From: an uncultured Candidatus Binatia bacterium
GTDB taxonomy: Bacteria; Desulfobacterota; Binatia; UBA9968; JAJDTQ01
Assembly: GCA_964291295.2 (NCBI GenBank)
Contig: OZ219754.1
Span: 2,304,001-2,368,000 of the forward strand
DNA: 64,000 bases
Reading direction: 5' to 3'
The notes beneath the pieces are model-generated. The model was given only the letters and a program-made list of their open reading frames with translations. It was not told the origin of the DNA and did no database searches. This document shows positions 1 to 64,000 of the stretch, piece after piece (positions within the stretch are counted from its first letter, which is position 1; every line of letters begins with the position of its first letter). A program made the position numbers and the translations under genes.

Positions 1-970
1 TCTCCTTGTTCATGCCGTCGCCCACGGTCTTCTTCCGCAGGCCCGCCGCCAGCTTGCCGACGAAGTCCTCGGCAATGGACTCGTGGACGAACAGGCGTTT
101 CACGCCCAGGCACATCTGGCCGCAGTTGAAGTACCGCCCGATGTCCGCCATCTTCACCGCCATGTCGACGTTGGCATCCTCCATGACGATCATGGGGTCG
201 CTGCCGCCGAGTTCCAGGGTGACGCGCTTGATCTCCCTGCCGGCCACCTCCATGACGTGGCGCCCGACGGGAGTGGAGCCGGTGAAGGCGATGCGGCGGA
301 TGCGGGGGTTGCCCAGCAGCTCCTCGCCCACCGTGCCGCCCGGTCCGCTGACCAGGTTCACCGTGCCCGCGGGCAGGCGCTTCTTGCCGCCGGCGTAGGT
401 GGCCCGGGCGATCAGCTCCAGGCACAGCGCCGTGGCCAGCGGCGTGGTGGTGGCGGGCTTGACGATGACGGTGTTGCCGGCCGCCAGCGCCGGACCCACC
501 TTGGTGCCCATGAGCGTCAACGGGAAGTTCCACGGCACGATGGCGCCGCACACGCCGATGGGTTGCCGCACCACCATGCCGTAGGCGTTCTTCTGGGGCA
601 GCGGCACATGGGAGCCCCGCACCTTGGAGGCCAGCCCGGCGTAGAACTCCAGGCCGTGGATCAGGTGATGGATCTCGAGCCCCGCCTCGAACAGCGTCTT
701 TCCCTGCTCCTGGGTCAGCAGCCGGGCGATGTCCTTGCTGTGTTCCTGGATGAGTGCGCAGGCACTCTCCAGCGCCTTGCCACGGTCCTCGGGAGTGGTG
801 TCGGACCATTCCCCGAAGGCCGTCTCCGCCGCCGCCACCGCTTGCCGGACGTCCTCTTCGGAACCCTTGGCGGCGTGGTCCACCACTTGGCCGGTGGCCG
901 GATTGCGCACTTCGTAGACTTCCTTCTTCACGGCGTCGACGAGTTCGCCGCCGATCAACAGCTTGGACAT
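1..970 (-). CDS. Aldehyde dehydrogenase family protein (3' end outside window)
   Basis: ATG at 970 with upstream GAGG; manual translation MSKLLIGGELVDA... includes IVPWNFP, FTGSTPVG, LELGGSDP and YFNCGQMCL. Not in the ORF track because it runs off the edge. Confidence 0.93.
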   Translation of the reverse strand, partial: MSKLLIGGELVDAVKKEVYEVRNPATGQVVDHAAKGSEEDVRQAVAAAETAFGEWSDTTPEDRGKALESACALIQEHSKDIARLLTQEQGKTLFEAGLEIHHLIHGLEFYAGLASKVRGSHVPLPQKNAYGMVVRQPIGVCGAIVPWNFPLTLMGTKVGPALAAGNTVIVKPATTTPLATALCLELIARATYAGGKKRLPAGTVNLVSGPGGTVGEELLGNPRIRRIAFTGSTPVGRHVMEVAGREIKRVTLELGGSDPMIVMEDANVDMAVKMADIGRYFNCGQMCLGVKRLFVHESIAEDFVGKLAAGLRKKTVGDGMNKE

Positions 971-1027
971 TCGATACCTCCGGATGGTGCGCCGCGGGCG
1001 ACCGACGGGCGGCGCCGTGGTTGTCAT

Positions 1028-1816
1028 CTACTGACCCGTGAACCGGGCGGTCCGTTTCTCCAGGTAGGCGGTTACGCCCTCGTTGCCGTCATCGCTGGCG
1101 AAGGTCTGGGTCAGCACCTCCCGCTCGAACGCCAGACCCTCCGGCAGCGAGCTCTCGACGCCGCTGTGGACGGCGCGCTTGATCTTGCCCACGGCCATGC
1201 TGGCCTTGTTGGGCGGGACGAACTGTCTGGCGTAGTCCATGACGTCCTGCATGAAGGTGTCGCGCTCATAGACGTAATGAAGGAGACCCATGTCCAGGGC
1301 CTCCTCGAAAGCCACCTGCCTGCCGGTGGCGCAGAGTTCAAGAGCCTTGGCACGGCCCACCAGGCGCGGCAGGCGCTGTGTCCCGCCCATGCCCGGCATG
1401 ACCCCGAGGTTCACCTCGGCCAGACCCACGCGGCCGCCGTCCTTCTTGCCCACTCGGATATCCGCAGCCATGGCGATCTCGAGCCCGCCCCCGACGGCAT
1501 GGCCATTGAGCGCGGCGATGACCAGCTTGGGGGTGTTCTCCATGCGCATCAGCACCTCGTGGCCGTGGAGCGCGAAGTTGGCCTTGTAGGACAGGGGCCG
1601 GGTTCCCAGCATGTTGATGTCGGCACCGGCCGAAAAGAACTTGTCTCCCTTGCCGGTAATCACGATGACGTGGGTGTCGTCATCGAAACGCGCCTTGAGC
1701 AGCGCGTCGTCGAGTTCCCGCAACATCTCGTGGGTGTAGGAGTTGACCGGCGGGTGGTTCAACTCGATCAGGGAGATGCCGTCTTCTGTTTTCTGGTCAA
1801 CGGTGCCGTCTGCCAT
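1028..1816 (-). CDS. Enoyl-CoA hydratase/isomerase (crotonase) family
   Basis: FFSAGADI, ALNGHAVGGGLE and EVNLGVMPGMGGTQRLPRLVG motifs; ATG 1816 with GGAGG RBS. Confidence 0.93.
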   Translation of the reverse strand: MADGTVDQKTEDGISLIELNHPPVNSYTHEMLRELDDALLKARFDDDTHVIVITGKGDKFFSAGADINMLGTRPLSYKANFALHGHEVLMRMENTPKLVIAALNGHAVGGGLEIAMAADIRVGKKDGGRVGLAEVNLGVMPGMGGTQRLPRLVGRAKALELCATGRQVAFEEALDMGLLHYVYERDTFMQDVMDYARQFVPPNKASMAVGKIKRAVHSGVESSLPEGLAFEREVLTQTFASDDGNEGVTAYLEKRTARFTGQ

Positions 1817-1970
1817 GTCTGCCTCCTGGGAAAGTGCTTGTTGAAAAAGGGTTGCCTGAAAGATCGTGTCGCACCACCCGCGCCGCTGCGCCGGCCGCAC
1901 CGCGAATGCGGCTCTGCCGTCCCGTCATGCCGGATTCGAGTCGAAAGGGGATACCCGGAGCACTGGGACA

Positions 1971-2000
1971 CTTGGTTGAGACGCTCTTGGTTGAGACGCT
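1971..2000. repeat. 15-bp tandem duplication (CTTGGTTGAGACGCT x2) followed by several TCACGG-like motifs
   Basis: Read directly in the divergent intergenic region. Confidence 0.75.
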
Positions 2001-2273
2001 TCGAAAGTCACGGGTCACGGAACAGGTCACGGAAATAATCGATCACGCCGCATGGATCACGGAGTACGGACTGCGGATCACGGGTCGCGGAGCGGGGGCC
2101 GCGTCCGGTTCGCCGATCCAGGTGATTCAAGTGAATTAGCCGCCGGAGCCGGACAAGTCAACCGATGGCGGCGGCGCCCGCCCGGGGAGACTCCGTCCGG
2201 CGGCGGCCGCCGGTACTCGCGGATCCCGGGTGTTTCGTTGGAAAAACCGCTTCCGTATGGCAAGAGTGTCGGG

Positions 2274-3443
2274 ATGGACAGACGACACACGCGGCGGAAG
2301 ACCATTCGAAGCGGCCTGGAAGGGCTCCGCAGCCGGGGCCTGGAGACGGAATCGCCGGACGCCGCCATGGTGGCGCCGCTGGTGGAGCGGTTCGGCGCCG
2401 ACCCCGGGGAGTCCCTCGCGGTGGTCTATCTGCTGGGCCGCGTCCGGGACGCCGCCTCGGTGCAGGCGCTCAAGTCCCTTGAGGGCCGCGCCGGGAACCG
2501 GGAAATCCGCCGGGAGATTCGCCGGTCGCTGTTCAAGCTGGCTCAGGAGGGTCTGGTGGCCGCCGGGTCCGGGGAATCGGAGGCGGGGACGGCCGGGGTT
2601 CGCTTCCGTCTTGCGCCGGAGATCGAAGGATACCTGTCGCCGGTGACCAGCGGCGGCTTGCGGCTGGTGATCCTGGCCCGGCCGCAACCTGGCGGATTGT
2701 GGGTCATGCGTGCCTCGGTCAGTGACCGGCGCGGCCTCCAATTGTTCTCGGGCAACCTGCTCCGCCGCGGGGAACTCCGGCAACTGATGGAGGAGTTCAA
2801 GGCCCGGCTCGGAGTCTCCATGACCCCGGTGCCCTGGGAATACGCCGACTGGCTGATGCACGACGCCTGGGGGAAGGTGGCCGATTCTCCGGCAGAGGGT
2901 GTGGCGGACTACCCCCGGCTCAGGACCCGGCTGACGGCCGCCCGGCCGGTGCCGCGGGCTCATCCCGTCTTCGATCGGGTGGACGCGGACACAATCGATG
3001 CCACCGGTTTGTCCGAGACCCCGGAAAAGCTTCTGGAGGAGACCGGGCTCCTCAGCTGGTCCGTGGAGCGCGACCTGATGGAACCCTTCATGGAACGCCT
3101 TGAGGGGATCGAGCAGAGCCGCATCGTGCTCAATCCGATGCAGAAAGAGGAACGGTTTCGCAGTATCGTTCGGGGAGTCGTCCAGGACCTCTTCCTGGAT
3201 CCGGAGTTGCGTCCGATCTTCGCGGGTCGCTTCGAGGACGCGGCCCTTCACCTGCAAGTGTCCGGCGAGGAAGAAAAGGCGAGGGCGGTTCTCGGCATCG
3301 CCCTGGCCATTCGCCGGGGCGACTTGGGGAGCCTGGGGGTTCCGCTGCTGGAAGCCATGGTGATGCGGAGCTTCGTTCTGTACAAGGGTTGGCAGGACGA
3401 GAAGAAGGCGGACGAAGAGCCCTCCCTCATCGTGAAGCCGTAG
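2274..3443 (+). CDS. Hypothetical protein with a helical/HEAT-like N-terminus
   Basis: Long ORF with protein-like composition; ATG 2274 preferred over 2052. Confidence 0.7.
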   Translation: MDRRHTRRKTIRSGLEGLRSRGLETESPDAAMVAPLVERFGADPGESLAVVYLLGRVRDAASVQALKSLEGRAGNREIRREIRRSLFKLAQEGLVAAGSGESEAGTAGVRFRLAPEIEGYLSPVTSGGLRLVILARPQPGGLWVMRASVSDRRGLQLFSGNLLRRGELRQLMEEFKARLGVSMTPVPWEYADWLMHDAWGKVADSPAEGVADYPRLRTRLTAARPVPRAHPVFDRVDADTIDATGLSETPEKLLEETGLLSWSVERDLMEPFMERLEGIEQSRIVLNPMQKEERFRSIVRGVVQDLFLDPELRPIFAGRFEDAALHLQVSGEEEKARAVLGIALAIRRGDLGSLGVPLLEAMVMRSFVLYKGWQDEKKADEEPSLIVKP

Positions 3444-3449
3444 CCGGCT

Positions 3450-3842
3450 TCAATCCGGCAGCACGGCGATGGCCTCGATCTCCACCAGGAACTCGGGTCT
3501 GGCCAGGCCGCTGACCACCACCAGGGTGCTGGCGGGCGGGTCGGTGCTGAAGTACTTGAGACGGGCCGGGCTCAGGTCGTCCCGACAACGCGGGTCGGTG
3601 ATGTAGGTGGTGATCTTGACGATGTCGGCGAACTCGGCGCCGGCCTCGTCGAGAACCGCCTTCATGTTCTTGAGTACCTGCTCGGCCTGCACCTTGGCGT
3701 CCCCCTTGCCGACGATGTTGCCGCCGGCGTCCACCGCGGTCTGGCCGGCGATGAAGAGCAGGCGCTTTCCCTCGGCCAGAATACCCTGCGAGTAACGCGG
3801 CCGGGGATCGGGAATCGTCTGGGGCTGAAGCTCTTTTTTCAT
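3450..3842 (-). CDS. RidA/YjgF family enamine deaminase
   Basis: YSQG, LFIAGQ, PASTLVVVSGL and LVEIEAIA motifs; the start is probably the ATG just upstream (3843) with a GGAG RBS. Confidence 0.92.
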   Translation of the reverse strand: MKKELQPQTIPDPRPRYSQGILAEGKRLLFIAGQTAVDAGGNIVGKGDAKVQAEQVLKNMKAVLDEAGAEFADIVKITTYITDPRCRDDLSPARLKYFSTDPPASTLVVVSGLARPEFLVEIEAIAVLPD

Positions 3843-3874
3843 GATCTCCTCCCGGGCTGGGCGGTGCCAGCGGA

Positions 3875-6349
3875 CTATCGGTAAAGGCGCGGGTCGTCCA
3901 CGGACGATTTCGGCTCACGGATCTGGGGCGTGAGGGACGGCAGGCCCGGTCGGCCGCGCAGCATGAAGTCCACCGGGATGAAGTCCTTCAGCAACGGTAT
4001 GGGCATGCGCACGCCGGCGTAGGGGCTCACCGAGTCGGTCCCCACCACCAGATCCTCCGCCGGGAACGACTCCGGTGCGTCCGCGCGTACGCTGACCCCC
4101 GAGGCGGTGACGCTGCCGCGCATTGTGGGCAGCCCGAGGGCCCGCTGGGGATCGGTTTCCCTGGCGCTCAGGAGCCGATGGTCCAGGATCGGCGAATCCT
4201 TGTCCTCCGGCTGGCCGGTACGCCGGATGGACCGAAGGCCGCTGTCGCCGTCGTCACCCGCCTCCACCTTCAGCAGTCGGGTCGGGAAGTCCCCCAGGAG
4301 GCCGTCGGCCCCGGCCGGGTCGGGTTCGTTGGCGTTCAGCGCCGCCAGCTCGTAGTGCTTCTCGCGCAGCAGCGTTTCCAGATTCTCGATGCGTTCCTCG
4401 GCCACCGGATAGCTGCGGCTGCGCACGCCCCACGGGGTGTCGTAGTGCAACATCAGCGCATGGCGGCCCAGCACATTGATGCCGTCGTCGGCCAGCTCCA
4501 TGTTGTCGGATCTGCCGTCCAGCAGCACGGCCTTGAGGCCGAGGCCGGCAGGCCCGTGGAGTCCCGGGTTGTCGGTGAGGAACTGCTTGCTGAGCCGGAG
4601 TCCCCGGTTCTTCATGGCCACCCGCTGCGCCAGCAGACCCTGGGCCTTTCGGCCCGCCGGCGTCTCCGGATAGTGCTGGACGATGGCGGCGTACAGGGTT
4701 CGTTGCCGCGCTTCGGATTCGGTGGTTTCGGCGGCCTTCAGCAGCGCGCGGCCGGCTTTTTCCTCCAGCTCCCGCATCTCGTCCGCCGACAACCGGCCGG
4801 ACAGCCGGTGGTAGTACAGCGCCTTGTGGAAGTGGCCCTTGTCCTCGAAGGCCTTACCCAGTGTCTGGTAGACATCGCCGGTTTCTTCGGAGTCCGACCG
4901 GAAACGCACATGGCGGGCGGCGGCGTCCATGATCGCCTGATCCGACACCGGATTGCCGCTGAGAACCTCCAGCAGATTGCTGCTCACCATCAGTATATTC
5001 GCGGCGCCGAGGGTGGTCGCTCCGGCGATGCCGTGGGTGATCAGGGGCGCCGTTCCGATGAGCACGTTCTTCTCAAGAAAGTTTCGCCCGAGCATCACGA
5101 ACTGCACCTGCTCCAGGCGGTATCGCGCACGGGCGCGGTCCAGGACTCCCAGGAGATCGTACTCCGGGCTGTCCAGCAGGATCCGGGCGCGCCGCCGCTG
5201 GCGCTCGGACGAACCGGTGCGGGCGATCTCGCCGAGGGTGCGCTTGGCCTCGGCGTGGCGGCCGCTCATCTCCTGGGCCACGGCACGGGCGTCCTTGGCT
5301 AGGGTGCCCAGGGGCGCGCCGGCGTATCGACGCTCCATGGCGCGGGCCTGTTCCTCGGCCGCGGCGGCGTCCCCCTTGACCAGCGCGTGGAGCAGTGCGC
5401 GGATGTCCCTCGACTGCGGCGGCGCCGCGTTGGCGAGGCTGTCGGTGGCGGCTGCCGCGAGCTGCCGTCGCCGGGTCTCCCGGCGGGCTGCCCGGGCCGA
5501 CGCGATTTCCGCGAGCCGCTCTCTCACGCTGCCGGCGTCGGGATCCACGGCGTCAGCCAGCTCGGCGTGAAACGCCGCCTCCTCAAGGCGCTCCCGGTCC
5601 AGCGCCTGGCCGGCTCGCTTTACGTGCCCGTGAATCCAGAGCTGCTTTCGATCCGCCTCCAGGGCGGCCACCTTGGCGGCCACCTCGGGGCTTTGCGGGT
5701 CGTCCGGAAAACGGTCGACGAAGCGCTTGTAGAGGGCCAGGGCCTTGCGCTCGGCCTCGGGCATGCGCGGTGCGCGCGTGCGCTGCACCTCCGTGAACGC
5801 CGTTTCCACCGCCGCCGTGACATGGGAGCCCGACGCCAGCCCTATCAGATCCACGGAGGCGAGCAGCCGGTTCAGAAGCGCGTTCCAGCGCCCGATGCGG
5901 TGCTCGGCCACCAGCGACTCGGCCTGTTCCAGTTCGTCCTGCCGCAGGCGCGCGCGGATCAACTCCCGCGCCGCCCCGGGCGGGGCCGCGGCCAGGGCCT
6001 TTTGCTGTGCCTCGCGGTATGTTTCCCGGTCGGACAGGTTGCTCTGGTGCAGGTCTCTCACGTGGTGGGTCAGTCCGCTCGCGTGGCCGCCGTCCGCCAC
6101 CCGTTGCCGGTCCTGGTCCTCGAAGTAACGCACATGCCCTCGGAGCCGGTCGGTGCGTCGGGTCAGGGCGTCCACGATGGCCGTGCGCACGCGCCGCTCC
6201 ATCTCGTCGGGAAAGTACCGCTCGGCCGTCGCCGGCGGGACGAAGGGATCGAAGCCATGCAAGGGGTCCAGCATCCGCGGGTGCGGCGTGCCGGCCGCCG
6301 CGGCCACCGGCACCAGGAGCAGGCAGAGCAGCCACGCGCCGGTCTTCAT
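3875..6349 (-). CDS. Large exported hypothetical protein with TPR-like helices
   Basis: Signal peptide MKTGAWLLCLLLVPVAAAA; outer-membrane TPR-like motifs (YKRFVDRFPDD, IVQHYPETPAG); ATGA overlap with the upstream gene. Confidence 0.72.
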   Translation of the reverse strand: MKTGAWLLCLLLVPVAAAAGTPHPRMLDPLHGFDPFVPPATAERYFPDEMERRVRTAIVDALTRRTDRLRGHVRYFEDQDRQRVADGGHASGLTHHVRDLHQSNLSDRETYREAQQKALAAAPPGAARELIRARLRQDELEQAESLVAEHRIGRWNALLNRLLASVDLIGLASGSHVTAAVETAFTEVQRTRAPRMPEAERKALALYKRFVDRFPDDPQSPEVAAKVAALEADRKQLWIHGHVKRAGQALDRERLEEAAFHAELADAVDPDAGSVRERLAEIASARAARRETRRRQLAAAATDSLANAAPPQSRDIRALLHALVKGDAAAAEEQARAMERRYAGAPLGTLAKDARAVAQEMSGRHAEAKRTLGEIARTGSSERQRRRARILLDSPEYDLLGVLDRARARYRLEQVQFVMLGRNFLEKNVLIGTAPLITHGIAGATTLGAANILMVSSNLLEVLSGNPVSDQAIMDAAARHVRFRSDSEETGDVYQTLGKAFEDKGHFHKALYYHRLSGRLSADEMRELEEKAGRALLKAAETTESEARQRTLYAAIVQHYPETPAGRKAQGLLAQRVAMKNRGLRLSKQFLTDNPGLHGPAGLGLKAVLLDGRSDNMELADDGINVLGRHALMLHYDTPWGVRSRSYPVAEERIENLETLLREKHYELAALNANEPDPAGADGLLGDFPTRLLKVEAGDDGDSGLRSIRRTGQPEDKDSPILDHRLLSARETDPQRALGLPTMRGSVTASGVSVRADAPESFPAEDLVVGTDSVSPYAGVRMPIPLLKDFIPVDFMLRGRPGLPSLTPQIREPKSSVDDPRLYR

Positions 6350-7260
6350 CGGTTGAGTCTCCTCGTCCGTTCCATGAGCGCCTTCAGTCCTTCGAGCCGG
6401 GCGCCCGCTTCGAGCTTCTCGAGCACCCCGTCCTGCTGAGCCACCTCCGCGTAGAGCTTCATGGCGGACCGGACAAAGCCCTCGAAGGTCTCGATGTCGA
6501 AATCGAGGCCCTGCGGATCGTTCCGAAGGGCGTACTCCCTGGCCAGGGTCACGTAGTAGTCGCCGAAATCCAGCACGTGGCGGTGGTAGTTCCTGCTGCG
6601 CACGTGCCGCGACAGGAGTTGGCTGTAGCCGAGCACCACCAGTTCGTTGCCCTGGTTCAGTCGGTGGCGGTTGAGCTCCACGAACGCGACCTTGGCGCGG
6701 TCGATGCGTTCCGCTTCCACCCGAGCCAGATACTCCAGCGGCGTTCCCTCGTGTTCCCGGATCGACGCGTTCCAGGCCACAACCACGTCGTCAAGCACCC
6801 GAATGTACTCGAACGGGTCGTCTTTGGGAAGGAGCGCGCCGGAGATGCGCTGGAACGTTCGCAGCGCTTCGAGCTGGCGCGCCGCCGCCCCGGCCAGTTC
6901 GCCGCCGCCCCGCACCACGTTCCGGTAGTGGCGGACGGCCAGCCCGTAGTCCCGGAGCCGCTCGTAGGCGGTGGCCCGCGTAAACTCCACGATGTCGTTG
7001 TAGCCGTTCCCGTGCTTGCGCTGATGGTCTTCCAGGCGCAGCAGCGTTGCCTTCAGGATGCTGGTCCCGGTGACGTCCTTGGGGACGTCGAACCGGTAGA
7101 TGTCCTCCCGCGCCAGCCGCTGGAACTCGTTGACGATTTCCAGCAGGTTCGCGGGCTGCACGTAGCGCGGATCCGGCGCTTCGGTGCGCGCGCAGCCGAG
7201 AAGCATCAGCGCCCACAGGCAGGAGGCGGCTACCGTCTTGTGACAATGAGCGAATAGCAC
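6346..7260 (-). CDS. Hypothetical lipoprotein, TPR-like
   Basis: Lipobox-like LLGC; helical composition; overlaps both neighbours. Start uncertain. Confidence 0.68.
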   Translation of the reverse strand: MLFAHCHKTVAASCLWALMLLGCARTEAPDPRYVQPANLLEIVNEFQRLAREDIYRFDVPKDVTGTSILKATLLRLEDHQRKHGNGYNDIVEFTRATAYERLRDYGLAVRHYRNVVRGGGELAGAAARQLEALRTFQRISGALLPKDDPFEYIRVLDDVVVAWNASIREHEGTPLEYLARVEAERIDRAKVAFVELNRHRLNQGNELVVLGYSQLLSRHVRSRNYHRHVLDFGDYYVTLAREYALRNDPQGLDFDIETFEGFVRSAMKLYAEVAQQDGVLEKLEAGARLEGLKALMERTRRLNR

Positions 7261-7586
7261 AGGATCAGGTCGCCCTCGTCGGCCGCGAAGTCGTGGGGAA
7301 CCCCCCGGGGAACGTGACAGAGCATGCCCGGGCCGAGCGCGGTGGTGGCTCCGGCGGCGCGCAGCCGGCCCCGCCCCTGGAGCACGTGGCAGACCACGTC
7401 CTTGTCGTCATGGACGATCTGCCTGGGGTCGCTGGCGGCGGTGGCGCTGAACGAAACCAGGCCGACGTCGAAGCCCTCGCCCTTGATGCAGCCCTTGTGG
7501 CGGATTTCGGAGTTGACGGCGGCCAGCGCGGCCAGGGCCTCGTTGATGTCCACGACCTTGGGGCCGGACGGTGTGCATTCGGCCAA
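7230..7586 (-). CDS. Cupin domain protein
   Basis: HDDKDVVCHVLQGRG...GPGMLCHVPRGVPH cupin motifs. Confidence 0.8.
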   Translation of the reverse strand: MAECTPSGPKVVDINEALAALAAVNSEIRHKGCIKGEGFDVGLVSFSATAASDPRQIVHDDKDVVCHVLQGRGRLRAAGATTALGPGMLCHVPRGVPHDFAADEGDLILCYSLIVTRR

Positions 7587-7598
7587 ACGAACCTCCGC

Positions 7599-8540
7599 TC
7601 AGTCCGTGGGTTCCGTGATGTGGGCCAGTATCGCGTCCATGGCCCGGTCCGCTTCTCGGTCCGGCAGCCGGCATGACCCCACGACCCGGTGGCCGCCGCC
7701 GCCGTAGTGGCTGAGCAGTTCGCCCACGTTGACCGTGGAAGTGGTGTTGAAGATGTTGTAGCCCACCGAAATGGCCGTCGTCCGGGGCCGCTGCGGATCC
7801 CGGGACACCTTCATGGAGATGTTCGCGTCGGGGAACAGCGTATAGAGCAGGAACCGGTTGGCGTCGGTCAGGTCTTCGGTATCGCGCAGATCGAGGAGGA
7901 TGACATTGCCCCGGAGTTCGGCCCGCTCCAGCAGTTGCCGGCGCAGCCGGTCCTGGAGGCTCAGGACGCGCGCGCCGCGCGCCTTGACCTCGGGGTCGTC
8001 CAGCACCTCGTCCAGAGTGCGGTCGCGAATCAGATCGATGAGGCGCCGCCAGTAGGGCTCCTCGGCGTCGTCCTTGCCGTGGAGGGTCATGGAGACCAGC
8101 ACATGGCCCGCCGGCTGCAGGACGTCGTCCCGGGTCAGGGTGCCGCCGTCGATCTTGTCCGTTTCCCGCAGCAGCCGGGACATGCGGTGGGTGTGCAGCA
8201 GGCTCTGGCCGGAGCGCTGGCGCGCCGGCGAGGCGCCGGGCACTTCGCTGTAGTACTCGTACACCACCCGGGCCGCGCTGGGCGCCAGGCGGAAGGCGCC
8301 GCGCCCGGCCACCACCGGGCGGTCGAAGCCGGCCGCGCCGTTGGTGAAGTGATGGTCGAACCAGAGGCTGCAGGCCGGGTGGTAGGGGAGGTTGGCGATG
8401 ATGTCCCCGGAGCGTATCTCGACGGCGCCGTCCTGCATGAACTTGGGCTCCACGAAGAGGTACGAATCGATCTCCTCCAGGGCGGTGATGAGGGCGCCGC
8501 AGACGATGCCGTCGAAATCCGGTCGGGTTACCAGCCTCAT
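7599..8540 (-). CDS. DHH/DHHA1 phosphoesterase (exopolyphosphatase/nanoRNase-like)
   Basis: MRLVTRPDFDG, WFDHH and GGGGH motifs; ATG 8540 overlaps the ald stop (ATGA). Confidence 0.85.
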   Translation of the reverse strand: MRLVTRPDFDGIVCGALITALEEIDSYLFVEPKFMQDGAVEIRSGDIIANLPYHPACSLWFDHHFTNGAAGFDRPVVAGRGAFRLAPSAARVVYEYYSEVPGASPARQRSGQSLLHTHRMSRLLRETDKIDGGTLTRDDVLQPAGHVLVSMTLHGKDDAEEPYWRRLIDLIRDRTLDEVLDDPEVKARGARVLSLQDRLRRQLLERAELRGNVILLDLRDTEDLTDANRFLLYTLFPDANISMKVSRDPQRPRTTAISVGYNIFNTTSTVNVGELLSHYGGGGHRVVGSCRLPDREADRAMDAILAHITEPTD

Positions 8541-9664
8541 GCGCAAAGCACCTCGTCCACGGGGGTCTGCGGCATTCCCAGGGCACTGGCGACGCCCGCG
8601 TGGGTCACCTGGCCGGCGCAGACGTTGAGGCCCCGGGCCAGCGAGCGGCTTTCCCGCATGGCCCGCCGCAGCCCCTTGTCGGCCAGGGCCAGGCCGTAGG
8701 ACAGTGTGGCGTTGGTCAGGGCGTGGGTGGCGGTGTGAGGCACCAGGGCCGGCATGTTGGTCACGCAATAGTGCACCACCCGCTCCTCCACGTAGACCGG
8801 GTCGCGATGGGTGGTGGGCCGGGAGGTTTCGGCGAACCCTCCCTGGTCGATGGACACGTCGACGATGGCCGCCCCCCGCTTCATCTGCCGGATCCGGTCC
8901 CGCGGCAGCAGCATCGGAGTCCTGTCGCCGGTGATGAGAACCGAACCCACCAGCAGGTCGGCGTCAACGACCTCCTCCTCCAGATTGGCCTGATTGGACA
9001 TGAGAGTGGTGAGCCGGCCGCCGAGGATGTCGTGGATGTAGCGGAGGCGGGCCGGGTTGACATCAAGCACGCTGACGTAGGCCCCCATTCCCGCCGCCAC
9101 CTGGCACGCGGCCGTTCCCACCGTGCCGGCCCCGAGCACCACCACCTTGCCCGGACGGACCCCCGAGGCGCCGCCCAGCAGCACGCCCCTGCCGCCATGC
9201 TCCGCCTGCAGGCACCAGGCGCCCACCTGCAGCGACAGCCGCCCGGCGATTTCGCTCATGGGCGTCAACAGCGGCAGCGAGCCGTCGTCCAGCTGGATGG
9301 TCTCGTAGCCGATGGCGGCCACCTTCCGCTCGCACAGCGTCCGCGTCAGTTCGGGTTGGGCGGCCAGGTGGAGATAGGTGAACAACATCTGGTCCGGCCT
9401 CAGCCAGTCGAACTCGTCGGCAATCGGTTCCTTGACCTTCATCACGAGGTCCGCCCGGGCCCAGACGTCCTGCGCCCGATCCACCACGGTGGCGCCGGTG
9501 GCGGTGTAGGCGCGGTTGGTGATATGGCTGCCCCGGCCGGCGTTGCGCTCCACCACCACCTGGTGTCCGTGAGCCATGAAGGCGGCCGCCCCGGCCGGGG
9601 TCAGAGCGACCCGGTTCTCTTCGACTTTCCGTTCTCGGGGTACGCCCACGACCATCGATGTCAT
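8537..9664 (-). CDS. ald: Alanine dehydrogenase
   Basis: GVPRE..ENRVALTP, KVKEP, FTYLHLAA, PMSEIAGR, DVSIDQGG, PTTH and HYCVTNMP motifs. Confidence 0.96.
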   Translation of the reverse strand: MTSMVVGVPRERKVEENRVALTPAGAAAFMAHGHQVVVERNAGRGSHITNRAYTATGATVVDRAQDVWARADLVMKVKEPIADEFDWLRPDQMLFTYLHLAAQPELTRTLCERKVAAIGYETIQLDDGSLPLLTPMSEIAGRLSLQVGAWCLQAEHGGRGVLLGGASGVRPGKVVVLGAGTVGTAACQVAAGMGAYVSVLDVNPARLRYIHDILGGRLTTLMSNQANLEEEVVDADLLVGSVLITGDRTPMLLPRDRIRQMKRGAAIVDVSIDQGGFAETSRPTTHRDPVYVEERVVHYCVTNMPALVPHTATHALTNATLSYGLALADKGLRRAMRESRSLARGLNVCAGQVTHAGVASALGMPQTPVDEVLCA

Positions 9665-9874
9665 TGGTACGCGAGCACCTGTGGAGTGTCAAGACGACAC
9701 CGCGGCACCGCCGGCCTTGCGGGGCTGTCCCACGCTGCGTGTTTACGTGGGGGAGGGGGGCAGGCACTGAAGTTCTTGCGCCGGGGCAGTCATGTTTCGG
9801 GAATGTGGGAACGCAGCTGCAAGGGGTCGAGCGCGATCCACGGTGAGGCTCCGGAAGGGTATTCGCTGTCGGAG

Positions 9875-10440
9875 GTGGAAGTGTGCTTTGTGTCGATGAG
9901 AAGAGCCAGATCCAGGCGCTCGACCGCACCCAGCCTGTCCTGCCGATGCTGCCGGGCATACCCGAGCGACGCACACACGACGACAAGCGCCACGGCACCC
10001 CCTCGCTGTTTGCCGCCCTTGAAGTCGCCACCGGCTTTGTCATCGCAAATGCTACCGCCGCCACCGGGCCAGGGAGTTCCGCGACTTCCTGAAGCAGGTC
10101 GACCGCCGCGTTCCCGCAGGCCTCGACATCCACATCGTCATGGACAACTACGCAACCCACAAAACCGCGGCGGTCTGGGCCTGGCTGGCGCGAGGGCCGC
10201 ACTGGCATGTCCACTTCACGCCGACACCCGGCTCCTGGATCAATCAGGCCGAGCGATGGTTCGCCGAACTGACGCGCAAGCAACTGCAGCGCGGGGTACA
10301 CCGTTCAACCCGGCAACTCGAAGCTGATATCCGCGCCTTCATCGACAAGCATAACCAGAACCAAAGCCCTTCAAATGGACCGAATATGCCGACGAAGTCC
10401 TCGCCGCGGTCAAGTGGTTCTGCCTCCGTGTCCAACAAAA
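9875..10440 (+). mobile_element. Degenerate IS630-family transposase remnant
   Basis: [31 protein letters not shown] and SWINQAERWF, split by frameshifts. Confidence 0.88.
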
Positions 10441-10521
10441 CCCATGCTACGAACTTTGCTTGGCGCAATGCAAGTCTGGTATGGCGAGAGTAACGGCGGC
10501 TTGCGGTGGACCCGAGCCTGC

Positions 10522-10992
10522 TTACAGACAAATCGCTTCCCAAAGAAACCACGCAAGCAAGCCGAGGAACAGGACGCCGAATGAAACCGGCAAGAGAGTT
10601 TCTACCGTGGTGAGCTTTGAATAGAGCTTTGGATCCTTGCCCTCTCCCACGAAATGCCACTCGCGTACGAAGGGTCGATAGGGAAGCTGCTCCTCAAGCT
10701 CGTGCAGCATTTTGAATTTGCCGCTGTTGAGCTGACGGTAGGATCGGATAACCACGCCCCAAGAGATCGCCACGATGCACCCCATAAGGGCAAAAAATGA
10801 CATCACGATAGTGATAGTAACGGCATCACCACCTACCCCGAATCGCGCTACCAAACCGGCAAGGACAAAAAGACCGGAAAGCAGGCTGACATAAAGTTGG
10901 TTCGCTCTTTCCCGCCTTTGACTTACCCTGTCGGCAAGCTCAGCGTGAAGCTTGTATAATTCGATGATTGTGGAATTTTCACCCGCCATCAC
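10522..10992 (-). CDS. Small multi-TM membrane protein (RipA/octameric-membrane or SLATT-like)
   Basis: ELYKLHAELADRVSQRRERAN, 2 TM helices, SYRQLNSGKF..LEEQLP..PF..EW and a C-terminal TM; low GC. Confidence 0.7.
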   Translation of the reverse strand: MMAGENSTIIELYKLHAELADRVSQRRERANQLYVSLLSGLFVLAGLVARFGVGGDAVTITIVMSFFALMGCIVAISWGVVIRSYRQLNSGKFKMLHELEEQLPYRPFVREWHFVGEGKDPKLYSKLTTVETLLPVSFGVLFLGLLAWFLWEAICL

Positions 10993-11015
10993 ACGTTTTC
11001 ACCCGCCATCACACG
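10976..11015. repeat. 20-bp perfect tandem duplication TTTTCACCCGCCATCACACG x2
   Basis: Read directly; spans the TIR stop and the effector start. Confidence 0.9.
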
Positions 11016-11419
11016 ACTTCTCCAATTGCCCTTACTATACTTTCGGTATTCCATTTTACGATCTTATTCGCATTAGTCTTTACAATTCTGGATGTTCTCT
11101 CGTTCCCCCAAGGTTCAATTGCGACGATTGGTTTTTGAATAGAGAATCCTTCCTTTGCCAAACGAATTTCTTCATTTATCCATTTACTATGGGTCGCATA
11201 TACTCCGGCTAAAAGCAATACGACACTACACGATGCCATCTGTCTCTGGATAGCGTTTCGCAATGCAGAAGGGGAATTCGCGTTATGGACTGGATCATTC
11301 CAGGGGACCGAATCATTCCTGAAGTCGAGATACGGTCTCGAATTCAATAACGCCAAGAGCCGGTCATGCGGGTCACTATAATTCCACGAATGGCCAATGA
11401 AGAGGTTCAATGTTCTCAC
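11009..11419 (-). CDS. Stand-alone TIR domain protein (MTH538/DUF1863, ThsB-like)
   Basis: LFIGHSW, DSVP..DP, CSVVLLLAG, SKWINEEI (candidate catalytic Glu), KPIVAI and IVKWN motifs; low GC. Confidence 0.85.
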   Translation of the reverse strand: MRTLNLFIGHSWNYSDPHDRLLALLNSRPYLDFRNDSVPWNDPVHNANSPSALRNAIQRQMASCSVVLLLAGVYATHSKWINEEIRLAKEGFSIQKPIVAIEPWGNERTSRIVKTNANKIVKWNTESIVRAIGEVV

Positions 11420-11611
11420 GGTGTCATCGCCATATAGGTGATCTCAAATTGAGACATCATCCAGTGGTTGTCAATGCTACCGGCGGTTTTATTCTGGAGC
11501 ATCGGTTCCACAGGTCCCCGTCGGGGCCGGGTAGACGAGGGTTCTGCGGCGCCCCCTCCTCCACAGATGCAGACTTGCCCGCATTAGAGCATCGGGCTCC
11601 CTACATGTCAA

Positions 11612-12330
11612 CCTGAATCCGGCGGTTGATGTTGGTCTGGATTCTCTGAAGCCCCTGTAGATCGGGCGGATGAGCGGATTGAAGGAGCCCGCGATAGTCA
11701 CCCATCACGCTGGTGGCAGACTCACCACTGCACTACACGAGCCCGCACGCGCCGTCGAAGCAGGACATTCCGGGCACGGTCCTTCTGGCGGTTCTGGCGG
11801 GGCAATCGCGGTATGCGCATATCACGGCACTGCGCCGCGACGGGGTCAACCCGCCGCTGTCGGGAATGGGCAAGGTTGTGAGAGAGAACTCGGTTCACCG
11901 CGGTCTGGAGCGGGTCGGTTCACAGGCCGGGTCGGCTTGGCTTCAGGGTCATCGCGGCGACACGGTTTGTCCCCTGCTGAGCGAGCCGTAGGTACTGGAT
12001 TGCGACACGACGATCAAGCCGCTCTACGGCCATCAGGAGAGGGCGTTGGCGAGCTACAACCCGAAGAAGCCGGGGCGTCCCTCGCATGCCTGCCATGCGT
12101 TTCTGATGGCGGGCACGCGGCTTGTTCCGGATGTCGAGGTAGCACCGGGCAACCATCACCGTTCGCGGCGCTGTCCTCGGGGGGGTTGCCCGACCGTCTC
12201 AGCCGGGATCACTGGCCGCGTCTGGTACGGGGCGACAAGGATTGGAGTAGCGAGGGCAACATTGCGTCGTGCGAGGCGGCGGATCTGGACTATCTGTTCA
12301 ACTCGCGCCTGACAAGGGGTGCGCGTCGGT
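11612..12330 (+). mobile_element. Degenerate IS1380-like transposase remnant
   Basis: GTVLLAVLAGQSRYAHITALRRD, LDCDTTIKPLYGHQE, YNPKKPGRPSH and LVRGD fragments with stops and frameshifts; end-like CCTGAATCCGGCGGTTG at ~11612. Confidence 0.75.
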
Positions 12331-12889
12331 GTTCCGCGCCTTGCTCGCCGCGGGCGGCCGTGCGCCTGCTTCGAGCATCGCTTCGACACATCGACCCCTG
12401 CACCGCAGTCCTCGCCGGTGACGGCTTTGCCGCGCACCGGCACCTGCAGTCGTGTTGGCGCTGCTGCAGCCGCGTCCGGCCGCACGCTCCGCAAGACTGC
12501 CCGCGCCTCCGTCCGCGCCGTTGATGTGCGTGACCGCACTGGCGCACCGCACGCCGCGGCAAAGGGTGCGCCATCCCCGTCTGCGTTTGCGGTAACGACG
12601 CAATCGCCCTGGCCGGCCGCCGCGACCATCCCGCGCAAACTTCGGTTGGCGATCCGGGAAGCGACTTTCGAGTCGCCCGTGCACAGCCGGCCCGGATCAT
12701 CTCCAACCCCACGGCGCGGGACAGTGCCGGCCGACCGCCGCGACCGGCTCCGGCGGCCGGCCCGTCTGAAGCCGGGCCACGGGTATCCGGACACGGGCAT
12801 CGGGATACGGGCCGGTTCGTGAAACCCGTCATTGACCTCGTTCTCCGGGCGTGTTAACCGGATTTCGCCATGTACGAGGCGGTGGGACG

Positions 12890-13738
12890 ATGATCATCGA
12901 CGGCAAGGCGGTGGCGCAGCAGGTTCGCGACGAGGTGCGGGTGGAGACCGAGAGGCTCGGCAGGGACCACGGGGTGGTGCCCGGACTCGGCGTCGTGCTG
13001 GTGGGAGACGATCCGGCGTCCCGCATCTACGTTCGGAACAAGGAGAAGGCGTGCGCCGAAGTGGGAATCCGGTCGGTGGAGCTCCTGCTTCCCGCGTCGG
13101 TTTCCGAGGCCGAGCTGGTGGAGACCATCGTCCGGTTCAACGAGGATCCAACCATCCACGGCATTCTCGTGCAACTGCCGCTGCCCGATCATGTCCGGTC
13201 CGACCGGATTCTGGAGACCGTCTCTCCGGAGAAGGATGTGGACGGCTTTCACCCGGTCAACCAGGGGCGGCTTCTTTCCGGCGGCACCGGCTTCCAGCCG
13301 TGTACTCCCTTGGGCATCATGAGGATGCTGGATTCCACGGACTGCCACCTCAAGGGGAAAAACGCCGTGGTGGTGGGTCGCAGCAACATCGTCGGCAAGC
13401 CCGTGGCGCTCATGCTGCTGGCGCGCCACGCCACCGTGACGCTGTGTCATTCACGCACCCGGGACCTTGGCGCCGAAGTGGCGCGGGCGGACGTGGTGGT
13501 GGCGGCGGTGGGCCGGCCCGGCGCCATTCGCGGGGACTGGATCAGGCCCGGCGCCGTGGTCATTGATGTGGGCATCAACCGCCTGCCCACGGGCAAGCTC
13601 GCGGGCGACGTGGAGTTCGAGCCGGCCCGGCAGCGGGCGTCGTGGATCTCGCCGGTGCCGGGGGGCGTCGGCCCCATGACCATCTGCATGCTGCTGTCGA
13701 ACACGCTGTTGTCGGCGCAACGGTCGCTGGAGTCGTGA
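12890..13738 (+). CDS. folD: Methylene-THF dehydrogenase/cyclohydrolase
   Basis: [33 protein letters not shown] and [10 protein letters not shown] motifs. Confidence 0.97.
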
Positions 13739-13788
13739 CGGATCCCGGAGCGCCGCGGCCGTAACCGCAACAGGCAGGAACCGGTATC

Positions 13789-14868
<1,080 letters not shown>

Positions 14869-14905
14869 GCGCCCGCGCCGGCATACCGTGGTCGAGGAGG
14901 AACCG

Positions 14906-15316
14906 ATGAAGTACCCGAAGGGTCTGCGGTATTCGAGGGAGCATGAGTGGGTGATGATGGAAGAGGGTGACCACGGCGTCATCGGCATATCGGACTTCGC
15001 TCAGAACGAGCTGGGCGACGTGGTCTACGTGGAGGCGCCGGAGCCGGGCCAGGAGATCAGCAAGGAGGGTCCCTTCGGCGCGGTGGAATCCGTCAAGGCG
15101 GTGTCCGATCTGTATGCGCCGGTGAGCGGCACGGTCGTCGAAGTCAACGAGACGCTGGCGGAGAGGCCGGAGCTTGTCAACGAGGACCCCTATGGAGACG
15201 GCTGGATCATCCGTGTGCGCCTGTCGGATGTCGGCGAACTGGACCATCTCATGTCGCCGGATGAGTACCAGCGGTACTGCGAGGAGCCTCCGGAGGACGA
15301 CGACGACGGCGCTTGA
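14906..15316 (+). CDS. gcvH: Glycine cleavage system H protein
   Basis: [14 protein letters not shown] and VESVKAVSD (lipoyl-Lys); GAGGAGG RBS. Confidence 0.97.
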
Positions 15317-18189
15317 CGCCGCGTGAGGATCAGGCCGTGGACCGGAAAGAGCAGGGAAACTCGTTTCGAGAGCTGTTTTCGTCGCGGCACATCGGACCCG
15401 GCGCGTCCGAGATCCAGGAGATGCTCGCGGCGCTGGGCCTGCGGTCCCTCCAGGAGCTGGTGGAGCGGGCGGTGCCCGAGAGCATCCGGTTTTCGGGCAC
15501 CCTGAGCCTGCCGGAACCGCTCACCGAAGCGCAGCTTCTGCGCGAAGCCCGGGATATCGCCGGGGCCAACCGCCCGGTCCGGTCCTGCATCGGCATGGGG
15601 TACTACGACTGTCTGACCCCGGCCGTCATCCTCAGGAACATCCTCGAGAACCCGGGCTGGTACACCGCCTACACGCCGTATCAGCCGGAGATCGCCCAGG
15701 GCCGTCTGGAAGCCCTGTTGAACTTCCAGACCATGGTCATGGACCTCACGGCCATGGATATCGCCAACTCCTCCCTGCTGGACGAGGGAACCGCCGCCGC
15801 CGAGGCCGTTTTCCTGGCCTTGAATCTGGAGAAACGGGGACGCCGGCGGCTGTTCGTCTCCGAGGACGTCTTCCCGCAGACCCTGGAGGTGATGGGCACC
15901 CGCGCGGCGCCCCTGGGCGTCGAGCCGGTCACGGCGGCGGCCGGTGCCGAACCGCCGGACGACGCCTTTGCCGCCTTCATCCAGTATCCCGCCGCCAGCG
16001 GGGCGATTCCCGACCTGGAGGCGTTCATCCGCCGCTGCCAGGACCGCGGCATCGTGAGCATCGTCGCCGCCGATCTGTTGAGCCTGTGCCTGCTCAAGCC
16101 CCCGGGAGAGATGGGCGCGGACCTCGTGGTCGGCAGCGCCCAGCGCTTCGGCGTGCCCATGGGGTTCGGCGGCCCGCACGCCGGCTTTCTCGCCGCCCGG
16201 GACCAGTACCGGCGAATGATTCCCGGGCGGCTGGTGGGGGTCTCCCGGGACGCGCACGGACAACGGGCGCTGCGGCTGGCGCTGCAGACCCGCGAACAGC
16301 ACATTCGCCGGGAGAAGGCCACCAGCAATATCTGTACCGCGCAGGTGCTGCTGGCGGTGATGGCGTCGATGTACGCGGTCTACCACGGTCCGTCGGGTCT
16401 CCGGAACATCGCGGCGCGGGTTCACCGGTACGCATCGGTTCTGGCGCAGGGTCTTGCGGACGCCGGTTTCCCCCTGGCCGCCGACCACTTCTTCGACACC
16501 CTCCGGGTGAGCGTGGATGCCCGCCGGGCCGACGCCATCCAGCGGACCGCGGCGGAGCGCGGCATCAACCTGGGCCGGCCGGCCGCCGGTCAACTGCATG
16601 TCTCGCTGGACGAGACCACCGGCGACGACGACGTGCGCGACCTGTTGCAGGTGTTCGGCGTGGGAGCCGCGATGCCGGAGCCGCGGGCGCGCCTGCCCGA
16701 AGGATACGTCCGGCAGAGCGTCTTCCTGGAGGAGGAGGTGTTCAACCGGCACCACTCCGAGACCCGGATGCTGCGCTACATGGCGCAGCTTCAGGCGAAG
16801 GACCTGAGCCTGGTGCAGTCCATGATCCCCCTGGGCTCCTGCACCATGAAGCTCAACGCCACCACCGAGATGATTCCGGTGACGTGGCCGGAGTTTGCCC
16901 GGATGCATCCGTTCGCGCCGGCGGACCAGACCCGGGGGTACCGCCGGCTCATCGCCCGGCTCGAGGAGTGGCTGGCCGTCATCACCGGATTTGCCGCGGT
17001 GTCGGTACAGCCCAATGCCGGTTCCCAGGGCGAGTACTCGGGGCTGCTGGTGATCCGCAGGTATCACGCGGCCCGCGGTCAGGGAGAACGCGACGTCTGC
17101 CTCATTCCCGCCTCCGCTCACGGCACCAATCCGGCCAGTGCGGTGCTGGCGGGCATGACCGTGGTGGTCGTGGACTGCGATGACGACGGCAATATCGACC
17201 TGGACGACCTGCGCGCCAAGGCGGACCGGGCCGGCGGCCGCCTCGCCGCGCTCATGGTCACCTATCCATCCACCCACGGGGTGTTCGAGGAGACCATCAC
17301 GGACATTTGCCGCGTGGTCCACGAGCGCGGCGGCCAGGTCTATCTGGACGGCGCCAATCTCAACGCGCTGGTGGGGCTGTGCCGTCCCGGCACCATCGGG
17401 CCGGACGTGTGCCACCTGAACCTTCACAAGACGTTCTGCATCCCGCACGGCGGCGGCGGCCCGGGTGTCGGCCCCCTGGCCGTCGGGGAACATCTCCGGA
17501 TGTTTCTGCCCGCGCACGGCATGGTGCCGGAATGCGGCCCGCGCCAGGGGATCACGGCGGTGTCGTCGGCCCCCTGGGGCAGTGCCGGCATCCTGCCGAT
17601 ATCCTGGGCGTATATCGCCATGATGGGGGCCGAGGGGTTGACCCAGGCCACCCGGGTGGCCGTTCTGAACGCCAACTACATCGCCCACCGGCTCTCGTCG
17701 GACTACCGGATCCTCTACCGCGGCCGACACGGCATGGTGGCCCACGAGTGCATCGTCGATGTCCGCCCGTTCAGGGCATCGGCCAATGTCACGGTGGACG
17801 ACGTGGCCAAGAGGCTCATGGACTACGGCTTTCACGCGCCCACCATGTCATGGCCGGTGGCCGGCACGCTGATGATTGAGCCCACCGAAAGCGAATCGCT
17901 GGAAGAACTGGACCGCTTCTGTGACGCCATGATCGCCATTCGGGAAGAGATCCGGGAGATCGAGACAGGTGCCGCGGACCCCCGGGACAACGTGCTCAAG
18001 AACGCGCCCCATAGTGCCTTCCACCTGTTGAGCGAAGACTGGGCGCACCCGTATTCCCGCCACAAGGCGGCGTTTCCGCTGGAATGGGTGCGGCAGCGCA
18101 AGTTCTGGGTGCCGGTGGGCCGGGTGGACAATGCCTACGGCGACAGGAACCTGGTCTGTACCTGCGCGCCGGTTTCGGCCTACGCCTGA
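15313..18189 (+). CDS. gcvP: Glycine dehydrogenase (single-chain P protein)
   Basis: [45 protein letters not shown] and EPTESE motifs; the start may be GTG 15337. Confidence 0.97.
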
Positions 18190-18263
18190 CCCTTCGCGCC
18201 CGGGAAACCGCGTCGGCTGCTCCTGTCCTGTCCTTGCGGGATATTGTCTGCTAGGGTAGCGAC

Positions 18264-18473
18264 ATGTTCGGACTCGGCATCTGGGAACTGCTGATAATCC
18301 TGGTGATCGTCCTCGTGCTCTTCAGCCGCAGGCTGCCGGAGATCGGCGGCGGGCTGGGCAAGGGGATCAAGAGCTTTCGCAAGTCCCTTCACGAGCCCGA
18401 CGAGATCGACGTGACCGCTTCCGACAAGGGCGAAGGCGAGAGTTCCGGGAAGGAGAGTTCCCGGAAGGACTGA
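18264..18473 (+). CDS. tatA: Twin-arginine translocase TatA/E
   Basis: [38 protein letters not shown]. Confidence 0.92.
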
Positions 18474-18491
18474 CGGGTTCGGATGGACGGG

Positions 18492-19622
18492 TCAGGCGGC
18501 GCCGTCCGCCGAAAGAACCCGGCAGTTGAAGGACTTCACCGCCGTCTTCGGCTTGGGCAGGGCGACGGTGAAATTCGCGGAGCCGTTGGCGGGAATGCCA
18601 TAGGAGTTGACGGGCTCGAGACTCTGGAGCAGCGAAATCTCCCGCAGCGACATGTCTTGCAGTATCTTGGCCGAAATGGCGTTACCCACGAACGCGGTCT
18701 GCCGGCCCACCTGCTTCCCCTCGGCGTCGAAAAGTTGAACCTCGATCCGCACCTTGCGGATACTCCTGTCACCGCGGTTGACCAGCGTCCCCGAGACTGC
18801 GAAGACCTCCTTCCGGTTCTGCACCGGCTGTACGCCCGACGCCAGCCCTTCGAGCACCAGGGTGCTCTTGAAGTGCCGGTTCTCGAACACGGCGGTGCCG
18901 TACCACGGTATCCCTCCCAGCATGGAATCCAGCGGTTTCGGGTTGACCTGATAGATCAGCGCGATCAGAACGAAGGCGATCACGGAGAGAACCGCCAGGC
19001 TCGCCAAGGGTACGACGGAGCCTCTGGTTTCGACCGGGGCCGGGGCGGGCGTGGGCCGGGTCGGAAACAGGAAATCGTCGTCGATCTCGAAGTCCGGCTT
19101 CCGCGCACCGCCTGCGGAAACGTTGTCGTCCCCGGTGGTGGTCGCCGGATCGAAGTCCGGGTCGGCAGGTTCCACTTCCTCGAAAGCGTTTTCGGTCGCC
19201 TCGGTGTCGGGGAGAGAAGCGGCTGCCGGCGGTCGGCTCTCCGGGTGAGTCGGTGGTTGCGGCGGTGCCGGGGTGTCCCGCGCCGTTTCGGGGTCCGGTT
19301 CGGCCGCGTCGGGGTCCGGTTCGGCGGCGTCCCTGCCGGCGGTGTCCGCGGTGTCGCGGTCGGCAGTGTCCGCGCCGCTCCGGTCGTCGTCATGCACGTG
19401 GCCGCGGGTGTCGCGTTCTCCTCCGGCTGCGGGTGCGACGGGCGGTTGGCCGCGGCCGGGCGCCGCCTCCGTCGCCGGCGATCCCTCTTCGTGTATCCGC
19501 AGGCGCAGGTGGATGGTGAAGACGTGCTTGCAGCGGGAGCAACGGAAGGTGGGCCTGGGCGCGTCGAGGACGCTGCCGTTCACCCGGTAGGTGGTGGAAC
19601 AGTTTGGACAGCGAATGATCAT
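18492..19622 (-). CDS. Zinc-ribbon (MJ0042-type) / DUF3426-like membrane protein
   Basis: MIIRCPNCSTTY...CSRCKHVF, then an acidic Pro-rich linker, a TM helix and a C-terminal beta domain. Confidence 0.85.
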   Translation of the reverse strand: MIIRCPNCSTTYRVNGSVLDAPRPTFRCSRCKHVFTIHLRLRIHEEGSPATEAAPGRGQPPVAPAAGGERDTRGHVHDDDRSGADTADRDTADTAGRDAAEPDPDAAEPDPETARDTPAPPQPPTHPESRPPAAASLPDTEATENAFEEVEPADPDFDPATTTGDDNVSAGGARKPDFEIDDDFLFPTRPTPAPAPVETRGSVVPLASLAVLSVIAFVLIALIYQVNPKPLDSMLGGIPWYGTAVFENRHFKSTLVLEGLASGVQPVQNRKEVFAVSGTLVNRGDRSIRKVRIEVQLFDAEGKQVGRQTAFVGNAISAKILQDMSLREISLLQSLEPVNSYGIPANGSANFTVALPKPKTAVKSFNCRVLSADGAA

Positions 19623-19686
19623 GGTGTCTGGAACTCGCAAGGTGCGGGTCCGGCCCGCGATGGCCGGACGTCGAAACACCCCCTCG

Positions 19687-20679
19687 TCAGATGGAGAAGT
19701 CGAGATCGCCCACGTCCAGCCGCTCCTTTCGGGTGGTCCAGAGCGTGGTGGTCATGTAACGGCTGCCGAAGTCGGGGAATACCGTGACCACGGTGCCGTG
19801 CGACAGCCGGCGGCCAAGGCGCAACGCCCCTTCCATGGCGGCCCCGGCCGACGGACCCACCAGCAGCCCCTCTTCCCGGCTCAGCCGGTAGACCATCTCG
19901 TAGGCGTCGTCGGTGGACACGGGGAGTTTCAGGTCGAGTTCCTCCTCGTGGTAGATGCCGGGCACGATGGAACTGGCCATGTGTTTCAACCCCTCCAGTC
20001 CGTGCAGTGCCGCGTCGGGTTCCACGGCGATGATCCGGATTCGCCGGTTCCGTTCCTTCAGGAAACGTCCGGTCCCCATGAGGGTTCCGCCGGTTCCGAT
20101 CCCGGCGACGAAATGGGTGATGCGCCCGCCCGTCTGGCGATAGACTTCCGGGCCGGTGGTGTCGTAGTGGGCTTGGCTGTTCATGGGATTGAAGTACTGG
20201 TCCGGCTTGAAGTACCGGGCCGGATCGTCGGCGACCACCTCGCGGCAGAGTCGGATGGCCCCGTCGGAGCCTTCCATGGGATCGCTGTACACGATGTCCG
20301 CGCCAAAGAACCGGATGATGCCCTTGCGCTCCGCGCTGACGTTGGACGGCATCACCAGGCGCACCCGGTAGCCCAGTGCCGCGCCGATCATGGCGATGGC
20401 GATGCCGGTGTTTCCCGAGGTGGAGTCGATGAGGGTCTGATGCGGCTGGAGCCGGCCCGAGCGGACCGCCTCCCGGATCATTCCGAGCGCGGGCCGGTCC
20501 TTTACCGATCCGCCCGGATTGAACCCCTCCAGCTTGGCCAGGATGCGCACTCCCCGGGACAGGCCGCGGGTGATGTTCCTGATCTCGACGAGCGGCGTGT
20601 TGCCGACAAGCCCGGTGACGGCGTCGACCTTGGCGGGAACCCGGGCCGGCGGTGCGGGTTGCGTCATGGCGGCGAGCAT
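19687..20679 (-). CDS. Cysteine synthase family PLP enzyme (CysM-like)
   Basis: VGNTPL, KLEGFNPGGSVKDR, TSGNTG and GIGTGGT motifs. Confidence 0.92.
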   Translation of the reverse strand: MLAAMTQPAPPARVPAKVDAVTGLVGNTPLVEIRNITRGLSRGVRILAKLEGFNPGGSVKDRPALGMIREAVRSGRLQPHQTLIDSTSGNTGIAIAMIGAALGYRVRLVMPSNVSAERKGIIRFFGADIVYSDPMEGSDGAIRLCREVVADDPARYFKPDQYFNPMNSQAHYDTTGPEVYRQTGGRITHFVAGIGTGGTLMGTGRFLKERNRRIRIIAVEPDAALHGLEGLKHMASSIVPGIYHEEELDLKLPVSTDDAYEMVYRLSREEGLLVGPSAGAAMEGALRLGRRLSHGTVVTVFPDFGSRYMTTTLWTTRKERLDVGDLDFSI

Positions 20680-20704
20680 GGACGTACGGGTAGCGGCGCG
20701 GCGG

Positions 20705-20983
20705 TTACACGCCGCCGGCGATGGCCGGCACGATGGAGATGCTGTCGCCGTCCTTCAATGCGGTGTCCACGTTCTTCAGGAAGCGGATGTCGTCGCCGTT
20801 GACATAGACGTTCACGAACCGGCGCACCTTGCCGGACTCGTCCATGATGCGCTCCCTGATTCCCGGATGCTTTCGTTCGAGATCCTCGAGCATGGCCAGC
20901 ACGGTGTCGCCGCTGGCATCCACCTCGTCCGATCCCTGGGTGAATTTTCTCAAAGGCGTCGGCACGCGTACACGAATACTCAT
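20705..20983 (-). CDS. MoaD/ThiS/CysO-like ubiquitin-fold sulfur carrier
   Basis: RFVNVYVNGDDIRF...PAIAGGV. Confidence 0.93.
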   Translation of the reverse strand: MSIRVRVPTPLRKFTQGSDEVDASGDTVLAMLEDLERKHPGIRERIMDESGKVRRFVNVYVNGDDIRFLKNVDTALKDGDSISIVPAIAGGV

Positions 20984-21124
20984 GAAAGCCCTCCTTCCTT
21001 GACAGGATAGACCCTGTCTGCGGCCTTATCAAACATGGCTTTACCAAACACGGCCTTGTCAAACACCGCCGGCGCCATGCCGGCATTTCCGGGCCGGTCG
21101 GCGTCCCTCCCGGTCGGCCGCGGC

Positions 21125-22390
21125 TCAGCCCGCCCTGGCCTCTTGCCGCGGCTCCCGCGACAGCGCCTCGTACAGCTCGTCGAAGGTGCCGAGGGTGGCG
21201 TCGATGCCGTAGGGGCGATCGATGACCGGGGCCACCGTCTCCACGGTCTTGTAGCCGTTTCCCGTGATGGAGATGACGATGGATTCGTCCCGGGGAATGC
21301 GGCCCTGATCGATCAGCTTCTTCGTCACCGCAACTTCCGTGCCGCCGGCCGGTTCGGTGAAGATCCCCTCGGTGGAGGCCAGGAGCTTGATGCCCGCGAG
21401 GATCTCCTCGTCGGTGGCGCTTTCTCCCCAACCGCCGGATTCCCTGACGGTTCGAATCACGTAGTAGCCGTCGGCCGGGTTGCCGATGGCAATGGAGGTG
21501 GCGATGGTTTCGGGTCTTACCGGATCGACCACATCCCGGCCCTTTTTCAGGGCGTGGATGATCGGGGCGCAGCCCGCGGCCTGGGCCGAATAGATGCGGC
21601 ACGGCTCCTCCGGGTCCACCAGCCCTGTCGTCCGAAGCTCCTGGAACGCCTTGCCCAGCTTGGGCAGAATGGTCCCGCCGGCCGTGCCCACCACGATGTG
21701 GCGGGGCAGCTTCCAACCGAGTTGCTCGGCGACCTCGAAGGCGTGGGTCTTGGCGCCCTCGGAGTAGTAGGGCCTCAGGTTCACGTTGACGAACGCCCAC
21801 GGGTACTTGTCGCCGATTTCGCTGCACAGGCGGTTGACGTCGTCGTAGGTTCCCTTGATGGCGATGGTGCGCGGACCGTAGATCGCCGAACCCACGATCT
21901 TGGCTTCTTCCAGCCCTTCGGGAATGAAGACATAGCAGTCGAGCCCGGCTCTGGCGGCGTGGGCCGCCACCGAGTTGGCGAGATTGCCGGTAGAGGCGCA
22001 CGAGACGGTTTCGTAACCGAACTCCACGGCCTTGGAGATGGCCACCGACACGACCCGGTCCTTGTAGGAGAAGGTCGGGTGGTTTACCGAGTCGTCCTTG
22101 ATGTAGAGCTGGTCCACGCCCAGCGCCTCGCCGAGGCGGCGCGCCCGAATCAGCGGCGTGAAGCCCGAGTAGAGGCCGACGGCGGGCTCCTTTTCGATGG
22201 GCAGCAACTCCCGGTACCGCCACAGGTTGCGCGGGCGGGAGGCGATCGTCTCCCGGCTCACGTTTTCGCGGATGCCGTCGTAGTCGTATTGGACCTCAAG
22301 AGGTCCGAAACAGTCCTCGCACACGTGCAGGGGGGCCGTGGGGTAGTTCCGGTGGCACTCCCGGCATTTCAATCCTTGAACGAAGCTCAT
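21125..22390 (-). CDS. Threonine synthase-like PLP enzyme
   Basis: CRECH..CEDCFGPL, PTFSYKDR, CASTGNLANS, SIAIGNPADG and TGNGYK motifs; ATG 22390 overlaps the upstream stop. Confidence 0.92.
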   Translation of the reverse strand: MSFVQGLKCRECHRNYPTAPLHVCEDCFGPLEVQYDYDGIRENVSRETIASRPRNLWRYRELLPIEKEPAVGLYSGFTPLIRARRLGEALGVDQLYIKDDSVNHPTFSYKDRVVSVAISKAVEFGYETVSCASTGNLANSVAAHAARAGLDCYVFIPEGLEEAKIVGSAIYGPRTIAIKGTYDDVNRLCSEIGDKYPWAFVNVNLRPYYSEGAKTHAFEVAEQLGWKLPRHIVVGTAGGTILPKLGKAFQELRTTGLVDPEEPCRIYSAQAAGCAPIIHALKKGRDVVDPVRPETIATSIAIGNPADGYYVIRTVRESGGWGESATDEEILAGIKLLASTEGIFTEPAGGTEVAVTKKLIDQGRIPRDESIVISITGNGYKTVETVAPVIDRPYGIDATLGTFDELYEALSREPRQEARAG

Positions 22391-42111: not shown

Positions 42112-42875
42112 CTCTCTCCCAACGCATCGCCCTCGTCACCGGGGCCGCCACCGGCATCGGCCGCGCCACGGTCCTGGGCCTGGCCCGGGCCGGAGCGGCG
42201 GCAGTCGCCGTCAACTATCGGTCGGCCCGCGGCAAGGCGGAGGCGCTGGCGGCGGAAGTGCGGGAACTGGGCGCGGAGGCCCTTTGCGTGCACGGCGACG
42301 TGAGGGATGATGCGCACGTCCGCGGCATGGTCCGGCAGACGGTGGAACGGTTCGGACGTCTGGACGTCCTGGTCAACAATGCCGGCGTCACCCGCTGGGT
42401 GCCCATCACCGACATGGATGCGTTGACGGACGAGGTCTGGGACGTGACCCTGGACGTCAACGTCAAGGGCGCGTACCGCTGTGCCCGGGCGGCGGCGGCG
42501 CATCTGAAGGCCACGGGGGGCATGATCGTCAACGTCTCCTCGATCTCCGGCGTCATCGCCCCTGCCACCATGTCGTCTCTCGCCTACGGCACCGCCAAGG
42601 CCGGGCTCATCTATCTGACCCGGGGACTCGCCGTGGCCCTGGGCCCCGAAGTCCGGGTGAACGCCGTGGCGCCGGCGTTCACCGACACCCCGTGGATGCG
42701 CGGCCACTACGGCGAGGACTATGAGGACGTCATCCGGCGCGCCTCCGCCAACTACCCGTTGAAGCGGGTGGCCAGGCCGGAAGAGGTGGCGGGCGCCATC
42801 ATGGGCCTGATCACGGGCGGGGATTTCGTTACCGGCCAGACCCTGCTGGTGGACGGCGGCCTGAGCCTGGCCTAG
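42108..42875 (+). CDS. SDR family oxidoreductase
   Basis: TGAATGIG, NNAG, YGTAK and TGQTLLVDGG motifs; ATGA overlap. Confidence 0.93.
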   Translation: MTLSQRIALVTGAATGIGRATVLGLARAGAAAVAVNYRSARGKAEALAAEVRELGAEALCVHGDVRDDAHVRGMVRQTVERFGRLDVLVNNAGVTRWVPITDMDALTDEVWDVTLDVNVKGAYRCARAAAAHLKATGGMIVNVSSISGVIAPATMSSLAYGTAKAGLIYLTRGLAVALGPEVRVNAVAPAFTDTPWMRGHYGEDYEDVIRRASANYPLKRVARPEEVAGAIMGLITGGDFVTGQTLLVDGGLSLA

Positions 42876-42956
42876 CAGCCCGCGCCGCGGAGAATTTTCA
42901 CGGAACGGAGATCCACCACAGTGCCAGCGGGTGTGCAACCGGCCAAGAGAGACACG

Positions 42957-43625
42957 ATGAACCGGACGGAACTGATGACCGCCATGCAGGCGCATCGCCT
43001 GGTGGCCGTGATTCGTTCCAGAACCGCCGAAGAGGCGCTGGCCACGGCGCGGGCCGTGGGCGAGGCGGGCGTTCGCTTCGTGGAGGTCACCTTCAGCGTG
43101 CCGGGCGCCGTGGATGTGATGCGCGCGCTGTCCGACGAGGGGCAGGTGCATGTGGGCGCGGGCACGGTGCTGTCCGAGGGGCAGGCGCGCGCCGCCATCG
43201 AAGCGGGTGCGCGGTTCATCGTCTCGCCCAGCCTGGAACTGGAGTTGGTGCCGCTCTGCCGCGAGGCCGGAGTGGCGTCCATCCCCGCGGGCGCGACCCC
43301 CACCGAAGTGGTTCGGGCGATCCGTGCCGGCGCGGACCTGGTGAAGATCTTTCCGGCGGACTGCGTGGGCGGGCCGCGCTTCATTCGGCAGCTGCGGGGA
43401 CCCTTCCCCGAGGCCCGCTTCATGGTCTCGGGCGGCGTCCACGAGGACAACGTGTCGGAGTACGCGGCGCTGGGCGTCACCGGCATCGTGCTGGGCAGCG
43501 CCTTTCTGGCCGAAGTGCTGGCGCGGGAAGGTCACGGCGGCCTGGTGGCCCGGGCCGGGGAGTTCGTGGGACGGGTGAACGCGGCGCTGGCGTCGGCGCG
43601 CCCCTCTCCGGAACCTGCTTCCTGA
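42957..43625 (+). CDS. KDPG/KHG aldolase family
   Basis: VAVIR, EVT, GAGTV, FIVSP, TPTEV, KIFPA and SGGV motifs. Confidence 0.92.
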   Translation: MNRTELMTAMQAHRLVAVIRSRTAEEALATARAVGEAGVRFVEVTFSVPGAVDVMRALSDEGQVHVGAGTVLSEGQARAAIEAGARFIVSPSLELELVPLCREAGVASIPAGATPTEVVRAIRAGADLVKIFPADCVGGPRFIRQLRGPFPEARFMVSGGVHEDNVSEYAALGVTGIVLGSAFLAEVLAREGHGGLVARAGEFVGRVNAALASARPSPEPAS

Positions 43626-43670
43626 GAGGATGACATAGGATGACGCCCGGGCTGTACGGCAGGGAGAACC

Positions 43671-44660
43671 ATGGCAAACATCGAACTGACGCTGGCATGC
43701 GAGGACTACGACCGCACCCGGGCCCTCAAGGACGGGCGGGTGAAGCCCGCGGGCATCGATCTCCGCTACGTGACCTTGCCGGTGGAGGAGATCTTCTGGC
43801 GCATGCTCCGCTTCCAGGAGTTCGATGCCGCCGAAATGTCCATGGGGGCGTACCACGTGGACGCCTCCCGGGGCCATCGGCCGTTCATCGCCATCCCGGT
43901 GTTCCCTTCCCGCATGTTCCGGCACCGCTGCATTTTCGTCAACACCGCTTCGGGGATCCGAACGCCCGAGGATCTCAAGGGCCGGCGCGTGGGCGTACCC
44001 GAATACACCATGACCGCGTCCGTGTGGGTGCGGGGCATGCTGCAGCACGATTTCGGTGTGGCGGCCCGGGATGTCCACTGGGTCCAGGGCGGCGTCGAGC
44101 AGCCCGGACGCAGGGACCGCGTGCCGTTCGACGCCCCCGAAGGGGTCGAGATCGATACCGAGGAGGCCCGGACCCTCGACGACATGCTCGAGAAGGGCGA
44201 CATCGACGCGCTGGTGTCGGCGCGCATGCCTGGCTGTTTCGTGCGGCGGGTTTCCGGCATCGCCCGGCTGTTCGAGGATTGCCGCGCGGCCGAAATGGAC
44301 TACTTCCGCCGCACCGGTCTGTTCCCCATCATGCACTGCGTGGTGGTGCGCCGGGATATCTACGAGGCCCATCCCTGGGTGACCCAGAACCTTTACAAGG
44401 CGTTCTGTGAGGCCAAGGAACTGTGCGTGTCGCAGATCTACGACACCAACGTGCTGCGCACGCACCATCTCTGGTACCTGTTCGAGTACGAGGACACCGT
44501 GGATCTCATGGGCGAGGACTACTGGCCCTACGGTTTCGAGAGCAACCGCAAGACCCTGGAGACCTTCCATTCCTATCTGTTGGAGCAGGAGGTGATCAGG
44601 AATCCCGTGGACCTGGAAAGCCTGTACGCGCCCAACACCCGTGATGCCTTCAAGATCTGA
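43671..44660 (+). CDS. 4,5-dihydroxyphthalate decarboxylase-like / SsuA-THI5-fold protein
   Basis: LTLACEDYDRT, EIFWRM, PVFPSRMFRH, FPIMH and WPYG motifs. Confidence 0.82.
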   Translation: MANIELTLACEDYDRTRALKDGRVKPAGIDLRYVTLPVEEIFWRMLRFQEFDAAEMSMGAYHVDASRGHRPFIAIPVFPSRMFRHRCIFVNTASGIRTPEDLKGRRVGVPEYTMTASVWVRGMLQHDFGVAARDVHWVQGGVEQPGRRDRVPFDAPEGVEIDTEEARTLDDMLEKGDIDALVSARMPGCFVRRVSGIARLFEDCRAAEMDYFRRTGLFPIMHCVVVRRDIYEAHPWVTQNLYKAFCEAKELCVSQIYDTNVLRTHHLWYLFEYEDTVDLMGEDYWPYGFESNRKTLETFHSYLLEQEVIRNPVDLESLYAPNTRDAFKI

Positions 44661-45144
44661 GCGCGGAGTGTTGCGTCGCTACCGACATCCTGGATCACCT
44701 GTCGCAGGCGCAGGTTGTCCGTGCCGGCAGGCTTCATTCCACATGGGCAGGCAACACCATCTTGGAGAGGCCTCGAGAAACCCTTTGTTCGCCAGGTGAC
44801 AGGTGCGGCGGAGAGTCATGGCAATCACGAGAGTCACTCATGGCCGGTCGGTGTGGTTGGCGCCTTTTGCATCGGGAAGCTTGGCAAGACGAACTGAATC
44901 GCGAGGGACTCGCCAATGCCGTGGCGATGCATGGACCCGGCGGGGCTTGCAATCCGGTTGCGATATCGGTAGACAGTTTCCGTTTTCGGGTAATCATGCG
45001 CGTTCGAGCGAGGGCTGGACGCAGTTCAAAACGCGGTTCAGATTCGGTTCAGGCAACCGGCTCAGGTAACCACTCAGGTAACCAAATGGACGACAAAAGG
45101 CCTGACAAGTTTATGGCTGTTCGGCCAGGATTCTCGAACCCTGT

Positions 45145-45165
45145 CCCCCCCCCCCCCCCCCCCCC
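45145..45165 (+). repeat. C21 homopolymer upstream of the giant ORF
   Basis: Counted directly. Confidence 0.9.
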
Positions 45166-45242
45166 GATATTTTGGACAGGCGGCGGCCGGACGTCGTGTC
45201 CGCGGAGAATCGCGTCCGCAGAAACCCGTCGCGGGTGAGCCG

Positions 45243-48200
45243 ATGACCGCGCCAGCGCCAGCAGTCCATGGTGGGCGTGAACGTCGCGCCGGGAGCGGCA
45301 AGGCGATGCAGCCAGGCAGGGTGGCGGCCGATCACTTGGCTGCCAGTGCTAGTAGCCCCGGACCGCTCGGGCGGCTGGCGGCGGCAACGTTCCGCCGCCT
45401 GCGGCCGCTTTCTTCCCGCTGCCGCGCGGGCAGCGCCGCCTTCCGCCCGCCGGCGCTGGCCGCCGTTCTCCTGTTCGCGCTGAGCGCGGGCCTTGCGCCC
45501 CAGGCGGCGCATGCCACGTGGGGGGTCTTGACGGCCACCCCGGGCGATGGGCAGGTTACGCTGAACTGGACCTGGACGCACTCACGACCTAACACCAGCT
45601 GGTGGTGGTTCAGGTATGTAAGAGCTGGCCAACCTTATCACGAGTATAACGTCGTTCGTGGGATCGGCTCCATTTACGACTCAAAGTACAACCTGATTGG
45701 GGCTCATCATCGCACCCAGACGATTACCGGACTCACCAATGGGGTCGAGTACGTGTTTGAGGTACACGCCCATATTCCTAATACGGCTTTGGAGGTGAGG
45801 GCGACCCCGTCGCGCTATCCCATTGCCCCGAAGGGCGTCACCGCGACGCCGGGAACCAGCCAGGTCACCTTGTCCTGGGACGCTCATAACGACTCGCGCG
45901 TCACGCGCTGGGAGTACGAGCAGACCAGCGGGGGCACAACCGGGAACTGGAAGAAGATCTCCGCGAGCAATGCCTCAACCACCAGCCACACGGTGACGGG
46001 TCTGACCAACGGCACGCGGTACGGCTTCAGGGTCCGCGCGGCAAGCGATGGTCTCGGCGCCCCGTCGGCCTCCGTGTTCGCAACGCCACGGCCCGCTCCC
46101 TGCGCTTTGAGAATTGCCAGTGTCAGTGGGCCGGGTCCGACGGTCGCGTTCCGTTGGGGGCCCACCAAGGCAAATTGCGGCGACATCAGCCGGACGCAGG
46201 TTCAGAAGAAACTCGCCAGCAGCCCGGACTGGAGCGGGAGTGTCTGGGAAACCCTGTCCACGAATTTCTATCGAAACTCCGGTGTCGCATTTACCGTGGA
46301 CGACACCTTGCGGGTGAGTCTTGCCGAGGGCAACAGCTACCATGTGCGCGTCCGCGCGGTCAACGAAGGCCTCACCGTCACGTCCGAGGAAGGCGTCGCC
46401 GGCCCGCCGTCCTCGGAAACTCTTCTGTGGCTCGGTCCTCCAGGGTCTCCAACCGGGCTGAAAGCCGCGCCCTTTCAGGCTGCGATCCAGCTCACCTGGA
46501 ACCAGCAGGCGTCAGGACAGAAGGTGACCGGATGGGATGTTCGGAGGAAGGAGGGCGCCGGCAGTTACGGCGAATGGGGCCGTATTACGGGTTCCGGCGC
46601 GAACACCGTCCTCCATTCGGCGAGCGGGCTGACGTCCGGGGTCGACTACACGTTTCAGATTCGGGCGGTGAACGCCGCCGGCGACGGTCGGGCTTCCGAA
46701 GAAGTGACCGAAACGCCGACCGGCGTGACGATCTCCCAACCCGCGCTGACGGTAGAAGAAGGTAGCAGCAGCACCTATACGGTGGTGCTTGATGCCGAGC
46801 CGTCGGCCGACGTCACGGTGACCGTGGGCGGCGCTGCGGCCGGCGTGTCGGTGAATCCGCCGTCGCTGGTCTTCTCGCTGCTGAACTGGAACCAGCCGCA
46901 GACGGTCACGGTCTCCGCGGCCGAGGACGACAACGCGGTTTCCGAACCGGTGACACTGACCCACAGCGCCAGCGGCGGAGGCCTGGACTCGGTGCCCATC
47001 CGCGCGGTCGTGGTGACCGTGACGGAGAACGAAACGGCCGGATTCGCCCTGTCGGAGTCCGATCTGGAGCTGGAGGAGGGCGAGTCCGGCTCCTGGACGG
47101 TGGCGCTGACCTCCGAGCCGACCGCCGATGTGACGGTCACCATCAGCGGCGCCCCGAGCGGCGTGACGGTGACTCCGCCCACGCTGACGTTCACGGCCGC
47201 GGACTGGCAGACGCCGCAGATGGTGACGGTCGCGACGGTCGACGATGAAGACGCGGCGCCGTTGCCCGCGGTGACGCTGACCCACAGCGCGTCCGGCGGC
47301 GACTACGGCTCGCTCACCGCCTCGGTTGCGTTGACCGTGACCGAGAACGAGACGGCTGGGCTGACGTTCTCGGATGGCGACAAGGAGATCAGCCAGCTGG
47401 AGGTCATCGAGGACGGGTCGGGCAACTACATGGTGGCGCTGACGTCCGAGCCGACCGCCGATGTGACGGTGACCATCACGCCGGGGCCGGGCGACGTGAC
47501 GGTGCAGTCGGGGTCGCTGACCTTCACTGCCCTCAACTGGAGCGCCGCGCAGCAGGTGGTTGTCCTCGCGGCCGAGGACGACGACGCGAAGACGGATCCT
47601 GCGGTGACACTGACCCACAGTGCGTCCGGCGGCGATTACGGCTCGGTGACCGGCGCGCTCACGGTGGCCGTGCTGGAACATGATCCGCCCGGGAAGCCCG
47701 TGAACTTCAGCGCGACGGCGGGCGACAGCCAGGTGACGCTGTCCTGGAACGATCCGCAGAATCCCGACATCAGCGGCTGGGAGTTCCAGCAGGCCGTGCG
47801 CGGCGCCAGCTTCGGCGCGTGGACGCCCATCCCCGATTCCGGCGCCGCGACCACCAGCCACACGGTCACGGGTCTGACCAACGGCGTCTTCTACAGTTTC
47901 AAGCTCCGCGCCGTCGCCCAGCTCCGGGAGTCCCTCAGGGGGGAGAAGGAAGACGCCGAGGGCGTCAGCTCCGACGAGATCAGCGCGCTGCCGCGCCGGG
48001 TGGGCAAGAACGTCACCCTGTTCGTCTCCGACGCACAAATTGAAGAAGGACAGGCCGGCACGACACCTGTCCTGATCCGTCTCGTTCTCGGTGAGCCGGC
48101 GCCCGCTGGCGGGCTCGGCCTCGCCTTCGAGGTCGATGGAACCTCGACGGCAACGGCGAGCGCGCCGGTCGCGACCAGTTGCTCGGCGCCGAACCCGATG

Positions 48201-51200
48201 GATGCGGACATGTGCTGGCCGCGGGGCGCCCGTGTTCTTGTGCCCGCAGCCCAGGACGTTGCCGTGCATCAAGTCGCTGTCCGAGGCGACCGGGCGATCG
48301 AGCCGAACGAGACCCTCGTGCTGAATGTCGTGCCCGCCATCGATGGCTGGACCGGGGACTCGGCCACCATCACCATCGTCGACGACGAGGTGGCGCCCGC
48401 CGCGCCGACGGGCCTCGCCGCCGCGCCGCGCAACGGACAGGCGCTCCTCACCTGGGACGACCTGGGGAATCCCGGCATCACGCGCTGGGAGTTCCAGCAG
48501 AAGGAAGGCTCGGGCGGCAGCTACGGCGGCTGGATGGCCATCCCGGGTTCCGATGCCGCCACCACCAGCCACACGGTGACGGGCCTGACCAACGGCACGG
48601 AGTACGGCTTCAAGGTGCGCGCGGTGAGCCCGCGCGGCAACGGCGCCGAATCGGCCGAGGCGACGGTGACGCCGGGAGCGGTTCCCGCCGCGCCCACTGG
48701 CTTCAGGGCGACCCCAAGCGACGCGCAGCTAGAGCTGTTCTGGGATGCTGCCCCAGACAACTCCGGCATCCTTCGTTGGGAAGTGCGGTTCAGGAAGGAC
48801 AGTGAGGACTACCAACAACCGTGGGCGCCGATCCCGGGCGGCGCCGCAACAACGGAATTGGGGCCGCTCACCGCCGAAAACGGCGTCGTTTACACCTACC
48901 AGTTGCGCGCAGTGAATGCCGCCGGCCCCGGGGAGGCCGCCGAACTGACCGTGAAGCCTCTCCCTCCCTTGCCTAGGAAGCCGGCGGCGCTGAAAGCGAC
49001 CGCTGGCAACGCGCAGGTGGCTCTCGCCTGGGATCATCCCCTTCTCCCCCCTCCGAATGATCTACGCAAGTACGAACTCCAGCGCAAGCAAGGCGCCAGC
49101 GGCAGCTATGGCGCCTGGACGCGGGTCGACATCGTTCGGGAAGATCTGGGACGCCTTCGGTACGAGGCGCGCCATGTGGTCACGGGCCTGACCAACGGCG
49201 CGACCTACAGCTTCAGGGTGCGCGAGTTGAATGAGGCCGGCGCCGGCCCCGCGTCGGACGAGGTGACGGTGACGCTGCCGGCCGTCGTGCCCGCTGAACC
49301 GACCGGAGTCCGCGCCATCGCCAGCAACCGTCAGGTGCTGCTGCGCTGGGACGACCCGAACAACCCCGGCATCACCCGCTGGGATTTCCAGGGGAAGGAA
49401 GGCGCCAGCGTCAGCTACGGCCCCTGGGCGCCCATCCCCGGTTCCGACGCCTCCACCACCAGCCACATGGTCACCGGTCTGACCAACGACACCGTCTACG
49501 CCTTCAAGGTGCGCGCGGTGAACGCGACCGGCAACGGCGCCGAGTCTTCCGAGGTCACGGCGACGCCGGTCGCCGTGCCGGCGCCGCCGTCGGGCTTCCG
49601 GGCGACGCCGGACCACCGCAGCGTGATCCTGACCTGGGACGACCCGAAGGACAGCAGCATCACGCGCTGGCAGGTCCGGTTCTTGCCGGAGACAGAGGAG
49701 TTCCAGGATGCGAACTCGAACTGGCTGGACATCCGCGGTTCCGGCGCGACCACCACGCGGCACGAAGTAGGGCGCTTGCCGTCTGGCCAGATCCACCGCT
49801 TCCAGGTGCGTGCTGTCAGCAATGCCGGCGTCGGGCCCGCGTCGGACGAGGCGCTCGCCGGCCCGACGGATCCCGGCGTGACCGTCTCGACCTCCAGCCT
49901 GACCGTGGAGGAGGGCGGCAGCGGCGAGTACACGGTGAAACTGAACACCTCGCCCCTGGGCCGCCAGGTGGTGATCGCCGTGGCCGGCGCGTCCGGCGAG
50001 CTGAGCGCGGCGCCGGCGACCCTCACCTTCACCGGCACGAACTGGATGGAAGCGCAGACGGTCACGGTGACCCTGGCCGAGGACGGCGACGCGCAGACCG
50101 ATGCCGCGCAGACCCTGACCCACAGCGCCCGGGGCGGCGGCTACGACCATGTGGACATCGCCTCGGTGGTGGTGACGCTGGCGGAGAACGACCCGCCCCT
50201 GAAACCGGCGAACTTGCGCGCCATCGCAGGCAATGGCCAGGTCATGCTGCGCTGGGACGACCCGGAGAATCCCGACATCACCGGCTGGGAGTTCGCGCAG
50301 AAGACGGGCGACGGCAGTTACGGCAGCTTCACGGCCATTTCCGGTTCCGACGCTGAGACCACCAGCCACACGGTGACGGGGCTGACGGACGGCACGCGGT
50401 ACGGCTTCAAGGTCCGCGCCGTGAGCGCCGTCGGCAACGGCGCCGAGTCGGACGAGGCGACCGCGACCGCGGGGCGGCCGAGTCTGGGCGTGGCGGACGT
50501 GACGGCGGCCGAGGACGGCACGTTCACCTTCACGGTGACGCTGGATCCGGCGGCGCCGGCGGACGTGACCTTCAAGTACGCAGTGACCGCGGAGAACGAC
50601 GACACGGCGACGGCGGACACGGACTTCACCGAGGTGGCGGCGACCGCGGCCACCATTTCGGCGGGCGACACCACCTTCACGTTCACGGTGACGGTGGCCG
50701 ACGACAAGCTCGACGAGGACGACGAGACCTTCACCGTGACGCTGTCGGAGCCGTCCGCCAACGCCCAGCTCGGCGACGCCGCGGCGACCGGCACGATCAC
50801 CGACAACGACGCCTCGCCGGTGCTGGCCGATATCGACAACCTCACGCTCAGGCTCGGCCGGACCGTGGACATCACCGCCACGGCGACGGACGCCGACGCC
50901 GGCGACACGATCACCTACGCCTGGACGCGCAAGGCCGGCGAGACCACGCCGCCGCTGCCGGGCAGCCCGGACCTGGGCCAGGCCCGGCTCAGCTTCACCC
51001 CGACCGAGGCCGGCGTCTACACGATGACGGTGACGGCGAGCGACGGCGACAGCAACGGCAACAAGCACGGCAACACGGACACCGGGGAAGTGGTCATCAC
51101 CGTGGTCGGCAAGGCCGCGGTGTCCGTGCCGGCGGCGCTGTCCGTCACCGAGGGCACGGACACGAACGCCACGGTGACGGTGACCACCGAGGAGGCGTTC

Positions 51201-54200
51201 GGCGAGGACGTGACCTTCGACGTGAGCTACGGCGGCACAGGCGCCACCGGGGCGACCAATCCGGCGGACGGCGACTACGACAACGACGCCGTGACATCGG
51301 TGACGTTCTCGGGCGCCGACACCACGAAGACCATCGCGATCCCGCTCAACGACGACGGGCTCGACGAGGACGACGAGACCTTCACGGTCACCATCGTGCT
51401 GGCGGAGGGCAGCGCCCTGCCGGCCGGTTTCGCGCCCGGCAACCTCACGACGACGGTGACGATCGTCGACAACGACCACTCGCCGGTGCTGCCCGACTAT
51501 CCACCCACCGGAACGACCCGGGTGGGCCAGGCGGTGGATCTCTCGGCCGAGGCGACGGACGAGGACGGCGACGCCATCACCTACGTCTGGACGCGCAAGG
51601 CCGGCGAGACCACACCGCCGCTGCCGGACGGCACGAACCTGAATCAGGCCCGGCTCCTCTTCACTCCGACCGAGACCGGCGCCTACACGATGACGGTGAC
51701 GGCGAGCGACCCGTACGGCAACACCGACACCGCGACGGTGGCCCTCACGGTGGTCCGGGCGCACGTGGTCTCGGCGCCGGCGGCGCTGTCGGTGACCGAG
51801 GGCACGGACGCGAACGCCACGGTTACGGTGACCACGGAGGCCGCGTTCGGCGAGGACGTGACCTTCAACGTGAGCTACGGCGGCGCCAGCGCGACCGGCG
51901 CGGCCGATCCGGCGAACGGCGACTACGAGAACGACGCCGTGACATCGGTGACGTTCTCGAGCGCCGAGACGACGAAGGACATCGCGGTCCCGATCACGGA
52001 CGACGACCTCGACGAGGACGACGAGACCTTCACGGTCACCGTCGCCCTGCCGGAGGGAGCCTCCCTGCCGGCCGGCTTCGCGCCCGGCAACCTCGCGACC
52101 ACGGTGACCATCGCCGACGACGACGCCTCTCCGGTGCTGGCGGAGATTGCGGACCAGAGGATCACGCTGGGCGAGGCCGTGGACATCACGGCATCCGCCA
52201 CGGACGAGGACGGGGACACGGTGACCTACGTCTGGACGCGCAAGGCGGGCGAGACGACGCCGTCGCTGCCGGACGGCACGGCGGAAAATGTGGCGCGCCT
52301 GACGTTCACGCCGCCCGCGCTCGGCGCCTATACGTACACGGTGACGGCCTCGGACGGCAACGGCAACACGGACACCGAGGAGGTGACGATCCGGGTGGTG
52401 GCGGCCGTGACGCCGCCGGTACTGACCGGGGCCACTTCGTCGAGCGCCGCCGTGGTCACGCTCACCTGGACGCATTCCGGCACGGCCCCGGGCGATTTCA
52501 TCGGCGACCCCGGCGGCGCTCCGCAGATCTACTGGGAGGCGGAGCACCGGCTGAAGGGCGCCGGCGACAGCGACTGGGACGACTACTCGAACCCCAGCCC
52601 CGCCGTGGGCGGAGGCAACACCCGGCGCACCATGGCGGTCACCGTGGTGAGCGATTACCCGGATGGCGCGACGGTCGAGTGGCGGGTGCGGGCCTCGGTC
52701 GGCGGCGGTTTGGTTGGTCCCTGGTCGAACGTTCGGGAAGTTACGCTGCAGAACAGCGAGTTGGCGGCGCTGACACTGACCGGGGCGCCGGTGGCGGTGG
52801 CGCCGGGTTCCAGCAAGACCTACACGGTGGCCCTGACCGAGGCGTTTGCGGGCACGCTCAGGATCACGAGTTCGGACACGGCGACGGCGACGGTCAATCC
52901 GCCCAGCCTGACGTTCACGGCGCAGAACTACAACGTGGCGCAGGACGTGACGGTGACCGGCGTCAAGGCCGGCAGCGCCACCACCGGCCATGCCTTCCGT
53001 CTCACCGGCGCTGCGGCGGATGCGATTCCGAACGCCGGCACGGTGGCGGTGACGGTGGTCGCCACACCCGCCGCGCCGGCGGGCCTGACGGCGACAGCGG
53101 GTGACGCGCAGGTGGAGCTGTCGTGGACCGATCCGGTCAATGCCAGCATCACCGGCTGGGAGTTCCAGCAGAAGGAAGGCGCCGCCGGCAGCTACGGCGC
53201 CTGGACGGCGATCTCCAATTCGGACGCCGAGACCACGAGCCATACGGTGACGGGTCTGACCAACGACACGCTCTATGGCTTCAAGGTGCGCGCGGTGAAT
53301 GGAGCGGGCGACGGCGCGGCCTCGGCCGAGGTCACGGCGACGCCGAAGAAGCCGGTTTCGCTGAGCATCGCGGACGTGACGGCGCTGGAGAACGCGGGCA
53401 CGATGTCGTTCACGGTGACAGCGGACCCGGCCCCGGCCGCGCCGATCACGTTCAGCTACACGGTGACGGCGGTGACGGCGGCACCACCGGCGGAAAGCGA
53501 CACGGCGACGGCGGGCGCGGACTTCACGGAGGTGGCGACGGCGACCGAGGTGACCATCGCGGCGAGCGCCACCACGGCGACGATCGCGGTGACGGTGGCG
53601 GACGACGCCCTCGACGAGGACGACGAGACCTTCACGGTGACGCTGTCGGGGCAGTCCGCCGGCGTGCTCCTGGGCGACGCCACGGCGACGGGCACGATCA
53701 CCGACGACGACGCCTCTCCGGTGCTGGCGGAGATTGCGGACCAGAGGATCACGCTGGGCGAGGCCGTGGACATCACGGCATCCGCCACGGACGAGGACGG
53801 GGACACGGTGACCTACGCTTGGACGCGCAAGGCGGGCGAGACGCCGGCGATTCCGGGCAGCCCGACGCTGGACGCGGCGCGCCTGACATTCACGCCGTCT
53901 GCGATTGGTACCTACACGATGACGGTGACGGCCTCGGACGGCAACGGCAACACGGACACCGAGGAGGTGACGATCCGGGTGGTGGCGGCCGTGACGCCGC
54001 CGGTACTGACCGGCGCCACTTCGTCGAGCGCCGCCGTGGTCACGCTCACCTGGACGCATTCCGGCACGGCCCCGGGCGATTTCATCGGCGACCCCGGCGG
54101 CGCTCCGCAGATCTACTGGGAGGCGGGGCACCGGCTGAAGGGCGCCGGCGACAGCGATTGGGACGACTACTCGAACGCCAGCCCCAGTGTGGGCGGAGGC

Positions 54201-57200
54201 AACACCCGGCGCACCATGGCGGTCACCGTGGTGAGCGATTACCCGGATGGCGCGACGGTCGAGTGGCGGGTGCGGGCCTCGGTCGGCGGCGGTTTGGTTG
54301 GTCCCTGGTCGAACGTTCGGGAAGTTACGCTGCAGAACAGCGAGTTGGCGGCGCTGACACTGACCGGGGCGCCGGTGGCGGTGGCGTCCAGCGGCGACAA
54401 CGCCAGCGCGACCTACACGGTGGCCCTGACCAAGGCGTTCGCGGGCACGCTCAGCATCGCGAGTTCGGACACGTCGAAGGCGACGGTCAGTCCGCCCAGC
54501 CTGACGTTCACGGCGGTTAACTACAGTACCGGGCAGGCGGTCACGGTGACCGGCGTCGATGTCGGCAGCGCAACGATCAATCACGCCTTCCGTCTGACCG
54601 GCGCCACAGCGGACGCGATTGCGAACGCCGGCACGGTGGCGGTGACGGTGGTCGGTCAGCCGGCGGCGCCGGCGGACTTGACGGCTACGCCGGGCAACGG
54701 TCGGGTGACGCTGTCGTGGACCGATCCGGGCGATGCCAGCATCACCGGTTGGGAGTTCCAGCAGAAGGAAGGCGCCGCCGGCAGCTACGGCGCCTGGACA
54801 GCGATTTCCAATTCCGACGCCGAGACCACGAGACACACGGTGACGGGTCTGACCAACGGCACGCTCTATGGCTTCAAGGTGCGGGCGGTGAATCTGGCGG
54901 GCGACGGCGCGGCCTCCGCCGAGGTCACGGAGACGCCGAACGGTGCGCTGCCGCCGGTGCTGACCGGCGCCACTTCGTCGAGCGCCGCCGTGGTCACGCT
55001 CACCTGGACGCACGCCGGCACGGCCCCGGGCGATTTCATCGGCGACCCCGGCGGCGCTCCGCAGATCTATTGGGAGGCGGAGCACCGGCTGAAGGGCGCC
55101 GGCGACAGCGACTGGGACGACTACTCGAACGCCAGCCCCAGTGTGGGCGGAGGCAACACCCGGCGCACCATGGCGGTCACCGTGGTGAGCGATTACCCGG
55201 ATGGCGCGACGGTCGAGTGGCGGGTACGGGCCTCGGTCGGCGGCGGTTCGCATGGTCCCTGGTCGAACGTTCGGGAAGTTACGCTGCAGAACAGCGAGTT
55301 GGCGGCGCTGACACTGACCGGGGCGCCGGTGGCGGTGGCGCCGGGTTCCAGCAAGACCTACACGGTGGCCCTGACCGAGGCGTTTGCGGGCACGCTCAGG
55401 ATCACGAGTTCGGACACGGCGACGGCGACGGTCAATCCGCCCAGCCTGACCTTCACGGCGCAGAACTACAACGTGGCGCAGGACGTGACGGTGACCGGCG
55501 TCAAGGCCGGCAGCGCCACCACCGGCCATGCCTTCCGTCTCACCGGCGCTGCGGCGGATGCGATTCCGAACGCCGGCACGGTGGCGGTGACGGTGGTCGC
55601 CACACCCGCGGCGCCGGCGGGCCTGACGGCGACAGCGGGTGACGCGCAGGTGGAGCTGTCGTGGACCGATCCGGTCAATGCCAGCATCACCGGCTGGGAG
55701 TTCCAGCAGAAGGAAGGCGCCGCCGGCAGCTACGGCGCCTGGACGGCGATCTCCAATTCGGACGCCGAGACCACGAGCCATACGGTGACGGGTCTGACCA
55801 ACGACACGCTCTATGGCTTCAAGGTGCGCGCGGTGAATGGGGCGGGCGCCGGCGCGGCCTCGGCCGAGGTCACGGCGACGCCGGAGAAGCCGGTTTCGCT
55901 GAGCATCGCGGACGTGACGGCGCTGGAGAACGCGGGCACGATGTCGTTCACGGTGACAGCGGACCCGGCCCCGGCCGCGCCGATCACGTTCAGCTACACG
56001 GTGACGGCGGTGACGGCGGCACCACCGGCGGAAAGCGACACGGCGACGGCGGGCGCGGACTTCACGGAGGTGGCGACGGCGACCGAGGTGACCATCGCGG
56101 CGAGCGCCACCACGGCGACGATCGCGGTGACGGTGACGGACGACGCCCTCGACGAGGACGACGAGACCTTCACGGTGACGCTGTCGGGGCAGTCCGCCGG
56201 CGTGCTCTTGGGCGACGCCACCGCAACGGGCACGATCACCGACGACGACCACTCTCCGGTACTGAAGGAGATCAAGGACCAGAGGATCACGCTGGGTGAG
56301 GCCGTGGACATCACGGCATCCGCCACGGACGAGGACGGGGACACGGTGACCTACGCTTGGACGCGCAAGGCGGGCGAGACGCCGGCGATTCCGGGCAGCC
56401 CGACGCTGGACGCGGCGCGCCTGACATTCACGCCGTCTGCGATTGGTACCTACACGATGACGGTGACGGCCTCGGACGGCAACGGCAACACGGACACCGA
56501 GGAGGTGACGATCCGGGTGGTGGCGGCCGTGACGCCGCCGGTACTGACCGGCGCCACTTCGTCGAGCGCCGCCGTGGTCACGCTCACCTGGACGCATTCC
56601 GGCACGGCCCCGGGCGATTTCATCGGCGACCCCGGCGGCGCTCCGCAGATCTACTGGGAGGCGGGGCACCGGCTGAAGGGCGCCGGCGACAGCGATTGGG
56701 ACGACTACTCGAACGCCAGCCCCAGTGTGGGCGGAGGCAACACCCGGCGCACCATGGCGGTCACCGTGGTGAGCGATTACCCGGATGGCGCGACGGTCGA
56801 GTGGCGGGTGCGGGCCTCGGTCGGCGGCGGTTTGGTTGGTCCCTGGTCGAACGTTCGGGAAGTTACGCTGCAGAACAGCGAGTTGGCGGCGCTGACACTG
56901 ACCGGGGCGCCGGTGGCGGTGGCGCCGGGTTCCAGCAAGACCTACACGGTGGCCCTGACCGAGGCGTTTGCGGGCACGCTCAGGATCACGAGTTCGGACA
57001 CGGCGACGGCGACGGTCAATCCGCCCAGCCTGACCTTCACGGCGCAGAACTACAACGTGGCGCAGGACGTGACGGTGACCGGCGTCAAGGCCGGCAGCGC
57101 CACCATCGGCCACGCCTTCCGCCTCACTGGCGCCGCGGCGGATGCGATTCCGAACGCCGGCGCGGTGGCGGTGACGGTCGCTGCCGCCACCAAGCCCGCC

Positions 57201-60200
57201 GCGCCGACCGGTCTGGAGGCGACCCCGGGCAACACCCAGGTGACGTTGTCCTGGGACGACCCGGACGACGATTCCATCACCGGGTATCAGTTGCGGCGGC
57301 GCGGCGGAAGTGGCTGGGGCCGCTGGATCGACATCGCCAGTTCGGACGCCGACACCGTGAACCACACGGTGACGGGTCTGACCAACGGCGCCGAGTACCG
57401 CTTCCGCATCCGGGCGGTGAACGACGTCGGTAACGGCGCGGAGTCTTCGGTGGTGCGGGCGATGCCGACGATCGTGGAACCTGTCACCCTGACCGCCACG
57501 GCCGGGGCGCGCGGCGCCGTGACCTTGAACTGGACGGTCAAGAGCAGCGCCCCCGATCGGCTGGTTGAGGGCGCCGAACGTGTCAGCGGGTGGGAAAGCC
57601 AGTACCGGCTGAAAGGAAGACAGGACTGGAACGGATTCGTCCGCCACACAACCACCGGAGGCGATTCGCGGACCGTCTCGACGAACATGTCGGATCTCAT
57701 TCCGCACGGCGGGATCGTGGAGATTCAGATTCGGCCGACCGGTTCCTCCGGCGCCTCGGTCTCGGCGAGACCAGGTCCCTGGTCGAACACGGCGACGGTC
57801 ACCCTCAGCGACGTCGACGACGCGAATACCGCTCTCAAGTTCACCGGTGTTCCGGTCACGGTGGCGCCGGGCGAGGACGCCACCTACACGGTCCGGCTGA
57901 CCAAGCCCTATGCGGCGGGCACGGTGTCGATCACGAGCAACGCCACGGGCAAGGCGACGGTGGACCCGGCTTCCCTGACGTTCACGAGCTCGGACTGGTT
58001 CACCCCACAGGATGTGACGGTGACCGGCGTGGAGGCCGGCACGGCGACCCTCAACCACTCGTTCCGAGTGACCGGCGCCAGCGCCGACGCGGTTCCCGAC
58101 GCGGGCACGGTGGCGGTGACGGTCGGCGCGGCCCCCACCCCCGGCGTGACGATCTCTGCGACCGAGCTGACGGTGGAGGAAGGCGCCAGCGGCGAGTACA
58201 CGGTGAAGCTGGACACGGCGCCGTCGGCGAACGTGACGGTGACGGTGGGCGGCGAATCGGGCGAGGTGACGGTGACGGGTTCGCCGTTGACGTTCACGCC
58301 GTCGAACTTCGGCACGGCGCAGACGGTGACGGTCAACGCCGGGTCCGACGAGGACACGACGGACGACACGGCGACGCTGACGCATGCGGCGGCCAGCACC
58401 GACACGGACTACGGCGCCTCCCTGGACATCGACGATGTCAGGGTGACGGTGACGGACACGACGCCGACGTTGCAGCTTTCGACGGATCCGGCAGCGGTGA
58501 CGGAGGGCGAGGACATCAGCCTGACGGTGACGTCGGACCGCGCGCTGACGGGCGATCTGACGGTGAGCCTGACGCTTTCGGATCGGGGTTCGAGCGGTTT
58601 CGACGCGGACGACATCCCGGGCGCGCTGGGGCCGCGGAACTTCACTGCTTCGTTTGGCGTCAGCGCCAGCACGACGGGCACGGTGACGATCCCGACCAGC
58701 ACGGACTCGGATGCGGAGGGCGCGGAGACCTACACGATCACGCTGAACGACGGGACCGGTTACGCGCTCGGCGCCGGCAAGACCGCCGACGGCACGCTGA
58801 ACGACCCGCCGCAGTCCCCCGCGCTGAGCATCGCGGACGTGACGGCGGCGGAGGACGGGACGTTCACATTCACGGTGACGGCTGCGCCGGCGTCATCCTC
58901 GGAAGTGACGTTCAAGTACACGGTGACCGCGGAGAGCGGCGACACGGCGACAGCGGACACGGACTTCACGGCGGTGGCGACAGCGACCGCGGCGACGATC
59001 GCGGCGAACGCGAGCAGCACGACGATCACGGTCTCGGTGACCGACGACGCCCTCGACGAGTCGGACGAGACGTTCACGGTGACGCTGTCGGAGCCGTCCT
59101 CCGGCGTGACGCTCTCTGACGCCACCGCAACGGGCAGGATTCAGGACAACGACGATCCGCCGGCCTTGGCCATCGCGGCGCCGGCGGCGGTGACGGAGGG
59201 CGATTCGGGCAGCACGGACATGATCTTCACGGTCGCGCTGGACGCGGCCAGCGGTCGTGCGGTGACAGTGGACTACGCGGTGGATACGACTTCGACGGCG
59301 GCGAATACTGACTTCACGGGCGGCGCCGGCACGCTGACGTTCGCGGCGGGCGACACCAGCACGACGATCACGGTGTCGGTGACGGGCGACGAGCTGGACG
59401 AGGACGACGAGACGGTAGTGCTGAAGCTGTCGAACGCGACCAACGCCAGCATCGGCACGGCGACGGCGACGGGGACGATCACGGACGACGACCCCTCGCC
59501 GTCCCTGTCGATCGCGGCGCCGGCGGCGGTCGCGGAAGGCGACAGCGGCAGCACGGACATGATCTTCACGGTCGCGCTGGACGCGGCCAGCGGTCGTGCG
59601 GTGACAGTGGACTACGCGGTGGATGCGACTTCGACGGCAACGGCGAGCACCGACTTCACGGGCGGCGCCGGCACACTGACGTTTGCGGCGGGCGACACCA
59701 GCAAGACGATCGCGGTGTCGGTGACGGGCGACGAGCTGGACGAGGACGACGAGACGGTAGTGCTGAAGCTGTCGAACGCGACCAACGCCAGCATCGGCAC
59801 GGCGACGGCGACGGGGACGATCACGGACGACGACCCCTCGCCGTCCCTGTCGATCGCGTCGCCGTCGGCGGTCGCGGAAGGCGACAGCGGCAGCACGGAC
59901 ATGACCTTCACGGTCGCGCTGGACGCGGCCAGCGGTCGTGCGGTGACAGTGGACTACGCGGTGGATACGACTTCGACGGCGACGGCGAGCACCGACTTCA
60001 CGGGCGGCGCCGGCACGCTGACGTTTGCGGCGGGCGACACCAGCAAGACGATCGCGGTGTCGGTGACGGGCGACGAGCTGGACGAGGACGACGAGACGGT
60101 GGTGCTGAAGCTGTCGAACGCGACCAACGCCAGCATCGGCACGGCGACGGCGAGCGGCACGATCACGGACGACGACGATCCGGCGCCCGGCGTGACGGTT

Positions 60201-63200
60201 TCCGTCTCCGAGCTGACGGTGACGGAAAGCAGCACCGCCAACTACACCGTGGTGCTGGACTCCCGTCCGGCGGGCGATGTGACGGTCACGCCGGGCAGCA
60301 GCGACACCGGAGCGGCGGCGGTGTCCGATCCGCTGACCTTTACCCGCTTCAACTGGAACAGGCCCCGGACGGTGACGGTCACGGCGGTGCCGGATGGCGA
60401 CACCGGCGACGAGAGCGTCACGGTGAGTCATGCCGTGACCGGCTACGGCAGTGTGAGCGCGGCCCCGTCCGTATCGGTGACGGTGACGGACACGACGCCG
60501 ACGCTGTCCCTGTCTCACGTTCCGGCGGCGGTGATCGAGGGGGCGGCGATCCGTCTGAAGGTGACGTCGGACAAGGCGCTGGCGGGCGGTCTGGCGGTGA
60601 GCCTGACGCTTGAGGACCGGGACACGAGCGGTTTCGACGCGGACGACATTCGGGGCTCCCTGGGTCCGCGCAACTTCATCGCGTCCTTCGGCGCCGCCTT
60701 GAGCACAACAGGGACGGTGACGATCCCGACCCGCACGGATTACAGCACGGAGGGCCAGGAGACCTACCGGATCACCCTGAACGAGGGCGCCGGCTACGCG
60801 GTCGACGAGGACAACAACACGGCCGACGGCACGCTGAACGACGGCACGCCGGTCCTGAGCACCGGTGCGGTCGCGCTGATCGTCGAGGACAAGACGGCGC
60901 CGGAGGGCGAAACGATGTCGTTCACGGTGATCGCTGATCCGGCGCCGTCCTCGCCGATCACGTTCAAGTACACGGTGACGGCGGAGAGCGGCGACACCGC
61001 GACCGCGGGCTCGGACTTCACGGCGGTGACGACGGCGGCAACGGCGACGATCGCGGCGAACGCGACGAGCACGACGATCATCGTGTCGCTCCTCCAGGAC
61101 ACCGAGGTCGAGGGCGACGAGACGTTCACAGTGACGCTGTCGGAGCCATCGTCCGGCGTGACGATCACGGACGCCACCGCGACCGGAACGATCGGCGACG
61201 ACGACGAGGGCATCGCCAGGCCGACCTCGCTGCGCATCACGGCGGTCGAGAACGCGATCACGCTGCGGTGGACCGCCCGGACCGACTCCGAGATCGACAA
61301 GTGGCAGTACCGGTTCAAGAACAAGGAGCGAAGCTGGCGCGGCTGGAACCCGTTCGATGTCAGGAACAGCACGGCGTCGACCCGATCCGTCACCCTGAAC
61401 AAGAGGACCACGTTGCACGGGGGCGTGGGTCAGTATCAGGTCCGGGCGGTGACAGTCGTCCCGATCCGGATCGAGTTTGGCGGAGGCGAGAAGGAGACCT
61501 TCGGTCCGTGGTCGGAGCTGGCGGAGGTGAGCGTCGTCAACACCGACAACCTGGGTCTGGAGTTCAGCGGCGACGGGATCACGAGGACGGGAGGCGCCAG
61601 CGTGGCGTGGAACGCCAGCGTGGCGCAGGGCGCCAGCATCACCTACGGCGTGAGGCTGAGCGCCGCGGCGCTGCCCTACCTGGACCGGACGGCGGAGGTG
61701 ACGCTGAAGAGCGGCAGCGGTGTGCGGACAAGCCCGTCCTCGCTGACGTTCACCCGGGCCGACGCCCGGACCGCGCAGCCGGTGACGATCACGGGCGTTG
61801 CCGCCGGCAGCGCCGCCATCGAGCACGCCGTCCGCTTCCCGGCGCTCGCGCTGCTCGATCCCGCGGGCACGGTGGCGGTGACGGTCGGCGCGCCCCCCGC
61901 CCCCGGCGTGACGATCTCTGCGACCGAGCTGACGGTGGAGGAAGGCGCCAGCGGCGAGTACACGGTGAAGCTGGACACGGCGCCGTCGGCGAACGTGACG
62001 GTTACGGTGGGCGGCGAATCGGGCGAGGTGACGGTGGACCCGTCCTCGCTGACGTTCACGCCGTCGAACTTCGGCACGGCGCAGACGGTGACGGTGACCG
62101 CCGGGTCCGACGAGGACACGACGGACGACACGGCGACGCTGACGCATGCGGCGTCCAGCACCGATGACGACTACGGCGCCTCCCTGGACATCGACGGTGT
62201 CTCGGTGACGGTGACCGACACGACGCCGACGCTGCAGCTTTCGACGGATCCGGCAGCGGTGACGGAGGGCTCGGACATCAGCCTGACGGTGTCGTCGGAC
62301 CGCGCGCTGACGGGCGATCTGACGGTGAGCCTGACGCTTTCGGATCGGGGTTCGAGCGGTTTCGACGCGGACGACATCCCGGGTACGCTGGGCCCGCGCA
62401 ACTTCACCGCGTCCTTCGGCAACACCGCCGGCACGACGGGGACGGTAACGATCCCGACCAGCGCCGACTCGGATACGGAGGGCGCGGAGACCTACACGAT
62501 CACGCTGAACGACGGGACCGGCTACGCGCTCGGGACCGACAAGACCGCCGACGGCACGCTGACCGACCCGCCGCAGTCCCCCGCGCTGAGCATCGCGGAC
62601 GTGACGGCGGCGGAGGACGGGACGTTCGCGTTCACGGTGACGGCTGCGCCGGCGTCATCCTCGGAAGTGACGTTCAAGTACACGGTGACGGCGGAGAGCG
62701 GCGACACGGCGACGGCGGACACGGACTTCACGGCGGTGACGACGGCCACCGCGGCGACGATCGCGGCGAACGCGACGAGCACGACGATCACGGTGTCGGT
62801 GACGGACGACGCCCTCGACGAGTCGGACGAGACGTTCACGGTGACGCTGTCGGAGCCGTCCTCCGGCGTGACGTTCTCTGACGCCACCGCAACGGGCACG
62901 ATCACCGACAACGACGATCCGCCGGCCCTGTCGATCGCGGCGCCGGCGGCGGTTGCGGAGGGCGATTCGGGTAGCACGAACATGGTGTTCACGGTGACGC
63001 TGGGCGCGACCAGCGGCCGGCAGGTTACGGTGGACTACGCGGTGGACAGCACTTCGACGGCGACCTCGGGGGCGGACTTCACGGCCCTGGCGGGTGGCAC
63101 GCTGACCTTTGCCGCCGGCAGCACTGGGGCGGCCCTGGCAAAGACGGTGACTGTGGCGGTGACCGGCGACGAGCTGGACGAGGCGGACGAGACGGTGGTG

Positions 63201-64000
63201 CTGAAGCTGAGCAATGCGGTTGGCGCGACCCTGCCGGACCCGGCGACGGCGAGCGGCACGATCACGGACGACGACGCTTCGCCGGTGCTGGCGGCGCTGA
63301 CGGCCCAGGCGGTGACGGCGGGCGAGGACGTGGACATCACGGCGTCGGCGACGGACGGCGACGGCGACACGATCAGCTACGAGTGGACGCGCAAGGCGGG
63401 CGAGACAACGCCGCCGCTCCCGAACGGCACGGCGCTGGACGAGGATCAACTGACGTTCACGACGACGGCGCCGGGCACGTACACGATGACGGTGACGGCC
63501 TCGGACGGCAACGGCAACGAGGACACCGGGACGGTAGCGATCACGGTGACGGCGGCGACAACGTCGACCGCGGCGCCGTGCAAGGTGTCGGTGACGAACT
63601 ACCGCGCGATCGACGACAGCGGTTTCCTGCCGGTCTACTCGATCTCGTTCGGTCTGCGGATACCGGCGAACTGCGGGGCGATCACGGGGATGCAGCGCCA
63701 GATCAGGACTTCGAGTCAGGGCTGGGCCGATGTGGAGTGGGTGGACCTGGAGAACGCGGGTCTGCGGACGTTTGCGAACAGCGCGACGGCCAGGACGCCG
63801 TCGGCAGTCGAACTGGTGTTCCTGCCATCCGGCGGCGGCACGCGCCAGGTTCGGGTGCGCGCGCTGAACGGCGCGAAAGCCGGTCCGGCGTCCGACGCGG
63901 TATCGGTGACGTTCGAAGTGCCGTCCGCTCCGAGCGGTCTGGCCGCGACGCCTGGCGCGGGCTCGGCGACGCTGACCTGGAATGCGCAGTCCGGGGAGCA
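45243..64000 (+). CDS. Giant repetitive surface protein (>6250 aa; FN3, Calx-beta, PKD/Ig-like domains); continues past the window
   Basis: Same frame at ATG 45243 and at the window end (GSATLTWNAQ), with no stop-terminated ORF listed in this frame; signal-like LAAVLLFALSAGLAPQAAHA; repeated HTVTGLTNG..Y.F.VRA and DDALDEDDETFTVTLS. Confidence 0.92.
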   Translation, partial: MTAPAPAVHGGRERRAGSGKAMQPGRVAADHLAASASSPGPLGRLAAATFRRLRPLSSRCRAGSAAFRPPALAAVLLFALSAGLAPQAAHATWGVLTATPGDGQVTLNWTWTHSRPNTSWWWFRYVRAGQPYHEYNVVRGIGSIYDSKYNLIGAHHRTQTITGLTNGVEYVFEVHAHIPNTALEVRATPSRYPIAPKGVTATPGTSQVTLSWDAHNDSRVTRWEYEQTSGGTTGNWKKISASNASTTSHTVTGLTNGTRYGFRVRAASDGLGAPSASVFATPRPAPCALRIASVSGPGPTVAFRWGPTKANCGDISRTQVQKKLASSPDWSGSVWETLSTNFYRNSGVAFTVDDTLRVSLAEGNSYHVRVRAVNEGLTVTSEEGVAGPPSSETLLWLGPPGSPTGLKAAPFQAAIQLTWNQQASGQKVTGWDVRRKEGAGSYGEWGRITGSGANTVLHSASGLTSGVDYTFQIRAVNAAGDGRASEEVTETPTGVTISQPALTVEEGSSSTYTVVLDAEPSADVTVTVGGAAAGVSVNPPSLVFSLLNWNQPQTVTVSAAEDDNAVSEPVTLTHSASGGGLDSVPIRAVVVTVTENETAGFALSESDLELEEGESGSWTVALTSEPTADVTVTISGAPSGVTVTPPTLTFTAADWQTPQMVTVATVDDEDAAPLPAVTLTHSASGGDYGSLTASVALTVTENETAGLTFSDGDKEISQLEVIEDGSGNYMVALTSEPTADVTVTITPGPGDVTVQSGSLTFTALNWSAAQQVVVLAAEDDDAKTDPAVTLTHSASGGDYGSVTGALTVAVLEHDPPGKPVNFSATAGDSQVTLSWNDPQNPDISGWEFQQAVRGASFGAWTPIPDSGAATTSHTVTGLTNGVFYSFKLRAVAQLRESLRGEKEDAEGVSSDEISALPRRVGKNVTLFVSDAQIEEGQAGTTPVLIRLVLGEPAPAGGLGLAFEVDGTSTATASAPVATSCSAPNPMDADMCWPRGARVLVPAAQDVAVHQVAVRGDRAIEPNETLVLNVVPAIDGWTGDSATITIVDDEVAPAAPTGLAAAPRNGQALLTWDDLGNPGITRWEFQQKEGSGGSYGGWMAIPGSDAATTSHTVTGLTNGTEYGFKVRAVSPRGNGAESAEATVTPGAVPAAPTGFRATPSDAQLELFWDAAPDNSGILRWEVRFRKDSEDYQQPWAPIPGGAATTELGPLTAENGVVYTYQLRAVNAAGPGEAAELTVKPLPPLPRKPAALKATAGNAQVALAWDHPLLPPPNDLRKYELQRKQGASGSYGAWTRVDIVREDLGRLRYEARHVVTGLTNGATYSFRVRELNEAGAGPASDEVTVTLPAVVPAEPTGVRAIASNRQVLLRWDDPNNPGITRWDFQGKEGASVSYGPWAPIPGSDASTTSHMVTGLTNDTVYAFKVRAVNATGNGAESSEVTATPVAVPAPPSGFRATPDHRSVILTWDDPKDSSITRWQVRFLPETEEFQDANSNWLDIRGSGATTTRHEVGRLPSGQIHRFQVRAVSNAGVGPASDEALAGPTDPGVTVSTSSLTVEEGGSGEYTVKLNTSPLGRQVVIAVAGASGELSAAPATLTFTGTNWMEAQTVTVTLAEDGDAQTDAAQTLTHSARGGGYDHVDIASVVVTLAENDPPLKPANLRAIAGNGQVMLRWDDPENPDITGWEFAQKTGDGSYGSFTAISGSDAETTSHTVTGLTDGTRYGFKVRAVSAVGNGAESDEATATAGRPSLGVADVTAAEDGTFTFTVTLDPAAPADVTFKYAVTAENDDTATADTDFTEVAATAATISAGDTTFTFTVTVADDKLDEDDETFTVTLSEPSANAQLGDAAATGTITDNDASPVLADIDNLTLRLGRTVDITATATDADAGDTITYAWTRKAGETTPPLPGSPDLGQARLSFTPTEAGVYTMTVTASDGDSNGNKHGNTDTGEVVITVVGKAAVSVPAALSVTEGTDTNATVTVTTEEAFGEDVTFDVSYGGTGATGATNPADGDYDNDAVTSVTFSGADTTKTIAIPLNDDGLDEDDETFTVTIVLAEGSALPAGFAPGNLTTTVTIVDNDHSPVLPDYPPTGTTRVGQAVDLSAEATDEDGDAITYVWTRKAGETTPPLPDGTNLNQARLLFTPTETGAYTMTVTASDPYGNTDTATVALTVVRAHVVSAPAALSVTEGTDANATVTVTTEAAFGEDVTFNVSYGGASATGAADPANGDYENDAVTSVTFSSAETTKDIAVPITDDDLDEDDETFTVTVALPEGASLPAGFAPGNLATTVTIADDDASPVLAEIADQRITLGEAVDITASATDEDGDTVTYVWTRKAGETTPSLPDGTAENVARLTFTPPALGAYTYTVTASDGNGNTDTEEVTIRVVAAVTPPVLTGATSSSAAVVTLTWTHSGTAPGDFIGDPGGAPQIYWEAEHRLKGAGDSDWDDYSNPSPAVGGGNTRRTMAVTVVSDYPDGATVEWRVRASVGGGLVGPWSNVREVTLQNSELAALTLTGAPVAVAPGSSKTYTVALTEAFAGTLRITSSDTATATVNPPSLTFTAQNYNVAQDVTVTGVKAGSATTGHAFRLTGAAADAIPNAGTVAVTVVATPAAPAGLTATAGDAQVELSWTDPVNASITGWEFQQKEGAAGSYGAWTAISNSDAETTSHTVTGLTNDTLYGFKVRAVNGAGDGAASAEVTATPKKPVSLSIADVTALENAGTMSFTVTADPAPAAPITFSYTVTAVTAAPPAESDTATAGADFTEVATATEVTIAASATTATIAVTVADDALDEDDETFTVTLSGQSAGVLLGDATATGTITDDDASPVLAEIADQRITLGEAVDITASATDEDGDTVTYAWTRKAGETPAIPGSPTLDAARLTFTPSAIGTYTMTVTASDGNGNTDTEEVTIRVVAAVTPPVLTGATSSSAAVVTLTWTHSGTAPGDFIGDPGGAPQIYWEAGHRLKGAGDSDWDDYSNASPSVGGGNTRRTMAVTVVSDYPDGATVEWRVRASVGGGLVGPWSNVREVTLQNSELAALTLTGAPVAVASSGDNASATYTVALTKAFAGTLSIASSDTSKATVSPPSLTFTAVNYSTGQAVTVTGVDVGSATINHAFRLTGATADAIANAGTVAVTVVGQPAAPADLTATPGNGRVTLSWTDPGDASITGWEFQQKEGAAGSYGAWTAISNSDAETTRHTVTGLTNGTLYGFKVRAVNLAGDGAASAEVTETPNGALPPVLTGATSSSAAVVTLTWTHAGTAPGDFIGDPGGAPQIYWEAEHRLKGAGDSDWDDYSNASPSVGGGNTRRTMAVTVVSDYPDGATVEWRVRASVGGGSHGPWSNVREVTLQNSELAALTLTGAPVAVAPGSSKTYTVALTEAFAGTLRITSSDTATATVNPPSLTFTAQNYNVAQDVTVTGVKAGSATTGHAFRLTGAAADAIPNAGTVAVTVVATPAAPAGLTATAGDAQVELSWTDPVNASITGWEFQQKEGAAGSYGAWTAISNSDAETTSHTVTGLTNDTLYGFKVRAVNGAGAGAASAEVTATPEKPVSLSIADVTALENAGTMSFTVTADPAPAAPITFSYTVTAVTAAPPAESDTATAGADFTEVATATEVTIAASATTATIAVTVTDDALDEDDETFTVTLSGQSAGVLLGDATATGTITDDDHSPVLKEIKDQRITLGEAVDITASATDEDGDTVTYAWTRKAGETPAIPGSPTLDAARLTFTPSAIGTYTMTVTASDGNGNTDTEEVTIRVVAAVTPPVLTGATSSSAAVVTLTWTHSGTAPGDFIGDPGGAPQIYWEAGHRLKGAGDSDWDDYSNASPSVGGGNTRRTMAVTVVSDYPDGATVEWRVRASVGGGLVGPWSNVREVTLQNSELAALTLTGAPVAVAPGSSKTYTVALTEAFAGTLRITSSDTATATVNPPSLTFTAQNYNVAQDVTVTGVKAGSATIGHAFRLTGAAADAIPNAGAVAVTVAAATKPAAPTGLEATPGNTQVTLSWDDPDDDSITGYQLRRRGGSGWGRWIDIASSDADTVNHTVTGLTNGAEYRFRIRAVNDVGNGAESSVVRAMPTIVEPVTLTATAGARGAVTLNWTVKSSAPDRLVEGAERVSGWESQYRLKGRQDWNGFVRHTTTGGDSRTVSTNMSDLIPHGGIVEIQIRPTGSSGASVSARPGPWSNTATVTLSDVDDANTALKFTGVPVTVAPGEDATYTVRLTKPYAAGTVSITSNATGKATVDPASLTFTSSDWFTPQDVTVTGVEAGTATLNHSFRVTGASADAVPDAGTVAVTVGAAPTPGVTISATELTVEEGASGEYTVKLDTAPSANVTVTVGGESGEVTVTGSPLTFTPSNFGTAQTVTVNAGSDEDTTDDTATLTHAAASTDTDYGASLDIDDVRVTVTDTTPTLQLSTDPAAVTEGEDISLTVTSDRALTGDLTVSLTLSDRGSSGFDADDIPGALGPRNFTASFGVSASTTGTVTIPTSTDSDAEGAETYTITLNDGTGYALGAGKTADGTLNDPPQSPALSIADVTAAEDGTFTFTVTAAPASSSEVTFKYTVTAESGDTATADTDFTAVATATAATIAANASSTTITVSVTDDALDESDETFTVTLSEPSSGVTLSDATATGRIQDNDDPPALAIAAPAAVTEGDSGSTDMIFTVALDAASGRAVTVDYAVDTTSTAANTDFTGGAGTLTFAAGDTSTTITVSVTGDELDEDDETVVLKLSNATNASIGTATATGTITDDDPSPSLSIAAPAAVAEGDSGSTDMIFTVALDAASGRAVTVDYAVDATSTATASTDFTGGAGTLTFAAGDTSKTIAVSVTGDELDEDDETVVLKLSNATNASIGTATATGTITDDDPSPSLSIASPSAVAEGDSGSTDMTFTVALDAASGRAVTVDYAVDTTSTATASTDFTGGAGTLTFAAGDTSKTIAVSVTGDELDEDDETVVLKLSNATNASIGTATASGTITDDDDPAPGVTVSVSELTVTESSTANYTVVLDSRPAGDVTVTPGSSDTGAAAVSDPLTFTRFNWNRPRTVTVTAVPDGDTGDESVTVSHAVTGYGSVSAAPSVSVTVTDTTPTLSLSHVPAAVIEGAAIRLKVTSDKALAGGLAVSLTLEDRDTSGFDADDIRGSLGPRNFIASFGAALSTTGTVTIPTRTDYSTEGQETYRITLNEGAGYAVDEDNNTADGTLNDGTPVLSTGAVALIVEDKTAPEGETMSFTVIADPAPSSPITFKYTVTAESGDTATAGSDFTAVTTAATATIAANATSTTIIVSLLQDTEVEGDETFTVTLSEPSSGVTITDATATGTIGDDDEGIARPTSLRITAVENAITLRWTARTDSEIDKWQYRFKNKERSWRGWNPFDVRNSTASTRSVTLNKRTTLHGGVGQYQVRAVTVVPIRIEFGGGEKETFGPWSELAEVSVVNTDNLGLEFSGDGITRTGGASVAWNASVAQGASITYGVRLSAAALPYLDRTAEVTLKSGSGVRTSPSSLTFTRADARTAQPVTITGVAAGSAAIEHAVRFPALALLDPAGTVAVTVGAPPAPGVTISATELTVEEGASGEYTVKLDTAPSANVTVTVGGESGEVTVDPSSLTFTPSNFGTAQTVTVTAGSDEDTTDDTATLTHAASSTDDDYGASLDIDGVSVTVTDTTPTLQLSTDPAAVTEGSDISLTVSSDRALTGDLTVSLTLSDRGSSGFDADDIPGTLGPRNFTASFGNTAGTTGTVTIPTSADSDTEGAETYTITLNDGTGYALGTDKTADGTLTDPPQSPALSIADVTAAEDGTFAFTVTAAPASSSEVTFKYTVTAESGDTATADTDFTAVTTATAATIAANATSTTITVSVTDDALDESDETFTVTLSEPSSGVTFSDATATGTITDNDDPPALSIAAPAAVAEGDSGSTNMVFTVTLGATSGRQVTVDYAVDSTSTATSGADFTALAGGTLTFAAGSTGAALAKTVTVAVTGDELDEADETVVLKLSNAVGATLPDPATASGTITDDDASPVLAALTAQAVTAGEDVDITASATDGDGDTISYEWTRKAGETTPPLPNGTALDEDQLTFTTTAPGTYTMTVTASDGNGNEDTGTVAITVTAATTSTAAPCKVSVTNYRAIDDSGFLPVYSISFGLRIPANCGAITGMQRQIRTSSQGWADVEWVDLENAGLRTFANSATARTPSAVELVFLPSGGGTRQVRVRALNGAKAGPASDAVSVTFEVPSAPSGLAATPGAGSATLTWNAQSGE
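52413..56910 (+). repeat. Near-identical kb-scale internal duplications (2538-bp offset)
   Basis: Shadow ORF pairs 52928/55466, 53123/55661 and 53456/55994 are all offset by 2538; one ~370-bp FN3-like module occurs 4 times (~52415, 54000, 54955, 56538). Confidence 0.9.
58138..62960 (+). repeat. ~1-kb duplication (58140 and 61902) and three tandem ~340-bp Calx-beta units (59160-60175)
   Basis: Direct sequence comparison. Confidence 0.85.

Follow-up and report, generated by a model that had tools for sequence, protein, structure and literature searches.

The described systems that stand closest to the locus discussed here are three types of Thoeris, in each of which a ThsB TIR protein is coupled to a different partner. 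Type IV, as outlined by Rousset et al. (bioRxiv 10.1101/2024.10.24.620036) and in the main text of Yirmiya et al. (bioRxiv 10.64898/2025.12.03.692087), is a validated system in which a short ThsB TIR is paired with a caspase-like protease, and its signal is N7-cADPR. In the account given by the second of these preprints, type V joins ThsB to ThsF (DUF2270/PF10028), a small protein with three transmembrane helices for which a ring with basic pockets at the protomer interfaces has been modelled, and signals through 3'cADPR; type VII, which is also validated, joins ThsB to the SLATT effector ThsH and uses canonical cADPR. The same 2025 preprint lists 29 putative classes of Thoeris effector, transmembrane proteins being one of the kinds included, and cautions that the TIR of unverified types might itself be an effector that depletes NAD+. 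Of the 30 operons cloned in that work, 15 lacked verified defence. Its main text names neither PF24838 nor '3TM', and, judging by the abundance of the TIR and PF24838 pair that concerns us, it is likely that this pair has already been catalogued as a predicted class.

Our example of the pair lies in a stretch of 64,000 nucleotides from an uncultured Candidatus Binatia bacterium, the whole of which we call the window. It is a small, horizontally acquired unit of two genes on the minus strand. The first is a thsB-like gene (11009..11419) with a GTG start, encoding a stand-alone TIR of 136 aa with a catalytic Glu at E84. The second (10522..10992, for which the ATG at 10989 is a likelier start than the end of the ORF at 10992) encodes a three-helix protein of 156 aa that belongs to PF24838, named by Pfam the octameric membrane protein family (8xMP), and that is predicted to be an oligomeric membrane effector. 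Both genes sit in an islet, from about 10400 to 11600, in which the composition profile gives a GC content of 0.45-0.55 vs 0.62-0.73 on both flanks, in agreement with an earlier, sequence-only reading of this DNA that had described an AT-richer island holding two co-oriented genes. That reading had also placed insertion sequence relics at both borders. One of these stands: a broken IS630-family transposase relic on the plus strand (9883..10493) that consists of two fragments. The one at 9883-10092 matches NCBIfam transpos_IS630 at E 2.4e-9 and the one at 10140-10493 at E 7.8e-17, over positions 147-201 and 229-299 of a model of length 299, and there is a further match to Pfam DDE_3 at E 1.5e-6. 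The other (11670..12524, plus strand) is a possible degraded IS1380-family relic, with transpos_IS1380 matches in two frames at E 0.0016 and 0.014, far under the cut-off, and no match in Pfam.

The junction between the two genes is marked by a 20-nt tandem duplication (10975..11014, minus strand), the two copies of which are 19/20 identical and cover the TIR stop together with the start of 8xMP. Between 11009 and 10989 this gives rise to a mini-ORF of six codons that overlaps both genes, its start codon with the stop of the TIR gene and its own stop with the ATG of 8xMP; in relatives, including the nearest one (locus L001), the two genes overlap by 1-4 nt and the 20-nt duplication is absent. 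A promoter and terminator scan found neither a sigma-70-like promoter nor a terminator beyond chance on the strand that carries the cassette. No defence genes adjoin the cassette in the window, and SIR2, SLOG and Macro domains, the absence of which had been remarked on before, were not found in it by a Pfam scan. At another locus of the same genome, a SLOG protein adjoins another TIR that is split in two ORFs.

Judged by sequence, then, the cassette is nearest to type IV by the clade of its TIR and to types V and VII by the architecture of its predicted effector. It shares with type IV the TIR subfamily and a two-gene, co-oriented and tightly coupled layout, but the type IV effector is a soluble protease of ~320 aa, whereas that of the cassette is a 156-aa membrane protein. 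With type V it has in common a small effector with three membrane helices, in a two-gene operon with a short TIR. The likeness to type VII is that of a small membrane effector adjoining a short TIR; however, SLATT proteins have two transmembrane helices according to their Pfam family description, and 8xMP has three.

The TIR is ThsB-type by Pfam, by PADLOC and by fold, and we predict that it is a signal-producing enzyme. It matches ThsB_TIR (PF08937) at E 1.3e-12 and 48.4 bits against a cut-off of 21.2, and a check with PADLOC, which the earlier reading had proposed, returned ThsB1 models with a best E of 3.5e-9. Its AlphaFold2 (AF2) model (pLDDT 84.9) has EcThsB (8wcf) as its best Foldseek match, at E 1.4e-4 and TMq 0.68, followed by other flavodoxin-like and TIR-like folds. 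The intact glutamate of the WINEEI motif that had been recognised from the letters of the gene is E84, and it is kept in 21/21 close relatives of the TIR and in 13/13 very divergent TIRs linked to 8xMP proteins; among these divergent TIRs, which are 14-52% identical to that of the window, the only invariant columns are F7 and E84. Length is very uniform throughout the 474 matches that make up the TIR relatives. The window TIR deviates at three nearly invariant positions (S9G, F31L and Y36D, from an alignment read by eye), and its terminal branch on the TIR tree is 0.58 vs a median of 0.18.

The second protein is a clear member of its family, matching PF24838 at E 1.1e-30 and 106.7 bits (cut-off 30) over profile positions 1-135 of 136, and the AF2 model of the monomer (pLDDT 83.2) gives the predicted membrane protein three long helices, at residues 2-51, 57-101 and 129-155. 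PF24838 is a large family: at E <= 0.001 it comprises 3088 representative clusters, of which 1871 also pass E <= 1e-10, and almost all are 140-200 aa long. The 1025 matches collected as 8xMP relatives are very uniform in length. Across 13 divergent members (27-41% identity) R27, N31, W78, K92, E111, E131, P135 and F138 are invariant, and K14, R26, G71, S84, N89, V95, E100 and L103 nearly so. The conserved basic and polar motifs lie immediately before helix 1 and immediately after helix 2. From hydrophobicity and charge, the N-terminus and the 50-residue stretch past helix 2 are probably cytoplasmic, so that the conserved basic and polar residues would flank the inner face of the membrane; in the ring models of ThsF and ThsH presented by Yirmiya et al., phosphorylated ligands are bound by surfaces of this type. 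The comparison with L001, the nearest relative at 82% identity, gives a dN/dS of 0.26, which shows that 8xMP is under purifying selection.

Family scans of 8xMP found no recognisable ligand-binding domain, and there was no meaningful PADLOC or NCBIfam match. Against the sequences of solved structures, searched with the single protein and with a profile, nothing fell under E 0.19; Foldseek gave no match to the model at E <= 0.001, and the best Z in a wide VIA-align search was 10.3, to generic helical bundles and lower than the chance level of ~13 for helical models. These searches leave 8xMP with no assignable fold. The predicted complex of TIR and 8xMP received a score of 0.00 and a mark of 0.32, values that speak neither for nor against an interaction. 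None of 12 longer proteins containing 8xMP, inspected in a fusion (Rosetta-stone) search, contains a TIR; an 859-aa protein in which 8xMP is joined to AAA_21 is probably a fusion made by gene calling. Two candidate relationships were tried and rejected. No match to PF10028 was found in 22/22 8xMP members at E <= 10, and hhalign against three DUF2270 proteins returned a probability of 1.6%, so that homology with DUF2270/ThsF is undetectable and the resemblance of the motifs after helix 2, which had caught the eye, is unsupported. SLATT/DUF4231 is likewise absent from the 25 families listed for the 22 members at E <= 10. The description of the protein as 'RipA/SLATT-like' in the sequence-only reading thus loses its second half; the first half has gained from a neighbouring Atlas cluster that carries the automatic name 'RipA family octameric membrane protein', RipA being presumably the Francisella membrane protein of that name. 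A literature search on 8xMP and PF24838 found no relevant paper, and in the literature on mycobacterial RipA, pneumococcal RipA/RipB and Francisella RipA we found no statement of 8xMP membership.

How firmly the two genes belong together can be asked from either side. Starting from 8xMP, we collected 80 loci by close 8xMP matches in species-representative genomes, covering, as judged from the titles of the records, Alpha- and Gammaproteobacteria, Acidobacteriota, Latescibacterota, Chloroflexota, Rhodothermales, Spirochaetia, Cyanobacteria and Nitrospirales. The TIR-subfamily profile matches a TIR or its remnant in 64 of the 80. A full-length TIR lies directly upstream of 8xMP in 45 (gap -10 to +26 nt) and at a distance of 0.4-1.9 kb upstream in four more, and in 15 loci the TIR is partial or frameshifted; the other 16 count as lacking it, among them L019, which keeps a remnant of 34 aa. 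The conservation of the pair, set as a test by the earlier reading, is thus well borne out. Clustering 2909 neighbour ORFs from the 80 loci revealed no recurrent third gene, which argues that the cassette is a two-gene unit rather than the stump of a larger operon. The only neighbour clusters present in more than 14 loci are antisense shadows of TIR and 8xMP, and those next in frequency are DNA methylases, Eco57I-like enzymes, ResIII, Schlafen/AlbA_2 and AAA_21 ATPases. Neighbours of restriction-modification (RM) or Abi type (N6_N4 methylase, Eco57I-like, ResIII, AAA_21, AIPR, GmrSD and Schlafen AlbA_2) recur in at least 42 of the 80 loci, as a raw count. Of the 80 close loci, 31 keep an intact 8xMP with a degraded TIR or none at all, and the TIR gene of L001 is a pseudogene that has an in-frame stop, a replaced E84 and a deleted C-terminal third, so 8xMP may be able to act independently of the TIR.

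Among close relatives of the host, 8xMP is patchy, with a match at E <= 0.001 in 8 of 24 genomes of the same genus. Nine loci of relatives (eight from the genus and one from the same order) include four in which the order is reversed, with divergent members of 8xMP and then ThsB_TIR lying adjacent. Plasmids provide 33 records with an 8xMP homologue, at 27-40% identity, and 8 of the 12 records inspected have an annotated TIR gene directly upstream. These come from the cultured bacteria Synechococcus elongatus IITB6, Polaromonas sp. H8N, Paenarthrobacter sp. YJN-5, Novosphingobium sp. ES2-1, Haematospirillum jordaniae and Clostridium perfringens, and from the haloarchaea Haladaptatus caseinilyticus and Halorubrum lacusprofundi. 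One plasmid 8xMP homologue directly follows a gene for an NB-ARC protein. Across the phylum, an even draw of 401 genomes contained 18 with a PF24838 match over the cut-off, and an adjacent TIR was present in only 3 of 17 such loci, the locus of the window being excluded; the other, assorted contexts included the interval between mnmE and gidB, UvrD/PD-(D/E)XK, NTP_transf_2 with HEPN, and an integrase. The wider PF24838 family is mostly without a TIR link.

It is here that we have to consider whether this genome carries the cassette as a passenger that is decaying or silent, or whether 8xMP has a housekeeping role in the membrane to which the link with a TIR is secondary. The copy in the window could indeed be decaying, since it stands alone between IS relics with no promoter match, with a duplication at its junction, a long TIR branch and three unusual residues in the TIR, and the many PF24838 genes in non-defence contexts such as that of mnmE and gidB would suit a housekeeping role. 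However, both ORFs are intact and every residue that is invariant across the families has been kept, the dN/dS of 8xMP is low, and the duplication preserves the coupling of stop and start, and we consider both forms of this explanation unlikely.

The strongest evidence for the pair, in our opinion, comes from the reciprocal test, in which the TIR subfamily was the starting point. We took the best 80 of 575 confirmed metagenome stretches that carry the subfamily, and 50 of the 80 have 8xMP. It lies directly downstream of the TIR in 33 of these; of the 17 that have it at another place in the locus, 14 show it directly upstream on the same strand. A further 28 loci leave room to judge, and there the gene adjacent to the TIR is, by Pfam, Peptidase_C14 (caspase) in 21, SLATT/DUF4231 in two and HEPN_Apea in one. 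Profiles built from those matches find caspase-like proteins in 27 of the 80 TIR loci, with TIRs 53-64% identical to that of the window, and SLATT-like proteins in three. Taken together, 8xMP, caspase-like and SLATT partners account for 78 of the 80, and in the remaining two the contig ends less than 300 nt from the TIR.

These results also bear on direct contact between the two proteins, an idea raised in the first reading of the sequence, and on a version of it in which they would work in the manner of a toxin and its antitoxin, the TIR holding a constitutively toxic 8xMP pore shut (or opening it) with no diffusible messenger. The tight translational coupling of the genes, with overlaps of 1-4 nt, would fit this, as would the plasmid copies that lie near partition and toxin-antitoxin genes. 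A toxin in need of its antidote is nonetheless hard to reconcile with an 8xMP that stays intact where the TIR has been lost or broken, as in the 31 loci counted above and in L001. The catalytic Glu is invariant even among TIRs of 14-52% identity, which points to action as an enzyme, and TIRs whose partners swap freely among unrelated effector folds are not what such a fit between two proteins would lead one to expect. We regard direct contact as very improbable, and prefer a reading in which the TIR would make a signal and 8xMP would respond to it.

Further evidence on the role of 8xMP comes from a tree of 130 full-length TIRs, namely the window TIR, 49 from the 80 genome loci and one from each of the 80 metagenome loci; from this set, loci with a TIR covering <90% of the profile were left out. 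Partners are clustered on this tree and are also interleaved: the 8xMP label changes 11 times on the best tree, against a mean of 27.0 when labels are shuffled, and at least three of these changes are required by branches with strong support. (Three of the loci that the tree labels 'none' or 'HEPN_Apea' were later found to have caspase-like ORFs.) The window TIR falls among 26 rows that form a group with weak support; 17 of the 26 are partnered with 8xMP and seven with caspase, and the rows nearest to the window TIR are caspase-partnered (path 0.91-0.94) and then 8xMP-partnered (1.02-1.04). In addition, some operons hold more than one kind of partner. L054 reads TIR-SLATT-TIR-8xMP, so that SLATT (match at E 5.5e-17) and 8xMP each follow a TIR, a further likeness to type VII; the Clostridium perfringens plasmid reads Caspase-TIR-8xMP-TIR, and L156 and L201 each have 8xMP and a caspase-like gene in one locus. 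The TIR thus clusters with TIRs of validated types, which is the mark by which Yirmiya et al. recognise a Thoeris system. Because the 8xMP pairings are interleaved on the tree with the layouts of types IV and VII, 8xMP occupies the effector slot of a Thoeris system, where it is equivalent to the caspase-like and SLATT effectors; the logic is that used by the same authors for new Thoeris types. The proposal of a 'non-canonical effector' made from the letters of the locus overstated the novelty, given that proteins with transmembrane helices are already among the putative Thoeris effectors of that preprint. Its broader conclusion, a minimal Thoeris-like system, is supported as far as sequence comparison can take it. 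To what has been described the present analysis adds the reciprocal result from the TIR side (78 of 80), the finding that caspase-partnered and 8xMP-partnered TIRs are interleaved, the operons with mixed partners, the archaeal plasmids and a candidate messenger.

The same observations have to be set against a reversal of the two roles, in which the TIR would be the killing component, an NADase that depletes NAD+, and 8xMP a membrane sensor or anchor that activates it, for example on envelope damage or on the entry of phage DNA. The possibility is one that Yirmiya et al. state for unverified types, and it draws some strength from the TIR glutamate, which NADase activity would need equally, and from an 8xMP with no known ligand-binding domain. 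Yet the partners of this TIR clade include caspase-like and SLATT proteins, whose role in validated systems is that of the effector, and 8xMP occurs in operons with several TIRs beside a second effector and also after an NB-ARC protein, itself of a sensor type. Moreover, orphan 8xMP genes are common, yet every informative TIR of the subfamily has a partner. Such a reversal strikes us as quite unlikely, and we keep to the TIR as the source of the signal and to 8xMP as the effector.

With that assignment of roles, the cassette is probably a two-gene Thoeris-type system of abortive infection, composed of a TIR that makes a signal and an effector in the membrane. Put differently, 8xMP appears to have taken the place of the usual killing enzyme in what is most likely a variant of an anti-phage alarm system that is already known. 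The ThsB-like TIR would be both sensor and signal generator, and on phage infection would use its catalytic Glu to turn NAD+ into a second messenger derived from ADP-ribose. The effector would be a three-helix protein of the inner membrane, assembled as a ring-like homo-oligomer, and the messenger would be read by its invariant cytoplasmic juxtamembrane residues, that is, by the RR..AN motif before helix 1 and by S, N and K after helix 2. Once gated, 8xMP would breach or depolarise the membrane, phage replication would be halted and the cell would be sacrificed. The domain identities, the conserved pairing, the slot that 8xMP shares with the caspase-like and SLATT effectors and the purifying selection on 8xMP come from the sequence comparisons; in this scheme we infer signal production, ligand binding by 8xMP, its oligomeric state, the membrane damage and the protection from phage.

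As for the messenger, N7-cADPR, the signal of type IV, is a possible and still tentative candidate, suggested by the fact that a caspase-like protein is the commonest alternative partner in this TIR clade and occasionally shares a locus with 8xMP. A bolder version of the idea, which we think rather doubtful, is that 8xMP represents a new kind of messenger receptor, one with no soluble sensor domain and with a pocket formed by juxtamembrane helices between the protomers of the ring, which would read N7-cADPR and would serve in Bacteria and Archaea as a plug-in effector for other sensors as well, such as NB-ARC proteins or whatever drives the orphan copies.

If the proposed system is confirmed, the cassette would be a small mobile immune module, one of several TIR loci in the genome of this bacterium, and TIR with 8xMP would constitute a further widespread Thoeris type, reaching across many bacterial phyla and into the haloarchaea. 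Its scale can be gauged from the thousands of representative 8xMP clusters (3088) and from the more than 575 metagenome stretches that carry the TIR subfamily. An effector of about 150 residues with no recognisable sensor domain would be a compact model in which to study how membrane proteins read nucleotide signals, and the repeated swapping of caspase-like proteins and 8xMP within one TIR clade makes N7-cADPR, and also cADPR, worth considering as an activator of 8xMP.

In the protein collection, the membrane-protein gene of our cassette, 8xMP (PF24838; 10522-10992 on the minus strand), is represented only by an 87-aa call (P0003, 100% identity, 56% coverage), and among the matches listed there is no 100% match to its partner, the ThsB-type TIR gene (11009-11419, minus strand). 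It is probable that both genes are under-called in the source annotation. Where the two meet, at the TIR stop and the 8xMP start, lies a 20-nt tandem duplication (10975-11014), which gives rise to a six-codon mini-ORF bridging the two genes and is absent from the nearest relative (L001).

Operons of this TIR-8xMP type do receive insertions, both of small toxin-antitoxin (TA) modules and of IS elements. At three of the loci fetched via close 8xMP relatives (L037, L022 and L043), a DUF2281 antitoxin-like gene sits between 8xMP and the upstream TIR, and L037 also carries in this interval a DDE transposase (PF01609) and an additional gene without a Pfam match, which we read as a broken PIN-like gene. 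Within the window, the stretch 9722-9885 (about 165 bp), immediately outside the IS630 relic, has 12 further copies elsewhere in this genome, which share 73-93% identity with it. It belongs to the short dispersed repeats of MITE- or REP-like kind.

The same genome holds a second TIR module, different from the cassette, at about 3.199 Mb on contig 1 (L094), in which a ThsB_TIR comes after a SLOG cluster2 protein (PF18163, 1.9e-64); this TIR is divided between two ORFs, probably by a frameshift. Two further ThsB_TIR genes (L091 and L093) lie in what look like defence-island contexts; one encodes a 289-aa protein with a NOV_C-domain protein on one side and a DUF1156 protein on the other, and the second gene encodes a 125-aa fragment adjoining an N6_N4 methylase.

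As for who carries the cassette, many of the 80 loci (L001-L080) come, going by record titles, from MAGs of what we take to be sponge-associated lineages, such as Candidatus Poriferihabitaceae, Latescibacterota and the Synechococcus SB06xx bins, and it seems to have spread across phyla inside one community type. Finally, on the Rhizobium leguminosarum plasmid pRL22b6 (L139), an NB-ARC domain protein ends just one base before the start of an 8xMP homologue, an arrangement suggesting that STAND/NLR-type sensors, too, can employ 8xMP.
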